Assembly: GCA_965203955.1 (NCBI GenBank)
Contig: OZ241923.1
Location: 1,357,395 to 1,421,394 of the forward strand
Direction: 5' to 3'
Source of the DNA: Dehalococcoidia bacterium
GTDB taxonomy: Bacteria; Chloroflexota; Dehalococcoidia; Lucifugimonadales; JADFKI01
Length of the DNA stretch: 64,000 bases
The position numbers and the translations under genes are program-made. Every line of letters starts with the position of its first letter. The first letter of the stretch is position 1. Shown here one piece after another: positions 1 to 64,000 of the stretch. The notes beneath the pieces were generated by a model, which saw nothing but the letters and a program-made list of their open reading frames with translations, was not told the DNA's origin and ran no database searches.

Positions 1-1
1 A

Positions 2-961
2 CCGCCGCAGGAGCGCGTGGTCAGCGTGAATGATGTGACCTACACGCGTGGAGACATGGTGAAGATGCTGCGGATACGGCAGCGGCTACTCGAGGATACG
101 GGACAGCGGATAGACTCCAGCACCGACATCTTCCAGGCGTTGCAGCTGATTGTGGAGAACGAGATTATCGCGCAGTCGGCGCCGAGTATCGGCATCACCG
201 TGTCGGATGAAGAGGTTGACCAGCAGATTCAGGCTACGATCATCTTCCAGGCAGGCGGACAGCTTGCGGGGAAATCGGACGAGCAGCTTGACCGCGAGTT
301 CAAGGAACTGTACTCGAACTTCCTGAACGCCTCGCAGATCAGCGAGGACGAGCACCGCGACATCGTTCGCCGCTCGCTGCTGCGCGAAAAGGTGCGGCAG
401 TATGTTGGCGAATCGGTGCCCGGCGTCGCCAAGCAGTACCATGTCTATCGCATGGCGGTGAGCCATGAAGACGAGATAGACATAATGATTACGAAGTACA
501 ACGACTATGTGAAGAACAGCACCGACCCTCTGCTGCTGCACGAGGCTTTCAAGGCAATTTCGCGCGAGTTCTCGCGGGAGTCGCCGGAACTGGTGAGGCG
601 CGGCGGCGAGGTTGGCTGGGTGCCCCTCGGAGTGCTGGAAGACTACGATGACGTCATCGCGCATGTCGAGGTGGGCAAGCTGAGCGATCCCATCCCCAAC
701 CGTGACCAGCGCCAGCAGGCGTTCATATTCATGGTGTCGGAGATTGACGAGCTGCGTGAGCTTGAGCGCAGCAATCACGAGGCTCTGAAGACGCGCGCGC
801 TGGAACGCTGGATTAACGAGCAGCGGCGCGAGCACGATGTGTATGCGGTGTTCAACTCAGACATCTACGCGTGGATGATCCAGCAGCTGGGCATTTCCAC
901 GGCGATAACGCCATCGCCGCAGCCCGCGAACCCGCTCCAGCAGTTCTTGGGCGGGAGTTAG
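2..961 (+). CDS. PpiC/parvulin-type peptidyl-prolyl isomerase domain protein (SurA/PrsA-like), 5' end probably outside window
   Basis: Frame is open to the window edge. C-terminal parvulin-like signature GGEVGWVPLGVLEDYDDVIAHVEVGKLSDPI...AFIFMVSE. Confidence 0.6.
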   Translation, partial: PPQERVVSVNDVTYTRGDMVKMLRIRQRLLEDTGQRIDSSTDIFQALQLIVENEIIAQSAPSIGITVSDEEVDQQIQATIIFQAGGQLAGKSDEQLDREFKELYSNFLNASQISEDEHRDIVRRSLLREKVRQYVGESVPGVAKQYHVYRMAVSHEDEIDIMITKYNDYVKNSTDPLLLHEAFKAISREFSRESPELVRRGGEVGWVPLGVLEDYDDVIAHVEVGKLSDPIPNRDQRQQAFIFMVSEIDELRELERSNHEALKTRALERWINEQRREHDVYAVFNSDIYAWMIQQLGISTAITPSPQPANPLQQFLGGS

Positions 962-962
962 C

Positions 963-1919
963 CTAAGGCAATTCGCTGCCGATGCCCTTCTCCAGGGCGA
1001 GCTGGTAGATCCGGATGCCGGTGGTGATGTCCTGCACGGCGAGGCCCTGCGACTCGAAGAGGGTGATGTCGGCGTCGGAGTTGCGACCCGGAGCAGTCCC
1101 GCCAACTACATCGGCGAGACTTCTTACCTGCTCCCAGCGAATTGAGCCGAGTTCGGCAGGGTATATGAGGTCACCGCACTCCAACTTTGCCTGCTCAATC
1201 TCGTCGGTAACGATGACGTCCGAGCGGCGCACTGCATTGCCGTCGAGTTCGCGGCGCATCCAGTGGTTGGCACCGGCGGCGTTGATGTGCGTTCCCTCGC
1301 TGAGCCACTCGCCGTTGAGCACCGGACGATTCGTGCTTGTCATAGTGATGACGACATCGGCGTCTGCGACGCACTCTTCGCCACTGTCAACCGGGGCGAT
1401 GTCTATGCCCAGCCTTTCGCCCATTCTCGTCGCGAATCGCTCCCTGCGCTCCGCGGTGCGGCTGAAGACGCGGACGCTCTCGATGGGGCGGACGGCGCAG
1501 ACGGCTTCGAGCTGGGTGCGAGCCTGGTAGCCGGAGCCGATTACGCCTACAGTGGCGGAATTCTCGCGCGCCATGTACTTGGTGGCGACGCCGCTTGCCG
1601 CGCCGGTGCGGACCTGTCCGAGGTCGCCGGCTTCGAGGAGGGCGAGCAGCTCGCCGGTGTCGGTGCTGAAGAGCTGGACGTAGAACCTGACGGGGTTGCC
1701 GCGCGTAACGCCGTATGCCTTGAGTCCCATTACTCCCGCGCCGGGAGCCGCCGCGCACATGAAGTTGAAGAGGCCGCCGTCGGGCAGGCGGATGCGGGAG
1801 CGTGGGGGATTGGTCGCGCCGCCTTCGGACATGAGGCGGAAGGCTTCTTCAACGGACTCGAGTGCGAGTTCCATCGTGAGGACTTCGTTGACTTCGGCTT
1901 CGGTTAGGTAGAGTGGCAA
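963..1919 (-). CDS. ornithine cyclodeaminase / mu-crystallin family protein
   Basis: 318 aa. Family-typical N-terminus (LTEAEV...MELALESVEEAF), Rossmann motif VGVIGSGYQARTQLEA, and INAAGAN motif. Confidence 0.75.
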   Translation of the reverse strand: MPLYLTEAEVNEVLTMELALESVEEAFRLMSEGGATNPPRSRIRLPDGGLFNFMCAAAPGAGVMGLKAYGVTRGNPVRFYVQLFSTDTGELLALLEAGDLGQVRTGAASGVATKYMARENSATVGVIGSGYQARTQLEAVCAVRPIESVRVFSRTAERRERFATRMGERLGIDIAPVDSGEECVADADVVITMTSTNRPVLNGEWLSEGTHINAAGANHWMRRELDGNAVRRSDVIVTDEIEQAKLECGDLIYPAELGSIRWEQVRSLADVVGGTAPGRNSDADITLFESQGLAVQDITTGIRIYQLALEKGIGSELP

Positions 1920-2292
1920 AACTTTCGTCCTTCCTGTTAGTCACGCAGCGATCTATTATACCGCTGCGTCCTGAAAGTCTCTAAATCAAACGGCGGATGA
2001 TCCGACGGTATCTTATCTTTGAGAAAAGCCAATCGTGATAAGTCAATGCGCTTGCGTTTCAGCGGCTGGCAATCTTCTTTCTTATCCGTGTTGTGCATAT
2101 TATTTCTCGCAGAACATTCCAATCACAGCCGCACCTTGTCGATGCCGCGTTCCCATTGAATTCTACATGCCTATATGTTACTCTAAATTCAGGATCATGA
2201 GTGATTCCCGGCGGGCGTCATGTGTGATTCTGGGGAATACCAGCGACCCTTGGTTGCTGGTATTGTTTCGTTAATTGACTTTCTTCAACTCC

Positions 2293-3069
2293 TCATTGCT
2301 CTCTTCTATAGTGGTCGCTCTCCGGCATGAAGTAGATGCCAGGACGAAAAAACCCCTCAGGTGTCGTAATGTCCAGCGTCTTGTCTCTGATTACATTGTA
2401 GTGCCTGCTGATGGCGGACAGGTAACCATCTCCTCTAGGTATTCCTTCATACAAACTGTTCTCTTGGTAAACTCGGCATACATAAGCCGCCATGTCAGCT
2501 ATCTGTATGCCTTGCGTCAAGCCAGAATCCACGAAATACGGGGAATCACATATTGATGTGAACGATTGCCCTTCTGCTGAACGGTAAAGAAAAGAGTCGA
2601 ACTTCTTTGGGAGCATGCCACCGTATAGAGTAGGCCCCTCACCATCGAACAGAACTGTCGCCATTCTGTTCGTTTCTTCGGCAAGTTGATTTATGCGTTG
2701 AAGCAGGTATCTGTATTCGTTAGGCAAGTAGTTTTCTGCCTCACGACCGTATGGTAATTGCTCCGGATGCTCCATAACAACGGCGAATAAGGTAAAGGGT
2801 GACGAGCGACACAGATCAAAGAATGACTCCACCACTTCCCACTCGTTAGGTCTGTTTCTGAAGACTCGCGGCGTCATGTATTTGCTGCCCTTGAGTTCCG
2901 CATTTGGAGTTCCGAGGCGGCGCTTCATGGAGTAAAGTTGGGCGGACACGGCGCGGACGTTTTCTCTATCTATGCAGATACCTACAATGACGGGTCTAGT
3001 GGATGAGTCATTAGGGTGTGGTATTCCGCTTTCATCCAAGAAAACTAGCATCCACTCTCCCCTCTGCAC
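2293..3069 (-). CDS. DUF3800 domain protein
   Basis: 258 aa. N-terminal LVFLDESG motif typical of DUF3800. Lies in an AT-richer segment (1920-3080). Confidence 0.5.
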   Translation of the reverse strand: MQRGEWMLVFLDESGIPHPNDSSTRPVIVGICIDRENVRAVSAQLYSMKRRLGTPNAELKGSKYMTPRVFRNRPNEWEVVESFFDLCRSSPFTLFAVVMEHPEQLPYGREAENYLPNEYRYLLQRINQLAEETNRMATVLFDGEGPTLYGGMLPKKFDSFLYRSAEGQSFTSICDSPYFVDSGLTQGIQIADMAAYVCRVYQENSLYEGIPRGDGYLSAISRHYNVIRDKTLDITTPEGFFRPGIYFMPESDHYRREQ

Positions 3070-3091
3070 AATTGTGAAAATTGAGCAGCAA

Positions 3092-4417
3092 TCACAACCG
3101 GACCTTGCCGATGCCGCGCTCGATGCGGATGTCGGTGCCGAGGGGCCTGGAGAGGCGTTTCATGCGCTCAAGGGCGCGGCGGCTTACGCCGGAGTTGGCG
3201 AGGACGGGCCTGCCGCGCTGGGAGCGCTTTTGCGCGTGCCCGAGGTCGATGGGGTGGAGCGTGATGCCGCTCAGGGACTCGCGCTTGAACTCGCAGCGGG
3301 CGACTACGCTTTCCCAGTAGAGGGCGTCTGCGGGGAAACCGCGCTTGTCGTGGTCGCTGCGGGCGTCGTAGAAGTCGGCGGGCGTCGCTTCGGCGTCGAG
3401 GTGCACGGTCTCGTAATTGTAGGAGGGCTGCCAGCGCACGGTGTCGTTCTGGAAGATGAAGTTGCCGAGGCTGTAGAAGATGGGCCTGTCCTTGTATATC
3501 TCGATGCCGCGAGTGATGTGCGGGCCGTGACCGATGAACACGTCCGCGCCTTCGTCTATGCAGGCGCGCGCGAAGTCCACGAGGAACTGCGGCGGCTCGT
3601 CGCGGTGGTCGCCGCTCTCGTGGCAGTGGACCGAGACCATGACCCAGTCTGCCATGCGGCGGGCGTCCTGCACCCACTTCAGATTGTCTTTAAGGTCGCG
3701 CCTGTTGAGCTCGGTGCTGACCTTGAACTGCTCGCCGAGCGCGAAGACCTTGTCCATGAACACGAAGCGGGTGTCGGAGTCTTCGGGGATGGCGCCGGGA
3801 TGCCTGAAGTTGCGGAGGGCGTTGCGCTGCGCCTCCAGTCCGAGCTTGGTGTTGACGCGGCGCAAGGCGTCGAAGGCGGGGCGGTCGATGATGTGCGTGG
3901 TGGAGAAGCGGAGCGGGTTGAGGCCGGGACGCCCGCGAATGTCGGGTCGCTGGTCGAGGGCGCGTCCTGCCTCGGAGAATGTGGAGGATGCGGAGATGAG
4001 GGCGACGCGGCCGTTGGCGGTGTCGAGGTAGGCGGGGGCGCGCGCTTCGCTGAGGTTGCGGCCGGTGCCGGCGTGTACGAGATCGGAGTGGCGGAGGTGA
4101 TCCAGGTTGGTGAGCACGCCGCCTTCGCCGTAGTCGTAGCTGTGGTTGTTGGCGCAGGACACGAGGTTGATGCCGAGCCATTCGAGCTCGCGGAGATTCT
4201 TGGGGTCGGATGCGGTGAAGGTGCCGCCCGCCATGCCGGGGGAGTGCTCGTACTCGTGCATGAGCATTTCGAGGTTGGTGAAGCCGACATCGGCGTCACG
4301 GTAGAGCTGGCGCAGGCGCACGAAGCCTTCCTCTCGGAAGACGGACATCTTGCGGGTAATCATCGTGTCGCCGCTGGCAACCATGGTGAGGTTGCCGGCT
4401 TGGGCTTCGTAGAGCAC
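3092..4417 (-). CDS. CapA family (poly-gamma-glutamate synthesis-like) metallophosphoesterase
   Basis: 441 aa. Motifs VGFTNLE, SCANNHSYDYG, HAGTGRN, SVHCHE and GHGPH are typical of PGA_cap/CapA. Confidence 0.7.
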   Translation of the reverse strand: MLYEAQAGNLTMVASGDTMITRKMSVFREEGFVRLRQLYRDADVGFTNLEMLMHEYEHSPGMAGGTFTASDPKNLRELEWLGINLVSCANNHSYDYGEGGVLTNLDHLRHSDLVHAGTGRNLSEARAPAYLDTANGRVALISASSTFSEAGRALDQRPDIRGRPGLNPLRFSTTHIIDRPAFDALRRVNTKLGLEAQRNALRNFRHPGAIPEDSDTRFVFMDKVFALGEQFKVSTELNRRDLKDNLKWVQDARRMADWVMVSVHCHESGDHRDEPPQFLVDFARACIDEGADVFIGHGPHITRGIEIYKDRPIFYSLGNFIFQNDTVRWQPSYNYETVHLDAEATPADFYDARSDHDKRGFPADALYWESVVARCEFKRESLSGITLHPIDLGHAQKRSQRGRPVLANSGVSRRALERMKRLSRPLGTDIRIERGIGKVRL

Positions 4418-4440
4418 TTGGTTTGCCTTTCAGGGGAATT

Positions 4441-4467
4441 AACATCAATGGGCAGGATGGGGAGGAA
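4441..4467 (+). repeat. repeat family C (core TAACATCGATGKACAGGATGGRNAGGAT)
   Basis: TAACATCAATGGGCAGGATGGGGAGGA. Confidence 0.75.
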
Positions 4468-4476
4468 ATTTTGTCC

Positions 4477-4683
4477 TTACAGACTTGCGATGACGCCACC
4501 CATGCCGCCGATGACCGCAATCAAAATCGCAATCAGCAGCCCGACCATCCAACGCTGGTTGGCTTCCAAGCGGTCAAGCCTAGCTTCCAGCCGCCCAAAG
4601 CGCGCCAACATCTCGCGTCGCCATTCTTGTTCGTTTTCGCGCTCTGCTTCCAGCCGCGCGGTTCGCTCTTCGATCATCGTCAT
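4477..4683 (-). CDS. small tail-anchored coiled-coil membrane protein, tandem copy 1 (XhlA/DUF1640-like architecture)
   Basis: 68 aa. N-terminus MTMIEERTARLEAERENEQEWRREML, then LEANQRW followed by C-terminal TM LLIAILIAVIGGMGGVIASL. Confidence 0.55.
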   Translation of the reverse strand: MTMIEERTARLEAERENEQEWRREMLARFGRLEARLDRLEANQRWMVGLLIAILIAVIGGMGGVIASL

Positions 4684-4754
4684 TGTCGTACTTCTTTCGT
4701 GGCAAGAGGTTGTCGAACCTTACGCCTCGCTGGTGTCCAATCGAGGGGAATTGG

Positions 4755-4973
4755 CTAGAACAGCGCCGCGGCAGCGAAAATCGCGCCAATCGTTACGCCG
4801 TGAAGCCCGACTATTAGCCCGATTATCCAGCGCTGGTTGGCTTCCAAGCGGTCAAGCCTTGCATCCTGCCGCGATTCCAAGTGGTCAAACCGCACCAACA
4901 TCTCGCGGCGCCATTCCTGTTCGTTCTCGCGCTCTGCTTCCAGCCGCGCGGTTCGCTCTTCGATCATCGTCAT
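4755..4973 (-). CDS. small tail-anchored coiled-coil membrane protein, tandem copy 2
   Basis: 72 aa. The first 26 aa are identical to copy 1, and the C-terminal TM has diverged. Confidence 0.55.
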   Translation of the reverse strand: MTMIEERTARLEAERENEQEWRREMLVRFDHLESRQDARLDRLEANQRWIIGLIVGLHGVTIGAIFAAAALF

Positions 4974-5044
4974 TGTCGTACTTCTTTCGTGGCAAGAGGT
5001 TGTCGAACCTTACGCCCCGCTGGTGTCCAATCGAGGGGAATTGG

Positions 5045-5230
5045 CTAGAACAGCGCCGCCGCCGCGAAAATCGCGCCAATGGTTACGCTGTGCAGTAGTA
5101 TGGTTAGCCCGACCATCCAACGCTGGTTGGCTTCCAAGCGTTCAAGCCGCGTCAACATCTCGCGCCGCCATTCTTGTTCGTTCTCATGTGCGGCTTCCAG
5201 CCGCGCGGTTCGCTCTTCAATCATCGTCAT
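5045..5230 (-). CDS. small tail-anchored coiled-coil membrane protein, tandem copy 3
   Basis: 61 aa. Same N-terminus (one E->A/H change). The TM tail TIGAIFAAAALF is shared with copy 2. Confidence 0.55.
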   Translation of the reverse strand: MTMIEERTARLEAAHENEQEWRREMLTRLERLEANQRWMVGLTILLHSVTIGAIFAAAALF

Positions 5231-5307
5231 TGTCGTACTTTTTTCGTGGCAAGAGGTTGTCGAACCTTACGCCTCGCTGTCGGCCCATCAAGGGGGAAGG
5301 GACTTTT

Positions 5308-5344
5308 GCCCTCACCCTGACCCTCTCCCAGAGGGAGAGGGGAC
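5308..5344 (+). repeat. palindromic repeat family A (GCCCTCACCCTRACCCTCTCCC-N4-GGGAGAGGGGAC)
   Basis: Hairpin CCCTCTCCC/GGGAGAGGG. Preceded by a partial family B copy at 5284-5303. Confidence 0.85.
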
Positions 5345-5346
5345 TA

Positions 5347-5931
5347 TTATACGCGGGGGATTTGCTGGATGGATGCGCCGTCGAGGGGGACGTACTCGTT
5401 TGCGAGCAAGCCCATGACCACGGAGTCGAAGCGCGCGCCTTCGTGGGGGCGGCTCTTTCGCAGGGTGCCTTCGTGCTGGAAGCCGAGGTGCGCGAACATG
5501 CTCCGCGCGGCGGTGTTGTACTCCGGGATGTCCACCCAAACGCGGTAGAGGCCGTACTCGTCGAAGGCGGTCTCAAGGGCGCGGCGGGCTGCCGCCGAGC
5601 CGTAGCCGTGGTGCCACAGGTCCTTGCGGCCTACCAGGATGGAGAGCTGGCCGTCGCCGAGGGATTCCTCGATCGCAAGGTGGATTTCGCCGATGTGACC
5701 GTCTTCGGGGCTGTATATGGAGAGGATGCGGTGCTCGGGGTTGTCGAAGACTTCCGCCCATTCCTCGTCGGATACTTCGTCCATCTCGTTGGGGTGGTAG
5801 CCGAGGTGCGCCGGGTCGCCATAAGCGTAGCGGCCGAACCAGGACTCACTAATTTCTTCGTCATCCAGCCAGCGCCTGATGCGCGCTACGTCGTCTCGCG
5901 TTACCATCTGCAGGTTGATTTCTTGAGGCAT
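5347..5931 (-). CDS. GNAT family N-acetyltransferase
   Basis: 194 aa. Acetyl-CoA binding region LWHHGYGSAAARRALETAF and downstream NTAARSMFAHLGF. Confidence 0.75.
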   Translation of the reverse strand: MPQEINLQMVTRDDVARIRRWLDDEEISESWFGRYAYGDPAHLGYHPNEMDEVSDEEWAEVFDNPEHRILSIYSPEDGHIGEIHLAIEESLGDGQLSILVGRKDLWHHGYGSAAARRALETAFDEYGLYRVWVDIPEYNTAARSMFAHLGFQHEGTLRKSRPHEGARFDSVVMGLLANEYVPLDGASIQQIPRV

Positions 5932-6065
5932 GAGTTACCTCCTTTAGCAATTTTTTAGTCTGTTTAGCAAACACTAGACAGGTTTTTCAAATGCTATCAG
6001 AGGCGGGCGGATGCCGCAAATGTGGGGCGTGGGCTGGCAGGATGCACAGGATGGGGGTTGCTGCG

Positions 6066-6893
6066 CTAGGGGTCGCGGTTGCGTCTTTTCCAGCGGATGC
6101 GGTCGAACTTCACAGGGTCGTCCGGGAAGCGGGCATTGCGACGGGCAAGGTAGTCGCGGTAGCGCTCCTTGAAGGCTTCGAGCGTGTCGTCGTAGCGTAT
6201 GAGCAGCCTTCTTGCCGGGGGCTTGGTCAGGGCTTCTTCCAGCTTCTCGCCGCTCAGCTCGCTGCCCTCGCAGTCGCGCTCCCTGTACTCGCAGACGCAG
6301 GGCCAGGGGTATGTCTCGTAGTACACCGGACCGTGCAGGCTGTACTCGATGTGCTCTTCGCGCTCTTGCTCTCGTCGCTCCCGCTCTTCGCGCTCTTCCC
6401 GTTCAGTCTCCGACTCTTCAGGCTCCTGCTCTTCCTCGACGATGGCGCACTGGGAGCCTCTGTTCAGCAGTTCCTTTGCTGCTGACATTCTGTGGCAGGG
6501 CTTGAAGTCCGTGAGTTCGCCTTCCATAGCCTGCACGAGGAAGGTTACGATGGTTCTGCCGTTGTCTGTGTGTTCCTTGACAATCTGGGCGAGTTCGGAG
6601 TGTATGCGCCTGTCCGCTCTGCGGGAGTCTCTGCGCTCTCGTCTTGTGGGTTCTGGCAGGTTGAGGTTGCCGGTGAGCGCGCCCACGGATTGAGGGAGCC
6701 GGCCGTAGCCGAACTTTTCGAGCAGTCTTGCTGCTTCGAGCTTGTGGCAGGGCTGGAAGTCTGGGAACTCTCCGTTCACAGCGGAGATGAGGAACTCGAC
6801 GATGGTTCTGCCGTTGTCGGTCTGTTCGACGATGATGGACTGGACCGATTCGGTGAAGTCGGGTTGTTGTTCAGTTTTGAGTTGTGGGTTCAT
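6066..6893 (-). CDS. hypothetical protein with two ~50-aa repeat modules plus acidic linker (paralog of 17698-19002)
   Basis: 275 aa. Modules are ...TDNGRTIVEFLISAVNGEF..CHKLEAARLLEKFGYG and ...TDNGRTIVTFLVQAMEGEL..CHRMSAAKELLNRG. E/R-rich linker and Cys-rich C-terminal part. Confidence 0.5.
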   Translation of the reverse strand: MNPQLKTEQQPDFTESVQSIIVEQTDNGRTIVEFLISAVNGEFPDFQPCHKLEAARLLEKFGYGRLPQSVGALTGNLNLPEPTRRERRDSRRADRRIHSELAQIVKEHTDNGRTIVTFLVQAMEGELTDFKPCHRMSAAKELLNRGSQCAIVEEEQEPEESETEREEREERERREQEREEHIEYSLHGPVYYETYPWPCVCEYRERDCEGSELSGEKLEEALTKPPARRLLIRYDDTLEAFKERYRDYLARRNARFPDDPVKFDRIRWKRRNRDP

Positions 6894-6905
6894 AGTCTTC
6901 AGTTT

Positions 6906-6942
6906 GCCCTCACCCTAACCCTCTCCCAAGGGGAGAGGGGAC
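6906..6942 (+). repeat. repeat family A copy
   Basis: GCCCTCACCCTAACCCTCTCCCAAGGGGAGAGGGGAC. Confidence 0.85.
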
Positions 6943-6996
6943 TATTAACAGGATGGGTAGATGTATAGATAATATGTTCTCTTACGTTTGACATCT

Positions 6997-7025
6997 ATGA
7001 TACGCACGGATGTTTGGCTTGTCAA
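6997..7025 (-). promoter_or_regulatory. sigma70-like promoter TTGACA-17-TATCAT for the 6066-6893 gene
   Basis: Minus strand reads TTGACAAGCCAAACATCCGTGCGTATCAT. The same 29 nt, with two differences, recur at 19127-19155 upstream of the paralog. Confidence 0.6.
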
Positions 7026-7053
7026 GAGGTGGGAGTCGGTCAGTCTGTCAGCG

Positions 7054-7103
7054 CCCTTCGACAGGCCCATTCGGCAAGCTCAGGCCAGGCTCAGGGCGAA
7101 CGG
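7054..7103 (+). repeat. repeat family G (CCTTCGACAGGCC...CTCAGGACNGGCTCAGG)
   Basis: CCCTTCGACAGGCCCATTCGGCAAGCTCAGGCCAGGCTCAGGGCGAACGG. Confidence 0.6.
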
Positions 7104-7110
7104 GGCTGGG

Positions 7111-7140
7111 CTAACAGGATTTACGGGATGTGTATGATGG
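7111..7140 (+). repeat. repeat family C copy (short form)
   Basis: CTAACAGGATTTACGGGATGTGTATGATGG. Confidence 0.6.
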
Positions 7141-7146
7141 AAAGGG

Positions 7147-7222
7147 TTGACATATAAGAATATATGTACTACTTTTGTAGAATCAGGGGACGGACCTTTG
7201 CGGGTGCGTCTCTTTTGTTTTG
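7147..7222 (+). promoter_or_regulatory. orphan promoter-like element (TTGACA-17-TACTTT) followed by a hairpin plus T-tract
   Basis: TTGACA at 7147-7152 and TACTTT at 7170-7175. Hairpin GACGGACC/GGTGCGTC at 7189-7210, then TCTTTTGTTTTG. Lies 50 nt before the IS21 left end. Confidence 0.3.
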
Positions 7223-7378
7223 CAGGATTTTGGTGATGGGAGGAAGCAGTGGGAGATATTAGAAGCTCAATATTGTTAGCGCCAAGATTAAAATGGGCGA
7301 AATCGCCAAGTTGGAATTGACCCACCCCTAAACGGAGTGCATCTTTGTCGGAACAACCGACAGGAGGTGCCTGGCCTA

Positions 7379-8614
7379 ATGTTAGGGGGTAGAACAGTGA
7401 GAGAGCTTTACGAGTTGAAGGGCAAGGGGAGGTCGATACACGGGATAGCAGACGATCTCGGCATATCGAGGAACACGGTTCGCAAGTACGTGCGCTCACC
7501 GGGGGTTCCGAAGCCCACGGCCCGGTCGAAGCGTGGATCGAAGCTGGATGCGTACGCCGGCTACATAGACGTCAGGTTGGCGGAAGGGCTTGAGAACTGC
7601 GTGGTGTTGCTGCGTGAGATACAGGCGCTGGGCTACGACGGTGGCTACACGACACTGAAGAACTACGTGCATCCGAGGCGCAGGCCGAGACAGCCGAAGG
7701 CGACGGTACGGTTCGAGACAGCGCCCGGCGAGCAGGCGCAGGTGGACTGGGGAGTGGTCAGCTACGAGGGAGAGGACGGGCGCAAGCATCGTATGTGGGT
7801 GTTCGTGATGGTGCTGGGCTTCTCGCGTGCGATCTACGCGGAGTTCGTGCGTCGTGCGGATGTTCCGACGTTCATCCGGTGTCATCTGAACGCCTTCGAC
7901 TACTTCGGCGGAGAGCCGAGACGTTGCCTGTACGACAACGCCAAGGTGGTGGTGATTGAGCGTGACGAGGAGGGCGACCACGAGTGGAACAGTCGGATGC
8001 TGGACTTCGCGCGCAGGGTGGGCTTTGAGCTGAGGCTGTGCAAGCCGTACCGGGCGCAGACCAAGGGCAAGGTCGAGAGTGGAGTGAAGTACGTGAAGGG
8101 CAACTTCTGGCCGTCGGTGCGCTTTGGCGATGACGCCGACCTGAACCGGCAGGCACTGGCCTGGTGTGGCGAAATCGCCAACGAGCGAGTACACGGCACG
8201 ACCGGTCGAGTGCCGAAGGCGATGCTCGGCATCGAGCGCAGCAGTCTCGGTGCGCTGCCGGAGCGTTCAACCCTGGGCGTGTACCTACGCGAGGACCGCA
8301 AGGTGGGCAGGGACGGATACGTTAACTGGGACGGATCGCGCTACGGAGTGCCGTGGTCCTGGTCAGGGAGCACGGTGCAGGTGGGAGTGAGCGCCGGGAT
8401 GGTGGAGATATGGAGCGGTGATGAGAGGTTGGCGGTGCATCCGAGGGCACACAGGCGCGGACAGCGGCTGACGTTGCCCGGTCAGTGGGACGGACTGGTG
8501 AACGGGGACCAGAGCCCCAAGCGTGAGGCGCTGGCGGTGCAGGTGTCAGCTCAGCAAGTGGAGCGTCGATCGCTGGACATCTACCAGCTGCTAGCCGACG
8601 GAGGTGTGCGATGA
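7379..8614 (+). CDS. istA: IS21 family transposase IstA
   Basis: N-terminal HTH (GRSIHGIADDLGISRNTVRKYV) and a DDE region (QVDWG...DNAK...). The ORF track starts at 7337, and the start at 7379 has GGAGG upstream. Confidence 0.85.
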   Translation: MLGGRTVRELYELKGKGRSIHGIADDLGISRNTVRKYVRSPGVPKPTARSKRGSKLDAYAGYIDVRLAEGLENCVVLLREIQALGYDGGYTTLKNYVHPRRRPRQPKATVRFETAPGEQAQVDWGVVSYEGEDGRKHRMWVFVMVLGFSRAIYAEFVRRADVPTFIRCHLNAFDYFGGEPRRCLYDNAKVVVIERDEEGDHEWNSRMLDFARRVGFELRLCKPYRAQTKGKVESGVKYVKGNFWPSVRFGDDADLNRQALAWCGEIANERVHGTTGRVPKAMLGIERSSLGALPERSTLGVYLREDRKVGRDGYVNWDGSRYGVPWSWSGSTVQVGVSAGMVEIWSGDERLAVHPRAHRRGQRLTLPGQWDGLVNGDQSPKREALAVQVSAQQVERRSLDIYQLLADGGVR

Positions 8615-9411
8615 TAGCTCTGGAACAGGCACGCAGTCACCTGGAGACACTGGGGATGACACAGGCTATGGAGGTACTGGACAGCAGACTGGACGACGCG
8701 GCAAGGAAGCAACTGCCGTATCCTGAGATGCTCGCCGACCTGCTGGGAGTGGAGGTAACCGCTCGCAGGGAGCGCTACATGACCACCAGGACGCGCCTGG
8801 CACATCTGCCCTTCAGGCGCACTCTGGAGGAGTTCGACTTCGGCTTCCAGCCCTCGATAGACGAGAGGCAGGTGAAGGAGCTCGCCACACTCGCCTTCGT
8901 GGCGGAAGCATCGAACCTCCTGCTGCTGGGACCTCCCGGAGTGGGTAAGACACACCTTGCGGTGGCGCTTGCTCTGAAGTCGATAGAGAACGGGTACGGC
9001 GCTTACTTCGTCCGTGCATACGACCTGATGGAGGATCTGAGGAAGGCGAGAGCAGAGCACAGGCTGGACCGGCGTATGCGCGTGTACCTGTCGCCCAAGG
9101 TGCTGATAGTGGACGAGTTCGGCATCTGGCCATACGACAGGGAGTCGGCTACTGCGTTCTTCAGCCTGGTGTCTGCGAGATACGAGAAGGGCAGCATCAT
9201 ACTGACGTCGAACAAGGGCTTCGCAGACTGGGGAGAACTGTTGGGGGACACCGTGATAGCCACTGCGATCCTCGACAGGCTGCTGCACCACAGTCACGTC
9301 ATCAACATCCGCGGCGAGAGTTACAGGCTAAAGGACAAGCGCCAAGCCGGTCTGCTTACATCGCACCGGCTGATGACATCAACATCGGAGGAGACACCTG
9401 TAGAGGTGTAA
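8611..9411 (+). CDS. istB: IS21 helper ATPase IstB
   Basis: Walker A GPPGVGKTH and Walker B LIVDEFG. ATGA overlap with istA. Confidence 0.85.
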   Translation: MIALEQARSHLETLGMTQAMEVLDSRLDDAARKQLPYPEMLADLLGVEVTARRERYMTTRTRLAHLPFRRTLEEFDFGFQPSIDERQVKELATLAFVAEASNLLLLGPPGVGKTHLAVALALKSIENGYGAYFVRAYDLMEDLRKARAEHRLDRRMRVYLSPKVLIVDEFGIWPYDRESATAFFSLVSARYEKGSIILTSNKGFADWGELLGDTVIATAILDRLLHHSHVINIRGESYRLKDKRQAGLLTSHRLMTSTSEETPVEV

Positions 9412-9836
9412 AAGGACGAGGGTGGGTCAAATCTAAGTTGGCGAAAACGCACAAAAGCAGCTTGGCGTTGACACTGGCACACTCCTTACTCAACATAACA
9501 TAGACGATAAAGGGAATATACGCCCCCATTCGTGCTATTGTCAATCTGCTCGTGAAATCTGCAAGTTATCCTGTAAACCGTCAGCGTAACCGTCTCGGCC
9601 AAGTGCTGTCAGTTTGCCGCGGCATTACACTTCAAGAATCCAGCAGGTTAAGCTACCCGCCCGTGTGAAAGCTCCTGTCGGCAGCAGGAAGTGCTTTCAT
9701 CTGCTTTCGCAGATATTCTGTAGAGCTAAACAGACCGACGTTTCACAACGGCACACTCTGTGTCAGGATGGCAGCCTGTGTGAACTAGTACCAAGTCCGC
9801 CTGATATTGGCACAAGTATAAGAAATGGGTTAGATT

Positions 9837-10987
9837 GTGGCGCATCTTACAATGAGGATGTCGCCGAATATGACCGCAAGAAAGTACAGAGTGGAGTTGA
9901 CCGAGTCCCAGAAGCGCCGGCTGAATGAAGTGGCCCACCGAGGCAGATCGCCGGCGCGCACGGTCAAGCGAGCGCTGGCGCTGCTGAAGGCTGACGAAGG
10001 ACAGACCGACGGACGCATAGCCGAAGCGCTGTCGCTCAGCAGGCGCACGGTCGTAAGGATACGCAAGCGCTTCTGCGAGGAGGGACTCGAGAGATCACTG
10101 ACCGAGTTGGCGCGTCCCGGACAGAAGCGCAAGCTGGATGAGCGTGCGGAGGCGCATCTTGTGGCCATAGCGTGCAGTGATCCTCCCGAGGGCCATACCC
10201 ACTGGACGCTGAAGTTGCTTGCGGACAAGGCCGTGGAGTTGGGCTATGTGAAGAGCGTAGCGCGCGAGACGGTGCGTCAGAGCTTGAAAAAAACGAACTC
10301 AAGCCGTGGAAGAACAAGGCGTGGTGCATCCCTGAACTGAGCGGGGAGTTCGTTGCAAGGATGGAAGATGTGTTGGACCTGTACGAGGAGGAGTATGATG
10401 CTGCGCGACCTGTGGTGTGCTTCGATGAGACATCCAAGCAGTTGATCGGACATACGAGAGCGGCCATCGGCACGCAGGTGGGGAGAGTTCGGCGTTACGA
10501 CTACGAGTACAGGCGTAACGGGACGCGCAACCTGTTCGTCTTCTGCGAGCCAAAAGGTGGATGGAGACATGTGGAGGTTACCCAGCGGCGCACTGCGGTG
10601 GACTTCGCTGAGCAGATGAGATGGCTGGTGGATGAGGCGTATCCCGACGCCAAGGTGGTCAGGGTTGTGCTGGACAACCTGAACACTCACAAGTTCGGTT
10701 CGCTGTATGAGGCGTATGAACCTGTTGAGGCGAGGCGCATAGCGCGGAGGCTGGAGTTTCACTACACACCTAAGCAGGGGAGTTGGCTGAATATGGCGGA
10801 GATAGAATTGAGCGTGTTCAGTAAGCAGTGCCTGAGAGGACGAATCGGTGACGAACAGACGCTCAGACTGCACATAGCCGCACTTGAGCGGGAGCGCAAC
10901 TCCGTTGGCGCGACAATAGACTGGCGGTTCAGTTCTCAGGACGCTCGCGTGAAACTCAACCGGGTCTATCCAGAGCCAAAGTTATAA
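9837..10987 (+). CDS. IS630 family transposase, two frames joined by -1 frameshift
   Basis: The orfA HTH part (9837-10340) and the DDE part (10361-10987) overlap. The second frame is open back to 10286 (KKNELKPWKNKAWCIPE), one nt behind frame 1. Confidence 0.8.
10287..10293 (+). promoter_or_regulatory. A7 slippery run, putative programmed -1 ribosomal frameshift site of the IS630 transposase
   Basis: TTG AAA AAA ACG in frame 1. Slipping back one nt gives ...LKKKNELKPW... continuous with the DDE domain. Confidence 0.6.
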
Positions 10988-11008
10988 ATAGAATGGCGCG
11001 TGTCATCA

Positions 11009-12570
11009 TCAAGTGGACTTGGTACTAGTCGTATCCGCCCCACTGCCGGGAATGTCCTGCCACGCGCCTCTCTCGCTATCGTCCAGCCGGTACTGGTACT
11101 TGGTGATGCTGTCGTCCTGCGGGTCGTTCCATCTGATAGTCGCGCTCTCGTATCCTGCGGTGGAGGTGAATCCTCTGGGCTTATCCGGAGCGCCGGCCGC
11201 GGCCGGGCAGTCGGGCATGTACATCTGACCCGATGACGCGGTGGGCTGACCCCACGCGGCTTTCCAAGTGATTCCGTCACCATAGGCGAACAGACGAAAT
11301 TCGTAAGAAGATTCACATGCCAGGCCGACAGGAAGCCCCCGCAATGAGTCCCATCCTGTCGTCCCGGACCTTCCGTCTTCGGTGAGCGTCGCCCAAGCCT
11401 CTCCGCCTCTGGCGAGGTATTCTATGCGGTAGCTGGCAATCCCGATGCGTGAAGGGGACCATAGGAAGGTTATATTGTTGTGAGTGTCGGAGACACGTAC
11501 ACGGAATCCGTCGGGAGTGGGCGGGGGAACGTCCGGGTTTAGCGTGGCGTGCGGGCCTTCATTCGTAGTGAGGCCCGTATGGTCCGGGTAGCACATCGTG
11601 TTCGCGGAATCGTCGCTGTTCGTACCATCGGGACATATCGTGTTGCTCCAGACGGCGTTGCTGATGTCGGCTGTCGCCCCCAAGCGCGCGCGGATGAGAT
11701 TGGCGTTGGTGAAATTTAGCTTCGACCATTCGTAGCCACCGCCGCTGAGGTCCGCATCGGTGAGGTCAGCTCCACTGAAGTTCGTATCGGTGAAACCGGA
11801 ACCGCTGAGGTCCGCATTCGTGAGAGTAGCTCCACTGAAGTTCGTCTGGGGGAATGAAGAGCCGTCGAGAACCGCGCCGGTGAGAGTGGCTTCACTGAAG
11901 TTCGTATTGGTGAAATTGTAACCACTAAGGTTCGCATTCGTGAGATTGGCGCTGCTGAAGTTCGCCGAGCGCCAGCTGACGCCCGAACCTGCAAGGTCCG
12001 CCTTCGCTAGATAGCAGCCGCTGAGGTCCTTGCTGGGCGGATCGAACCGCGCGGTCGTCGTATCGGAGTCCGAACATCGCGCCGGCTGGGAAGTAACAGC
12101 GGGGCCGTATTCCTCCTCGGCGGCGGGCAGGCCGTCCACGGTGAGAGTGAACTCGCCCGTCGCTTCCGTAGCGTAGGTCGTCGCCTCGACGGTGTAGTCG
12201 CCGGAGTCGAGCGTAACCTCGATGCGCGAGTTGTAGTGAGCGCCGCCCGAGTTGATGTCATCGTTCTCGCTCAGGACATCTCCCTCGCCATCTAGCAGGA
12301 AGAGGTACGGGTCCGTCGCCGATTCCAGCGTTATGACTACATCCAATCGCTCGGTGAGGGTGAGCGAGTAGGAGCGGGCGTAGCGGGTGCCCGAAGGGAG
12401 ATCCGTTGGCACGTTTTCGGACAGGCAGTCGCTTGTCCAAGAGCCGCTGACAGACTCATTATTGCCCATCGACTGAGCGCATTCGGACTGCGCGTCCGCA
12501 ACGCCCGGGAAGCAAAGACGCCCAGCGCGACGATGGCAAGCAGAATGGCGAGTATCGATTTAGAGCTCAT
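11009..12570 (-). pseudogene. secreted PPC-domain / pentapeptide-repeat / FN3 protein, apparently disrupted (5' frameshift, 3' end inside IS630)
   Basis: Signal peptide MSSKSILAILLAIVALGVFAS (12570-) is in a different frame from the 486-aa body, with the shift near CCCGGG at 12504-12509. The body has DYTVEATTYATEATGEFTLTV, about 20 pentapeptide repeats (ANLTNANLSGYNFTNTNFSEATL...) and FN3-like ends. The last 4 codons and the stop come from the IS630 end. Confidence 0.55.
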
Positions 12571-12864
12571 ATTCGGGGAGGGGGGGTAATTCCAAGCAAT
12601 AGTTCACCTCGACGAATCTGTTAAGGGAAAATTCGCTAATAGCGTCCCACAATTATACCCTGCGCTACAGTGACATAGGGATGACTTTAAGCACAATATA
12701 AATGACGTTGAGGTGCAATTTGGGGAGAGTGCAGAATGGCGCCGGGTTAGATGCAGACAAGCAACAGGTAGTGTTGGCGCAGTCAGCCTACGCCAGTGCT
12801 GGCTGCCGCTCTTTCGTCAGCCAGTACGCATGAGCGCAGTGTAGAGGGATGTTTCGAGCGCAGG

Positions 12865-13188
12865 CTAGACGTTGAAGCCGTAGTCGCGCTCGACTTTTGC
12901 CACGCGCACCTTGTAACTCTTGTAGTAGGTGTCGCGGCCCCGCTGCTGGATGATGAGGTGCTCGGCGAGTTCCTTGAACTTGCGGATGGTCTCGTCGCTG
13001 TCCCAGTAGGAGACGGCGATGCTGAGGTCGTCATCGCCTGCCGCCTCGACGCCAAGGAAGCCGGGGTGATTCTTCGCGAGTTCCAGGATGGTCTCGGTGT
13101 CCTCGGCGTAGCCCTCGTGCGCCCCGGTATGCGTAGATGAGAATATCGCCGCGTAGTACGGGGGCTGAGGTGTGTTTGCCTGTGCCAT
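12865..13188 (-). CDS. antibiotic biosynthesis monooxygenase (ABM) domain protein
   Basis: 107 aa with a ferredoxin-like ABM pattern (PGFLGVEAA...SIAVSYWDSDETIRKF). Confidence 0.55.
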   Translation of the reverse strand: MAQANTPQPPYYAAIFSSTHTGAHEGYAEDTETILELAKNHPGFLGVEAAGDDDLSIAVSYWDSDETIRKFKELAEHLIIQQRGRDTYYKSYKVRVAKVERDYGFNV

Positions 13189-13262
13189 GTGTCAACCTCT
13201 TTGTAAGTAAGGTGTTGTCAATTAGGTGTTGGTTAAGTTCAGTATTACTTCTTGATGCAGGT

Positions 13263-13302
13263 TCACCCCCATCCTAACCTTCCCCCATCAAGTGGGAAGG
13301 GA
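13263..13302 (+). repeat. palindromic repeat family B (CACCCCCATCCTAACCTTCCCCCATCRAGGGGGAAGGG)
   Basis: TCACCCCCATCCTAACCTTCCCCCATCAAGTGGGAAGGGAC. Confidence 0.85.
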
Positions 13303-13311
13303 CGGGTGAGG

Positions 13312-14733
13312 CTACCTGCGCGCTATGTCCAGCGCGAATGGTCGAGGACCTACCGCAAGCCCGAAGCTTTCATCTTCGGGCAGACGGCTTGCTCCGCGCG
13401 GCGTGAACCTGTACTTGTGAAGCAGTCTGCAAGCCTGAAGCCATATCACGATTTCGGCAAAGCCTTGCCCCGGACAGCCGCGCCGTCCCGTCCCGAAGGG
13501 CATGAACGCGCCGCTTGTCAGCGCGGGCGGGGGAGCGCCGTCCCCGGAAAACAGAAAGCGTTCGGGAGTGAACTCGTCCGGGGAATCCCAGAACCTGTCG
13601 TCGTTGTGGATGGCGTAGATGTTGCCCAGCACCTGCGCGTCCTTCGGGATGATGTAGCCGTCGAGTTCGACATCCTCGATTGCCTTGTGCGGCAGTCCCA
13701 GAGGTCCCACGGTGCGGTAGCGCATGCTTTCCAGGATAACCGCGTGCAGGTAGGGAAGGCTGCTCTGATGCTCCATGCCCGGCCTCTCGTCCGCGCCCAC
13801 GGCCGCTTTCAGTTCCTCATGCGCGCGCTCCTGGATATGCTGCCGGTTGGCGAGTATGAGCAGCAGCCATGCGGTCGTCTGCGCCGTGGTGTCTATGCCT
13901 GCTACCAGCAGATCGCCTATCAGGCTTCGCATAGACTCGTAGGTGATTTCTTCCCGCTCTACGCTCGCCAGCATTACTTCGACAAGAGATGTCGGAGCGT
14001 TCAGATTCAGGTCCGGGCGCTCTTTCACCTTGTCAATCAGAAAATCGATAACCTCGCTCATCTGATTCGAGATTTTCTCCGCTTCTTCCAATGCGCGATT
14101 GGGGAGGAACTTGAGCGCGGGGATGTAGTCGGCAGGATTCGCGGCGGTGGCGTTAGAGAAGAACCAGAATACGGTTTCGAGAAGGTCGTCCAGCTTCTCG
14201 TGGAACTCTGCCGTATCGCTCTCACCCCTGCCGAATATGGCGCGAAACATCATTTCGCCGTTGGCACGGGGCAGAAAGTCGCGCGGTTCCAGAGGGGTTC
14301 CCGCGTCGCACATTCGGCCCACCCGATCTACAAGGGCGTTCACCGACTCTTCGATGTAGCGTTCGCGTATGTCCTGAACACGCCTGTAACTGAGCAGTTC
14401 CCTGTTGGCGAAACGCTGGAGTTGCCGCCAGTATTCGCCATAGGGCGCGAAAGCCAAGTCTTCGCCTTTGGTCACTATATCGGTAATCCTGCTGACCCAC
14501 CTGTCGGCAAGCGCAACCCTGCTGAAGGCGTCTCGCAGCAGCGCCGGGTGGCTGATGACTATGGTTGGCACGCTGCCGAGCCGGACGGTGCAGACATCGC
14601 CGTACTCCCGCGAGATGCGCGCCAAGGCATGATGCGGGTTCTTACGCAGGCTCAACATAGAGCCTATGATGGGCAGCCCCCTGGGGCCGGGCGGCATTTT
14701 CATGTTGCCGCTGGACACGGTTTGCCGCGCCAT
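13312..14733 (-). CDS. cytochrome P450
   Basis: 473 aa. Heme-binding loop FMPFGTGRRGCPGQGFA, ExxR (ESMR), and I-helix AGIDTTAQT. SD is AGGAGG. Confidence 0.9.
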   Translation of the reverse strand: MARQTVSSGNMKMPPGPRGLPIIGSMLSLRKNPHHALARISREYGDVCTVRLGSVPTIVISHPALLRDAFSRVALADRWVSRITDIVTKGEDLAFAPYGEYWRQLQRFANRELLSYRRVQDIRERYIEESVNALVDRVGRMCDAGTPLEPRDFLPRANGEMMFRAIFGRGESDTAEFHEKLDDLLETVFWFFSNATAANPADYIPALKFLPNRALEEAEKISNQMSEVIDFLIDKVKERPDLNLNAPTSLVEVMLASVEREEITYESMRSLIGDLLVAGIDTTAQTTAWLLLILANRQHIQERAHEELKAAVGADERPGMEHQSSLPYLHAVILESMRYRTVGPLGLPHKAIEDVELDGYIIPKDAQVLGNIYAIHNDDRFWDSPDEFTPERFLFSGDGAPPPALTSGAFMPFGTGRRGCPGQGFAEIVIWLQACRLLHKYRFTPRGASRLPEDESFGLAVGPRPFALDIARR

Positions 14734-14788
14734 AGAATCCTCCTAGACCGGGGCGACGACAACTTGTGCCCAAGCTTCCGCAGGTAAT

Positions 14789-15334
14789 TTACCTGCCCGT
14801 GAGAATAGTGACGACCGTGTCGAAGATTTCGTCGGCATGTATGCGAAGCTGCTCCTCGCTCAACCCCGCGATTGGATGCGGCGTGAAAATCACCGGATAG
14901 CCGGACGCGCCCCACATCGCTGCCATCGAGTTCGATGTCTCAATGAATCGGTCGGTGCAGATCGTAACCGAAGGGATGCCTGCCTTTTCAACGTGAACTC
15001 CGTCGTGCACACTGCACGCGCTGCAGGACCCTCAATCGCCTATGCCGACAATCACATAGTCGCACTCCTTCGCCATCTCCGCGACCACGGCGGGGTCGGC
15101 GGGCTTGGATGCGGAGGGTTTGGCGTGGTACTTGATGCTGGTGATACCGAAGCGCTCATCGAGCAGGTCGGTGAGCTGCTCAAGGTACTCTTTGGCATTG
15201 ACCTTGCTGTCGTCGATGACACCCACGCGCTTGTCGTGCAGGTCGTCAAGGCGTGGCGCGCCCTCAAACTCGGGCACTATCGGCAGCGTCGTCGGGTCAA
15301 CGAGCACATAGCGTTGTCGGGTTTCTACGACCAT
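14789..15334 (-). CDS. UGSC family selenoprotein (in-frame TGA = Sec at 15032-15034)
   Basis: ORFs 15032-15436 and 14789-15010 are in the same frame and separated only by TGA. The junction reads VIVGIGD-U-GSCSACSVHDG. ATG at 15334 is preceded by AGGAGG. Confidence 0.7.
15003..15031 (-). promoter_or_regulatory. candidate bacterial SECIS hairpin immediately 3' of the UGA
   Basis: mRNA reads UGA GGGUCCUGCAGCGCGUGCAGUGUGCACGAC. Alternative stems are CUGCA/UGCAG and CGUGCA-GUG-UGCACG, starting about 6-13 nt after UGA. Confidence 0.45.
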
Positions 15335-15369
15335 GTTGTCCTCCTGTTGAGGTATGAGTTTCTGAAAGT

Positions 15370-15549
15370 TTAATCGAACAGCATTATAGCGGCTACGATA
15401 ACTGCGGTCGCCACGGTTATCATGAAGCCGGTCCACTTCATCATGTCCGCTTTGGCTTCGGCTACGTCCGCTTTAGTCGCCATGTACTTGATTGCTTCTT
15501 CGATTCTGATGAGTCGCTCATCGCGCGAGGGCTGTGGCTCAGCGGCCAT
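15370..15549 (-). CDS. small tail-anchored coiled-coil membrane protein (59 aa, below the ORF-track cutoff)
   Basis: MAAEPQPSRDERLIRIEEAIKYMATKADVAEAKADMMKWTGFMITVATAVIVAAIMLFD. SD GAAGGAG lies 8 nt upstream. The tail is DUF1640-like (ATKAD..KADMMKW + TM). Confidence 0.5.
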   Translation of the reverse strand: MAAEPQPSRDERLIRIEEAIKYMATKADVAEAKADMMKWTGFMITVATAVIVAAIMLFD

Positions 15550-15576
15550 TGTTGAAACTCCTTCAGCCTAGTGGAA

Positions 15577-15942
15577 TCACTGCTGCACACGCTGGAACAG
15601 CGCTTCGCGCAAACCATCAAGCAGCCCTTCGAGCCGGGCCTGTCGCTGCTCGATAGAAGCCATTCGGGCATTAGTGATGCGAAGCTCTTCATGCATATCG
15701 GCGAAGCCTTTGTCGGCGCGCGCTTGCAATTCTTCAAGTCTTGCGTTATTACGCGCCTCTGACGCTACTATTTCTGCCTTAGTGCGAGCCTCAGAATCCT
15801 CAATGTCCCTTTTGGTGCCGGCTTCGAGTGCATCAATCCGTTTGTGCATGCGATTTTGCGAGGTCAAAATCAGCCCTCCAAGCGCAACTCCAACGCCCAG
15901 TATCGCAACTACTACTACGATAATATCAGGTGTCATCGACAT
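15577..15942 (-). CDS. N-terminally anchored coiled-coil membrane protein
   Basis: 121 aa. TM IIVVVVAILGVGVALGGLIL followed by a long heptad-rich helix. Confidence 0.5.
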   Translation of the reverse strand: MSMTPDIIVVVVAILGVGVALGGLILTSQNRMHKRIDALEAGTKRDIEDSEARTKAEIVASEARNNARLEELQARADKGFADMHEELRITNARMASIEQRQARLEGLLDGLREALFQRVQQ

Positions 15943-15977
15943 CCCTTCGTGTTGCTTGTCACTTCGCAGACTGTGCC

Positions 15978-16217
15978 TTAGACGCCCATCGCGCAGGCAC
16001 AGCCACCGCCTGCGCCACCACCGCAGCAGCCGCCTACGCCCGCGACGGCGCTGGTCTGGCCGCTGCCGTCCGCTGAGAATGCCGCGAAGACCGAGAAGAC
16101 GCGGCGCGACTCGCTGCCGCAGTCGGGGCAGGGCGCGGGATCGTTCATCTGGCTCATGGAGCGGCGCTTGTCGAAGCGGTTGTGGCAGGTAACGCAGGTG
16201 TATTCGTAGATGGGCAT
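15978..16217 (-). CDS. FmdB family zinc-ribbon protein
   Basis: [16 protein letters not shown]...CPDCGS and a Gly/Cys-rich tail. Confidence 0.75.
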
Positions 16218-16227
16218 GGCAAGTCCT

Positions 16228-16266
16228 CAGTCGGTTTTCAGTTTAGAGTTATCAGTTGTCAGTATA
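16228..16266 (-). repeat. 7-nt-phased TGA-rich low-complexity spacer (ACTGACAACTGATAAC type)
   Basis: Minus strand reads ATACTGACAACTGATAACTCTAAACTGAAAACCGACTG, directly upstream of the FmdB gene. Confidence 0.7.
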
Positions 16267-16383
16267 TTAGTAGAACCTCTGCTTCATTCTAGGGTTATGA
16301 TTGCGTCAGGTCAACTGAGCGGCGATAATGGGAACACTCCATTTTACTGTACATTCCTTAGTTCTATTGCAGAAGGACTTGTA

Positions 16384-17589
16384 ATGACCACTACACAAAA
16401 AACGCTGCCCGACGAGCGGGGAAGGTTCGGGGACTTTGGCGGTCGGTTCGTGCCGGAGACGCTGATGAGCGCGATCGAGGAGCTTGAGCGCGAGTACGCG
16501 GCGGCGCAATCTGACGAGGAGTTCCAGGCGGAGATGCGGTCGCTGTCGGAGCATTACGTGGGGAGGCCGACGCCGCTGTATTACGCGGAGAACCTGAGCG
16601 CGGAGCTTGGCGGGGCGCAGATTTACATCAAGCGGGAGGACCTGGCGCATACGGGGGCGCACAAGATCAACAACGCGCTGGGGCAGGCGCTGCTGGCGCG
16701 GCGGATGGGCAAGAACCGCGTGATCGCGGAGACGGGGGCGGGGCAGCATGGGGTGGCGACGGCGACGGTTTGCGCGATGCTGAAGCAGGAGTGCATCGTC
16801 TATATGGGGGAGGAGGACATTCGCAGGCAGGCGCTGAACGTGTTCCGCATGCGGCTGCTGGGGGCGGAGGTGCGGCCGGTGTCGTCGGGGAGCAGGACGC
16901 TGAAGGACGCGATCAACGAGTGCATCCGGGACTGGGTTACGAATGTGGAGGATACGCACTACCTTATAGGGAGCGTGGTGGGGCCGCATCCCTACCCGAT
17001 GATGGTGCGGGACTTCCAGAAGGTGATAGGGGCGGAGGCGCGGGCGCAGCTGCTGGCGACGGTGGGGAGGCTGCCGGACTACGCAGTGGCGTGCGTGGGC
17101 GGGGGCAGCAACGCGATGGGGCTGTTCTACGAGTTCATCGGGGATGAGGGGGTGAAGCTGGTGGGCGTGGAGGCGGGCGGCGAGGGGGTGGATACGGGCA
17201 GGCACTCTTCTACGCTGACGTCGGGCCGGGTGGGGGTGCTGCATGGGAGCATGTCGTACCTCTTGCAGGATGACGACGGGCAGGTGATGGAGGCGCACAG
17301 CATATCGGCGGGGCTGGACTACCCGGGCGTTGGGCCGGAGCATAGCTGGCTGAACGACCTTGAGCGGGCGGAGTATGTGAGTGTGACGGACACGGAGGCG
17401 CTTGAGGGGTTCGAGCTGATGTGCCGCACGGAGGGGATCATCCCGGCGCTGGAACCGGCGCATGCGGCTTACTATATTTCGCAGCTTGCGCCGACGTTGC
17501 CTGCGGACCAGATCATACTGATGGGTCTGAGCGGGCGCGGGGACAAGGATATGGACACGGTTGCTTCCGCGCTGGGTGTGGGGATTTAG
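16384..17589 (+). CDS. trpB: tryptophan synthase beta chain
   Basis: [25 protein letters not shown] (PLP Lys), GGGSNAMG. I place the start at MTTTQKT rather than the ORF-track 16210. No trpA is adjacent. Confidence 0.9.
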
Positions 17590-17627
17590 TTTTGAGTTAT
17601 CAGTTGTGAGTTGTGAGTTATGAGTTT
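17587..17627 (+). repeat. TGA-rich heptad spacer (TGAGTTG variant) after the trpB stop
   Basis: TAGTTTTGAGTTATCAGTTGTGAGTTGTGAGTTATGAGTTT. Confidence 0.7.
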
Positions 17628-17665
17628 CCCCGCCCTGCCCCGCTGGATTCCTGCATGCGCTGGAA
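17627..17665 (+). repeat. repeat family E (CCCCGCCC..GGATTCC hairpin element)
   Basis: TCCCCGCCCTGCCCCGCTGGATTCCTGCATGCGCTGGAA. Confidence 0.5.
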
Positions 17666-17697
17666 CTAACATCGATGTACAGGATGGATAGGATGGG
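17666..17697 (+). repeat. repeat family C copy
   Basis: CTAACATCGATGTACAGGATGGATAGGATGGG. Confidence 0.8.
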
Positions 17698-19002
17698 CTA
17701 TGGGCTGCGGATGGTGGGCATCTTTAGAGTGCCTGCCAGTGGGTTGGGTAGGAGGGGGACGCCTTCGGATTCGGCGAGTTCGGTTAGATGCGCGAGGGCG
17801 GCTTCGTGTGCCTTCCAGTCTTCGGGGGTGGGCTGGTAGATTGTGATTTCGCTTTCTTCGTAGTCGCCGGATTCGATGTGCATCTGATAGTCGAAGATTG
17901 CCTGTTGGTCGGGGTTCAGGGGTTCGTGGTAGCAGTCGGGCTTGTCATCGTCGGGGTTACTAACAGGATTTACAGGATGGATAGGATTGGTCTGCTCGGT
18001 GTTGTCGGGAGAGCTGGCGGACAGGTCCTTCGACAGGCCCTTCGACAGGCTCAGGACGCGGCTCAGGACGAACGTGTCCTTTTGTTCGGCTTCGAGGTCA
18101 TCGGTTTCCTTTAGCTCTTGGGCTAGGGATTGGTAGTCGTTGTTGTCGTATTGGTCGTGGTCGGCTGCTTCGATGGGGTGGGCGGCTAGGCGCTCTTTCT
18201 GGGCTGCGATGAGGCTGGTGGACTGCTGGTCGCGCCAGTAGTCTTGGAGCATCTCAGGTGTGATTGCGTCGTAGTTGGTGTCCCAGCCGCGACGGAGTAG
18301 CTCAAGGGCTGCTGACATACGGTGATGCCAGACATAAGGCTCGTCGGGGTTAGCGTCTTCCATGACGTCGAGGAGGAAGCGGACGGCGTCTGTGCCGTGC
18401 TCGCTGTACTCTCTCATCCTTTTCGCAAGGTCGGTGTGCAGGGTGTCGTAGTCGTTGGTGTCGTGACTGTTGTCATCGCTGGCGTCAACTACGAGCTTGC
18501 GCTTTCTGCCGAAGTGTCCGAATCCGCGTCGCAGGATTTCTCTTGCTGCTGCCATTCGGTCGGTGTGGCGGATGCGGAGTTTCTTCGGGGTGAATGGCTT
18601 GTCGCGGCGGGTCATGACGTCTGACAGGAACTCTGCGATGGTGTGGCCGTCGGCTGTTTCCTGCCGGATGAGGTGGGCGATGTCGTAATTGAGGATGTCC
18701 AGGGAGTTAACAGTTGTCAGTTTTGAGTTTTCGGTGTCCCCGCCCGCCGGATTCCCGTTTTCGCGGGAATGACGATTTTTCTCTGCTGCTAGTTCTTCGG
18801 GTGTGGGGATTAGGCCCCAGAATTGGGGTTCGTCGTCCTCTGTGAAGCCGAAGTGGACGATGTGCTTCATGGCTTCGAGCTTGTGGTGGTACTTTGCGCC
18901 GGTGTGCCTGCCTTCTACTGTGTCAACCAGGAAGCGCGCGACTACTTCACCGTCTCCGGTGAGGTTGCGAATGTGTTGTTGTAGTCTGCTGGTGATGCAC
19001 AT
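17698..19002 (-). CDS. hypothetical protein with three ~50-aa repeat modules (paralog of 6066-6893) and repeat-element-derived linkers
   Basis: Modules: GDGEVVARFLVDTVEG..HKLEAMKHIVHFGF, ADGHTIAEFLSDVMT..DRMAAAREILRRGFG, and HGTDAVRFLLDVMED..HRMSAALELLRRGW. Start chosen at MCITSRL (19002). Confidence 0.5.
   Translation of the reverse strand: MCITSRLQQHIRNLTGDGEVVARFLVDTVEGRHTGAKYHHKLEAMKHIVHFGFTEDDEPQFWGLIPTPEELAAEKNRHSRENGNPAGGDTENSKLTTVNSLDILNYDIAHLIRQETADGHTIAEFLSDVMTRRDKPFTPKKLRIRHTDRMAAAREILRRGFGHFGRKRKLVVDASDDNSHDTNDYDTLHTDLAKRMREYSEHGTDAVRFLLDVMEDANPDEPYVWHHRMSAALELLRRGWDTNYDAITPEMLQDYWRDQQSTSLIAAQKERLAAHPIEAADHDQYDNNDYQSLAQELKETDDLEAEQKDTFVLSRVLSLSKGLSKDLSASSPDNTEQTNPIHPVNPVSNPDDDKPDCYHEPLNPDQQAIFDYQMHIESGDYEESEITIYQPTPEDWKAHEAALAHLTELAESEGVPLLPNPLAGTLKMPTIRSP
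17960..17990 (+). repeat. repeat family C copy inside the 17698-19002 ORF
   Basis: CTAACAGGATTTACAGGATGGATAGGATTGG, read antisense as ...NPIHPVNPVS... Confidence 0.7.
18027..18074 (+). repeat. repeat family G copy inside the 17698-19002 ORF
   Basis: TCCTTCGACAGGCCCTTCGACAGGCTCAGGACGCGGCTCAGGACGAACG, read antisense as ...VLSRVLSLSKGLSKDL... Confidence 0.6.
18736..18774 (+). repeat. repeat family E copy inside the 17698-19002 ORF
   Basis: GTCCCCGCCCGCCGGATTCCCGTTTTCGCGGGAATGACG (hairpin ATTCCCG/CGGGAAT), read antisense as RHSRENGNPAGGD. Confidence 0.6.
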
Positions 19003-19046
19003 GTGAGTTCTGAGTTTCCAGTTCTGAGTTGTGAGTTTTTGGTTTG
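19003..19046 (-). repeat. TGA/low-complexity spacer in the 5' leader of the 17698-19002 gene
   Basis: Minus strand reads CAAACCAAAAACTCACAACTCAGAACTGGAAACTCAGAACTCAC, then ATG. Confidence 0.6.
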
Positions 19047-19056
19047 ATAGCCACAA

Positions 19057-19095
19057 GAGGCGCAGGAATCATGATGGTGATTGGCGCTGCGCCTC
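19057..19095 (-). promoter_or_regulatory. 9-bp perfect-stem hairpin in the 5' leader of the 17698-19002 gene
   Basis: GAGGCGCAG (19057-19065) pairs with CTGCGCCTC (19087-19095), with a 21-nt loop. It lies between the promoter and the start codon. Confidence 0.4.
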
Positions 19096-19126
19096 TTGAG
19101 AACGTTTGCATTGATCTGTAAGCCCT

Positions 19127-19155
19127 ATGATACGTACGGATGTTTGGGTTGTCAA
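19127..19155 (-). promoter_or_regulatory. sigma70-like promoter TTGACA-17-TATCAT for the 17698-19002 gene
   Basis: Minus strand reads TTGACAACCCAAACATCCGTACGTATCAT, nearly identical to 6997-7025. Confidence 0.6.
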
Positions 19156-19256
19156 GAGGGAATTGCCACAAAAGGCACAAAAGTCACAGAGTGGAGGGGA
19201 TGGAGGAGTGTCTGAGTGGGAGGGACGATTGAGTAAGAAGATGTCTGTCGGAAACC

Positions 19257-19421
19257 TCATCGGCTCTCGACTGATACGGCTGCTAGTGAGTCTCCGGCGA
19301 TGACGGCGTGAGCGTAAGCGATGCAGGCGCGAATGTCATCCAGCTCAACGTCGGGATAATCGTCAAGAATGGCCTCGGACTCGACGCCCTGTGCCAACAG
19401 GCTGAGTATAATACCAATTCG
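19257..19421 (-). pseudogene. 5'-truncated DUF433 antitoxin gene fragment (remnant of a second DUF433/DUF5615 pair)
   Basis: Encodes ...RIGIILSLLAQGVESEAILDDYPDVELDDIRACIAYAHAVIAGDS..., clearly similar in nt and aa to 19841-20089. It ends in the same ATGA overlap, followed by MRF... (about 21 nt of the toxin 5' end). Confidence 0.65.
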
Positions 19422-19490
19422 CTTTACTTATGACACAAAAGAGGCACCGGCGGATGCGACAGGGCAAAACCGATGGGACGCGTGACACCT

Positions 19491-19844
19491 TTATGGGTGT
19501 TGAGTAATGCGGATTGTCCCTCCACGGCTTACGGTTATTATCGCTCGCATTTCCAGCTCTCGTTGATGGCGCGCAATTACCATAGACATCAAGTAGATGC
19601 GTTGTGGAGTCCGAGTGTCAGGAAGTCGAACCAAACCGGCATGGGGGAGGCCGTGGAGAAATACTAACTCACCGAAGTCGGTGTCGATCGCCACAAGAAC
19701 GCGATTCTCTCTGACTGAAAGATCAAGTATCGCTCTGTCTCCCGGGTCGGGTCCAAGTTCCCTAATTGCGATGACATCGTGCCCGTTACGGCGTAGCCAA
19801 TCTGCCATCTGTTGTCCCGCGGAGTTGTCAATTAGAAATCTCAT
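19491..19844 (-). CDS. DUF5615 (PIN-like) putative toxin
   Basis: MRFLIDNSAG...GHDVIAIRELG...AIDTDFGELVF. 4-nt overlap with the upstream DUF433 gene. Confidence 0.65.
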   Translation of the reverse strand: MRFLIDNSAGQQMADWLRRNGHDVIAIRELGPDPGDRAILDLSVRENRVLVAIDTDFGELVFLHGLPHAGLVRLPDTRTPQRIYLMSMVIARHQRELEMRAIITVSRGGTIRITQHP

Positions 19845-20089
19845 ACGATTTCGACGGTCACCGCATCAATCGAGTCTCCGGATACGACAGCGTGTGCGTA
19901 GGCGATGCATGCACGAATGTCTTCGGGTTCCAAGTCGGGGTAATCGTCAAGGAGTTCTGCCTGGTCGGCGCCCTGTGCCATCAGGCTGAGAATCAGTTCA
20001 ACGGAAATCCGTATATTCCTGATGGCAGGCTTTCCGCCAAGTGTGTTCTGGTTCGCCGTTATCCGGCTGAGAAGTTCAGTGTCATTCAT
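19841..20089 (-). CDS. DUF433 putative antitoxin
   Basis: GGKPAIRNIRISVELILSLMAQGADQAELLDDYPDLEPEDIRACIAYA. Confidence 0.65.
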   Translation of the reverse strand: MNDTELLSRITANQNTLGGKPAIRNIRISVELILSLMAQGADQAELLDDYPDLEPEDIRACIAYAHAVVSGDSIDAVTVEIV

Positions 20090-20191
20090 TGTGTAATTGC
20101 TCCTTCTGGGTTCTGATATTCCTATCAGCCTGCCAGTCGAAATGTCAATTTCTGCTATCTCCCGGTCCCATGCAGGGCAAGATGGCGGGAA

Positions 20192-20227
20192 CTAACATGA
20201 TTTACAGGATGGGGAGATGGGGATAGG
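20192..20227 (+). repeat. repeat family C copy
   Basis: CTAACATGATTTACAGGATGGGGAGATGGGGATAGG. Confidence 0.75.
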
Positions 20228-20335
20228 TTAGGAAGATGCGGGAGTGGAGGGTAGTTAGGAAATGTTGACATGAGGTTGGGAATGGCCAGAAGCGGCACTC
20301 CATGATGGTTGCGGTGAGTCGAAGATGGGTAGCCT

Positions 20336-20566
20336 CTATTCGTCTTCGGTTAGCATGAGCGCGTTCCAGAACTCTTGAATCTGCGATTCTTGCTCGTCGT
20401 GCGGGATGATTGTGATTATGGACGACCAGCCGTTGCCGACATCCCAATACACGACATCTACTTGCTCACCAAGAATTCTAAAAGCTCGCTCTCCGTACTC
20501 TCTGGCGCGTAGGTGTCCTTGGCTAGTTCTCGCAATTCTGCCGAGAGTATCGCATATGAAATCCAT
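20336..20566 (-). CDS. hypothetical small protein (76 aa)
   Basis: ORF in an AT-richer islet, co-directional with 20632-21580. No recognisable motif. Confidence 0.35.
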   Translation of the reverse strand: MDFICDTLGRIARTSQGHLRAREYGERAFRILGEQVDVVYWDVGNGWSSIITIIPHDEQESQIQEFWNALMLTEDE

Positions 20567-20631
20567 TATGGTGCCTCCCTAGTGGTACGCCATCTGCCGC
20601 CTCTTTTTCTCCGGTAGTAACGATAAATTGA

Positions 20632-20853
20632 CTATTCGATTATCAATTCGTCAATGTTTTGGATTTCTATATCTTCGTGGCAAAAGTTGCAGTAAAGCGC
20701 ATCAACGAGCGGATAGGTTTCTGACCTCAGGTAAATAATCCTATCGCCTTCTGCCCTGAAAACCGGGCATGTGTCGAAGTCACCTCTAACCTCGGCGCTG
20801 CCGCATCTGGCACAAGCGTATTTTGGCTGAGTTTCGCTGTTGTTGGAGTTCAT
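20632..20853 (-). CDS. small zinc-ribbon protein (73 aa)
   Basis: CARCGS...CPVF...CNFCH gives two CxxC-type pairs. The start is 1 nt after the stop of the upstream gene. Confidence 0.45.
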   Translation of the reverse strand: MNSNNSETQPKYACARCGSAEVRGDFDTCPVFRAEGDRIIYLRSETYPLVDALYCNFCHEDIEIQNIDELIIE

Positions 20854-20854
20854 T

Positions 20855-21580
20855 TCACAATCTTCCTGTAGTGTATCTCTTCTCCAGTTCGTCTATGCCC
20901 ATGAATTTCACGCGCCCACGGATTTCGTGGAAAGTGTCCATTTCGAGTCTGTCGGCAAAGTGGTCCCTACGCGGTGCGGGCGCGACGATTTTGAGTTGCG
21001 TATAGAAGTCGCGCAGTTCGTTGAACTTGCTCAATGAGTTCAGCATATCGGTGGACATTTCGACCTCGAACATCTTGGCCGGCATGTCGCGCCTGTTGAA
21101 CCAGATGACATCCACAGTCCTTGCCCTGCGTAGAAAGTTCTGATAACCGAAGTTGGGCAGTCTCGTTATGTCGCAGACATCTCCGAGTTTTTGATTACCG
21201 TAAGTTCTATTTCTGTCCTGCGCGGGGACATAGGTTTTGTAATTCCGCGCTTTGCCGATTTCGACCAGCAAGCCTTGATAGTACCAATGGTTGCGCTCTT
21301 CCACTTCGGGAGGGATTTCGCCTTCTTCGGGAAGGCTGTACTCTCGTTCGTACTTCGACGCCAATTCTTGTAGGCAGTACAGGCCGGGCTTCAGGGGGTG
21401 GATATGAGTTGGCGTGTTTCGCACGATGCGGCGTATCGTGGCTTCCGGCGTTTTGGTTTTCCAATGGGTGGCGTCTCCGTCAGGGGCAAGAAGGGCACGG
21501 TTCAACTGTGATAGGGTAGCGATTCCGCCAAGTTGCTTGAGCGCGGATACTACCTGCATCCACTGAGTGATTTTCTTCAT
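20855..21580 (-). CDS. winged-helix (Mrr_N-like) + PD-(D/E)xK-like nuclease-fold protein
   Basis: N-terminus ITQWMQVVSALKQLGGIATLSQLNRALL...TIRRIVRNTP...LKPGLYCL. C-terminus VDVIWFNRRDMPAKMFEVEMSTD. The ORF track extends to 21619. Confidence 0.4.
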   Translation of the reverse strand: MKKITQWMQVVSALKQLGGIATLSQLNRALLAPDGDATHWKTKTPEATIRRIVRNTPTHIHPLKPGLYCLQELASKYEREYSLPEEGEIPPEVEERNHWYYQGLLVEIGKARNYKTYVPAQDRNRTYGNQKLGDVCDITRLPNFGYQNFLRRARTVDVIWFNRRDMPAKMFEVEMSTDMLNSLSKFNELRDFYTQLKIVAPAPRRDHFADRLEMDTFHEIRGRVKFMGIDELEKRYTTGRL

Positions 21581-21827
21581 ATAGCGAGCCCCCATTGCCC
21601 TACTATCAGTTTCTCGCATCTTAACATGCTTGCGAATATGTGATCTATCATTACGCCTAGATAGAGACGAGAGTATGCAGAGTAAGAGAATTGGGCATGG
21701 GCGGCCAAAGGCTGGATGTGATGTTGCGGAAGTCGAGGCTTGCGCGGGTGCGGCGGGTCAGGTGGGGGAGATTCTGGTATCATGCGGTGGGTAGAGGGAT
21801 TTACATAATGCGTATGGATAGGTTGGG

Positions 21828-22688
21828 ATGATGGCTGAACTTGATGGAATGCGGGTGGCGACGCTGGAGGCTCGGATGACGGGCGCGCTGGCGGGGTTGA
21901 TAAGCAAGCGCGGGGGTGTGCCGGTGACGGCTCCTGCGCTGCGGGAGGCTCCGCTGGACTGCGCGGAGGATGTGCGGTACTTGCTGGATAAGCTGGAGAG
22001 CGGGAGCCTGGATGTGGTGGTGTTCCAGACGGGTGTGGGCGCGAGGGCGCTGTTCAAGGAAGCCGACAATCAGGGCAGACTGGACTTTCTGCTGGACGCG
22101 CTGCGGGGGATTACGACGGTGTGCCGGGGTCCGAAGCCGACTGCCGCGCTGCGGGAGGTGGGTGTGCAGATTTCGGTGGGGATTGCCGCGCCGTACACGA
22201 CGAATGAGCTGCTGGATGCGCTGACTGCGCTGCCCGCGCGGGGGAAGCGGCTGATGGCGTTGCAGTACGGGGAGCGGAATGCTGCGCTGATGGATGCGCT
22301 CAGGGAGCAGTGCGAGACGGTGGATGAGCTTTGCCTGTACGAGTGGCAGCTTCCTGATGACGTGTCGCCGATGGTTGCGCTGGTGGAGGACCTGCTGGAC
22401 GGGCGCGTGGACGTGATTACGTTTACGAGCCAGGTGCAGATCCGGCATCTGTATCAGGTGGCGGCGGCGAATGGCGTGGCGGAGGGCGCGCTGTCGGATG
22501 CGCTGAACGCGAAGACCATCGTGTGCGCGGTGGGGCCTACTTGCGCGGGGGCGCTGGCGGATGTGGGTGTGGCGACGGATACGCAGCCGGAGTACCCGAA
22601 GATGGGGCATATGATGAATGCGCTGGCGGCGTATGTGGGGAGTAATAGACTTACATCGATGGACAGGATGGGAAGGATTAGAAGATAG
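21828..22688 (+). CDS. hemD: uroporphyrinogen-III synthase
   Basis: 286 aa with a HemD-like two-lobe pattern (DVVVFQTGVGARALF..., DVITFTSQVQIRHL). The last ~12 codons run into a family C repeat. Confidence 0.65.
   Translation: MMAELDGMRVATLEARMTGALAGLISKRGGVPVTAPALREAPLDCAEDVRYLLDKLESGSLDVVVFQTGVGARALFKEADNQGRLDFLLDALRGITTVCRGPKPTAALREVGVQISVGIAAPYTTNELLDALTALPARGKRLMALQYGERNAALMDALREQCETVDELCLYEWQLPDDVSPMVALVEDLLDGRVDVITFTSQVQIRHLYQVAAANGVAEGALSDALNAKTIVCAVGPTCAGALADVGVATDTQPEYPKMGHMMNALAAYVGSNRLTSMDRMGRIRR
22649..22678 (+). repeat. repeat family C copy (forms the hemD 3' end)
   Basis: CTTACATCGATGGACAGGATGGGAAGGATT. Confidence 0.8.
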
Positions 22689-22723
22689 GTTTTCAGTAGC
22701 CAGTTTTCAGTGAGTGTTGGTTG

Positions 22724-22764
22724 CCCCTGCTTCGTGGAGAGCGAGGCGGGGGCGATTGCTTTTG
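22724..22764 (+). terminator. rho-independent terminator after hemD
   Basis: CCCCTGCTTCG-TGGAGAG-CGAGGCGGGG hairpin followed by GCGATTGCTTTTG. Confidence 0.55.
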
Positions 22765-22823
22765 CGGGAAGCTGAGCGGGCATGGCGTGAGTGGATTTGG
22801 CTATATGCTTGCATATATGCCTC

Positions 22824-22852
22824 TTGCAGTTTATGATAAAAGCACTTATAAT
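22824..22852 (+). promoter_or_regulatory. near-consensus sigma70 promoter TTGCAG-17-TATAAT
   Basis: TTGCAG at 22824-22829, a 17-nt spacer, then TATAAT at 22847-22852. It lies about 60 nt upstream of the 80-aa ORF. Confidence 0.6.
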
Positions 22853-22910
22853 AAATTCATCATTATAGAAGGAGAGCCGTCCTGCCACCGTCGGCGGGCG
22901 AGATGCAGGG

Positions 22911-23153
22911 GTGAAGATGATGATGAAGTTGCGAATCGGGATGATGTTGACGATGGGACTGCTGACGGTGGCTTTGGCGGTGGTGTTGATGGGCGCGTTT
23001 CATGTGGGGACGGCTTCGGCGACGGATGACAGCAGGGGCGTTGTGGCGGTGAGCGATGCGGGAGGCGGGGATGGCTCGGCTTCTGCCTTCACGCCGGATG
23101 TTGCAGAGGATGAAGGCGATCTGTGGGCTGTGTGGTCGGAGGCGCTCCGATAA
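22911..23153 (+). CDS. small secreted protein/peptide (signal peptide + ~45-aa acidic Gly/Asp/Ala-rich mature part)
   Basis: MKMMMKLRIGMMLTMGLLTVALAVVLMGAFHVGTASA / TDDSRG... The exact start among GTG/ATG at 22911-22923 is uncertain. Confidence 0.5.
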   Translation: MKMMMKLRIGMMLTMGLLTVALAVVLMGAFHVGTASATDDSRGVVAVSDAGGGDGSASAFTPDVAEDEGDLWAVWSEALR

Positions 23154-23234
23154 GAGGGCCGGGGATGATGCGGATGAGTGGGAGCGTGGTTGAGGTGGTG
23201 GAGTGAGGAGAGACGCTCATTTGCCGGCTTGCCA

Positions 23235-23276
23235 CCCCTGTCTCGTGGAGAGCGAGGCGGGGGCGGTGTTTTTGTG
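23235..23276 (+). terminator. rho-independent terminator after the small secreted-protein gene
   Basis: CCCCTGTCTCG-TGGAGAG-CGAGGCGGGG plus GCGGTGTTTTTGTG. It is a near copy of 22724-22764. Confidence 0.55.
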
Positions 23277-23357
23277 TGGCGCCTGAATTCTTGGTCGAGC
23301 ACACAATAGCGAGCGACGACAATTGACACCTGTGAGGTTATAGGTTACAAGTAATGC

Positions 23358-23636
23358 ATGATTCTCGGCTTTCGGCATAGGGGATTGGCAAGGCTATATG
23401 AGCGGGGAGACCGCAGGCGGATTCCGCCTGAGCACGCAGATAAGATTGAGCGCATTCTCGCTAGGTTGGATGTGGCAGAGCAGCCTAGCGACATGGACTT
23501 GCCCGGATATAGACTCCATCCGCTGAGAGGCGAATTCTCGGGGCTATGGTCTGTCAGGGTTTCGGGAAACTGGAGGGTTGTATTTCGCTTTGACGGTGGC
23601 AATGTGCGAGATATTGACTTTGTTGATTATCACTGA
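23358..23636 (+). CDS. higB: HigB-type (plasmid maintenance system killer, RelE/ParE superfamily) toxin
   Basis: ...LHPLRGEFSGLWSVRVSGNWRVVFRFDGGNVRDIDFVDYH. Confidence 0.8.
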   Translation: MILGFRHRGLARLYERGDRRRIPPEHADKIERILARLDVAEQPSDMDLPGYRLHPLRGEFSGLWSVRVSGNWRVVFRFDGGNVRDIDFVDYH

Positions 23637-23648
23637 GAGGTTGAAGTC

Positions 23649-23930
23649 ATGCCTATGAAGAATCCGCCTCACCCGGGGCTTTCTATCCGATACGACTGCC
23701 TTGAGCCGCTTGGCATGAGCGTGACGGGAGCTGCCGCGCACTTAGGCGTCAGCCGCAAGCATCTGTCCGATGTTATCAACGGCCACGCCGGGATTTCCCC
23801 GGAGATGGCGGTGCGTCTGGATAAGGCTTTCGGCGGCGGCGCTTCGACGTGGTACCAGTTGCAAGCGGCTTATGACCTTGCCCAAGTGATGAAAAGGGCA
23901 GACCAGATAGAGGTCAGTCGGGTTGCATAA
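23649..23930 (+). CDS. higA: HigA family antitoxin (XRE HTH)
   Basis: [70 protein letters not shown]. Confidence 0.8.
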
Positions 23931-23939
23931 GCCGTACCT

Positions 23940-24710
23940 CTAGCGGAAGGATTCGGCGTTGTCTTGGGGGTGGAAGTCGAGGACTTGGCGGGCGCGGGGG
24001 GTGTCGTAGATTTTCCAGGTGTTGTTGGATGCGCCGTAGAAGATGTCGAAGCCGATGTCTTCGGCTTCTATGCAGGCTTCGACCATGGCGGCTATGTCGC
24101 GGTGGCTGAAGTAGCTGACGAGGCTGCGGGCGTCTGAGCCGGGGCGGTCGTCGGGGGCGGTGGTGCCGAAGCGGATGCAGATTACGCTGATGCGGTGGTC
24201 TTCCCAGAAGTAGCGGCCGAGCGCCTCGCCGAATATCTTGCTGACGGCGTAGGGGCCGTCGGGCCTGTCGGGCATTTCGTGGGTGATTAGCGGAACACTG
24301 GCAGGGTCTAGGTCGCCGTAGTCGCCTTCGGCGATTGCCTTGTAGGGCTGATCGCGCTCGTACATGCCGACGACGTGCATGGAGCTGAAGAAGATGATGC
24401 GGCTGACGCCGCCGGCGCGGGCTGCCTCGAAGACGTTGGCGGTGGCGATTACGTTGTCGGGCATGAGGAGGTCCCAGCCGATGTCTGGGGTGTGGCGCGG
24501 CTCGGCGGCGAGGTGGATGACGACGTCTTTGTCCTGGAATGCGGGGGTGATGGCTTCGAGGTCGGTGAGATCTGCGGTGAGGGAGTCGATGCCGTCGAGG
24601 GGAACGCGGTCGATGCCGCTGAACTCGTACTTGTCGCCGAGGTGGTCGCGCAGGACCTTGCCGATTCTGCCGCCGAAGCCGGTTACTACGACTTTCTTCT
24701 TATCGGGCAT
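23940..24710 (-). CDS. NAD-dependent epimerase/dehydratase family (extended SDR) protein
   Basis: KVVVTGFGGRIGKVL, YAVSK (YxxxK). Confidence 0.7.
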   Translation of the reverse strand: MPDKKKVVVTGFGGRIGKVLRDHLGDKYEFSGIDRVPLDGIDSLTADLTDLEAITPAFQDKDVVIHLAAEPRHTPDIGWDLLMPDNVIATANVFEAARAGGVSRIIFFSSMHVVGMYERDQPYKAIAEGDYGDLDPASVPLITHEMPDRPDGPYAVSKIFGEALGRYFWEDHRISVICIRFGTTAPDDRPGSDARSLVSYFSHRDIAAMVEACIEAEDIGFDIFYGASNNTWKIYDTPRARQVLDFHPQDNAESFR

Positions 24711-24766
24711 GTTTTTCCTCCAGTGGGTTGATATGATTGCGGTATCTTATCATTCCGTAACGGGGG

Positions 24767-24795
24767 CTAACAGGATGGACAGGATAGATAGGATT
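24767..24795 (+). repeat. repeat family C copy
   Basis: CTAACAGGATGGACAGGATAGATAGGATT. Confidence 0.75.
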
Positions 24796-25677
24796 ATGGA
24801 GAGGCTGGGGCGGGGGGAGACGCTGATTTCGGACGGGGCTACGGGGACGTACCTGCAGGGGCACGGGCTGGAGCCGGGCGGGTGCCCGGAGGCGTTCAAC
24901 GTGAGCCATCCGGAAATTGTGCGGGGGATGGCGCGGGAGTATTTCGAGGCGGGGGCGGATATGGTTCTGACGAATTCGTTCGGGGGTAGCCGGTTTATGC
25001 TGGGGAAGTACGGGCTGGCGGACAGGGTGGGCGAGTTCAACAGGCTGGCGGCGGCGCATGCGCGCAGCGAGGCGCCGGAGGGGCGCTATGTGGTCGGGTC
25101 GGTGGGGCCGACGGGGGAGTTCCTGGAGCCGCTGGGGGAGCTGTCGGAGTCGGAGATGCTGGACGGGTTTTCGGAGCAGATAAGCGCGCTGGTGGCAGGT
25201 GGCGTGGATGCGGTGGTGGTGGAGACGATGACTGCTCTGGAGGAGTCGGCGCTGGCTATCAGGGCTGCGCGTGAGTTCTCTGCTCAGGGGCTGACGGTGA
25301 TGGCGACGATGACGTTCGACATAGGGCCACGCGGGTTCTTCACGATGATGGGGGTTACGCCGGAGCGGGCGGTGAAGGAGCTGCAGGACGCTGGGGCGGA
25401 TGTAGTGGGGGCGAACTGCGGGAACGGGATCGAGGTGATGGTGGAGCTGGCGCGGGAGCTGCGGGTGGCGACGGATGCGCCTCTGCTGGTGCATTGCAAT
25501 GCGGGAATTCCGGCGGTGCAGCGCGGGGAGATCGTGTACCCGGAGTCGCCGGAGTTCATGGCGCGTGGGTTCAGGACGCTGGTGGAGGATGTGGGCGTGA
25601 ATATCGTGGGCGGGTGCTGCGGGACGGGGCCGGCGCATGTGCGGGCGCTGAGAACTTACATCGATGGACAGGATTAA
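24796..25677 (+). CDS. homocysteine S-methyltransferase domain protein
   Basis: LISDGATGTYL, DMVLTNSFGG, GANCG, GGCCGTGP (zinc-binding Cys). Start chosen at MERLGRGE. The last 7 codons lie in a family C repeat. Confidence 0.75.
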   Translation: MERLGRGETLISDGATGTYLQGHGLEPGGCPEAFNVSHPEIVRGMAREYFEAGADMVLTNSFGGSRFMLGKYGLADRVGEFNRLAAAHARSEAPEGRYVVGSVGPTGEFLEPLGELSESEMLDGFSEQISALVAGGVDAVVVETMTALEESALAIRAAREFSAQGLTVMATMTFDIGPRGFFTMMGVTPERAVKELQDAGADVVGANCGNGIEVMVELARELRVATDAPLLVHCNAGIPAVQRGEIVYPESPEFMARGFRTLVEDVGVNIVGGCCGTGPAHVRALRTYIDGQD

Positions 25678-25688
25678 CAGGATGGACA
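25655..25688 (+). repeat. repeat family C copy (supplies the last codons and stop of the Hcy methyltransferase gene)
   Basis: CTTACATCGATGGACAGGATTAACAGGATGGACA. Confidence 0.8.
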
Positions 25689-25739
25689 ATAGCCCGTTTC
25701 CTGCTGGTAAACTTGGATTATGAACAGGGAGGGGGATAC

Positions 25740-26165
25740 GTGGCGACGATTAACACAGACTTTCTGGTGCGATGCATCGGGAATCTGGAAAACTTTCTGG
25801 CGGAACTCGAACGGCACGAGCCCGGCGAATTCTACTATGACCTGTCGAGGACGGCATGCGTAAAGGAATTCGAGCTTGTTCTCGAACAGTCCGGCGGTCT
25901 TTTGAGGAGACGGCTCAGACCATATTTCGCCACGCCCCGGCAGGTGAACACTCTGGCCTACAAGGATGTATTCCGGAACGCCGCGAAATTTCATTTGATC
26001 TCCCTGGAAGCGGCAGAGCGTTGGTTTGACTATCGCGACCTTAGAAACGATACGGCGCACCTCTATGGAGAGGAATTAGCAGAGACAACGCTGGAGTCGC
26101 TGCGTAAGTTCATTCAGGACGCTGCGGAACTCGCTCATATCGTGGGGGAGGATTTCGATGAGTGA
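25740..26165 (+). CDS. HI0074 family nucleotidyltransferase substrate-binding protein (HEPN toxin of HEPN/MNT pair)
   Basis: KEFELVLEQSGGLLRR... and RNDTAH (Rx4H). GTG start after GGGAGG. Confidence 0.7.
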   Translation: MATINTDFLVRCIGNLENFLAELERHEPGEFYYDLSRTACVKEFELVLEQSGGLLRRRLRPYFATPRQVNTLAYKDVFRNAAKFHLISLEAAERWFDYRDLRNDTAHLYGEELAETTLESLRKFIQDAAELAHIVGEDFDE

Positions 26166-26475
26166 CCGGCTGGAGCTGCCGCAGCGCTATCGTGAGCAGG
26201 TGGAAGCCATACTCCGGGACAAAGTGCCCAATGCGGACGTATGGGCATACGGAAGCCGCGTGGACGGGACCAGCTACGACACTAGCGACCTCGACCTCGT
26301 GGTGCGCTCGCCCGGACTGAAGCCAATTTCGGCGCGGGAGATGCAGGCTCTGAGAGAGGCTTTCAGCGATTCCAATGTCCCGATCTTTGTTGAAGCGCAC
26401 GACTGGGCGAGATTGCCGGACAGCTTTCACCGGGAGATAGAGAAGAACTACATCCCGCTGATCACCAGAGGGTAG
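26158..26475 (+). CDS. nucleotidyltransferase domain protein (MNT antitoxin)
   Basis: YGSRVDGTSYDTSDLDLVV (GSx10DxD). 8-nt overlap with the HEPN gene. Confidence 0.7.
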   Translation: MSDRLELPQRYREQVEAILRDKVPNADVWAYGSRVDGTSYDTSDLDLVVRSPGLKPISAREMQALREAFSDSNVPIFVEAHDWARLPDSFHREIEKNYIPLITRG

Positions 26476-26540
26476 CGGACACCACCGCCCTGCGGTCATA
26501 CCTTTTTTAGTGGCATGCATATAGTGGGCGCGGGGGGCAG

Positions 26541-26568
26541 TTAACGGGATGTGCAGGATATGGAGGAT
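26541..26568 (+). repeat. repeat family C copy
   Basis: TTAACGGGATGTGCAGGATATGGAGGAT. Confidence 0.65.
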
Positions 26569-26572
26569 AATT

Positions 26573-26609
26573 CCCCTCACCCTAACCCTCTCCCCAGGGG
26601 AGAGGGGAC
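26573..26609 (+). repeat. repeat family A copy
   Basis: CCCCTCACCCTAACCCTCTCCCCAGGGGAGAGGGGAC. Confidence 0.85.
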
Positions 26610-26612
26610 TAA

Positions 26613-27764
26613 TTGGTACTGGCGGGTAGGATGATGACGACTGCGGACAACAGCCCGTTTCGGTTCTTTGACAACAGGGAAAAGTACCTGCTGTTCGTGA
26701 CGACTTGCAACGAGAAGCAGGTTATCGCGGAGCGGGTGGCGATGGACACGATGTTCTTGCAGCCGCGCCAGCCTGCGCTGCGGATTTTCGATGCGGGGAT
26801 GGGGGACGCGAGCGTGCTGACTCGGGTGATGATGAACCTGCATCACCGCTTCCCGACCGTGCCGATGCTGGTGGTGGGGAAGGAGATAAGCTACGAGGAT
26901 GTGCGTATCAGCCTGGAAAAGATGCCGGACAGGCTGATGGAGCATCCGCTGACGGCGCTGGTCGTTACGAATATGTTTTACTCGGAGGCTCCGCAGCTTA
27001 TGCCGCGCCTGCGGCGGAACAGGGAGCGGCTGAACTGGATGGAGGTGGCGCTGGAGGGTTCGACGGCTTACGACTTTCATGAGCAGATAAAGGCGATGGA
27101 GCCGCAGGTGCGTGAGTGGTGGCAGACGAAGGTGAGCGAGCGGTCGGGGAATCCGATATATGCCGCGCCTTCGACGCTGGTCATCTATCGCAAGGATATG
27201 GAGTGGCCGCTTGCGCCGGTGATTCCGCGGCGCGGGGATGCCACGAAGCGGGAATATGACCTTGTGATCGCGGCACAGCCGTTTCGGGCACGACAGAGCG
27301 AGGATGTGAAGGTGCGGAATGTGCTTGCGCCGCTTGCCCGCGCGCTTGCGCCTGAGGGGATCATGGTGGTGATTCAGTCCACGGGGAAGGACCCGGGGAT
27401 GGAGATCATCAGGCGGATATGGCCGGGGGAGAGGCCTTTCCGCACGCCGCGGATGGCGCTGCTGCGGGAGTTGCAATCGCAGGTGGGGGAGACGCGCTCA
27501 GACCTGAGATATGTGAACTACATGGACTCGCGGGCGGAGTTCCGGTATTTCATGCAGCTGTCGGATTCGGGCGGCGCGGGGGCTATCGGGACGTCAGCGA
27601 TACTGGCGGGGTGGAATGCGGCGGTGTATGTGGCGCAGATCGAGGACGAGCGGCTGGACGAGGTGATGCGGGACGGCAGGTATCTGGACGTGACGGCGCA
27701 GGTGCTTCAGAAGTACGGAGGGCTGTGGTTCACGGATGAGTCGTTTATTGTGACGCGGGTGTGA
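26613..27764 (+). CDS. conserved hypothetical protein (possible SAM-methyltransferase-like fold)
   Basis: 383 aa. RIFDAGMGDASV resembles MTase motif I. Nothing else is recognisable. Confidence 0.4.
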   Translation: MVLAGRMMTTADNSPFRFFDNREKYLLFVTTCNEKQVIAERVAMDTMFLQPRQPALRIFDAGMGDASVLTRVMMNLHHRFPTVPMLVVGKEISYEDVRISLEKMPDRLMEHPLTALVVTNMFYSEAPQLMPRLRRNRERLNWMEVALEGSTAYDFHEQIKAMEPQVREWWQTKVSERSGNPIYAAPSTLVIYRKDMEWPLAPVIPRRGDATKREYDLVIAAQPFRARQSEDVKVRNVLAPLARALAPEGIMVVIQSTGKDPGMEIIRRIWPGERPFRTPRMALLRELQSQVGETRSDLRYVNYMDSRAEFRYFMQLSDSGGAGAIGTSAILAGWNAAVYVAQIEDERLDEVMRDGRYLDVTAQVLQKYGGLWFTDESFIVTRV

Positions 27765-27838
27765 TGAAGTCTGTCAGTATTTCAGTTAGTCAGTCGGTCA
27801 GGAGATGGAGGCTGGCAAGGTGATACGCCCTTCGTACC

Positions 27839-27945
27839 GTCACATTGAAGGGAGTGAAGAGGACAAAGTCGCTGTGATTGGACGACGCATGCCGCTGTCA
27901 GGGATTTTTAGATTCTTCACTCCGCTACGCTGCGTTCGGAATGGC
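27839..27945 (+). repeat. MITE-like inverted-repeat element family D (degenerate copy)
   Basis: Right arm GATTTTTAGATTCTTCACTCCGCTACGCTGCGTTCGGAATGGC. The left arm is eroded. Confidence 0.55.
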
Positions 27946-27963
27946 AGACTAGGATGGCTGCGT

Positions 27964-28605
27964 TCAGGAGGAGGTTCGGGGCGGCAGTAGGTCTGACACC
28001 GCCAACTCTAGCTCGGGTAGGGCGACCGGGGTCAGAGCTTCTCCCCGCCGGTGGATTGTATGCTGCGCGTAGCCGTCGGCGCCTGGTTCGGTGAACCGCT
28101 CGATGCAGTCTTCTGGCAGGTTTCTGACCCAAGTCTCCGGCACGCCGCTGCGCCCGTAGATGTGCGCCTTGGTGTTCCGGTCGTATTCGAGGCTGGTGTG
28201 CGCCACCTCGATGATCAGCAGGACGTCGGCAGGGGTGGGATGCGCCGCGCCGTAGCCTTCGGGACGGCGGCGCAGCAGGGCAACATCCGGCTCCGGTAGG
28301 GAATAGTCGTCGAGTCTGACCGGGTTCTGGATGCGAATGCGGAAGCGGCCCGGGGCATATTGGGCAAAGACCTCGATGTATTCGTCCACGTTATTGGCAT
28401 GCTCAGGACCAATAGGCGGCATAACTATAATCTCTCCCTCGATAAGTTCCACCCGCTCGTCGGGATGCAGGATGCCGACTTCCGCCATCCGGTAATACTC
28501 TGCCACCGTGAACTTGCGGGTTTGGGGAAGGCGCGCGCTGCAATCCGTGACTGGTTCGCTTGCCTGCGTGGAAACCGCCGCCGGAGCTTTTGCTTGCGTA
28601 GTCAT
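27964..28605 (-). CDS. Uma2 family (DUF820) endonuclease
   Basis: ELIEGEIIVMPP...PEPDVALL...LLIIEVAHTSLEYDRNTKAHIYGRSGVPETWV. Confidence 0.75.
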   Translation of the reverse strand: MTTQAKAPAAVSTQASEPVTDCSARLPQTRKFTVAEYYRMAEVGILHPDERVELIEGEIIVMPPIGPEHANNVDEYIEVFAQYAPGRFRIRIQNPVRLDDYSLPEPDVALLRRRPEGYGAAHPTPADVLLIIEVAHTSLEYDRNTKAHIYGRSGVPETWVRNLPEDCIERFTEPGADGYAQHTIHRRGEALTPVALPELELAVSDLLPPRTSS

Positions 28606-28689
28606 AAAGACACCTGAACTTCGGGAAGAGTCTCTGCCGACATTTGCTTCGTAATTTTATCATGCGAGGGCACGGGGGGTTTGCTTGCG

Positions 28690-29946
28690 CTAAATGAGGG
28701 CATGGCGGTCGAGGCGGTCGCCGGCAAGGAAGATGGCGGCGATTTGGCGGAGGTGGGCAAGGTCGGCGATGGGGTTGCCGTTGACTATGAGGACGTCGGC
28801 TTGCTTGCCGGGTTCGAGAGTGCCCACCTGCTCGTCGATGCAGCAGGAGCGGGCGGCGTCGCGGGTGGCGGACACGATGGCTTCCATGTTGGTCATGCCT
28901 GCCATGGCGTGCGCCTCGATGTCGGTCTGGTAGTCGCCCATGGGGTAGTAGGACCAGGCGGAGTCTGAGCCGGCTGCCATTATCACGCCGGCGTCTCGCA
29001 TGCGGGCGAAGTGGTCCATACGGGCGTCGGAGTTTTGGCGGAAGGTGTCGAGTTCGGCTTGCTGCTCGGCGGTCAGGCTTTCCAAGTCTTCGAGCATGCG
29101 GATACGCGCGACGCCCTGCCCGAGCGTTGGGTTGACGAAGACGCCCTGCTCGGCGATGCGCTCTGCGATGTCGGGGCGGTAGGTGTCTGCGCCGTCGGGG
29201 TCTTTGTGGACGCCGTGGATGATGGTGTCGATTCCGGCGTCTAGGGAGTTGAGCATGCCTTGCGACGATACGCAGTGGGCAGCGGCGTGCTTGCCGAAGC
29301 GGTGGGCTTCTTCGCAGATCGCGCTCAGCTCCTCGACGTTGAAGGAGGGCCTGAGCGGGTGGCTGGTGCGGGTGCTGCCGCCGGTTGCGGTAATCTTGAT
29401 GAAGTCGGCGCCTTCCTTGATGAGCTGGCGGACGGCTGCGCGGCACTCGTCGGTGCCGGTGGCGGTTGTGCCGAAGTAGCTGAGGTGGCCACCGATGATG
29501 GCGACGGGCCTGCCGGCGAGAATGAGGCGCGGGGCGGGAACGATGCCCATTTCGACGGCCTCTCGCAGGAGGAAGGTGGTGCGGTTCTTCGCGCCGCAGT
29601 CGCGGAGGGTGGTCACGCCGGAGTAGAGGTGTCGGCGGGCGTTTTCGGCTGCCTGCACGGTGAGCACCTCGTCGGGGAGGGTCGCAAGCTCGTCGCCTGC
29701 GCGACCGTCGCCGATGCCGTTGAGGTGGACGTGAGAGTCCACAAGTCCGGGCAGAATGGTGGCGTCGCCGTAGTCAATCTCCTGAATGGGCGCGCCTTCG
29801 GGAGCGTGGACGGTCTCTGAGGTGCCGACTTGCCGGACGGTGTCGCCTTCGAGCAGGATGGCTGCCTGCTCTTGGATGGCTTCGCGGGCGGTGTCGATGA
29901 GGCGGGCGGCTTTGAGGAGGGTGAAGCTGGGGGTGGTTGGTGGCAT
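28690..29946 (-). CDS. amidohydrolase family protein (metal-dependent hydrolase), paralog 1
   Basis: LPGLVDSHVHL, ADFIKITATGG, AAHC, GSDS. Start placed at MPPTTPS after GGAG. Confidence 0.75.
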   Translation of the reverse strand: MPPTTPSFTLLKAARLIDTAREAIQEQAAILLEGDTVRQVGTSETVHAPEGAPIQEIDYGDATILPGLVDSHVHLNGIGDGRAGDELATLPDEVLTVQAAENARRHLYSGVTTLRDCGAKNRTTFLLREAVEMGIVPAPRLILAGRPVAIIGGHLSYFGTTATGTDECRAAVRQLIKEGADFIKITATGGSTRTSHPLRPSFNVEELSAICEEAHRFGKHAAAHCVSSQGMLNSLDAGIDTIIHGVHKDPDGADTYRPDIAERIAEQGVFVNPTLGQGVARIRMLEDLESLTAEQQAELDTFRQNSDARMDHFARMRDAGVIMAAGSDSAWSYYPMGDYQTDIEAHAMAGMTNMEAIVSATRDAARSCCIDEQVGTLEPGKQADVLIVNGNPIADLAHLRQIAAIFLAGDRLDRHALI

Positions 29947-29963
29947 GTTTTGGTCTCCGGGAA

Positions 29964-30006
29964 TTGACATCGATGGACAGGATAGACGGGATGGATGTAT
30001 TGGATG
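29964..30006 (+). repeat. repeat family C copy
   Basis: TTGACATCGATGGACAGGATAGACGGGATGGATGTATTGGATG. Confidence 0.8.
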
Positions 30007-30011
30007 TTGGG

Positions 30012-31310
30012 TTATATCTGGGCGGGTGGCTGGCGGACGGCGGCTATGGAGTCGTCGGAGCCGCGCACGATCTTGTTTCCAGCGAGGAAGACGTCCTCGA
30101 CGTTCCAGAGGGCGTTGATGTCGTCGGCGGGGTTACCGCGCACGACGAGGACATCGGCTGCCTTGCCGGGTTCTAGCGTGCCTACGGTGTCGGATACGCC
30201 GAGCGCGTCGGCTGCCCAGCTTGTTACGGAGAGGACGCCTTGCATGGGGGTGTATCCGGCATGGACTAGCAGTTCGGTCTCATAGACGGTGTTGCCGAGC
30301 TGGTAGCTGCTCCATGAGGAGTCGGAGCCGGTGATGACCTTGACGCCCATGTCGATCATGCGGCGGGTGTGGTCGAGGCGCACGTCGAGGTTTGCGCGGG
30401 CTGTATCTAGCTCTGCCTGCTCGGGGGCGGTCAGGCCGGTGTATTCGCGCTTGTGGGTGAGGTCCCAGGCGGTGGCGCGGCTGACCTGAAGCGTGGGGTT
30501 GACAAAAGCGCCCTGCCGCTCGATGCGCTCGACGATGTCCTCCCGGAAGTTGACCGTTCCGTCGGCATCGAGGTAATAGCAGTGGATGATCATGTCCACG
30601 CCGGCATCTAGCGAGTTGGCTATGCCCGCGGAGTTCGAGGAGTGTGTTGCGGTGAGCTTGCCGAACTTGCGCGCCTCGTCGGTGACGGCTCTTAGCTCGT
30701 CGAGGTTGAAGGAGGGGAGCGTGGGGAAGGAAGTGCGCGTGGTGCCTCCGGTGGCGACTATCTTAATGTAGTCGGCGCCTTCCTTTATGAGCTGGCGGGT
30801 GAGCGCGCGGGCGTCGTTTGCGCCGGTGACCTCGCCGCCGAAGTAGCCCATGTGCCCGCCGATGATGGCGACGGGGCGGCCGCAGAGCACCATGCGTGGG
30901 CCGATGGCGAGACCTTCGTTGATGGCGTCGCGCAGCCTGAACATGGTGACGTTCTTGGGGCCGTTCTCGCGGATGGTGGTTACGCCGGAGAAGAGGCTGG
31001 CGCGGGCGTTGCGGGCGGACCGGACGGTGAGAATTTCATCGGGAAGCAGTGAGAGGTCGTCGCCGAGCCGTCCATCGCCGAAGCCGTTGTGGTGGGTGTG
31101 GCAGTCAACCATGCCGGGCATGATGGTGCAGCCGGGGTAGTGGACGGTCTGGGCGGGTGCGCCGTCCGGGGCGCGGACTTCGGCGGCGCGTCCGATGGCG
31201 GCGATGGTTGAGCCTTCGAGGAGGACGGCACCGTTGTCGATAGGTGGGCCGCCCCTGGCGTCGATGATGCGGTCGGCGGTTAGGATGGTGTATGTGGGTG
31301 TGGTGGGCAT
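30012..31310 (-). CDS. amidohydrolase family protein, paralog 2
   Basis: MPGMVDCHTHH, ADYIKIVATGG, ATHS, GSDS. Co-linear with paralog 1. Confidence 0.75.
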   Translation of the reverse strand: MPTTPTYTILTADRIIDARGGPPIDNGAVLLEGSTIAAIGRAAEVRAPDGAPAQTVHYPGCTIMPGMVDCHTHHNGFGDGRLGDDLSLLPDEILTVRSARNARASLFSGVTTIRENGPKNVTMFRLRDAINEGLAIGPRMVLCGRPVAIIGGHMGYFGGEVTGANDARALTRQLIKEGADYIKIVATGGTTRTSFPTLPSFNLDELRAVTDEARKFGKLTATHSSNSAGIANSLDAGVDMIIHCYYLDADGTVNFREDIVERIERQGAFVNPTLQVSRATAWDLTHKREYTGLTAPEQAELDTARANLDVRLDHTRRMIDMGVKVITGSDSSWSSYQLGNTVYETELLVHAGYTPMQGVLSVTSWAADALGVSDTVGTLEPGKAADVLVVRGNPADDINALWNVEDVFLAGNKIVRGSDDSIAAVRQPPAQI

Positions 31311-31387
31311 GGTGTGAGTAGTTCCTATGTAACTGATTTGTTTGGCATGGACCAAGATCATGACACTTGGAGCATGTCATCCTTCCT

Positions 31388-31684
31388 TCAGGCGCGCGTG
31401 GACTGGCGGATGGTGAGCTGAATGCCGAGCGCGGCGAGCACTTTCATCACAGTCCCGATTCTTGGGTCGCGCTCGCCTGAAAGGGCTTTATATAGGCTCG
31501 GGCGGCCCAGCTGCGTTTCCTGAGCGATAGTGGTCATGCCCTTTGCGCGCGCCACGTTGCCGACAGCCTTCATAAAGAATGCGGGGTCGTCCTCATCAAG
31601 GGCAGCATTCAGATACTCGATGATCAGTTCGTCATCGGTGAGAAACTCGGCAGTGTCCCAAGGGGTGTAGTTTTCTTCGCTCAT
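31388..31684 (-). CDS. addiction module antidote protein (HTH, TIGR02684-like)
   Basis: ...ARAKGMTTIAQETQLGRPSLYKALSGERDPRIGTVMKVLAALGIQL. Confidence 0.75.
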   Translation of the reverse strand: MSEENYTPWDTAEFLTDDELIIEYLNAALDEDDPAFFMKAVGNVARAKGMTTIAQETQLGRPSLYKALSGERDPRIGTVMKVLAALGIQLTIRQSTRA

Positions 31685-31693
31685 TTCATCGCC

Positions 31694-31987
31694 TCAGATT
31701 TCACTCGCCATTCGCTGGGCGTGTGCTATGTCTCTGCGCTGGCTCGCCTTATCGCCACCGCAGAGCAGGATAACGACTCTCTGCCGGCGGATGGTGTAGT
31801 AGATACGATAGCCCTGACCGACATTGACGCGAAGTTCACTTACACCGCTTCCGACGGACCTATGGTCTCCGAAATTGCCTTCTTCAATGCGATCAATACG
31901 AACAAGAATCTGCGCCTGTACACGTCTGTCGCGTAGCCGAGAGAACCAGCGAAGAAATCTGTCGCTCTTGGCTACCTCGTACCTCAT
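31694..31987 (-). CDS. addiction module killer protein (RelE/ParE superfamily, TIGR02683-like)
   Basis: RIDRIEEGNFGDHRSVGSGVSELRVNVGQGYRIYYTIRRQRVVILLCGGDKASQRRDI. ATG at 31987 is preferred over the TTG at 32014. Confidence 0.75.
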   Translation of the reverse strand: MRYEVAKSDRFLRWFSRLRDRRVQAQILVRIDRIEEGNFGDHRSVGSGVSELRVNVGQGYRIYYTIRRQRVVILLCGGDKASQRRDIAHAQRMASEI

Positions 31988-32112
31988 AAGGACATTGTAT
32001 CCAATTAGATACAATATGCCAATAATACACGGTAGGTGAAAGTAGGAAGATTAAACTAACTACAGCGAGATTGCGTCGATGATGCGGTCGGCGGTGAGGA
32101 TTTTGTAAGTCA

Positions 32113-32511
32113 TCATACGAATACTGCCGGGGATACCTGAAATCTTTTTGCCAAGTCTTGGATGTTCTTAACGGTAAGTTCTCGCTTGCGTTCAAGAATA
32201 TCCGATACAGTATCCGGCGTACCGATTTCTGACAGGTTATGTATGTCTAGGTTGTGTTCTTCCATCAAGAATTGAAGGACGCCAACAGCGTCGGCATCGG
32301 GTATTGGATAGTGTTCCTCTTCGTAGGCATGCACGACTGTGCCAAGCGTATCCAGCATGTCGTAAAGGGGATGCTGCTCATCGACGCCGACCTCATCGAC
32401 CAGAGCGTTCAGTAGTTCGATGGCTTTGTCGTAATCGTTCTCGTTACGAATAACGAAGAGCGGACTCACGGCTTGCCAATGAGCCTGAATGTCCTCAGTA
32501 ATCATGCTCAT
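32113..32511 (-). CDS. higA: HigA-type antitoxin (C-terminal HTH)
   Basis: 135-aa class protein with a C-terminal HTH (RELTVKNIQDLAKRFQVSPAVF). ATGA overlap with the upstream HigB. Confidence 0.65.
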   Translation of the reverse strand: MSMITEDIQAHWQAVSPLFVIRNENDYDKAIELLNALVDEVGVDEQHPLYDMLDTLGTVVHAYEEEHYPIPDADAVGVLQFLMEEHNLDIHNLSEIGTPDTVSDILERKRELTVKNIQDLAKRFQVSPAVFV

Positions 32512-32795
32512 TCTCTCCATTCTCCTCTGTCATATTCGGCATGAGTGAGAACATGGCGAATATAGACCTTCTGACGATTGAAGTGGATAGAGGCGACTAA
32601 GCGATAATTGTTGCCGCCGATATTGAACACAATCAGATTACCAACCCTGTCAGCACTTGGGAAGGTTGCGCGCAGCTCCGCGAAATTACTAAACGTCTGC
32701 CTGTCCACGATTTTGAACCATCGAACAAGAGGGGCTGAGCTATCAGGATGTCTAGACCAGAATTCGCGCAGCGCCTTTCTGCTGATGACGTGCAT
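32508..32795 (-). CDS. higB: type II toxin mRNA interferase HigB (E. coli HigB-type)
   Basis: MHVISRKALREFWSRHPD...VFNIGGNNYRLVASIHFNRQKVYIRHVLTHAEYD. Confidence 0.75.
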   Translation of the reverse strand: MHVISRKALREFWSRHPDSSAPLVRWFKIVDRQTFSNFAELRATFPSADRVGNLIVFNIGGNNYRLVASIHFNRQKVYIRHVLTHAEYDRGEWRE

Positions 32796-32829
32796 TCTTT
32801 AGTAGCTCGCAGAAACCTACCTGTGCCTC

Positions 32830-33588
32830 CTACATCGAGATTGCGCCGCCGTCTATGACCAGCTCGGAGCCGGTGACGTAGGAGGAGTCGTCGGAGGCGA
32901 GGTAGAGGACGCCTTTGGCGATTTCGTCAACTGTGCCGAGACGACGCATGGGAACGCGCTCCAGGCGCGCTTCGAGACGGCTGGGGTCGGCCATGGCGGA
33001 CTGGATCATGTCGGTGTCGATGGGGCCGGGGTGGACGGAGTTGCAGCGGATGCCGTCTGCGGCGTGCTGGGAGGCGGTTACCTTGCTGAAGATGCGGACC
33101 GCGCCCTTGCTTGCTGCATAGGCAGGCTCCTGGTGCTGGCTCTGGCCGATGCCTGCGACGGAGGAGATGTTGATGATGGAGCCGCCGCCTGTCTTTCGCA
33201 TCTCGGGGATGGAGTGCTTGGTGCCGAGAAATACGCCCTTGGCGTTGACCTCGAAGATGCGGTCCCACTCGTCGCCGGTGCGGTCTTCGATGGCTGCCTT
33301 CTGGATGACGATGGCGGCGTTGTTGACGAGGATGTCGAGCTTGCCGTACTTGGAGACTGCGGCTTCGACGGCGCTTTCCCAGTCGGCTTCATTCGTGACG
33401 TCGAGGTGGACGTAGAGGGCGTCGCCGCCGAGCTCGTTGATTTCGGCTTCGACCTGCTGTCCCTGCTCGTCGAGGATGTCGCCGAGGACGACCTTTGCGC
33501 CTTCCTCGGCGAAGAGGCGGGCTTCGGCTGCGCCCTGTCCGCGCGCGCCGCCGCTGATGAGTGCTACTTTGCCGTCGAGCTTGCCCAT
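32830..33588 (-). CDS. SDR family oxidoreductase
   Basis: ISGGARGQG, NNAA, YAASK. Confidence 0.8.
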   Translation of the reverse strand: MGKLDGKVALISGGARGQGAAEARLFAEEGAKVVLGDILDEQGQQVEAEINELGGDALYVHLDVTNEADWESAVEAAVSKYGKLDILVNNAAIVIQKAAIEDRTGDEWDRIFEVNAKGVFLGTKHSIPEMRKTGGGSIINISSVAGIGQSQHQEPAYAASKGAVRIFSKVTASQHAADGIRCNSVHPGPIDTDMIQSAMADPSRLEARLERVPMRRLGTVDEIAKGVLYLASDDSSYVTGSELVIDGGAISM

Positions 33589-33605
33589 GGTGTACCTCCG
33601 GGGGT

Positions 33606-33630
33606 GGTCAGTATTTCAGTTTGTCAGTCG
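33606..33630 (-). repeat. TGA-rich spacer upstream of the SDR gene
   Basis: Minus strand reads CGACTGACAAACTGAAATACTGACC. Confidence 0.65.
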
Positions 33631-33867
33631 ATCGTACTCGTCGTGGAGTCCAATCCATACCCACACAAAGCCATCCTCGTCTTCAACCGCAAGTGCCCTG
33701 TATCCAAGTCCCACACGCGCCGACCAGTATTTCCCAACCTTCTTGAAATTTAGTGACGGATGTCTTGGATTAGACTTCAGTAACTCAAAGTTTCGTCTCG
33801 CCACTCGCTGAGTAGATTCAGGCAACTGGTCGAAATATCTCCAGAAGCGCGGCGCAGTTCGATGCAC
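33616..33867 (-). CDS. RelE/ParE superfamily toxin
   Basis: NPRHPSLNFKKVGKYWSARVGLGYRALAVEDEDGFVWVWIGLHDEYDRL. Confidence 0.6.
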   Translation of the reverse strand: MHRTAPRFWRYFDQLPESTQRVARRNFELLKSNPRHPSLNFKKVGKYWSARVGLGYRALAVEDEDGFVWVWIGLHDEYDRLTN

Positions 33868-34068
33868 TTACAGTTCTCTCAGTGTGCCATCCCTCTTTGC
33901 TGCGAGGGCTTCCGCTTCCAGAAAGTCGAGCTTGCCGCTCTCCGAATCTTCCTCAATCTGTGTGTCCCACCGTTCCCAGTCCAGTTCATTCATCCACTGC
34001 ATCAGATCACGGTAGTCATTTTCGTCAAGCGTCAGAATTGCCTGCTGTATTTCGGGGATGGTTGTCAT
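33868..34068 (-). CDS. putative cognate antitoxin (66 aa)
   Basis: Abuts the toxin start with no gap. Acidic helical protein. Confidence 0.45.
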   Translation of the reverse strand: MTTIPEIQQAILTLDENDYRDLMQWMNELDWERWDTQIEEDSESGKLDFLEAEALAAKRDGTLREL

Positions 34069-34087
34069 TCGTCATTTCTCCCTATGG

Positions 34088-34330
34088 CTATGCTTCAGAC
34101 ACGAACGTAAAGACATCCATCTGAATAGATGCTTTGGGAGTTGTCTGGCCGTTCACCATTACGCGGACGGTCTCAGCAGTCTTCGCACTGAAGGACTCTT
34201 CTCCGCAGCGAATGCAGACCGTCGCAGGAATATCTCTTACCAGGATGTACTTTCCGTCCGCTGAACGGAAGATTTCTTCTACATGTTCCGCTCTGCTTTC
34301 GTTCGAATGGCAGACAGCGCAGGAATACAT
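34088..34330 (-). CDS. YgiT-type zinc-finger (MqsA N-terminal-like) protein
   Basis: CAVCHS...VCIRCGEESF. Confidence 0.6.
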   Translation of the reverse strand: MYSCAVCHSNESRAEHVEEIFRSADGKYILVRDIPATVCIRCGEESFSAKTAETVRVMVNGQTTPKASIQMDVFTFVSEA

Positions 34331-34353
34331 GGTTTTATCTACCTCCGCTTAAA

Positions 34354-34447
34354 GTCATTCCGAGCAAAGCGAGGAATCTAAAATCTTTGCGTCCACGCAG
34401 GCACAGATTTTAGATTCTTCACTCCGCTGCGCTGCGTTCAGAATGAC
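34354..34447 (+). repeat. MITE-like inverted-repeat element family D (~95 bp)
   Basis: GTCATTCCGAGCAAAGCGAGGAATCTAAAATC...GATTTTAGATTCTTCACTCCGCTGCGCTGCGTTCAGAATGAC. Confidence 0.85.
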
Positions 34448-34531
34448 AATTGAAAGGACTATCGTTCATATTGACAGAGTAATTTGGTTTGTCAATTCAG
34501 CTATATCTCGTGTGTCAAACGCCGCTTGATT

Positions 34532-35638
34532 CTAGTATGTCTGGAGGTGGGGGATTTCGTACTCGTCGCAGATTTCCTTGAACCAGCCGATGACTTCGGT
34601 GTGCAGGGGGGTGCCGTTGGCGCGGCGGTCCTGCTCTTCTTCGTACTCGGAGAGTCCGGGGTATAGGACGCGCTCGCTGCCGGGCTCGGGCGGGGTCTCG
34701 CGCAGGGTGCGAAGCATCTGGTCCATATTGTCCTTGAAGGCGTCAACGTCGGTGAAGGCGGCGATGTTGTAAGCGGCGAAGTAGTGCTTGTAGCCGCTCT
34801 CGAAGAACTCCTCGTCGAATATGACAGGCAGGGAGCCGGACAGGAAGGCGCAGAGGATGTCCACGATCATGAGGAATCCGTAGCCCTTGTGGGAGCCGTT
34901 TTCGCGTGTGCCGCCCATGGGAAGCAGGCTGCCGTAGTTGACACCCTCACCGCCGGGGACGGCCGTCTCCTCCATGATGGGGTTGCCTTCCTCGTCGGAT
35001 ATCCAGCCGGGGAGCAGGTCTGAGCCGACCCTGCGCGCGAGGGAGAACTTGTTGCCGGCTATCTGCGACGTGGCGGCGTCGAAGAGCAGGGGAGCTTCCC
35101 TGTTGGCGGGCGCTGCGATGGAGATGGGGTTGGTGCCGAAGCGCCCTTCCGCGCCGAATGTGGGCAGGACGCCCCTGCCGGCGGAGGTGGCGCACATGCC
35201 TACCATGTCGTGCTGGGCGGCGTACATGGAGAAGTGGCCGACCGCGCCGAGGTGGGCGCCGTTGTTCATGGTGACGACGCCGAAGCCGACGCCTCGCGCC
35301 TTCTCGATGGCGATGTCCATGGCGCGCCTGCCGAGCACAACGCCAAGCCCCTTGTCAGCGTTGATGACGGCGGTGCCGCGTGTCTGGCGCTCGATGCGCC
35401 AGTCGGGCTGCGGGTTGACCTGTCCGCTGGTGTACTGGGTGACATAGGCGCGGAGCATGTTGGAGACGCCGTGAGTCTCGACGCCGCGCAGGTCGGTCAT
35501 GGCGAGGACTTCGGCGGCTTCCTTCGCGTCGGACTCGGAGTTGCCCATCTTCTCGAAGATCGCCTGAATGACTTCCTCCAGAGACTCGATGGGGACGCGC
35601 ACTTCGTCTTTCTTGGGTACTTTGAATCGTTCGAGCAT
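34532..35638 (-). CDS. Ldh family (malate/L-lactate dehydrogenase type 2) oxidoreductase
   Basis: LRGVETHGV..., NPISIAAP, GSHKGYG. Confidence 0.75.
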   Translation of the reverse strand: MLERFKVPKKDEVRVPIESLEEVIQAIFEKMGNSESDAKEAAEVLAMTDLRGVETHGVSNMLRAYVTQYTSGQVNPQPDWRIERQTRGTAVINADKGLGVVLGRRAMDIAIEKARGVGFGVVTMNNGAHLGAVGHFSMYAAQHDMVGMCATSAGRGVLPTFGAEGRFGTNPISIAAPANREAPLLFDAATSQIAGNKFSLARRVGSDLLPGWISDEEGNPIMEETAVPGGEGVNYGSLLPMGGTRENGSHKGYGFLMIVDILCAFLSGSLPVIFDEEFFESGYKHYFAAYNIAAFTDVDAFKDNMDQMLRTLRETPPEPGSERVLYPGLSEYEEEQDRRANGTPLHTEVIGWFKEICDEYEIPHLQTY

Positions 35639-35685
35639 TCTATTACCTCACGTTATAGTTTGTCGGCTTGTCAGTTAGTTGGTTA

Positions 35686-36450
35686 TCAGCTTTGGCGGCG
35701 CAGTCGCTCCAGTTCTGCCTGAAGTTCCTGATTGCGGGCTTCTGCGGCTGCGAGCGCTTCGTGTTCTTCTTGGTGGGTTTGCAAGTAGAGCTGTCGCACA
35801 GGGTCGTACCAGCGCAACTGTCCCTCCTCCTCTCCCTGCTCCCAGCGAAGTTCCAGCCCAAGAACATCGCTATGCCCACGGTAGTTCTCGTCGTCCACCT
35901 TTATTATTTCTATGGGCTGATATTCGCCGTCCACAAGGCGGTCGCCGGCTAGATGCGTCTGATGGCGGCCGCCGCCGGACGGGTCGAATCGCCAGTATTC
36001 TTGAACGCCGAAGTTGGCGTATCCCACGCGCTTGACCGTATCATCTCTGCGTCCCGTGCTTTTCGATGCTATCTCAAGTACGAACTCGGGCGGCTTGCCC
36101 TGATCGTCTATCGCATAACCGTTGCGCTCAATCGCTCTGGGCATCAGAGCGTTGAAGGCTACCATCAAATCGGGAACGAACCATCCGCCGCGCTGATAGC
36201 TGTTCCAGGCGAGATAGGCTTCGCTGATTACGACGACGGTATCGGGCGACAAGCCTAGCGATTCGACCAGGAACATTTCTATCGCGCTTGCGTAGCCCTG
36301 TTTGTGCAGGTGCTTGAAATTTTGCATATCGAACCTGGGAGGAGGGTCCGGGAATTGGTAGTGGTCGTCTCCCGGCTGCATGTTAGACAGGTGGAAGGAG
36401 GAGTGTTCGGGCAGCGCCGGCTTCAGCGCATCTTTCGTTTGTGTTGCCAT
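35686..36450 (-). CDS. Uma2 family endonuclease with C-terminal coiled coil
   Basis: VPDLMVAF..., PEFVLEIASKST...DTVKRVGYANFGVQEYWRFDP. Confidence 0.7.
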   Translation of the reverse strand: MATQTKDALKPALPEHSSFHLSNMQPGDDHYQFPDPPPRFDMQNFKHLHKQGYASAIEMFLVESLGLSPDTVVVISEAYLAWNSYQRGGWFVPDLMVAFNALMPRAIERNGYAIDDQGKPPEFVLEIASKSTGRRDDTVKRVGYANFGVQEYWRFDPSGGGRHQTHLAGDRLVDGEYQPIEIIKVDDENYRGHSDVLGLELRWEQGEEEGQLRWYDPVRQLYLQTHQEEHEALAAAEARNQELQAELERLRRQS

Positions 36451-36529
36451 ATCAAACCTCGCGTTGGTGGTTTGTCGGTATAGCGGTATGTCAGCCAGTC
36501 AATTGCGTGGAGAATAGCATAAAATTCGC

Positions 36530-36576
36530 CGAGCCTCATGGTCGAGCCTCATGGTATCACGAAAGCGTGCTATAAT
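36530..36576 (+). promoter_or_regulatory. tandem 13-bp direct repeat (CGAGCCTCATGGT x2) abutting a TATAAT -10 box
   Basis: Repeats at 36530-36542 and 36543-36555. TATAAT at 36571-36576, 68 nt upstream of the NHL gene. The -35 is weak. Confidence 0.4.
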
Positions 36577-36643
36577 TCTGCCCGTTCACGAATCGTCTTG
36601 AACAGTGTAACAAGGGGTAAATGCCATAAGGAGGGCTGCTCCA

Positions 36644-37570
36644 ATGGGAGAAAAGGGTCTGAGAGTCAGTTACGGAAAATATGTGTATGAGCATGTGCCG
36701 GGATGGGGGAGCCTGCCGGACGGCTGGGAGTGGAACCATGCGGTGGGCGTGGCGGTTGACGGGCAGGACAGGATATTCGTGTACAACCGGAGCGCACACC
36801 CGATAATCGTGCTGGACACGGCGGGCAATGTGATCGACCACTGGGGCGAGGGTCAGTTCGGCTCGGCGCACCATATCGAAGCGGGGCCTGACGGCAGCGT
36901 GTACACGACGGACATCGGCAACCACACGGTGCGGAAGTGGTCGGCTGAGGGCGAGTTGCTGATGACGCTGGGCGATCCGGACAACGTGCCGGAGGCGTTC
37001 AGCGGGGAGCCGTTCAACAGGCCGACGGACATCGCGATAGCGGCGGACGGGTCGCTGTACATCTCGGACGGCTACGGGAATGCGCGCGTGCACCACTACA
37101 CGGCGACGGGCGAGCGGATACATTCGTGGGGCGAGCCGGGCGAGGGGCCGGGGCAGTTCCGCATCCCGCACGGCGTGTGCGTCAGCTCGGAGGGGCTGAT
37201 CTACGTGGTGGACAGGGAGAACAGCCGCATACAGGTGTTCACGCCTGAGGGTCATTACCTGAGCGAGTGGGGCGGCGTGCATAGGCCTGACCACATCGTG
37301 CAGGGGCCAGACGGGAACATGTTCGTGACCGATCTGGGCTTCCACCAAGGGCTTGGGCCGGACCAGCCCAGTCCGAACGCGCTGTCGCATCCGGCGGGCG
37401 TGAAGATTATGACGCCGACGGGACAGTGGCTAGGCGGCTGGGGCATGAGCTCGGAGACGCCGGGGGACATCATCGCGGGGCACGCGGTGGCGATGGACTC
37501 CAGCGGCGACCTGTACGTGGGCGAGACGCTGGACGGGGCGAGGGTGCAGAAGTTCGCGCGGGTTGCGTAG
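36644..37570 (+). CDS. NHL repeat (six-bladed beta-propeller) protein
   Basis: Repeated ...PDGSVYTTDIGNHTVRKW..., ...DGSLYISDGYGNARVHHY..., ...EGLIYVVDRENSRIQVF... SD is AGGAGGG. Confidence 0.7.
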   Translation: MGEKGLRVSYGKYVYEHVPGWGSLPDGWEWNHAVGVAVDGQDRIFVYNRSAHPIIVLDTAGNVIDHWGEGQFGSAHHIEAGPDGSVYTTDIGNHTVRKWSAEGELLMTLGDPDNVPEAFSGEPFNRPTDIAIAADGSLYISDGYGNARVHHYTATGERIHSWGEPGEGPGQFRIPHGVCVSSEGLIYVVDRENSRIQVFTPEGHYLSEWGGVHRPDHIVQGPDGNMFVTDLGFHQGLGPDQPSPNALSHPAGVKIMTPTGQWLGGWGMSSETPGDIIAGHAVAMDSSGDLYVGETLDGARVQKFARVA

Positions 37571-37573
37571 GTT

Positions 37574-37606
37574 TAACTGACATCGATAGACGGGATGGGC
37601 AGGATT
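37574..37606 (+). repeat. repeat family C copy
   Basis: TAACTGACATCGATAGACGGGATGGGCAGGATT. Confidence 0.75.
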
Positions 37607-37639
37607 CGTTGTGGGCGGGTCCTGCCCGTTTTTTTCTTT

Positions 37640-37703
37640 CACCCCCATTCCTTCGGCAAACTCAGGACAGGCTCTAACCTTCCCCCTGGATGGGGGAAGG
37701 GAC
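37640..37703 (+). repeat. repeat family B copy carrying an internal family G insert
   Basis: CACCCCCATTCC-[TTCGGCAAACTCAGGACAGGCTC]-TAACCTTCCCCCTGGATGGGGGAAGGGAC. Confidence 0.7.
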
Positions 37704-37709
37704 AGGGTT

Positions 37710-40154
37710 TTAGCGGACGCGGTAGATGGCGGACTCGCCGTTGGGGTCGGTGAAGACGAGGTCGGCGATGGCGTCGAACTTGGGGATGCCTTCGATGCCG
37801 TATTTTTCGCGCTCGCGGCGACCGATGTACACGTAGTCGATGTCGTACTTGTAGAGGATGAGCTGCGCCTCGACGGGGTCTAGGGTAGTGTAGATGCGCT
37901 CAACCTCGGCTGCTCTGTCGTCGAAATACCGGTCGCGGAGGGCGCGCGAGACATCGGGCTTGTCGGCGTCGAACTGTTCCCAGCCGCCACGCCACTGCTT
38001 CTGGTGGCCGAGCCAGTTGACGATGGTGGGCAGGCCGGTGCTGCGGGAGACCATGCCCCAGTCGCTCCATTCGCCGACGGCCTCTACTATTGCAGCGTCG
38101 CGGGGCGCGTTACCCTTCAGCCACTCGATGGCGTCGTACTCGGCGGGGTTGTACTGCTGCACGAATGCCAAGCCGTCGAGGGTGCGCCCGGCCAGGGGCG
38201 TTTCGGGCTTGGTCTTGACGGCTGCGAGCGGGTAGTAGAGCGAGCAAAGCAGCAGCAGGACGAATGCCGCGGCCCAGACATACGAGATTGCGGTGCGCCA
38301 GCCATTCAGATTGCGGATTATGTTCAGCCAGTAGTACACGGCGAAGGCGGACGCGGCGGCGAGGAGAATCCATGCCTGGTAGTAGAGCTTGAAGACGGTG
38401 TTGCCGCGGTTGTTGAAGAAGTCGCGGATGAAGAGGAACTCCGCGCCGATGATGAGTCCGAGGCCAAGCACGGCGAGAAGGGTGGCGAACAGCCTGCCGC
38501 CCTCGTTATCGCGCCTTGCGAGGTAGAGCGCGTTGTAGATGCCGATTGCGGCGAGGCCAGTCAGTGGCAGGATGCCGATGAAGCGCGAGATAGTTTCTTC
38601 GATGCTGCCGTCGCTGGGCAGGTAGGCGAGCGCCCAGAGCAGCCAGGGGGCGAATGCGAGCGCGAGTGCGGTGAATGCCTGCGCTGCCCAGTCGCGCTGG
38701 ACGGTGGTCTGCCAGAATGTCGCGAGCAGGAAGGGCGTGACGGCGGTCAGGAACAATCCCCATACGATGAACATGTGGACAGCGCGGGTGTGCGTGATGA
38801 CGACGCCGATGCCGTTCACGCCGGCGTTGATGTCGAACAGGTAGGGGGAGTACATCAGGACGGCGAGTGCGATGACCGCAAGGCCGACGGGGAATAGGGC
38901 GAGCGCGAAGGACTGGCGGATGTCGCTGCCCTCGCGGTATGCCCTGAGCGCGAGAACGGCGATAAGCAGGGCGGCGAATGTTGGCATATCCCAGAGGTTG
39001 TTGAAGCCTAGTCCGCCGAGAATCACTGCCGCTGCGAGGACGATGGCGTAGGTGTAGGGGCTGCGGAAGTCGCGCCAGAAGCCGGCGGGCAGGCGGTAGA
39101 TGTTGAGCGCGACGCCGACGAAAAGCAGGACGAACGGGATGGACATGACGTGCGGGTGCATGTCGCCGAGCAGGAAGCTGAAGAAGGGGAACTCCTGGAT
39201 GGTGTTGTCGATGAAGTGGATGCCGTCGAAGGTGTTGATGACGCGGCTGGCGTGGAACCACCACCAGAAGTCGGGCGGCGTCCAGCTCTGCGGGGGCGTC
39301 TCGATGGGGCCGGGCAAGCCGTCGATGCGGATCCAGTCGTAGAAGCCTTGCGAACCCATGCCGTTGAGGCGCATGAACTCCAGGATGCCCTGGAGGTTGG
39401 CTGCGACAACAAGGAAGAGGGCGGCGGCGATGCCTGCCACGATCGCATATTTCTTGTGTGTGCCATTGAGGGACGCGGGTCCTATGGATGCTCCATCCGT
39501 ACTGTTGCCGTCTGTGGCAGGGGCGACGGTGCGTGCCTTGTTTAGGCGGACCATGTTGAAGACGATGCCGAAGATGCCGGTGGCTGCCATGGCGGGTATG
39601 AGCGCCATTGCGAGATTGTAGGCGATGTTGGAGGGGACGGCGGCGATCTGGCTGATTGCGCCCATCATCCAGTAGCCGAAGTAGTAGTAGCTGATGGACT
39701 CGCCGCGCAGCCAAGGGTCTTCGGGGTGGCCGACGTGCGAGTTGATGGAGGCGCTGAGGAGGGCGAGGTCCATCGGCTGCTCGGTGTGGTTGATGAACGG
39801 GTCGTAGGAGCGGAAGAGCGCCCAGCCGATGAAGAAGACGAGGAACACGGCCTCGGCGATGACGAGCGCGCGCCACTCGCGGGCGATGAAGTCGCGGAGG
39901 GCGTCGAGGTTGCGGTAGGCGATGTAGGCGGAGGCGGACGCCATGAGCAGCAGGAGCGCGATGGCGGTAGGCTGTGCGGTGGGGATGTGGGCGAGGCCGA
40001 ATACCCAGAAGAGGTATGAGACGAGGAGAATGCCAAGGGGTTTGCTGAGGGTGAAGCCCCTGTCAGCAAGTTTTGGTAGGAGGTAGAAGGCAAGCGGGAA
40101 AGCCGCCAGCCCAATGAGTTCTACGGTGATGAGCCATCGGAGGGCGTCGAGCAT
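37710..40154 (-). CDS. DUF2298 / Chlor_Arch_YYY family large polytopic membrane protein
   Basis: 814 aa, more than 15 TM segments, signature GESISYYYFGYWMMG. Confidence 0.75.
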   Translation of the reverse strand: MLDALRWLITVELIGLAAFPLAFYLLPKLADRGFTLSKPLGILLVSYLFWVFGLAHIPTAQPTAIALLLLMASASAYIAYRNLDALRDFIAREWRALVIAEAVFLVFFIGWALFRSYDPFINHTEQPMDLALLSASINSHVGHPEDPWLRGESISYYYFGYWMMGAISQIAAVPSNIAYNLAMALIPAMAATGIFGIVFNMVRLNKARTVAPATDGNSTDGASIGPASLNGTHKKYAIVAGIAAALFLVVAANLQGILEFMRLNGMGSQGFYDWIRIDGLPGPIETPPQSWTPPDFWWWFHASRVINTFDGIHFIDNTIQEFPFFSFLLGDMHPHVMSIPFVLLFVGVALNIYRLPAGFWRDFRSPYTYAIVLAAAVILGGLGFNNLWDMPTFAALLIAVLALRAYREGSDIRQSFALALFPVGLAVIALAVLMYSPYLFDINAGVNGIGVVITHTRAVHMFIVWGLFLTAVTPFLLATFWQTTVQRDWAAQAFTALALAFAPWLLWALAYLPSDGSIEETISRFIGILPLTGLAAIGIYNALYLARRDNEGGRLFATLLAVLGLGLIIGAEFLFIRDFFNNRGNTVFKLYYQAWILLAAASAFAVYYWLNIIRNLNGWRTAISYVWAAAFVLLLLCSLYYPLAAVKTKPETPLAGRTLDGLAFVQQYNPAEYDAIEWLKGNAPRDAAIVEAVGEWSDWGMVSRSTGLPTIVNWLGHQKQWRGGWEQFDADKPDVSRALRDRYFDDRAAEVERIYTTLDPVEAQLILYKYDIDYVYIGRREREKYGIEGIPKFDAIADLVFTDPNGESAIYRVR

Positions 40155-40198
40155 GGTGGGGGGATTATACTATGGGTGGGGGTGTTATTGGCAGGTTT

Positions 40199-41128
40199 TT
40201 AGGTAGAGTTGGACGCGCCGACGGAGATGGTGAAGTCGGAAATTATGTGCGCTCTGGTGTCCAAGTCGTCCTCAGTACCGTCGGTTTCCCCGGAAGGCAA
40301 AACCTTAAACGAAGTGCGCGTAGCCTCTCTGACGGAATCGAACTGGAAAATCCTTACTCCCCTTCCTATGTCAATCACTCTGTTATCAAAACGGATATGC
40401 CTTTCATGAGCGTATCTTCTGAAATCGTCCTCGGGATGCAGCTTAACTTCTATGCTGTCAATTCCGTAGCCATCGAGTTGAACAGCGCAATCGCTCAAAT
40501 TGTCGATGATGGTCGTCACTTGTTCCTGAAGTTCGGTCTCAGGGGAAGAATAAATCGTTACAGCGCAGCCATTGGAATCGCCGTCGAGGAGATTGAGAAA
40601 TCGGACTAGCCCTTCAAAGGTATTACCTCGCACTGCCCACTCATCGACAATCACTACTTCGCGTGAATGCCTGGCTAACCGTTGAAACCGTTCTTGCCAA
40701 AGACTACTAACACTATCACCAACGGCAATGCGTTTCCTGCCAAGAGCTTCGGCTTGTATGAACTCTCTTGAATCGTTGACTTGCGTCAATCTGACGGCTT
40801 CCACACCGCGGAAATACTTGCCGTCACCATCGGGAATTTGCTCATTTCCAGCGCGAACTTGGGATATGAGGGCAACCCGAAAGTTGTCTCTACATTTCAA
40901 GAAACGAATAGGGTCGTTCTCTATCTCACGCCACGCGCGAGCCCATATCCTCTGTAAGCTTTGGTTCAGTTCCGGAAATTTGCGGCGGATGTTTGCAAAA
41001 CCGCCATCGTCCTGAGAGGGGTGCGCCAAGACACCGTACTGTTGCCACTTATTTCTCAGCGCATTGATATGGGAGCGGTTAGTATCGTTGTCAACTGCAT
41101 CAGGGTCAATGTAGAAATTCACCAGCAT
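40199..41128 (-). CDS. MIT_C / phospholipase-D-fold-like protein with a single HxRx4D motif (putative effector)
   Basis: 309 aa. The C-terminal ~150 aa read VVIVDEW...AVTIYSS...IEVKLHPEDDFRRYAHERHIRFDNRVIDIGRGVRIF (H241, R243, D248; nt 40385-40408). The N-terminal ~150 aa are unrecognised. Confidence 0.45.
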   Translation of the reverse strand: MLVNFYIDPDAVDNDTNRSHINALRNKWQQYGVLAHPSQDDGGFANIRRKFPELNQSLQRIWARAWREIENDPIRFLKCRDNFRVALISQVRAGNEQIPDGDGKYFRGVEAVRLTQVNDSREFIQAEALGRKRIAVGDSVSSLWQERFQRLARHSREVVIVDEWAVRGNTFEGLVRFLNLLDGDSNGCAVTIYSSPETELQEQVTTIIDNLSDCAVQLDGYGIDSIEVKLHPEDDFRRYAHERHIRFDNRVIDIGRGVRIFQFDSVREATRTSFKVLPSGETDGTEDDLDTRAHIISDFTISVGASNST

Positions 41129-41143
41129 ACTTAAAGACTTACC

Positions 41144-42835
41144 TTATTCGGCAAATAGCTCGTCCAGCACATCCACACCTTCATCTGAGCGGCCACGCTC
41201 ATCATCGGGTTGTAGTTCTTCCTTGAGCGCTTCGTCAAAGAAGCCGTCGGGCCAGGGGTCTTTGAAGTAGCTGTCTTCGCCGAGGCGGAGGACTTTGATT
41301 GCGCTGCCTTCAACACTCTTTTCGTTGGGGTCAACGTAGAGGACGGAGATGTCTTCAGGCTTGATTTTGCCTTCGCGGATGCGGCGTTGGAGGCGCAGTA
41401 TTAGCAGTTCGCTGTGGGTTTCTACAATCCACTGCTTGCGCTTGCCGGGTTCGTCGGCGATGGTGTCAATCATCAGGTCCGCGATGTTTGCCTGAAGGCG
41501 GGGGTGCAGGTGGATTTCGGGCTGCTCGACGCAGAGGATTGCGCCTTCCTGCGAGGCGATGCCTTCGATGATTACGGGCAGGATTTGGTTGATGCCGTAG
41601 CCGACGTCGGCGAGGGTTACTTGTGTATCGGTGCGTTTGTCGGTGAGGGCGATGGTGATATGTTCGCCGGCGAGTGACGGCTCGCCGAGTTTAATGACTT
41701 CGAGATTGTACGGGATTTCAAACTGGTCGAACCAGTCGTTTACACTTTCTTCAAGACGGATATTGCGGTGTAGCGCATTGGCTGAATGCTCGCCTTGTAC
41801 ACCAGTAGTGCCTGTTGATGAGTCGCTTTCGACCGAAAGGTCATAAAGCCTTTCCGGAGCGCTTCGCAACGGACCTAGGTAGTTGACTGAGTGCAGATGG
41901 CATTCGTAGTCAATTGGCGCGTTTTCACGGAATAATACCCCAGTCTGATTTTCAGACAGATTGAACCCTTCGATGCCAAGAGCCAACTTCAACGCTCGTT
42001 CCAATTCCAGCTCGGACGCCCATTCCGTATCTAAATCTTCTTTCCGTGTGTGTGCAACTCCTAATACTAACGTCCGCGCCCGTGCCAATGTTCGAGCACC
42101 TGCTCCTAACCATGTCGGAGTTCCTGCCCAGGTTTGCGCCCCCTCCAGTGTCTGCGCCAATTCCGCCGCTCCTACCAGCGACGACGCCCCATCCATTACG
42201 AATTCATCTACTCTTTCCGATAGTGCCTCTGCCAGTGGCAGTGCTTCTTCGCTCAGCTCGTCTTCATGCATAAGAAACCACATGGGTAGAAAAGAGGAAG
42301 TATCATAGTGACTATACGTGGTGTTATTCTCAACGGGTCCACCCAGCAGTTTGATATCCACAGCGTCCGAATCAAACCCTGCCGCAAATACGGACTTAGG
42401 GGCATCAGGTAATTTTATAACGGCATCAACCAAAGCTTCTTTATCTTCTGGCGTAACAATTTTATAGGTTACCTGGGATATATCTCCGTTACCCGAGCAG
42501 GTCAAGCCTATCGTAGTTTCGGAAACGTCAACCTCAGTATCAGGCTGCGTATCTTTATATTTGATTTCTATGCCAATACCCCGCTCGGCATCATGCTTAT
42601 GAAGCATAGCCTGAGGACTCCCCAAGTCCACGAATTCGCCTCTTGGCTCAAGCACTCTTACTGTAGAATAGCCATAGTCGTTCTTCAGCGACTGCTTCAG
42701 CAGCAACAGTGCCTGAATGATGGAACTCTTGCCGCCGGAGTTGGGGCCGTAGATTAGGGTGATTTTGGACAGGGGAGCTTCCTGCATTTCGTCGCCGAAT
42801 GCTTTGAAGTTGCGGAGTCCTATGCCTGTGAGCAT
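41144..42835 (-). CDS. AAA_15/AAA_21/DUF3696-type ABC ATPase (OLD/PtuA/AriA-like)
   Basis: 563 aa. Walker A GPNSGGKSS (K36), YLGPLRSAPERLY, VGYGINQILPVI, Walker B AILCVEQPEIHLHP, ETHSELLILRLQRRIREG. Confidence 0.7.
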   Translation of the reverse strand: MLTGIGLRNFKAFGDEMQEAPLSKITLIYGPNSGGKSSIIQALLLLKQSLKNDYGYSTVRVLEPRGEFVDLGSPQAMLHKHDAERGIGIEIKYKDTQPDTEVDVSETTIGLTCSGNGDISQVTYKIVTPEDKEALVDAVIKLPDAPKSVFAAGFDSDAVDIKLLGGPVENNTTYSHYDTSSFLPMWFLMHEDELSEEALPLAEALSERVDEFVMDGASSLVGAAELAQTLEGAQTWAGTPTWLGAGARTLARARTLVLGVAHTRKEDLDTEWASELELERALKLALGIEGFNLSENQTGVLFRENAPIDYECHLHSVNYLGPLRSAPERLYDLSVESDSSTGTTGVQGEHSANALHRNIRLEESVNDWFDQFEIPYNLEVIKLGEPSLAGEHITIALTDKRTDTQVTLADVGYGINQILPVIIEGIASQEGAILCVEQPEIHLHPRLQANIADLMIDTIADEPGKRKQWIVETHSELLILRLQRRIREGKIKPEDISVLYVDPNEKSVEGSAIKVLRLGEDSYFKDPWPDGFFDEALKEELQPDDERGRSDEGVDVLDELFAE

Positions 42836-42881
42836 GGTGTGGTGTCCTGTGGGGCTGGTAGTCTGTTGAAGTCAGCCATCC

Positions 42882-42909
42882 ATTTTAGCAAAGGCTGGGT
42901 GGGTTACAA
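42882..42909 (-). promoter_or_regulatory. sigma70-like promoter TTGTAA-16-TAAAAT for the ATPase/PLD-like operon
   Basis: Minus strand reads TTGTAACCCACCCAGCCTTTGCTAAAAT, ending about 46 nt upstream of the ATPase ATG. Confidence 0.45.
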
Positions 42910-42912
42910 GGG

Positions 42913-43077
42913 TTAATTCTGCGAAATGTCATCGAGTATCTCGTCTGAAGTTAACATTCGCCCCGCTTCCAACTCGGCCATCGCTTCGGCTACGGCTTGA
43001 CGCTCGTATTCGGTTTCGGGTTCGTCGTCTTCTGGCGCGCAGAGTAGTGCCGCCAGTACAGGGTCTGACTGACGCAT
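42913..43077 (-). CDS. possible small acidic protein (54 aa, antitoxin-like), below the ORF-track cutoff
   Basis: MRQSDPVLAALLCAPEDDEPETEYERQAVAEAMAELEAGRMLTSDEILDDISQN. No clear SD. Confidence 0.3.
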   Translation of the reverse strand: MRQSDPVLAALLCAPEDDEPETEYERQAVAEAMAELEAGRMLTSDEILDDISQN

Positions 43078-43080
43078 TTT

Positions 43081-43119
43081 CACCCCCATCCCAACCTTCC
43101 CCCATCAAGGGGGAAGGGG
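43081..43119 (+). repeat. repeat family B copy
   Basis: CACCCCCATCCCAACCTTCCCCCATCAAGGGGGAAGGGG. Confidence 0.85.
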
Positions 43120-43131
43120 TTTTTGTTCATT

Positions 43132-44574
43132 CTAGCCGGCGTTGACAAGGCTGTTCAGGGCTCTAATCTCCGGGGATTCCGGGTCGGCGGATTGCCAGTC
43201 TTGGGCGACCATTTTCAGGGTGTTGCGGGCTGTGTCGGTGTCGCCGGTGGATGCCTTGGTGCGGGCTAACCAGTAGCTGTCGCGGACGGAGGCGCGGCGG
43301 TTGAGGCGCACACGGAGGAGGTCTTCTGCCTTGTCGTATTGCTCGGCGCGTATGTATGACTCCAGCAGGGTGTCCTCAAAGACTTCGCGCTGGGCGTGGC
43401 TGCCGCCGATGCGGGCGAGCTGCGGGAATACGGGTTCGAGGTATCGCGCCGCGTCCTCGTAGCGGTCGTCGGCGAATGCGCTGATGCCCTTGACTAGCGG
43501 GAGCGTCACTTCCTTGGCGAGCGCGTCTCCCTGTCCGGCGAGGTCGCGCAGGCGGGCCTTGACTCCGCTCAGGCGCTCTTCGTCTCCGCTGGCGGCGAAT
43601 GCGAGGGCGGCGTGGGCGTCACGGAACGCGGGACCGGGCGTGGTCGCTGCGGGGGATGCCTGCTCTGCGATCTCCTGGGGCGGGAATGGCGTGTCGCAGC
43701 CGCCGTATATCTTGAGCCGCCACATGAGGGAGGAGCTGTCCATGAGCGAGTTCGCGCTCTTCTCCACTACGGTCGGGCGGATGACGTCTTCGTACATCTT
43801 GACGGCGTCGGAGTACTTGCCCTGCGCCAGCTCGAAGAGCGCCTGGTGCCAGGAGAGGTGGATGTTGAAGGGGGCGCGGCTGTCGTAGCCCTTGAGCCAG
43901 TTGCCGAGGAAGTCGCCGCCGTCCACGGCGTTGCCTTTCTCGAAATAGACGTGTGCGATGGAGTGGGATGCATGACCGCTGGTGGGACGACCGGCAAGGG
44001 AGCGCTCGGCGAGGGAAAGGGCTTTGTCGAGGCGGCCGGTCTCGTGGTGGGCGAAGGAGTACTGGCCGAGGAATGCCCAGTCGTCGCCGTAGCTGGGCTC
44101 GAGCTTCTGAAGCATGGCGTAAAGCTCGTCGGGGAAGTTCTGCACGCCCGCGCCGCTGCATCCGAGCAGGTAGAGGCGGTTGGCGACGCGCATCATCACG
44201 GCGTCGCGGGGGAACTCGTCGAGGTGCTCAAGGGTGACGGCGAGAGACTTGGGGCCGTGGCCGTTGATGAAGAGTGCAATGCCTTCGACGTGTCCCTGCT
44301 CGCGGCGGGTTGCGCTCCTGACGAGCTGCTGGGCCTTGGCGACGCTTGCCTTGGCTTCTGCGGGCGCGCCGCGGAGCATCTGCATCATGCTGAGGCCGGC
44401 GTAGGGGAGCGCGAAGTCTTCGTCCGCGTCTATCGCCTGCAGAAAGCGCTGCTCGGTGCCGTAGCCCTGTTCGAGCAGGATGTCAACGCCTTCGACGTAG
44501 TGCTCGGCGGCTTCCGCCGATGTCGTGGTCATGGCGAGCCCGTAGCGGTCTCGGATTGTGGCTGTTGCGGTCAT
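43132..44574 (-). CDS. tetratricopeptide repeat protein
   Basis: 480 aa, all-helical with TPR-like periodicity. SD is AAGGAGG. Confidence 0.6.
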   Translation of the reverse strand: MTATATIRDRYGLAMTTTSAEAAEHYVEGVDILLEQGYGTEQRFLQAIDADEDFALPYAGLSMMQMLRGAPAEAKASVAKAQQLVRSATRREQGHVEGIALFINGHGPKSLAVTLEHLDEFPRDAVMMRVANRLYLLGCSGAGVQNFPDELYAMLQKLEPSYGDDWAFLGQYSFAHHETGRLDKALSLAERSLAGRPTSGHASHSIAHVYFEKGNAVDGGDFLGNWLKGYDSRAPFNIHLSWHQALFELAQGKYSDAVKMYEDVIRPTVVEKSANSLMDSSSLMWRLKIYGGCDTPFPPQEIAEQASPAATTPGPAFRDAHAALAFAASGDEERLSGVKARLRDLAGQGDALAKEVTLPLVKGISAFADDRYEDAARYLEPVFPQLARIGGSHAQREVFEDTLLESYIRAEQYDKAEDLLRVRLNRRASVRDSYWLARTKASTGDTDTARNTLKMVAQDWQSADPESPEIRALNSLVNAG

Positions 44575-44588
44575 GGGTGTGCCTCCTT

Positions 44589-44625
44589 GGTTGTTGGTTT
44601 TGAGTTTTCAGTTATGAGTAGTCGG
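44589..44625 (-). repeat. TGA-rich spacer upstream of the TPR gene
   Basis: Minus strand reads CCGACTACTCATAACTGAAAACTCAAAACCAACAACC, followed by AAGGAGG and ATG. Confidence 0.65.
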
Positions 44626-44635
44626 TTATACGGCG

Positions 44636-45022
44636 CTATGAGGTCGGTGTGCCGATGGCTGCCAGGGTTTGGCCGGTGTCCCGTCGCTTAGCGTCTTCCT
44701 CTGATTCAAGGGGCGGCTCCCAGTCGTCGGGGAGCGGCTCGTAGAGCGGCTCGATTGCGCTGACATCGACAGTGGCGCGGGCTACTTCGAGGTCGTACAT
44801 CTGCTGGAGGTTCATCCACATTTCGGCGTCCGTGCTGAACGCCTTCGCAATTCGCAGCGCGATGTCCGCTGTGATTGACGCACGGCGGTTCATGATTTGG
44901 CTGATGCGATAGGGTGTAACGCCGATTGCCTTAGCGAACTGGGACTGGGTGATGTCTAGGTCTTCAAGGAACTCTTCGAGATGATCGCTGGGATGGATAA
45001 ACTTAGCATCACACATCTGCAA
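44636..45022 (-). CDS. higA: HigA family antitoxin (XRE HTH)
   Basis: HPSDHLEEFLEDLDITQSQFAKAIGVTPYRISQIMNRRASITADIALRIAKAFSTDAEMWMNLQQMYDL. Confidence 0.8.
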   Translation of the reverse strand: MQMCDAKFIHPSDHLEEFLEDLDITQSQFAKAIGVTPYRISQIMNRRASITADIALRIAKAFSTDAEMWMNLQQMYDLEVARATVDVSAIEPLYEPLPDDWEPPLESEEDAKRRDTGQTLAAIGTPTS

Positions 45023-45028
45023 TTCTCC

Positions 45029-45307
45029 CTAGTGGTAATCTGTTACTTCAATTTCTGTGGCACCGGATTGTGTCCACCGAAAGCACACGCGCCATTGGTC
45101 GTTGATTCGTATGCTGTACTGGCCTCTACGATTTCCATGCAAGGCTTCAAGTCTGTTAGAGCGCGGGTTGGCGAGGGATGCTAAGCTTCGCACAGCAACT
45201 ACTCGCTGAACCTTTATACGCGCTCGTTCTTGAATGTCGGGCGGCAATCGGCGGCTACGCTCGCCGTTAAAAAGCCGTTCAGTGTCTCTGTTTCTGAATC
45301 TGCTCAC
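45029..45307 (-). CDS. higB: HigB-type killer toxin
   Basis: NRLEALHGNRRGQYSIRINDQWRVCFRWTQSGATEIEVTDYH. Confidence 0.8.
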   Translation of the reverse strand: MSRFRNRDTERLFNGERSRRLPPDIQERARIKVQRVVAVRSLASLANPRSNRLEALHGNRRGQYSIRINDQWRVCFRWTQSGATEIEVTDYH

Positions 45308-45358
45308 TGAATTGGATGATAGACATTATGTGCAGGTGATGTCAAAGTCAGTCTGCTC

Positions 45359-45586
45359 CTAGAACAGGTTATGCCGTCGGGCTACTTCCTCCGCCGGGAT
45401 GGTGGGTTCACCAGCCTCCACAGCCCTTATTGAAGCTTCCAGTTCTGCGGCGAATTCTTCGCGCAACTCTAGCCCATCGTCCGTACCTTGCGTAAAGTCG
45501 AAAAGCGCCTGCGTTACAGATTCTCTGATGAGCGTGCGTAGTTCTTCTACGGTTAAGTCGGCGACTTTCCTCTGTGGCTGTGTCAT
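45359..45586 (-). CDS. orphan antitoxin-like small protein (75 aa)
   Basis: Acidic helical protein ending AVEAGEPTIPAEEVARRHNL. No adjacent toxin. Confidence 0.35.
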   Translation of the reverse strand: MTQPQRKVADLTVEELRTLIRESVTQALFDFTQGTDDGLELREEFAAELEASIRAVEAGEPTIPAEEVARRHNLF

Positions 45587-45616
45587 GAATACGCTCCCCT
45601 ATTGCGAATCAATTTA

Positions 45617-46564
45617 CTATTCGCCGTCGGCGAACAGGCTCTCCACGAAGGCTTGAGGGTCGAAGGGGGCTAGGTCTTCGGGCTGCTCGCCGGTGCCGAT
45701 GAACAGGACGGGGAGGTCGAGCTCGTCGCCGATGGCGAAGATTACGCCGCCCTTGGAGGAGCTGTCCACTTTGGCGAGCAGGACGCCCTCGCAGTCGACG
45801 GCTTCGGTGAAGGCGCGAGCCTGCATCAGGCCGTTCTGGCCGGTGGTGGCGTCGATGGTGAGAAGGACGCGCTGGGTGTCGGCGCCCTGACGGGAGAGGA
45901 CGCGCTGCATCTTCTTCAGCTCTTCCATGAGGTTGAACTTGGTGTGCAGGCGTCCTGCGGTGTCGATGATTACGACGTCCACGTCGCGGGCGCGAGCTGC
46001 CTGCAGGGTGTCGAAGGCGACTGCGCCGGGGTCTGCGCCCTGCTGGTGGGCGATGACGTCAACGTCGAGGCGGTCGCCCCAGACCTGTATCTGGTCGATG
46101 GCGGCGGCGCGGAAGGTGTCGGCTGCGCCGATCAGGACGCTTTTGCCTTCGTCCTGGTAGAGCCTGGTGAGCTTGGCGATGCTGGTGGTCTTGCCGACGC
46201 CGTTGACGCCGACCATTAGGATCACGAGCGGCTTTTCATCGACTTCGAGCGCCTGGTCAGTGTCCTCGAAGTCCACGAGGTAGAGCATCTCTTCGCGGAG
46301 CAGGGCGAGTGCGTCCTGCGGGTCCGAGATGCGGCGGTCGCGCACCCGGTCGCGAAGGCGTTCGATGAGCTTGAAGGTGGTTTCCACGCCGACGTCGGCG
46401 GTGATGAGCAGCTCTTCGAGTTCGTCCCAGAGGCTGTCGTCTATCTGCTGGCGACGGAAGAGGCCGGTCATCTGGCCGAAGAATGTCCGACGGGAGCGCT
46501 TTACGGCTTGTTCGGTCTTTGCTTTGTTTTCCGGGGTTGAGCGGCGGCGGAATAGTTTGAGCAT
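45617..46564 (-). CDS. ftsY: signal recognition particle receptor FtsY
   Basis: [31 protein letters not shown]. Confidence 0.9.
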
Positions 46565-46632
46565 TTTTTGTGTAGTGACCCTCTGTGGTGGTGGTCGGTG
46601 TGGTTTGGACAGGCGCGACGTGGGAAAACCTC

Positions 46633-46670
46633 CACCCCCATCCTAACCTTCCCCCATCGAGGGGGAAGGG
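46633..46670 (+). repeat. repeat family B copy
   Basis: CACCCCCATCCTAACCTTCCCCCATCGAGGGGGAAGGG. Confidence 0.85.
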
Positions 46671-46680
46671 ATTTTATCAT

Positions 46681-46717
46681 CCCCTCACCCTAACCTTCTC
46701 CCAATGGGAGAGGGGAC
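46681..46717 (+). repeat. repeat family A copy
   Basis: CCCCTCACCCTAACCTTCTCCCAATGGGAGAGGGGAC. Directly follows a family B copy. Confidence 0.85.
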
Positions 46718-46734
46718 TTGATTGGGAAGGGGTT

Positions 46735-47115
46735 TTAGTTGGGAGCGATCTTGATGATGACGCGTTGGTCGTTGGGGTCGCGGCCTTCGAATTCGTCGGC
46801 GCCGGTGTATTTTTTGGCGAGCGAGTTGATGTGCTCGATCGCGCCTTCATGCGCGAACTCTACGACACGGCCTCGGATGGTGACCTGCTCGTAGGGGTTT
46901 TCGGCGTTGAGGATGGCGACGGCGACGCGCGGGTCGCGGCGGAGGTTTTTCGTCTTGACGCGGCCCTCGGCGGTGTTGAAGCGGACGTGCTCGCCGTCGG
47001 TGTCGACCCATACGGCGGTTGCCTGCGGGGAGCCGTCGGGCATTGTTGTCGCGATGATTGCGAGATTCTTGCCCTCGCTGAGCAGTCGGAGGGCGTCTGC
47101 GCTTAGCTTGCTCAT
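46735..47115 (-). CDS. PPOX class (probable F420-dependent) pyridoxamine 5'-phosphate oxidase family protein
   Basis: LAIIATTMPDGSPQATAVWV...KTKNLRRDPRVAVAI. ATG at 47115 is preceded by AGGGAGG. Confidence 0.65.
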   Translation of the reverse strand: MSKLSADALRLLSEGKNLAIIATTMPDGSPQATAVWVDTDGEHVRFNTAEGRVKTKNLRRDPRVAVAILNAENPYEQVTIRGRVVEFAHEGAIEHINSLAKKYTGADEFEGRDPNDQRVIIKIAPN

Positions 47116-47262
47116 TGGGTGTGCCTCCCTGTTGCTGGTCTTTGCGGGGCATCGTTTGGACATGCGCTAGCAAATGTCTCAGACACCCACTATTAAAAGA
47201 GTAACATCAAGGGCTGGGGGCTAACAAGTTGAGCGGGCGGATAGGGTTTTTTGGTTATCCAT

Positions 47263-47358
47263 GTCATTCCGAGGGCAACGAGAAATCTTAAATTGCTGAC
47301 TGCGGCATGCCTTGTTTTCCCGCAAAGATTTTAGACCCTTCACTCCGTTCAGGGTGAC
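47263..47358 (+). repeat. family D element copy
   Basis: GTCATTCCGAGGGCAACGAGAAATCTTAAA...GATTTTAGACCCTTCACTCCGTTCAGGGTGAC. Confidence 0.8.
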
Positions 47359-47419
47359 AACCGAAAGGCCCTGAGCGGGCGGGTGTGGATGGATGGGAAG
47401 GGGATGCGCTAGGAGTAGG

Positions 47420-47454
47420 ATGAAAGAAACGGGAGCAGCCTTTCGACTGCTCCC
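47420..47454 (-). terminator. rho-independent terminator
   Basis: GGGAGCAG-TCGAAAGG-CTGCTCCC followed by GTTTCTTTCAT on the minus strand, 27 nt after the stop at 47481. Confidence 0.65.
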
Positions 47455-47480
47455 GCCGGTTTATTTGCCAGAGGTCTCCG

Positions 47481-47654
47481 TTAGCGGAGGAAGCCGCGGA
47501 ACTCGCCGCGAACGGCGCTGTTGTAGTCCCTGCGCGCCTCATCGTACTTGGGGCCGGCCGTGCCTCTGCCCTTCTGGACATTTACGAGGTAGGAGTCGAA
47601 CCCGGTGCGGTGGCTGCGGATTCTCCGAATGGAACCTACGAATCTGTCAAACAT
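47481..47654 (-). CDS. small basic protein (57 aa), not in the ORF track
   Basis: MFDRFVGSIRRIRSHRTGFDSYLVNVQKGRGTAGPKYDEARRDYNSAVRGEFRGFLR. Strong SD AAGGAGG lies 7 nt upstream, and it has its own terminator. Confidence 0.55.
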   Translation of the reverse strand: MFDRFVGSIRRIRSHRTGFDSYLVNVQKGRGTAGPKYDEARRDYNSAVRGEFRGFLR

Positions 47655-47844
47655 GTGCAACCTCCTTTCCTTACATTCAAGGGCTGCTTAATGACCGTTT
47701 CAAGCTGTCACGATTGGCAGGTTTCTACGGTGTACATTCATGGTAGCCAACCCGCGCTATTCCTTGAAGGCATATTGTCCAATATGTTATATTTATTCTG
47801 GCAATGCCCCAGTGGCGCTGCACACTTCGGAGGACAATCAGGCA

Positions 47845-48738
47845 ATGGAGATTAGGGAACTTAGGAGCTTCAATACAGCGGCGCGCCTGCGGAGCATATC
47901 GAGGGCGGCGCGGGAACTGGGCTTGGGTCAGCCAACGGTTACCACGCACATAAAGAAGCTGGAAGAAGAACTTGGCATGACGCTGTTCGACCGGGTGAAG
48001 CGCCCGATACAGCTCACGCTTGCGGGGCAGCGACTGGCGGACATCGTTGGGCCACTGGTCGAGGGCATAGATGCGCTGCCGACGATGACGGCGCTGGCTG
48101 AGGAGCAGGGGCCGGTGCAGATAGCGTCCACGCCGGACATCATTCCGCATACGCTTATCCGCGTGGTGCGCGTGTTTCTGAACCGCTACCCGCAAGTGCA
48201 CCTGCGGATACGGTCAGGAACGCGGGCCGAGGTGCTCCAGATGGTGGAGAGCGGCGAGGTTGACCTGGGAATCGTGCAGCACTCGGAGAAGCGCGAGGCG
48301 CTGGAGTTCCTGGGTCTGTTCCTGTACGAGCGGGTGCTGATAACGCCACTGGACCATCCATTGATGAGGGAGCCTCTGGAGTCGCTGGACCAGATCGCGG
48401 AGTGGCCGCTCATCCTGATGGGGCGAGGGACGCATACGCGAGAGATCCTGGAGGAAGAGTTCAAGCGGCGCGGGGTTGACTACAACATCATGGTCGAGCT
48501 GGACAGCATGGACATGATCAAGCGGTACGTGGAGCTGGGGATGGGTATATCGGTGGGGCCGCGCCTGTCGATTGAGCCGGAGGACTCGCAGCGGGTGGGG
48601 GTGATAAGCCTGGCGAACTTCCTGCCGGTTGACCAGGCGGGCATCGTTACGCTGAAGGGCAAGACGGTGGCAACGCCGACACGCAACTTCATCTCTGTGA
48701 TGCAGGATGTGCTATCGCCGGCGGGATCGCGGCGGTAA
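47845..48738 (+). CDS. LysR family transcriptional regulator
   Basis: MEIRELRSFNTAARLRSISRAARELGLGQPTVTTHIKKLEEELGMTLFDR. Confidence 0.85.
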   Translation: MEIRELRSFNTAARLRSISRAARELGLGQPTVTTHIKKLEEELGMTLFDRVKRPIQLTLAGQRLADIVGPLVEGIDALPTMTALAEEQGPVQIASTPDIIPHTLIRVVRVFLNRYPQVHLRIRSGTRAEVLQMVESGEVDLGIVQHSEKREALEFLGLFLYERVLITPLDHPLMREPLESLDQIAEWPLILMGRGTHTREILEEEFKRRGVDYNIMVELDSMDMIKRYVELGMGISVGPRLSIEPEDSQRVGVISLANFLPVDQAGIVTLKGKTVATPTRNFISVMQDVLSPAGSRR

Positions 48739-48748
48739 GACCGCTTGG

Positions 48749-49858
48749 CTAGTTGACGGCGCCGGACGCGTCCTTGATGCCAACGAGTTCCGCCGTTACG
48801 ACGATGCGGTGGTCATAGACGAGGCGCGGCACACAGGCGACGAGGGTTAGCTGCGCGACATCCGAGCCGTAGAACTCGAAGTCGTCCTGGTGAATGACCT
48901 CGGTGCGCGTCGTCCTGTAAAGGAAGGTGCGTCCGTCCACGCTCTCCAATTCTACAAAGACATCGTCGCCGTCGCGCAGCAGGTCGGGTATTTCCGGCAG
49001 GCGATGGAAGACGTTGCCCTCGCCCTTGATCGGGCTTTCGAGATGGCCAAAGTACCAGGCGTTGCCCGTCTCGCCGGGGTTGGGGGACTGGGGTATGTGA
49101 CCCACGAGGTGCTTGGGCGTCTCATAAGCCCTGCTATCGCCGAGGTTGAGGATTGCAAGCTCGGTAATTTCCGAGTCAACGTCTATAAGCGGGATGGCGA
49201 TGCGCGAGGTGGGCGCGCCCTCACCCCGCCGCAGCGCGTCATCGGTTGCAGATACCAAGCGGAATCCGTCGGGCAGTCCGGTGTCGGGATTGCCGGGGCT
49301 GTACATGTATGGCTCGCCGCCGGACCAGAGGGGCTGCGCCCAGAACTTCGGGTGAATGTACGTCGCCGGATATAGGGCGGTGTAGCTTGAGGGCGGACGC
49401 GCAGGGACTTCCTGGTTTGCGGGGGCGGTCTGCTGGACGGGCTGTGGCGGCGCACTCACGCTGAGCGCGCCGGTCGAGGAAGCGGCCACGGAAGACACCT
49501 GCGATACATCCCTTTGCAACGACGCGTTGGTGGCGGGCGGCTGCGCTCCAGATGAGACGGCGGGCGCTGGCTGCTGTAGCTGTGGCCGCACTCGCTGCGC
49601 CTGCATGGGCTGCGCCTGCATGGGCTGCGCCTGCATGGGCTGCTCGACTACGAAGTTGAGGTCGTCGAGCTGAGAGCGGGCGCTCGCGGAGTAGGCGTAG
49701 TAGCCGCTGACGAGCGTCAGGAGAAGCGCGCCGATCAGCACCATTGCTATGCCGAGGGAACGCCCCAGCAGTAGTCTGCCTAACTGGGACCGGCCGAACC
49801 GGGGCGCACCCGGTCTGTGCGCGTGTGCTGGCTCGTTCTGCTGATGGTCGGCTCTCAT
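48749..49858 (-). CDS. sortase family protein with N-terminal TM and low-complexity linker
   Basis: TM LGIAMVLIGALLLTLVSGYYAY. Catalytic-domain motifs FGHLES, LTLVACVP (TLxTC-like), DHRIVV. Confidence 0.55.
   Translation of the reverse strand: MRADHQQNEPAHAHRPGAPRFGRSQLGRLLLGRSLGIAMVLIGALLLTLVSGYYAYSASARSQLDDLNFVVEQPMQAQPMQAQPMQAQRVRPQLQQPAPAVSSGAQPPATNASLQRDVSQVSSVAASSTGALSVSAPPQPVQQTAPANQEVPARPPSSYTALYPATYIHPKFWAQPLWSGGEPYMYSPGNPDTGLPDGFRLVSATDDALRRGEGAPTSRIAIPLIDVDSEITELAILNLGDSRAYETPKHLVGHIPQSPNPGETGNAWYFGHLESPIKGEGNVFHRLPEIPDLLRDGDDVFVELESVDGRTFLYRTTRTEVIHQDDFEFYGSDVAQLTLVACVPRLVYDHRIVVTAELVGIKDASGAVN
49594..49638 (-). repeat. 3 x 15-bp perfect tandem repeat inside the sortase gene (encodes PMQAQ x3)
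   Basis: CTGCGCCTGCATGGG x3 on the plus strand. Confidence 0.9.
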
Positions 49859-49992
49859 GCGTGGGTTACTGTACTGTCTCAGGCCGGCGGTCAGGCTGGG
49901 TCAATTGGGCTGGAGCGTCTGTCTAAACAGGATTATAGCGTATCCGCAAGTGCGCCCTGAATGGGACGACTTCACAAATGCAATTTATCCCT

Positions 49993-50086
49993 GTCATTTC
50001 GAGCGAAGCGAGAAGTCTTAAGTCGGGAACAGGTTTCGGGCAACGATTTCAGATTCCTCACTCCGCTGCGCTGCGTTCAGAATGAC
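49993..50086 (+). repeat. family D element copy
   Basis: GTCATTTCGAGCGAAGCGAGAAGTCTTAAG...GATTTCAGATTCCTCACTCCGCTGCGCTGCGTTCAGAATGAC. Confidence 0.85.
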
Positions 50087-50205
50087 AGTGTTAGGGATTT
50101 GTGAAATCGTCTTTGAACGGAAAAGCGCCCGTACACGGGCGCAAGGTGACCACCAAAGTTCTGGCAAGTCATAAACTGAAGCCGAATAGGGGGGACCCAG
50201 ATCTC

Positions 50206-50415
50206 CTATCTCGCGCGCGGTATGTGCGCCGCGCCGTTGGCTATGGGCTCGTTCAGGTACACATCGCCGTTGCGGATTTTGAGATTAAACCCACAATCGG
50301 GATTGCTGCATACCCACGCCTTGAAGTGTATTGGCGCCCCCTGGCTTCCGAAGTCCGACAGGGGGAGCAAACTTCCTTCCGGGCATACTCTGCATTCCGG
50401 CCAAGTCTGCTGCAC
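50206..50415 (-). CDS. small zinc-ribbon protein (69 aa)
   Basis: CRVCPEG...CSNPDCG. Confidence 0.4.
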   Translation of the reverse strand: MQQTWPECRVCPEGSLLPLSDFGSQGAPIHFKAWVCSNPDCGFNLKIRNGDVYLNEPIANGAAHIPRAR

Positions 50416-50696
50416 GGCTTCCTCCTCATTCTACCTACACGACTTTTGAGACCGACTTATAATTCAGGAATTATACCACTATATTATTGCGCTATACAAG
50501 TATTTCAAAGTGCTTGTAATATCAGTCTCTGTACTTATGCTCCAAGACTGAATCCGGCCCAGACTTCCAGAAGCACCATTCCTTATAGTCGCATTTAATA
50601 AACTAACTTCACCTATGGCATCGCTCCATTTATGATACCAAACCTTTATGCAAAAGCAATGCCCACGGATCACTTTCCCATGCCGCGCCAGGAAAC

Positions 50697-51293
50697 TCAA
50701 GGTGAAAGGTATGCGTAAGCGATGCGTTCGTAGATTGCGCCGTCGGGCAGCAGGGTGCTCTTCATGAGGCTGATGGCGTTAACGGCGATGGGTTGGCGCT
50801 CGGGCAGAAGCAGCGAGGAGAGGGTGTCTGCTGCGCGGCTGCGGTCGGACCGTGACGCCCTGTGGTGCATCCTGCCGATGGTGAGATGCGGGTTGAATCC
50901 GCGCTTTTCGGGAGAGAAGCCGATTGCGGTGAGTGCATCTTCGATGCCTGCCTGAAGCAGCCTGAGCGGTTCTAGGTCGCCGTCAACGCCGATCCAGAGA
51001 ACACGCGCTCGGTTTGCGTTGGGGAACACGCCCGTTGCGCCAAGTATCAAGCCGAATGGGGTGTGCCGCACCGCGACCTGCGACATCGCTTCCGCGACCG
51101 CCGTAACCCGATCCGCATCTATGTCGCCGAGGAACTTGAGGGTCAGGTGAACGCCTTCGGGACGCACGAGGCGCAGGTTGTTGATTTGCTCGCTGCGAAG
51201 CTGGTCGATGGCGGCAGCGATGTGTGTCTTAACTTCGTCGCTCAGTTCAACGGCGACGAAGGTGCGGATTTTTTTGCTTTCCGTACCGCTCAT
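50697..51293 (-). CDS. thpR: RNA 2',3'-cyclic phosphodiesterase (2H phosphoesterase, LigT/ThpR)
   Basis: Two HxT motifs: HLTLKF and HLTIGR. Confidence 0.8.
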   Translation of the reverse strand: MSGTESKKIRTFVAVELSDEVKTHIAAAIDQLRSEQINNLRLVRPEGVHLTLKFLGDIDADRVTAVAEAMSQVAVRHTPFGLILGATGVFPNANRARVLWIGVDGDLEPLRLLQAGIEDALTAIGFSPEKRGFNPHLTIGRMHHRASRSDRSRAADTLSSLLLPERQPIAVNAISLMKSTLLPDGAIYERIAYAYLSP

Positions 51294-51832
51294 GTATGAC
51301 TTGCCCTGATGCTGTCACGCAGGTCGCGCAATACCTGATACCAATGTATCAGGGTGTCTAGGGAGTATGCGGCGTTTGCCGGGCTGGGATTGGGTATGAC
51401 GAATACGCGGGAGCGACCGATGGTGTGGGGCTGCAAGCCGAGTTCAATTGAAGATTGCCTGATGTTTTCGGCATGCCGCAGGTAGTTGCGGTATGCGACG
51501 ACGCCGTGGAAGCAGACTATCAGTGGACTGAAACGCTCCAGTTTCTCCTTCAGCACGGGCGCCCACTCGCGGTAGTCGGCGGCGCGCAGGTCGGACGCGC
51601 CTCTCGTGGGGCGCTTCACGATGTCGGTCAGGCCGATGCCCTGTTCGAGCATCTTGTAGTCGGTACTGGCATCGAGCGGCTCGGCGAGCAGGCCGGAGCG
51701 GTTGATGGCGGGCCAGAAGCGGTTGCGCGTCGTGGAGAAGTAGTGCCCGACCTCGACCGAGTAGAGGCTGGGGTTCAAGCCGACGAGAATGATGTCGAGG
51801 TCCGGCTTCAGGTAGTCGGGCAGAGTGTTCAA
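51290..51832 (-). CDS. mug: G/U mismatch-specific uracil-DNA glycosylase (MUG family)
   Basis: DIILVGLNPSLYS...NRFW...GIGLTDIVKRPT. 4-nt overlap with thpR. Confidence 0.75.
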   Translation of the reverse strand: MNTLPDYLKPDLDIILVGLNPSLYSVEVGHYFSTTRNRFWPAINRSGLLAEPLDASTDYKMLEQGIGLTDIVKRPTRGASDLRAADYREWAPVLKEKLERFSPLIVCFHGVVAYRNYLRHAENIRQSSIELGLQPHTIGRSRVFVIPNPSPANAAYSLDTLIHWYQVLRDLRDSIRASHT

Positions 51833-51836
51833 CGGG

Positions 51837-51875
51837 AACTCACATCGATGGACAGGATGGGAAGGATAAAGGATG
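51837..51875 (+). repeat. repeat family C copy
   Basis: AACTCACATCGATGGACAGGATGGGAAGGATAAAGGATG. Confidence 0.8.
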
Positions 51876-51901
51876 CTTAAGGGTGTTGATATTTTATTCC
51901 G

Positions 51902-51996
51902 GTCATTTCGAGCGAAGCGAGAAATCTAAAAGCGGAGATTGCCGCATGTTCAACGATTTTAGATTCTTCACTCCGCTGCGCTGCGTTCAGAATGAC
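51902..51996 (+). repeat. family D element copy
   Basis: GTCATTTCGAGCGAAGCGAGAAATCTAAAAGC...GATTTTAGATTCTTCACTCCGCTGCGCTGCGTTCAGAATGAC. Confidence 0.85.
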
Positions 51997-52023
51997 AAGG
52001 TGAGTGGGCAGCTTCGTTTAGAA

Positions 52024-52060
52024 CAACCGACTGACAACTCACAACTGATAACCGACAGAC
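52024..52060 (+). repeat. TGA-rich spacer in plus orientation
   Basis: CAACCGACTGACAACTCACAACTGATAACCGACAGAC. Confidence 0.65.
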
Positions 52061-52061
52061 T

Positions 52062-52898
52062 TTAATATGGCATGCGGGCGTCGGGGTGCTCGCGGATGTA
52101 GTGTACCTGCCGCACGCTGAAGTCCTCCTGGAGCTGGATGGTTAGGCCGCCGTCCACGACAAGGGCGTGTCCGGTGATGAAGGATGCCTCGTCGGAGCTG
52201 AGGAATGCGACGGCGTTGGCGATGTCCAGCGGCACTCCGGTGCGTCGTACCGGGTACTGGTCCTCGAAGTAGCGCAGGCCGCCGGGGTTCTCGTCCCAGC
52301 GCTCCTGCTGCCGCTCGGTAACGATGTGGCCCGGGCAGATGGCGTTGACGCGGATGCCGTCGGGGCCGAAGTCTATCGCCATCTGCTTGGTTACGCCGAT
52401 GACGGCGGACTTGCCGGCTTCGTAGATGAGCTTGCGCGGCGCCATGAGCAAGCCATGCACTGAGGATATGTTGACGATGCTGCCGCCTCCGCTTTCGCGC
52501 ATGTGGGGGACGGCATGCTTTGCGGCGAGGAAGTGCGCCTTGACGAGGGTTGCCATGCCCGCGTCCCATGCGTCTTCGGTCACGGTGAGGGCGTCGCCGT
52601 CGCCCTCGTCGGTGGGGCTGAAAGCGTTGTTGACGAGGATGTCGAGCCTGCCCCAATGGTCGATGGCGATCTGCACCATCGCGGCGATTTCCTCGTGCCT
52701 GCCGACGTTGGTGGAGATTGTCTCTGCTGTGCCGCCGGCGGCGCGTATGGCTTCGGCGTTCGCCTCGGCTTCCGCCATGTTGATGTCGGCGATGAGCACG
52801 CTTGCGCCCTGCTCGGCCAGGAGGCGAGATGTCGCGCCGCCGATGCCTGCCGCGCCGCCGGTTACTATTGCCACTTTGCCTGCGAATTTGCTCATCAT
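52062..52898 (-). CDS. SDR family oxidoreductase
   Basis: VTGGAAGIG, NNAF, YEAGK. Confidence 0.8.
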   Translation of the reverse strand: MMSKFAGKVAIVTGGAAGIGGATSRLLAEQGASVLIADINMAEAEANAEAIRAAGGTAETISTNVGRHEEIAAMVQIAIDHWGRLDILVNNAFSPTDEGDGDALTVTEDAWDAGMATLVKAHFLAAKHAVPHMRESGGGSIVNISSVHGLLMAPRKLIYEAGKSAVIGVTKQMAIDFGPDGIRVNAICPGHIVTERQQERWDENPGGLRYFEDQYPVRRTGVPLDIANAVAFLSSDEASFITGHALVVDGGLTIQLQEDFSVRQVHYIREHPDARMPY

Positions 52899-52949
52899 GG
52901 ACCTCCGTGTGGGGCTAAACGAAATGGATATGAGCAGGCGCAGCGACTT

Positions 52950-53657
52950 TTATTCGCCATGCAAACGGTGAAGTTCCGCTTCAAGCTCCGCCACGCGAGA
53001 CTCAGCTAATTCAGCGCGATTCTCGGCTGCAACACGCCCTGACTGCTGTTCTTCATAAGTGAGCAACCACCGTCCCGCGGTGGCATCCCAGAATCGCAGC
53101 TCCCCTTCTTCCCACCACAAGTCCAAGCCCAGCGCATCACTATGCGCCCACACCCGACCGTCAGGCTCATTCTGCATCTCCAGACGCTCATATTCCCCAT
53201 CCGCCAACCGCTCACCCACCAACGGCTCACCGTAGAAATCACCACCCGTCGCATCAAACCGCCAGTACTCGCCCACACCAAGTTCGGCGTACAAATCCCT
53301 CTTGCTTCCAAAGTCTCTTCTCGCGGTGCTTGGCGAACCTATCTCAAGTATGAAGTCCGGTGGCTTGCCCACCTCCCACAGCAGGTATGTGTTGTTGCCT
53401 TCCAGCGACAGAGACTTTTGCGCCTCTTCCGACAGATCGAAGACCACATAGCAGTCAGGCGACACCGAGCGGCGATTGTCGCCCTCGACATAGTAGATGA
53501 AGGTATCGCCGTTCGCCCAAGCGCCGGGCACATCTTTGAAGTATGCGAGTATGATGCTGAGTATTCTGACATAGATGGGCGCTTGGTACTCACCGTCGGG
53601 CAATGGCATTCCGTCCGATTCAGGATAAAATATGGTGGTAGCGGTTCCAGTCGCCAT
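52950..53657 (-). CDS. Uma2 family endonuclease with C-terminal coiled coil
   Basis: SPDCYVVF..., PDFILEIGSPST...KRDLYAELGVGEYWRFD. Confidence 0.7.
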   Translation of the reverse strand: MATGTATTIFYPESDGMPLPDGEYQAPIYVRILSIILAYFKDVPGAWANGDTFIYYVEGDNRRSVSPDCYVVFDLSEEAQKSLSLEGNNTYLLWEVGKPPDFILEIGSPSTARRDFGSKRDLYAELGVGEYWRFDATGGDFYGEPLVGERLADGEYERLEMQNEPDGRVWAHSDALGLDLWWEEGELRFWDATAGRWLLTYEEQQSGRVAAENRAELAESRVAELEAELHRLHGE

Positions 53658-53973
53658 GAAACCCTCCTTATTTGTTTTGTGATTCTATCACAGACGAACA
53701 AGCGCAACGCCGACCCGCCTGTGAACGGCTGAGTCGGCGTTGATAAGGTTGACCTAACCTACACTATTGGTGTTCCAGTTCATTTCGGCCAGTCCTCTGC
53801 CATGCTTATGGAGTTGAGGACGAATAGCTCATCTGCCTTGCAAGAGGGATCCGGACGGCAATTGTAACTCGGCATATGACTCGTCTGCCAATAGGTTTCA
53901 ACACTTATCCCATCAATAACCGTCAATCTCGCGCGCCAGTCTAAATTGACATTGGAACGGGGGCGTTGCTACC

Positions 53974-55278
53974 ATGAGGGCTGGCGCGCGTTTGCGCGTT
54001 AGTACGAGACGGAGAGCACCAGCCTTGTCTAATGTAAAGAGCCTTCAATGCCGTGAATGCGGCAGCGAGTACCCCGTCGAGCCGCAGTATGTCTGCGACT
54101 TCTGCTTTGGGCCGCTTGAGGTGAGCTATGACTACGATGCAGTAGCAAGGGTCATCAGCCGCGAGCGCATCAAAAAGGGTCCGCTGACGATGTGGCGCTA
54201 CCACGACCTGCTGCCGGTTGACGCGGAGATGGCTCTGGATATGAACACGGGGTTTACGCCCCTGATTCGCGCGAAGAACCTAGGCAGGCTGCTGGGCCTG
54301 AACAACCTGTACATCAAGAACGACAGCGTGAACCCGACATTCTCGTTCAAGGACAGGGTGGTGTCGGTGGCATCGGCGAAGGCGCTGGAGTTCGAGTTCG
54401 ATACGCTGGCGTGCGCCTCAACGGGCAATCTCGCGGGGTCGGTGTCGGCGCACGGCGCGAAGGCGGGGATGAAAACGATGGTGTTCTTCCCGTCGGACCT
54501 GGAGCGCGGCAAGATACTGGGCGCGGGCATTTACGGCGCGACGCTTGTTGCCGTCGATGGCACATACGACCAGGTGAACAGGCTGTGCAGCGAGCTTGCG
54601 GACAACCACCGCTGGGCGTTCGTGAATATCAACATGCGCCCGTTCTACTCGGAGGGGAGCAAGACACTGGCTTACGAGGTGGCGGAGCAGCTTGGCTGGC
54701 GCGCGCCGGACGCGTGCGTGGTGCCGGGGGCTTCGGGTTCGCTGTTCACGAAGATATACAAGGGGCTGAACGAGCTTGCGGACTTAGGGCTGATAGATTC
54801 GGCGGCGCACACGAAGATGCACATCGCGCAGGCCGAGGGGTGCTCGCCAATCGTGACGGCATACGACGAGGATACGCCGCATGTGCGCCCTGTTACGCCG
54901 GATACTATCGCGAAGTCTCTCGCCATCGGCAATCCGGCGGACGGCTTCTACTCCATCAAGACTATCGAGAGAAGCGGCGGCAGCGCGGTTGCGGCGCCGG
55001 AGGACGAGGTGGTGGAGGGGATTCAACTGCTCGCAGAGACGGAAGGCATCTTCACGGAGACGGCGGGCGGCGTGGTGATTTCAGGGCTGCGGAAGCTGGC
55101 GAAGAGCGGCAAGATACGGCCGGACGACCTGACGGTGGCGTACATCACGGGCAACGGTCTGAAGACGCAAGAGGTGGTTGAACCCGTGATAGACCCGGTG
55201 TTCACCACGCCCGCATACGACGACTTCATGACCAACATGGCAGCGCGGGAAGAAAGAAATGGTGGGAGCAATGGCTAA
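53974..55278 (+). CDS. thrC: threonine synthase family PLP enzyme with N-terminal zinc ribbon
   Basis: CRECGSEY...CDFCFGPLE and NPTFSFKDR (PLP Lys), ASTGN. The start may instead be the TTG at 54025. Confidence 0.75.
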   Translation: MRAGARLRVSTRRRAPALSNVKSLQCRECGSEYPVEPQYVCDFCFGPLEVSYDYDAVARVISRERIKKGPLTMWRYHDLLPVDAEMALDMNTGFTPLIRAKNLGRLLGLNNLYIKNDSVNPTFSFKDRVVSVASAKALEFEFDTLACASTGNLAGSVSAHGAKAGMKTMVFFPSDLERGKILGAGIYGATLVAVDGTYDQVNRLCSELADNHRWAFVNINMRPFYSEGSKTLAYEVAEQLGWRAPDACVVPGASGSLFTKIYKGLNELADLGLIDSAAHTKMHIAQAEGCSPIVTAYDEDTPHVRPVTPDTIAKSLAIGNPADGFYSIKTIERSGGSAVAAPEDEVVEGIQLLAETEGIFTETAGGVVISGLRKLAKSGKIRPDDLTVAYITGNGLKTQEVVEPVIDPVFTTPAYDDFMTNMAAREERNGGSNG

Positions 55279-55513
55279 GAGACGCGTCAGGTTCACCTTC
55301 CCGGAACAGCTGATAACCGAGCCCCTGATATACAACCTGGGGCGCAACTTCGAGATCATCACGAACATCCGGCGAGCGAACGTGCAGGAGCGCGTAGGCT
55401 GGGTTGTGCTGGAACTCGAGGGCGATGACGGGGAGATAGAGCGCGGGCTGGAGTGGATGACGGAGGCGGGCGTGCGGGTGGACCCGATCATCGGCGATCT
55501 GATCGAGGGGTAG
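55271..55513 (+). CDS. NIL domain protein
   Basis: RVRFTFPEQLITEPLIYNLGRNFEIITNIRRANV...GWVVLELEGDD. The ATG overlaps the thrC stop by 8 nt. Confidence 0.6.
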   Translation: MAKRRVRFTFPEQLITEPLIYNLGRNFEIITNIRRANVQERVGWVVLELEGDDGEIERGLEWMTEAGVRVDPIIGDLIEG

Positions 55514-55616
55514 GGCCTAACATCGATAGACTGCTTTCCTGTCCCTTTTCAACTTCTCTGCAAGGGGACACGCAACCGAATTGAATCGAAACAACCCAAT
55601 TGGAGGAATACCCGAC

Positions 55617-55895
55617 ATGAGCATATCGGTGAGGATCCCGACACCGCTTCGACGCGTGACTGACGGCGCGGACAAGGTGGATGCGGACGGCTCGACGCTG
55701 GAAGAGATTATCGGATCGCTGGAGAGCCAGTATCCGGGCATCAAGGCGCGGCTGTGCGACGAAGAGGGCGAGCTTCGCAACTTCGTGAACGTCTATATCA
55801 ATGGCGAGGACGTGCGCTTCCTCGACGGACTGGGCACCGCGACGAAGAGCGGGGACGAGGTCAGCATCGTGCCAGCAGTTGCGGGCGGCTGCTAA
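55617..55895 (+). CDS. MoaD/ThiS-family sulfur-carrier protein, CysO-like, C-terminus ...AVAGG-C
   Basis: MSISVRIPTPLRRVT...FVNVYINGEDVRF...GDEVSIVPAVAGGC. GGAGG lies 10 nt upstream. Confidence 0.7.
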   Translation: MSISVRIPTPLRRVTDGADKVDADGSTLEEIIGSLESQYPGIKARLCDEEGELRNFVNVYINGEDVRFLDGLGTATKSGDEVSIVPAVAGGC

Positions 55896-55930
55896 CCAGC
55901 ATCGCGGACTTTCCATAATCCGCTCACTGC

Positions 55931-55971
55931 ACTCCCATTCTTAACCTTCCTCCTTATCGACGGGGGAAGGG
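55931..55971 (+). repeat. repeat family B copy (degenerate)
   Basis: ACTCCCATTCTTAACCTTCCTCCTTATCGACGGGGGAAGGG. Confidence 0.6.
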
Positions 55972-56020
55972 TCTTGTTTGCCACAGACACCTTATGATGC
56001 CTCATGCGCCGAGAGTTGCA

Positions 56021-57181
56021 TCAGGCGCGATTGAATGAGGCGAGCCACTTCTGCTTCTGGTCGCGGCGCGTCTGCTCGTCGGGCGGCGTGAAGCGGCTGT
56101 GGAACTCGCGGCGGTAGTCGGCGAACTCGCCTGCGGCTATGGCAGCGCGCATCTCTTCCATCAGGCGCAGGATGAAGCGCAGGTTGTGTATCGTCGCCAG
56201 CCGGTATGCCAGCAGTTCCTTCGCGCGAAAGAGGTGATGCACATAGGCTGCCGTGTAGGTGCGGCAGGTGTAGCAGTCGCAGCCTTCCTCTATGGGCGCG
56301 TACTTTCGCTTGTAGCGTCCCGCGGTGATGTTCAGCCTGCCCTCGCGCACGAATAGCGCGCCGTTGCGTGCGACGCGCGTGGGCAGCACGCAGTCGAACA
56401 TGTCGATACCGCGCGCCACGCACTCGACGAGGTCCTCGGGCGAGCCTACGCCCATGAGGTAGCGGGGCGCGTCAACGGGCAGCATCGGCGTCGTTATCTC
56501 CACGGTGTCGTACATCGCCTGCTTGGACTCGCCGACGCTCAGACCGCCTATGGAGTAGCCGGGAAAGCCGACGCCGGTTATGAATTCGGCGGACTTGCGG
56601 CGCAGATCCGGGAACAGACCGCCCTGCACGATGCCGAAGAGCCGCTGGTCGGCGCGGGTGTGCGCTTCCACGCAGCGCAGGAGCCAGCGGTTCGTCTTGT
56701 CCACTGCGGCGTCCACAGTCTCATAGTCGCTGTCGGCAGGGGCGCAGATGTCGAGGGGCATGATGATGTCCGCGCCGATTCCCTGCTGGTGCCGGACCGC
56801 CGCCTCGGGGCTGAAGGTGTGCTCGCTGCCATCTATGTGGGACTTGAAGATGATGGCGTCCTCGGTGATCTTTCGGAGGTGTTCCAAGCTGAATCCCTGA
56901 AAGCCACCGCTGTCGGTGAGAGTCGCGCCGTGCCACTGCATGAAGCCGTGCAGCCCGCCGTGGTCTTGCACAATGTCCACTCCGGGTCGCAGGTAGAGGT
57001 GGTAGGTGTTGGCAAGGACGATGTCCGCGCCGATGTCGCGCAGGTCGGCGGAGTCGAGTGCCTTGACCGAGCCCTGCGTTGCGACGGGCATGAAGGTGGG
57101 TGTGGGAACGTCACCGTGCGGAGTGCGCAGGGCGCCGATGCGGGCGTTGCCATCGGTGGCGGTGAGGGTGAAGAAGGGCAT
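56021..57181 (-). CDS. tgt: tRNA-guanine transglycosylase (queuine tRNA-ribosyltransferase)
   Basis: TPTFMPV, LTDSGGFQ, GLSVGE, and zinc site CDCYTC...H. Confidence 0.9.
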   Translation of the reverse strand: MPFFTLTATDGNARIGALRTPHGDVPTPTFMPVATQGSVKALDSADLRDIGADIVLANTYHLYLRPGVDIVQDHGGLHGFMQWHGATLTDSGGFQGFSLEHLRKITEDAIIFKSHIDGSEHTFSPEAAVRHQQGIGADIIMPLDICAPADSDYETVDAAVDKTNRWLLRCVEAHTRADQRLFGIVQGGLFPDLRRKSAEFITGVGFPGYSIGGLSVGESKQAMYDTVEITTPMLPVDAPRYLMGVGSPEDLVECVARGIDMFDCVLPTRVARNGALFVREGRLNITAGRYKRKYAPIEEGCDCYTCRTYTAAYVHHLFRAKELLAYRLATIHNLRFILRLMEEMRAAIAAGEFADYRREFHSRFTPPDEQTRRDQKQKWLASFNRA

Positions 57182-57204
57182 GCCGGTATTTTACAGGTAT
57201 GTTT

Positions 57205-57495
57205 CTAGCGGCGCATCTCCTGTTCCACCCGCTCTGCCAAATAGATTTTCATGAGAGATTCGTAGGGAATATCCCGCTTATTCGCCAATACTTTCAAGTC
57301 ATCAATCACCGACTGCGGCAAAGTGATGGATACAGTCTTGTCAGGAAGGCTTGACGTGGACGGCTTCAGATTCGGCATCTCCACCCGTTCAGCCTCGGTC
57401 CAGTCAACGTAGTCTGCGGAGTCATGCGTAGCCCAGAACTTGCGCTCTTCATCCTCGGAGTCAAACTTAGGTATCGGTTTCTTAAGCGTCGTCAT
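57205..57495 (-). CDS. brnA: BrnA antitoxin (CopG-like)
   Basis: FDSEDEERKFWATHDSADYVDW...ITLPQSVIDDLKVLANKRDIPYESLMKIYL. Confidence 0.75.
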   Translation of the reverse strand: MTTLKKPIPKFDSEDEERKFWATHDSADYVDWTEAERVEMPNLKPSTSSLPDKTVSITLPQSVIDDLKVLANKRDIPYESLMKIYLAERVEQEMRR

Positions 57496-57775
57496 AATTC
57501 CTACGCTCCCGCCTGCTCATGTCTCTGGCAGAAATAACGCGAATGAGGTCTTGTCTAAGGGTAAAGACTACGAATAGCCTACGGGCTTCATTCGTCCGAC
57601 CATAAGCATAATACCTCAGTTCGCCCCAAATCTGCTCATGCGGTTCTGCGATGACAAGTGGACTATTCAAGAAGACCTGCTCAGACTCTGCGTTAGTCAC
57701 GCCATGTCTTAACCAGTTCTTCTCATTATTGCCATCATCCCACTGGAATCCCCTGATTTCATCAAAATCAATCAT
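57482..57775 (-). CDS. brnT: BrnT toxin (DUF497)
   Basis: FQWDDGNNEKNWLRHGVTNAESEQVF...IRVISARDMSRRERRNY. Confidence 0.75.
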   Translation of the reverse strand: MIDFDEIRGFQWDDGNNEKNWLRHGVTNAESEQVFLNSPLVIAEPHEQIWGELRYYAYGRTNEARRLFVVFTLRQDLIRVISARDMSRRERRNYDDA

Positions 57776-57845
57776 TTACATTCCGAATGTATCGCATGTC
57801 ATCATAACACCGAATCCTTATGAACTGGAAAGGCAACGGAGACCT

Positions 57846-58772
57846 TCAGCCTCGGATGCCCTGTATGACGAGCTGGACGCCCATGGCGAGTATGACAACC
57901 ATGAGAAGGCGCATTATCCACGGACCGCGCACCTTGCCGGAGAGACGCGCGCCAATCTGCCCGCCGGTTACGAGGCCTATGCCCGCGAATATGAATGTGG
58001 GGAACCACTCGATGTTGCCCAAGAAAGCGTGAGTCGTCGCACCGGCGGTTGTGTAGAAGGACAGCGCGAAGATGGATGTGGCGACCGCGACCTGCACCGG
58101 GAAGCCGAAGGCATAGACGAGTATAGGAGTGCGTAGGAAGCCCCCGCCTATGCCGAAGAAGCTGGATATGAAGCCGAGCACGAAGTTGATGAGTACGGCC
58201 CACCTTTCGCTCAGACGATAGCGGTATGTCTCGCCGGACTCCGCTGTTATGCGGCGGCGGTGCAGGGTCTGGGGATCGATGAAGCTCCGCCTCCGGCTTC
58301 TAGCGCGCGCAAGGCGCGAGTGACGCCCGGTGTCGAACTGCTGGGTGGCTAATCGCGCCGCGAGGATGATCAGTATGAAGCCGAAAGCGGTATCGTAGAT
58401 GCCCGGCAGTCCGGCGAGCGCCTGCTTGAGGATGAAGGGCGCGATGACCGAACCGGGAATGGCGGCAGCGGCGAAGAGATATGCACTCCGCTTGTCCACG
58501 ACACGCATGTAACGATAGGCAAACGCGCCGGATATGCTGTTGGCGGCGACAAGGGCGAGGACGGTGCCGGAGACAACGGTAGGCTCTATGCCAGGGAAGA
58601 ATATACGCAGGATGGGTACGAGGATGAAACCGCCGCCCGCACCGACCAGAACTCCGAAGACGCCGGTTATGAACCCGACTACGGCAAGTGTCAGCCACTC
58701 GATTGCCTGCTGCCAACCGAAAGCAGGCAACCACTCGATTCCGGAGCCGGTGAGCCAGTCCAGCCCCGGCAT
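57846..58772 (-). CDS. TauE/SafE family (DUF81) anion exporter membrane protein
   Basis: 308 aa with two 4-TM halves containing GGGF/GIGGGF motifs, separated by a basic loop. Confidence 0.7.
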   Translation of the reverse strand: MPGLDWLTGSGIEWLPAFGWQQAIEWLTLAVVGFITGVFGVLVGAGGGFILVPILRIFFPGIEPTVVSGTVLALVAANSISGAFAYRYMRVVDKRSAYLFAAAAIPGSVIAPFILKQALAGLPGIYDTAFGFILIILAARLATQQFDTGRHSRLARARSRRRSFIDPQTLHRRRITAESGETYRYRLSERWAVLINFVLGFISSFFGIGGGFLRTPILVYAFGFPVQVAVATSIFALSFYTTAGATTHAFLGNIEWFPTFIFAGIGLVTGGQIGARLSGKVRGPWIMRLLMVVILAMGVQLVIQGIRG

Positions 58773-59885
58773 TTAGTCCACCGCCAGGGCCTCTAGGGTT
58801 TGCTGCACCAGCGCCGGAGGCACATCGTTGCGAGTGGTGGCGTTGCCGATGCCGTCGAGGAGCACCCAGCGTATGGCGCGGCCTGCGACCTTTTTGTCGG
58901 ACATCATGGCGTTACTTACGACTTCGATGTCGATCTCGCCACAGGTGAGGGGCAAGCCGTAGCTTTCGAGCAGCACGCGCTGCCGCTCGACTTCCTCGGC
59001 GGACATCATGCCCATCGCCTCGCCGATGCGAGCCGCGCCCATCATGCCTACGCTGACCGCCTCGCCGTGCAGGAAGCTGCCGTAGCCGGTGGCGGCTTCG
59101 ATGGCGTGGCCGATGGTGTGACCGTAGTTCAACAGGATACGAATGCCCAGCGTTTCGCGCTCGTCCTGCGAGACGATGTTCGCCTTGATAGCCACGCTGC
59201 GGCGTATGATGCCGGTGGCGATGTCCTGTTCGAGGGCGAGCAGTGACGCCCTGTGGGTCTCGAAGTCATCGAGCAGGTCGCGGTCCAGGATCAGGCCGTG
59301 CTTGATCGCCTCAGCCCAGCCGGAAGTGAGTTCGCGCGGGGGCAGAGTCTGGAGGGCGCTTACGTCGGAAAGGACGAACTTCGGCTGGTAGAACGCGCCG
59401 ACGAGGTTCTTGCCCTGCGGCAGGTCAACGGCGGTCTTGCCACCTATTGCGGCGTCCATCATGCCGAGCAGGCTTGTGGGCACCTGCGCGAATGGCAAGC
59501 CGCGCAGGTAGGTCGCGGCTACGAAGCCGGCGAGATCGCCGACGACACCGCCGCCGACCGCGACTATCAGGTGTCCGCGCTCTGCCTTGCGCTCGGCAAG
59601 CCAGCGATATACGAGCTGCACAGTCTCCAGCGTCTTGTGTGTCTCGCCGGCGGGCATGATGAACATGTGCGCGGCGATGCCGGCGGCTTCGAGGGAGAAC
59701 TGCGCGCGGCGCGCCTGCCGATGGACGCCCTCGTCGGTAATGATGTACGCGGTGGACGTGTCAAGCAAGGAGTTAACGCGCTCGCCTATCTCTTCGATGA
59801 TGTCCCAGCCCACCCATATCGGATGGTCGCCCTGGGATGTCTTGACGATGGCGGCGAGGTCGGAGTAGGAGGTCGGAGTGGTCAT
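58773..59885 (-). CDS. aroB: 3-dehydroquinate synthase
   Basis: VAVGGGVVGDLAGF, DAAIGGKTAV, NYGHTIGHA. Confidence 0.9.
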   Translation of the reverse strand: MTTPTSYSDLAAIVKTSQGDHPIWVGWDIIEEIGERVNSLLDTSTAYIITDEGVHRQARRAQFSLEAAGIAAHMFIMPAGETHKTLETVQLVYRWLAERKAERGHLIVAVGGGVVGDLAGFVAATYLRGLPFAQVPTSLLGMMDAAIGGKTAVDLPQGKNLVGAFYQPKFVLSDVSALQTLPPRELTSGWAEAIKHGLILDRDLLDDFETHRASLLALEQDIATGIIRRSVAIKANIVSQDERETLGIRILLNYGHTIGHAIEAATGYGSFLHGEAVSVGMMGAARIGEAMGMMSAEEVERQRVLLESYGLPLTCGEIDIEVVSNAMMSDKKVAGRAIRWVLLDGIGNATTRNDVPPALVQQTLEALAVD

Positions 59886-59912
59886 GTCGGTGTGCAGTCT
59901 CTCAGAAGGGAA

Positions 59913-59941
59913 TTAACATCGATGTACAGGATGAATAGGAT
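59913..59941 (+). repeat. repeat family C copy
   Basis: TTAACATCGATGTACAGGATGAATAGGAT. Confidence 0.8.
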
Positions 59942-59952
59942 AAAGGGTTTCT

Positions 59953-60561
59953 TCAGGCTTGGTCTTGCAGGTTTTCGGCTCGTTCGCGCATCCAATCGGG
60001 GTAGGCTTTCCAGCATATCGCTTCATCGTCGTCATTGAGTATGTCGAAGGCTCTGACGACTTCGTGGGCTGCCTGCTCAGGGGAAATGATGTCGGTGTGG
60101 ACCGTCCAGTGAGCAAGAGTATAGTTCAGCTGGCGCAGGGACTTCAAGGAACGGATGCGGTCGAGGGGGTCGTCCGCAGCGAGCATGGGGCGCACTATTG
60201 CGTCGTCGCCGACGCTCTGCGCCAGGACACGCTCGTATATCGTCTCGGGCGATGCTTCCAGGCATACGACGGTGCCGTTCCGCATCATGGCGGCGCGGTT
60301 GCCGGCGCTCTCGGCGATGCCGCCGCCGGTGGAGACGACCTGCCGCTCAGACTCGCACGCGGCGAGCAGGGTCTGTGTTTCCAGCGCGCGAAAGTGCGGC
60401 TCTCCGTGCTCCGCGAAGATGGCGTCTATGGTCGTGCCGGCGTCCGCTTCGATGCGCTCGTCGAGGTCAACGAATCGCCAGCCAAGGATGCGAGCGGCCT
60501 CGCGCCCGATGGTCGTCTTGCCGGCGCCGGAGAAGCCTGTGATGAAGATGTTTGGTTTCAA
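59953..60561 (-). CDS. aroK: shikimate kinase (with C-terminal extension)
   Basis: ITGFSGAGKTTIGR...DLD...STGGG. Confidence 0.8.
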   Translation of the reverse strand: MKPNIFITGFSGAGKTTIGREAARILGWRFVDLDERIEADAGTTIDAIFAEHGEPHFRALETQTLLAACESERQVVSTGGGIAESAGNRAAMMRNGTVVCLEASPETIYERVLAQSVGDDAIVRPMLAADDPLDRIRSLKSLRQLNYTLAHWTVHTDIISPEQAAHEVVRAFDILNDDDEAICWKAYPDWMRERAENLQDQA

Positions 60562-60677
60562 TTATCAGCCATTCCGTAGTTCGATTTGCCAGTTGGCTAG
60601 TGTTTCATGGCAGCTTTCATGTTACTCCGATTTAGCGGGCGTGTGAACCACCGCAAGATGTCCATGATTGATTTGCT

Positions 60678-61019
60678 ATGCTAATTTCAGAACACTATAA
60701 TCACGCTCACAATGGAATGAGCATTGCAAGATGGAGATGCGAAGCTATGTTGTCCACAGAATCCAAGCGGCGACTGCAATCAACAGGACTAACGGCAAGG
60801 ACAGTCAATCCAACCATCTGGACCGAAGAGACACTCCGAGAGGATGCGGCAGTAATAGTCAAACTCTTCCGTGAGGGCAAACTTTCGCAGAATGATATGG
60901 AGATAATCCTCTCATTGATGCTGTCCGGATACATCTTGTCGGAGGCTGACGTAATGACATCTGAAATCGAGGATGCTTTTACGCAGATGCTCATCGAGCA
61001 AATTGCCAATAACAGATAG
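60678..61019 (+). CDS. hypothetical protein
   Basis: 113-aa ORF in the AT-richer insert between aroK and aroE. No motif recognised and the start is uncertain. Confidence 0.35.
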   Translation: MLISEHYNHAHNGMSIARWRCEAMLSTESKRRLQSTGLTARTVNPTIWTEETLREDAAVIVKLFREGKLSQNDMEIILSLMLSGYILSEADVMTSEIEDAFTQMLIEQIANNR

Positions 61020-61049
61020 TTCTGCAGCGAAGTAAGGGCGAGAGGCGAC

Positions 61050-61511
61050 ATGGAACGACAAGACAACGATTCACAGGAGGAATACCAGGGACAAGAGCCT
61101 TCTTCCACAGATCCTAACGAAGGCACAGAAGTCGATGCTCTCGCAGAGCTCATAGGAGAAGAAACCTATGAGCATGTCCCGCCCGAATCTAGGAGCAGGA
61201 TAACCAGGTCTATATCCATCTTTACCTCAATCGGCGGCGACAGATTCAGCCCGCTGTTTCGCAGCCTCACACCCGAGCATATCTCAAAGATACTTGAAAA
61301 CTCTGAAAGAAGCGGCGAGCGTGAGCACGATTCACAAGCATCGGCGCGAAGATACCAATTCCTCTACTTCCTGATAGGTCTAATCGCCGCCATCGGACTT
61401 ATCGTTTTCTTCTCGCTGACGGACGACAGGGTAACTCTGACGACCGTCATAGTTGCGATTCTCGGCTTTGTCGGCGGCTTCGGCTTAGGACTAAACAGAG
61501 GACGCCGGTAA
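61050..61511 (+). CDS. hypothetical membrane protein (DUF2335-like layout)
   Basis: 153 aa. Acidic N-terminus, ...EHISKILENSERSGEREHD..., then two C-terminal TM segments. Confidence 0.4.
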   Translation: MERQDNDSQEEYQGQEPSSTDPNEGTEVDALAELIGEETYEHVPPESRSRITRSISIFTSIGGDRFSPLFRSLTPEHISKILENSERSGEREHDSQASARRYQFLYFLIGLIAAIGLIVFFSLTDDRVTLTTVIVAILGFVGGFGLGLNRGRR

Positions 61512-61527
61512 TTCAAAGCAATCGTCC

Positions 61528-62382
61528 CTAGCCGGTTGTGAGGAGGGCGACGTTGCCGGCGGCGAACATGGCGTCGAGTGGGGCTTGCTGGCCGGTCCAC
61601 ATCTCGAAGGCTGCCGCGCCCTGGTAGATGAGCATGGGCATGCCGCCGAGCGCGGTTGCTCCCGCGTTGCGAGCGCCTGCGAGGAACGGGGTGTTCTGCG
61701 GGTTATAGACCATGTCCATGACTACCGCTTCGTGGGATATTATGCCGCCGGAGAGCGGTGTCTGCCCTTCGGTGTCTCCGTGCCGCATTCCCACGGAGGT
61801 GCAGTTGACGATGAGGTCGGATTCGAGCGCGACAGGCTCAAGAGTCGTATTGTCCAGCATGGCGGCGAGCACACTAACCGCGTCGTTGTGCAGGGCGGCG
61901 GAAAGCGTCTCGGCGCGAGAGACGTTGCGATTGGCGATGGTGATGGATGCGACTCCTTCACGGCAGAGGGCGAACGCGGCGGCACGCGCAGCGCCACCTG
62001 CGCCGAGAAGCAGCACTCTCTTGCCCGCAGGCTCGAAGCCGCCGTCTTCCTTCAGCTCGCGCATGAAGCCGTGCGCGTCTGTGTTGTGTCCGACGAGTCG
62101 TCCCGCGGTCTTGACGATGGTGTTCACCGCGCCAATGGACTGCGCCAGGGGATCAACCTCATCCAGCAGGGCGATGACGCTCTCCTTGTGCGGGATGGTC
62201 ACATTCGCGCCGATGAAATCGCCGCTGCGCAGCTTTGCCACCTCCTCGGCGAGACCTTCCGGCGGCGTCTCCCACGCGAGGTATTGCACGTCCAGCCCGT
62301 AGTGGTTGAAAGCCGCCTGCTGGAACGCCGGCGACAATGAGTGCGAAAGCGGGTAGCCGAATATGCCTGCTAGCTGTGTCAT
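61528..62382 (-). CDS. aroE: shikimate dehydrogenase
   Basis: FGYPLSHSLSP, NVTIPHK, LGAGGAARA. SD is GGAGG. Confidence 0.9.
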   Translation of the reverse strand: MTQLAGIFGYPLSHSLSPAFQQAAFNHYGLDVQYLAWETPPEGLAEEVAKLRSGDFIGANVTIPHKESVIALLDEVDPLAQSIGAVNTIVKTAGRLVGHNTDAHGFMRELKEDGGFEPAGKRVLLLGAGGAARAAAFALCREGVASITIANRNVSRAETLSAALHNDAVSVLAAMLDNTTLEPVALESDLIVNCTSVGMRHGDTEGQTPLSGGIISHEAVVMDMVYNPQNTPFLAGARNAGATALGGMPMLIYQGAAAFEMWTGQQAPLDAMFAAGNVALLTTG

Positions 62383-62402
62383 AGCGCTACCTCCGATATT
62401 GG

Positions 62403-62445
62403 TTATCAGTTGTCAGTTGTCAGTTGTCAGTTTTCAGTATATCAG
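62403..62445 (-). repeat. TGA-rich heptad spacer, (CTGACAA)x3 core, immediately upstream of the aroE SD
   Basis: Minus strand reads ACTGAAAACTGACAACTGACAACTGACAACTGATAACC. Five TGA at exact 7-nt spacing. Confidence 0.8.
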
Positions 62446-62644
62446 TATGGTACGGAGCGGTCATTATCGTGCAAGAAGATGCTCCATCCGTCGGGTCGGC
62501 GACGTCATTGAGAAGGGGAGTCGCATGGTGGGAAGGTCCAATTGCCGCTATTGCGCCCCTCATCTACATTGACCCGAGCCGAGGCATCTGCTTACGATTA
62601 TTCTAATGTTTGTGCTGGACAGTTGCTAAATACTAGGATTTGCC

Positions 62645-63262
62645 ATGACCGACTACGACGATATAGTGAGACAGATCGCCGGATGCACGCGCTGCGCGCT
62701 GTCGGAGAGGCGCACGCGCACCGTGCCCGGGAACGGCTCGACGAGCGCGGACATCATGTTCATCGGCGAAGCGCCAGGCTACAACGAGGACCAGCAGGGG
62801 CTGCCGTTCGTGGGCGCGGCGGGCAATGTGCTTACGGACCTGCTGGCGGGCATAGGGCTGAGGCGCTCGGACGTGTATATCACGAATATGGTGAAGTGCC
62901 GCCCCAACAACAACCGCGACCCTCTGAGCGGCGAGATCGAGGCGTGTTCCGGCTACCTCGACGCGCAGATAGAGCTTATCGACCCAAAGGTTATCGTCGC
63001 GCTGGGGCGCTATTCGTTCGGCAAGTTCTTTCCGGGGCGCAGCATCAGCCGTGAGAGAGGCAAGCCGCGCTCGTGGCAGGGGCGCATGATATATCCGATG
63101 TACCATCCCGCTGCTACACTGCACAACCCGCGACTGCGCCCGGCGCTTGAGAACGACTTCCGCAACCTGCTGCCGCTCGTAGAAGAGGTTATCGCGATGC
63201 CGCCGGAAGACGCGGTGGATGAGGATGAGGGGCAGCAAGCCCAGCAGATGAGCCTGTTCTAG
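62645..63262 (+). CDS. udg: uracil-DNA glycosylase, family 4
   Basis: CTRCALS..., FIGEAPGYNEDQQGLPFVGAAG, HPAA. Confidence 0.85.
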   Translation: MTDYDDIVRQIAGCTRCALSERRTRTVPGNGSTSADIMFIGEAPGYNEDQQGLPFVGAAGNVLTDLLAGIGLRRSDVYITNMVKCRPNNNRDPLSGEIEACSGYLDAQIELIDPKVIVALGRYSFGKFFPGRSISRERGKPRSWQGRMIYPMYHPAATLHNPRLRPALENDFRNLLPLVEEVIAMPPEDAVDEDEGQQAQQMSLF

Positions 63263-63268
63263 GTGGGG

Positions 63269-63300
63269 CTGACATCAATGTACAGGATTGGCAGGATAGG
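63269..63300 (+). repeat. repeat family C copy (overlaps the start of the lipoprotein gene)
   Basis: CTGACATCAATGTACAGGATTGGCAGGATAGG. Confidence 0.75.
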
Positions 63301-64000
63301 GCTGCTCGGCTTTGTTCTGTTGATTGTCATGGGTTGCGGCGTTACCGAGCCGCCTTTGCCGTCTGTGCCACTGCCCGTCCCATCCGTGCTGAAGGCTGAG
63401 CCAAGCGCGACTCCGGCTCCTACGGAATCCGCTCCCACAACCACGCCTACAGCGCCACAGACGCCTTCCGGCGACGAGGGCATCACACTGACCATCAGCG
63501 TCGCGCCTGACTCGCAGGACATTCCCGACTACAACCGCGGGGACTGGCGGCACTGGATTGACGCGGACCGCGACTGCCAGGATGCGCGGCAAGAGGCGCT
63601 CATCGCCGAATCGCTTAGTTCCGTCGTGTATGAGACGCAAGACCAATGCCGCGTCGAGAGCGGCGACTGGTTCGGAGCGTACACAGGGGAGTCGTTCGCG
63701 GATCCAGGCGACCTCGATGTTGACCACATGGTTCCTCTTGAGAACGCGCACAGGTCGGGCGGCTGGGCATGGTCTAAGGAGCGCAAGGCTGATTACGCCA
63801 ACGACCTGTCATACGCGAACCACCTGATCGCTGTGCAGGCGTCGGCAAACCGGCGAAAGGGCAGCAAGGGACCGGAGGAGTGGAAGCCGCCGCGCCGCGA
63901 GTACTGGTGCGAGTACGCGACCGACTGGGTGACGATCAAGCATGGCTGGGGACTGACGGCAAATCCGAGCGAGGCGGACGCCCTGCGCGAGATGCTTGCG
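63278..64000 (+). CDS. lipoprotein with DUF1524/HNH-like nuclease domain, 3' end outside window
   Basis: Not in the ORF track (no stop inside the window). Lipobox LLIVMGC, a Pro/Thr/Ala linker, then DLDVDHMVPLENAH...NHLIAVQASANRRKG. Confidence 0.6.
   Translation, partial: MYRIGRIGLLGFVLLIVMGCGVTEPPLPSVPLPVPSVLKAEPSATPAPTESAPTTTPTAPQTPSGDEGITLTISVAPDSQDIPDYNRGDWRHWIDADRDCQDARQEALIAESLSSVVYETQDQCRVESGDWFGAYTGESFADPGDLDVDHMVPLENAHRSGGWAWSKERKADYANDLSYANHLIAVQASANRRKGSKGPEEWKPPRREYWCEYATDWVTIKHGWGLTANPSEADALREMLA

Follow-up and report, generated by a model that had tools for sequence, protein, structure and literature searches.

Menshen (Millman et al. 2022; Li et al. NAR 2025, PMC12065111) is composed of the ParB-DUF262 sensor NsnA, the ABC ATPase NsnB, which carries a DUF3696 region, and NsnC, in which an adaptor domain is joined to a variable effector. 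One effector class, PB-PLD1, is a MIT_C-like PLD with an HDR motif; it carries a conserved D/E, and Li et al. argued for catalysis. The same study reports deviations in the NsnB motifs (Arg in the Q-loop, GxG for SGG, EN for DE in Walker B), gives AlphaFold3 models of the NsnB4-NsnC2 complex and mentions sporadic domain loss (PMC12065111). HEC-03 is a validated two-gene system of a related ABC ATPase and a PIN protein, both of which are required (Payne et al., bioRxiv 10.1101/2024.01.29.577857). In the PADLOC candidate PDC-M55, an ATPase gene is followed by an overlapping gene for a partner of about 350 aa, and the pair adjoins Abi genes on Bacillus plasmids.

Here we describe a related cassette from a Dehalococcoidia bacterium, analyzed within a 64,000-nt stretch of its genome (the window). 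The cassette and its surroundings are arranged as follows:

37710-40154: DUF2298 gene, one flank of the islet (Pfam PF10060 matches on orthologues)
40199-41128, minus strand: partner gene, 309 aa
41129-41143, minus strand: 15-nt spacer, GGTAAGTCTTTAAGT; AAGG overlaps the ATPase stop codon
41144-42835, minus strand: NsnB-like ABC ATPase, 563 aa, with a DUF3696 C-terminal tail (Pfam, PADLOC)
42882-42909, minus strand: promoter-like TTGTAA-16-(TG)CTAAAAT, a consensus match 46 nt upstream of the ATPase start
43095-43117: REP-like hairpin, CCTTCCCCC-N5-GGGGGAAGG, at the upstream edge of the islet
43132-44574: TPR gene, the other flank

An initial annotation of this DNA had proposed two co-directional minus-strand ORFs, 15 nt apart, in an AT-richer islet wedged between the DUF2298 and TPR genes, and each of these points held. 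The spacer is a tight operon junction; at other loci, the two genes are 3-17 nt apart or overlap by 7-50 nt. The cassette has a GC content of 0.511, whereas its TPR neighbor stands at 0.658 and its DUF2298 neighbor at 0.631, and the dip is repeated in 12/12 syntenic loci of other genomes (0.43-0.51 vs 0.56-0.66). We conclude that the islet is a real two-gene operon encoding an ABC ATPase and a PLD-fold effector.

At the upstream edge, the operon had also been credited with a promoter of its own, a family B repeat and a possible 54-aa acidic ORF, each of which stood only in part. The TTGTAA-16-TAAAAT element is present, with a TG-extended -10, but the region holds 5 promoter-like sites where 2.4 +/- 1.6 would be expected, and the match is therefore no evidence by itself. 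The repeat exists as a REP-like hairpin; with three further copies within the window (at 13278, 37678 and 46647), it is a genome-wide element rather than one peculiar to the islet. The small ORF is real but, counted from its first ATG, has a length of 58 aa (42913-43089). An antitoxin-like gene of 81 aa, which L023, L027 and L028 keep intact, is present here as a truncated copy; since the ORF or a remnant occurs in just 5 of the 13 syntenic loci, it is no conserved component.

We regard it as reasonably probable that the pair is a two-gene conflict cassette, most likely anti-phage, of the Menshen/HEC-03/PDC-M55 superfamily, in which an NsnB-like ATPase is combined with an NsnC-like PLD effector independently of NsnA and, jointly with this, that the effector is an N-terminal adaptor fused to a MIT_C-type PLD domain with a single-copy HKD-like motif (HxRx4Dx6GxG). 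Homology, architecture, strict linkage, motif conservation, hypervariability and mosaicism were all observed and form the basis of this reading.

A Pfam profile search confirmed the AAA_15/AAA_21/DUF3696 class that had been assigned to the 563-aa protein (AAA_15, 7e-25; AAA_21, 5e-20; DUF3696, 24 bits at a cutoff of 22 bits), and every motif quoted for it was found, ETHSE included. The other motifs and regions are:

42722-42748, minus strand: Walker A, GPNSGGKSS (K36), from sequence coordinates
41936-42565, minus strand: hypervariable insert, residues about 91-300, putatively trigger-sensing
41861-41881, minus strand: Q-loop substitute YLGPLRS, Arg replacing Gln
41576-41605, minus strand: signature-motif substitute VGYGINQILP, GxG replacing SGG
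41501-41539, minus strand: non-canonical Walker B ILCVEQPEIHLHP, E-Q replacing D-E
41219-41365, minus strand: DUF3696 tail (Pfam PF12476), residues 491-539, predicted partner-docking site

Like Menshen NsnB (Millman et al. 2022; PMC12065111), this is a DUF3696-tailed ABC ATPase with NsnB-type motif deviations, although its Walker B carries E-Q where EN is reported for NsnB. Walker A reads GPNSxGKSS (GPNSGGKSS or GPNSSGKSS) in 16/16 aligned ATPases, and the VEQPE of Walker B is equally invariant (16/16). The LGPLR-type Q-loop substitute is common to the HEC-03 and PDC-M55 ATPases; likewise, an EQPE Walker B occurs in PDC-M55 and Rhodococcus (HEC-03-type) ATPases. The best PADLOC matches were NsnB (3e-56), HEC-03B (3e-50) and PDC-M55A (4e-48), with the AriA (4e-28) and GajA models significant but far behind, whereas true members reach 1e-133 on the HEC-03 model and 8e-80 on the PDC-M55 model. 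Weak SMC_N and RecF matches fell on the Walker A region.

Unlike NsnB, for which the profile has 345 positions, the 563-aa protein contains a long hypervariable insert. Among seven syntenic alleles, mean pairwise identity within the insert is 0.13-0.28; outside it, identity is 0.75-0.99 for residues 1-60 and 391-540 and 0.53-0.68 for residues 301-390, and the DUF3696 tail reaches 0.88-0.94. No tblastn alignment of the insert was obtained in 10/12 syntenic loci, and the ATPases of the different loci are 467-704 aa long. We propose the insert as a putative trigger-sensing region, while the DUF3696 tail is predicted, by analogy with the NsnB4-NsnC2 AlphaFold3 models (PMC12065111), to dock the N-terminal domain of the partner.

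The partner, for which the AlphaFold (AF2) model has a pLDDT of 93.6, is a two-domain protein:

40694-41128, minus strand: N-terminal alpha/beta domain, residues 1-145, putative adaptor (NsnC-N equivalent)
40202-40693, minus strand: C-terminal MIT_C-type PLD-fold domain, residues 146-309, putative effector
40637-40657, minus strand: VVIVDEW strand end with D162
40385-40408, minus strand: HERHIRFD, HxRx4D (HKD-like) with H241, R243 and D248 (residues 241-248)
40355-40369, minus strand: IGRGV loop, G255-R256-G257, corresponding in position to the GSxN loop in HKD enzymes

The N-terminal domain (pLDDT 88.1; order beta-alpha-beta-alpha-alpha-beta-beta-alpha-beta-beta-alpha-alpha) gave no significant PDB match in Foldseek (best E 0.16). 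No PIN was among the top 50 hits, so that, unlike in Menshen, a PIN-like N-domain was not confirmed, a result counted against the main reading. Identity among alleles is higher here (0.58-0.73) than in the C-terminal half, and F5, W28, G32 and E110 are conserved in at least 90% family-wide.

The C-terminal half had been likened to MIT_C from its motif alone, and this assignment is supported by Pfam (PF16565, 26.5 bits over residues 149-263; cutoff 25 bits) and by Foldseek, in which the top five PDB matches were MITD1 (2ymb, 4a5z; E 1.5e-6, TM 0.63 on the target, rmsd 3.8 A), behind which came PLDs and two PLD-family restriction nucleases, NgoAVII and SauUSI. MIT_C is the sole Pfam match of the partner and is reached by 26/134 family representatives. 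Nearly all of the family's 794 representative clusters are full length, and the conservation counts rest on those 134 representatives, which average about 25% identity. HxRx4D occurs exactly once, as had been stated. R243 is conserved in 134/134, H241 in 128/134, D248 in 94/134 (70%) and G257 in 133/134, while position 162 is Asp in 133 representatives and Glu in one. The Lys position of the HKD motif is Arg in the partner. H241 is replaced by Arg in one subfamily, and every sequence with this replacement has His at position 256 (10/10 in A1, 4/4 in A5). This His lies in the adjacent GxG loop, which suggests that the pocket needs a His; together with the invariant R243 and with H241 and D162 at or above 95%, the H241R/R256H pairing implies a functional pocket.

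Compared by description, the partner shares with PB-PLD1 its conserved acidic residue (D162) and the H-D/E-R motif. As in Menshen, it is a tightly coupled downstream effector of about 310-360 aa, with an N-terminal alpha/beta adaptor and a MIT_C-like PLD. Unlike Menshen effectors, the window's partner was not matched by the PADLOC NsnC model or any other PADLOC model; among its 134 relatives, 7 matched the NsnC model and 3 the BrxL model, a resemblance to BrxL C-termini.

The structural match to MITD1 raises the alternative of a PLD-like domain without enzymatic activity that, as in human MITD1, serves as a lipid-, membrane- or other ligand-binding module; the system would then exert its effect at the membrane or through sequestration, with no cleavage of nucleic acid. 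MITD1 reportedly binds membranes and is not known to be catalytic. That the closest solved structure is this membrane-binding protein, that the HKD Lys is Arg and that D248 is only 70% conserved were counted against our main reading, and H241 is missing from one subfamily. We nevertheless consider a non-enzymatic domain unlikely, as R243 is shared by all of these divergent representatives and H241 and D162 by at least 95% of them, a His appears at 256 wherever H241 is lost, the next structural matches are PLD-family nucleases, and Li et al. argued for catalysis (PMC12065111). The partner resembles the MITD1 C-terminal domain (PF16565; 2YMB, 4A5Z) in its PLD-like fold and in an H-D/E-R region that fits the MIT_C profile; unlike MITD1, it has no MIT domain, no ESCRT context, another N-terminal domain and an ABC ATPase in the same operon.

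Conservation of the two genes as neighbors, a point raised by the initial annotation, was found throughout. The ATPase gene lies immediately upstream of the partner gene on the same strand in 30/30 loci from at least three phyla (Dehalococcoidia/SAR202, Latescibacterota, Pseudomonas and metagenomes). No DUF262 gene (NsnA) was found in the Pfam-annotated contexts or upstream ORFs of these 30 loci, and a DGQQR-type motif was absent from every frame of 28 loci and the window. Unlike Menshen, the cassette thus has no NsnA (ParB-DUF262 and ParBDB) gene at any locus. In this it resembles HEC-03, which likewise has two genes, a DUF3696-type ATPase (LGPLR, DVGxG, ETHSE), a small coupled partner and no DUF262 sensor. 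HEC-03A, however, is a VapC-like PIN protein of 160-180 aa, and its model matched none of the partner family members tested. PDC-M55 has the same ATPase chassis and gene order, with the coupled partner second, but PDC-M55B and the window's partner are unrelated proteins (hhalign probability 0.2%). The cassette resembles Gabija, PARIS, Septu and OLD in its general principle, in which an OLD-type ABC ATPase controls a bound or fused nuclease; here, in contrast, the effector is not Toprim, DUF4435 or HNH, and the ATPase is distinguished by its DUF3696 tail and E-Q Walker B.

NsnB with a PB-PLD1-type NsnC has already been published (PMC12065111), and therefore the pairing is not undescribed, contrary to what had been suggested. 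The suggestion that it belongs to no named system is further weakened by the validated two-gene HEC-03, the candidate PDC-M55 and the NsnB match. The proposal of an ATPase sensor/motor with a PLD-fold effector remains the best reading. What is new here is the combination of the ATPase and PLD partner without NsnA, unrecognized by PADLOC partner models.

Such loci could also be non-functional remnants of Menshen after loss of NsnA. NsnB is indeed the best PADLOC match of the ATPase, the PB-PLD1 class is described only inside three-gene Menshen, where sporadic domain loss occurs (PMC12065111), and decaying copies exist, with the partner interrupted in L010 and the ATPase split in L027; the latter two, like the missing PADLOC NsnC match, were counted against the main reading. 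We judge general decay to be very unlikely, given intact ORF pairs with invariant catalytic motifs and no DUF262 across the 30 loci (decay being seen in L010 and L027), the 794 mostly full-length partner clusters and the fact that HEC-03 functions with two genes. Further, the ATPase is about equidistant from NsnB, HEC-03B and PDC-M55A, and true members score far higher on their models, which points to a sister branch and no Menshen allele.

Where the cassette lies at other sites, its defense neighbors are type I R-M systems (L007, L019), Mrr with HicAB (L024), a PIN toxin (L011), HATPase_c_3 (L018) and, in L032, resolvases accompanied by a transposase. TA genes occur near the cassette. Searches of viral contigs and of plasmids revealed no relatives, which we counted against the main reading.

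Within the Dehalococcoidia lineage, all 13 syntenic loci (the window and 12 others) carry the cassette at the same chromosomal position. No empty site was seen among these loci, of which only L017 came from an unbiased route, and this too was counted against the main reading. The flanking genes are 77-97% identical, whereas effectors at the same site fall to about 22-40%, and mosaic breakpoints were seen against the L006 and L002 alleles. Conserved flanks around an unalignable insert and diverged effectors are an arms-race signature; as in Menshen, the effector is strongly polymorphic and R-M systems are often nearby. A non-immune pair, either a TA-like addiction module or a fast-evolving lineage-specific housekeeping pair (e.g., in DNA repair or partition, with an SMC/RecF-like head), would fit the fixed position in 13/13 loci, the absence from viral contigs and plasmids, the SMC_N/RecF matches and the nearby TA genes, but has little probability in view of 13-28% identity in one segment beside 77-97% identical neighbors, unlike housekeeping genes, mosaic allele exchange with persistently deviant GC, R-M and Mrr neighbors in unrelated genomes, and related PADLOC ATPase cassettes that are all defense systems or candidates.

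For the two-gene conflict cassette that we favor, we infer the following mechanism. An ATPase oligomer would hold the effector through contacts between DUF3696 and the N-domain, and a phage-derived trigger would be recognized by the hypervariable insert in place of a separate sensor protein. The non-canonical Walker B (E-Q) suggests that the ATPase may bind ATP as a switch, hydrolyzing it slowly, rather than work as a motor. Upon triggering, the effector would be released or repositioned, and two single-motif PLD domains could pair to build one composite active site in the manner of Nuc, BfiI and Zucchini. The active enzyme would cut phosphodiester bonds in a substrate that is most probably nucleic acid, and cleavage would halt phage replication or kill the infected cell.

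The cassette matches the ATPase-effector core of Menshen without its DNA-sensor gene and is probably an autonomous predicted defense module, for which two-gene defense by HEC-03 provides a precedent. It occupies a hypervariable chromosomal hotspot in Dehalococcoidia, at which recombination would swap the sensor insert and the effector independently.

The two genes lie as described in the initial annotation: co-directional ORFs of 563 and 309 aa on the minus strand, separated by 15 nt. The features of the cassette and its upstream side are as follows (window positions).

41144-42835, minus strand: ATPase, 563 aa
15-nt spacer from ATPase to partner: GGTAAGTCTTTAAGT; the ATPase stop codon is overlapped by AAGG
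40199-41128, minus strand: partner protein, 309 aa
42913-43089, minus strand: small acidic ORF, 58 aa, a 5'-truncated antitoxin-like gene (81 aa when intact) reduced to its C-terminal part
13278-13300, 37678-37700, 43095-43117 and 46647-46669: four copies of a REP-like hairpin, CCTTCCCCC-N5-GGGGGAAGG

The GC content of the cassette (51.1%, versus 65.8% in the upstream TPR gene and 63.1% in the downstream DUF2298 gene) bears out the AT-richer islet estimated by eye at about 50%. All ATPase motifs that had been quoted were found in the ORF, and the partner indeed holds one HxRx4D motif only (HERHIRFD, residues 241-248, window 40385-40408).

Three further features in the initial annotation were present, but their description had to be revised. 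The promoter-like site TTGTAA-16-TAAAAT (42909..42882) is one of 5 such sites versus 2.4 +/- 1.6 in shuffles; since this is no better than chance, we rejected it as a sign that the islet is transcribed independently. The repeat at the upstream edge (43095-43117) has three further copies in the window and is therefore uninformative on the islet; as the hairpin occurs at other intergenic sites too, its reading as the boundary of the islet or the end of a mobile element was likewise rejected. Four copies in the window versus 0 expected by chance, just beyond gene ends in the three copies checked, suggest a genome-wide intergenic repeat family. The small acidic ORF, corrected here to 58 aa, is a remnant: the 81-aa antitoxin-like gene is intact in the related loci L023 (4782-5027), L027 (4892-5137) and L028, with an N-terminus like 'KEDLHKLIEELPEDEIQ', and in the window a REP hairpin lies directly upstream, in place of the missing N-terminal part. 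Because the ORF or a remnant of it occurs in only 5/13 syntenic loci, it is no conserved component, and we rejected it as a third member of the cassette.

The ATPase belongs to the AAA_15/AAA_21/DUF3696 class of ABC ATPases to which it had been assigned (Pfam AAA_15 7e-25, AAA_21 5e-20, DUF3696 24 bits with a cutoff of 22). A PADLOC scan of both proteins matched no model to the partner. The best matches of the ATPase were NsnB of the three-gene anti-phage system Menshen (3e-56, mainly over residues 303-538), HEC-03B of the validated two-gene system HEC-03 (3e-50) and PDC-M55A of a PADLOC candidate (4e-48), with AriA (4e-28) and GajA (about 1e-10) far behind. The sole match of the ATPase in a PDB sequence search was weak (OLD, 6p74). 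NsnB-type features are present, namely DUF3696, R in the Q-loop, GxG for SGG and a Walker B that departs from the canonical form, and the motifs LGPLR, VGYG and VEQPE are kept in the ATPases of all phyla examined. Since the scores of HEC-03B and PDC-M55A come close to that of NsnB, the comparison supports membership in a wider NsnB/HEC-03B/PDC-M55A clade, while orthology to NsnB goes unsupported. Judged by its scores, which lie between 1e-48 and 1e-56 on the three ATPase models, the protein represents a sister branch built on the same chassis, outside NsnB, HEC-03 and PDC-M55 proper.

The partner passed the Pfam MIT_C model (PF16565) with 26.5 bits against a gathering threshold of 25 (residues 149-263, profile positions 9-116 of 142); 26/134 of its relatives also match this model at E <= 1e-3. 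No PDB entry matched the 309-aa protein by sequence. Its AlphaFold2 model (pLDDT 93.6, pTM 0.89, 38 homologues) was compared with the PDB by Foldseek, and the top five matches were all the PLD-like C-terminal domain of MITD1 (2ymb, 4a5z; E 1.5e-6, TM 0.63 normalised to target, rmsd 3.8 A). Bacterial PLDs (Streptomyces PLD) and the PLD-family restriction nucleases NgoAVII R-protein and SauUSI followed; the Foldseek probability for MITD1 and these three was 0.98-1.0, which identifies a PLD fold. The MIT_C/PLD resemblance named in the initial annotation was thus right, because the MIT_C threshold was passed and MITD1 gave the top structural matches. The N-terminal residues 1-145 fold into an alpha/beta domain of their own (pLDDT 88 when modelled alone), for which Foldseek against the PDB returned no significant match and no PIN domain among the top 50.

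Conservation in the effector pocket was counted over 134 representatives of the partner family with about 25% mean identity to the window partner. R243 is invariant (134/134), D162 and G257 are each kept in 133/134, H241 in 128/134 and D248 in 94/134. From this conservation the motif reads HxRx4Dx6GxG, with the invariant Arg replacing Lys and without S/T-x-N; the canonical HxKx4Dx6G(S/T)xN is absent, and the motif is HKD-like but non-canonical. Whenever residue 241 (window 40406-40408) is Arg, residue 256 (40361-40363) is His, changing GRG to GHG (10/10 in A1 and 4/4 in A5, two sequence sets of partner relatives), and no H241 sequence in the family has His at 256, so that the covariation is perfect. 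The partner at locus L017 shows the same swapped arrangement (RDR...LHG). In HKD enzymes, the loop at the GxG position lines the active site. H241R/R256H may thus represent the relocation of a required His, and the swapped sequences may form one clade; such a relocation would favour catalysis over mere binding. A non-catalytic effector that binds membranes or ligands in the manner of MITD1, its closest structural match, is therefore unlikely in our view, given this reading of the swap as a moved, required His.

A scan for relatives of the 309-aa protein in one genome per species recovered 16 loci (10 in Dehalococcoidia/SAR202, 2 in Latescibacterota, 4 in Pseudomonas), all 16 with an ATPase homologue directly upstream on the same strand. 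Word-index homology searches returned 42-55 close relatives only, to which the diverse profile A5 added none. An exhaustive HMM search over 1.84 billion representatives revealed a far larger family: 794 clusters at E <= 1e-3, of which 185 reach E <= 1e-30, almost all with about 320 aa and full-length matches; named members are all 'hypothetical protein'. Representatives only about 20-40% identical again had a DUF3696-type ATPase directly upstream, and the linkage held in 30/30 loci with enough sequence, so that the pair is indeed conserved as neighbours elsewhere. No family member was found on viral contigs or plasmids, and a viral structure library gave generic PLD folds only.

The closest published counterpart is Menshen, dissected by Li et al. 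(NAR 2025, PMC12065111). Its NsnA is a ParB-DUF262 + ParBDB protein and presumed DNA sensor; NsnB is an ABC ATPase with DUF3696, in which the Q-loop Gln is changed to Arg, SGG to GxG and Walker B DE to EN; and NsnC has a polymorphic C-terminal effector behind an N-terminal inactive-PIN adaptor, for which docking on the DUF3696 tails of tetrameric NsnB is predicted (PMC12065111). The survey in that study was seeded on DUF262 (PMC12065111), which put loci without NsnA beyond its reach. The window cassette resembles Menshen in the ATPase motifs LGPLR, VGYG and VEQPE and in partner residues D162 and H241-E242-R243. By the published description, the NsnC effector class PB-PLD1 is a MIT_C-like PLD in which a D/E and an HDR motif are conserved; the partner agrees with it in its MIT_C domain, in MITD1 as top structural match and in the same pocket residues. 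The PADLOC NsnC model matches 7/134 relatives and the partner at locus L007, and leaves the window partner unmatched. The cassette differs from Menshen in having no NsnA gene upstream of the ATPase.

This absence of NsnA extends to the other loci with the linked pair. No DUF262 gene lies next to the cassette in any of the 30 loci; the genes directly upstream of the ATPase encode TPR, HsdM, S8 peptidase, PIN toxin, SNF2 helicase and other proteins. PF03235 (DUF262) was found in none of the Pfam-annotated contexts, and six-frame translations of 28 loci and of the 64-kb window held no DGQQR-type motif, the hallmark of DUF262. That the cassette is a decayed Menshen that has lost NsnA appears improbable to us beside this uniform two-gene arrangement.

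HEC-03, a related ABC ATPase with a PIN protein, defends E. coli in experiments and needs both genes (bioRxiv 10.1101/2024.01.29.577857). The window cassette likewise consists of two genes, a DUF3696-type ABC ATPase and a coupled partner, without a separate sensor gene. Unlike the VapC-like PIN protein of HEC-03, however, the window partner gave no match to the HEC-03A model, nor did 8 divergent partners or the 134 representatives. The PDC-M55B model of PADLOC likewise matched none of these proteins, and PDC-M55B from a Bacillus plasmid was rejected as a relative of the window partner (hhalign probability 0.2%, family profile versus true PDC-M55B). Two plasmid cassettes scanned with PADLOC as positive controls were clearly recognised, one from Aeromonas as HEC-03 (ATPase 1e-133, PIN partner 3e-23) and one from Bacillus as PDC-M55 (A 8e-80, B 2.5e-26); their ATPases carry the same non-canonical motifs as the window ATPase. 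Gabija, PARIS, Septu and OLD differ in that neither window protein contains a Toprim, DUF4435 or HNH domain, in agreement with the initial annotation. As a separate observation, on plasmids from two phyla, one of Aeromonas (L029, 4410-7038; HEC-03 by PADLOC) and one of Rhodococcus (L031, 4401-6963), an ATPase + PIN-like pair directly precedes a gene in the same orientation annotated 'RNA ligase family protein'. This gene is no part of HEC-03 as published, with its two genes, and may act as a third component or as a counter-measure.

The window and 12 related Dehalococcoidia loci share one chromosomal site, FtsY - (HigBA) - TPR - [ATPase - partner] - DUF2298, at which conserved flanks enclose a highly variable cassette.

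Identity of the proteins at the 12 syntenic loci to the window proteins
FtsY: 89-96%
TPR: 80-97%
DUF2298: 77-89%
ATPase residues 1-90: 54-96%
ATPase insert (residues 91-300): unalignable in 10/12 loci
ATPase residues 301-563: 44-90%
Partner N-domain: 32-67%; below detection in 5 loci
Partner PLD domain: 30-62%
Partner over its whole length, in the most divergent alleles: about 22-40%

In 30-aa bins over seven syntenic alleles, identity was 75-99% for ATPase residues 1-60 and 391-540, 53-68% for residues 301-390 and 13-28% for residues 91-300. Locus L017, reached via the TPR gene and thus independently of the cassette, encodes an ATPase of 622 aa, the insert of which is a coiled coil, and a partner of 364 aa recognisable by profile comparison only (hhalign 97.2%, E 3.6e-11, full length). 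At the nucleotide level, the window and L006 are 81-99% identical along the ATPase, about 65% at its 3' end and in the partner N-domain, and 37-51% in the PLD half. The ATPases of this pair of loci are near-identical, yet their partner N-domains share 53% identity, so that recombination would confound a mirror-tree comparison between DUF3696 tail and partner N-domain. Against L002, identity is 36-57% in the insert and 90% in the 3' ATPase core. Since the mosaic drops differ, falling in the effector for L006 and in the insert for L002, insert and effector have been exchanged independently. The cassette has 43-51% GC in every syntenic allele.

Outside this Dehalococcoidia lineage, the cassette adjoins type I R-M genes (L007, L019), Mrr and HicAB (L024), a PIN toxin (L011), HATPase_c_3 (L018), or resolvases and a transposase (L032). 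Hypervariability, mosaicism, AT-richness and defence neighbours are the signatures expected of an immune locus under diversifying selection, and we consider a non-immune role of the pair, for all its position between conserved genes, very doubtful.

In the Dehalococcoidia locus L010 (7050-8873), the partner gene is split by an insertion of about 830 nt into segments encoding residues 1-41 (7050-7172) and 27-303 (8001-8873); the segments overlap, so about 15 codons are duplicated, and a mobile element or a pseudogenising event probably accounts for the insertion. In L027 (5510-7023), the ATPase is split into ORFs of 143 and 319 aa, whereas the near-identical contig L028 (5509-7023) carries an intact 504-aa gene; the split is either a recent inactivation or an assembly error.

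Further variable features were observed nearby. A HigB toxin (PF05015, 2e-14) with a HigA-like HTH_3 antitoxin makes up a second AT-richer islet between FtsY and the TPR gene (44636-45307, minus strand, GC 0.52-0.55); it occupies the same place in L003, L008 and L017 and is missing in L001, L002 and L006, and so counts as a further accessory insert that varies here. Between the Ldh_2 and NHL-repeat genes (35686-36450, minus strand), a gene for a putative restriction endonuclease of the Uma2 family (PF05685, 7e-15) has an equivalent in L023 and not in L025, and thus marks a third variable islet within 10 kb. The interval 33600-34530 between the SDR and Ldh_2 genes has about 47% GC and no ORF of 90 aa or more; the matching interval of L027 holds several small unannotated genes. 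Within the DUF2298 gene, which is elsewhere 80-90% conserved, positions 39450-39770 show 48% nucleotide identity to both L006 and L002. This segment appears to encode a low-complexity loop (NKARTVAPATDGNSTDGAS...), and would therefore be a variable surface loop of the membrane protein.

We tentatively propose, as a possible reading that we hold with reserve, that the cassette represents an autonomous, uncatalogued two-gene defence family, in which the DUF3696 ATPase senses via its insert, NsnA is dispensable, and the PLD domain of MIT_C type is a genuine enzyme switched on by ATPase-controlled dimerisation. In the mechanism that we consider most likely, an ATPase oligomer would sequester the effector via contacts between the DUF3696 tail and the partner N-domain, an arrangement modelled for NsnB4-NsnC2 and known from Septu and PARIS (PMC12065111). 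The hypervariable insert would take over from NsnA the sensing of a phage product. Found throughout the clade, the E-Q Walker B suggests that the ATPase may serve as an ATP-binding switch with slow hydrolysis. On activation, two PLD domains with a single motif each would pair and so complete one active site, which would cut nucleic acid.

The structural and functional guesses of the initial annotation were largely right. Its view of the pairing as undescribed holds in part only, for the NsnA-less combination; both components and their partnership are already known from Menshen, and two-gene DUF3696-ATPase systems are known as well. New are the NsnA-less cassette of ATPase and MIT_C/PLD effector, unrecognised by current HMM sets, the sizeable partner family with strict two-gene linkage, and the striking allele-swapping hotspot in Dehalococcoidia. 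The cassette escapes both the PADLOC models and the DUF262-anchored Menshen survey, although its effector family comprises about 800 clusters at 50% identity in several phyla. These results suggest that Menshen-type immunity has its autonomous core in the NsnB-NsnC pair, with NsnA as an add-on sensor, which alters the reading of Menshen evolution and signalling. They also link the enigmatic eukaryotic MIT_C domain of MITD1 to a bacterial setting in which catalysis is testable. If our proposal is true, the cassette would be the first tractable system for the biochemical activity of MIT_C, a domain common to human MITD1 and BrxL, and H241R/R256H would be a natural active-site rearrangement. The locus offers a clean natural experiment, in which a single conserved site on the chromosome holds at least eleven mosaic alleles of high divergence, and the alleles could be used for mapping the parts of ATPase and effector that set specificity. 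Under our proposal, the TPR/DUF2298 site would be an example of a single-locus, allele-swapping immune hotspot of an uncultivated marine Dehalococcoidia lineage.
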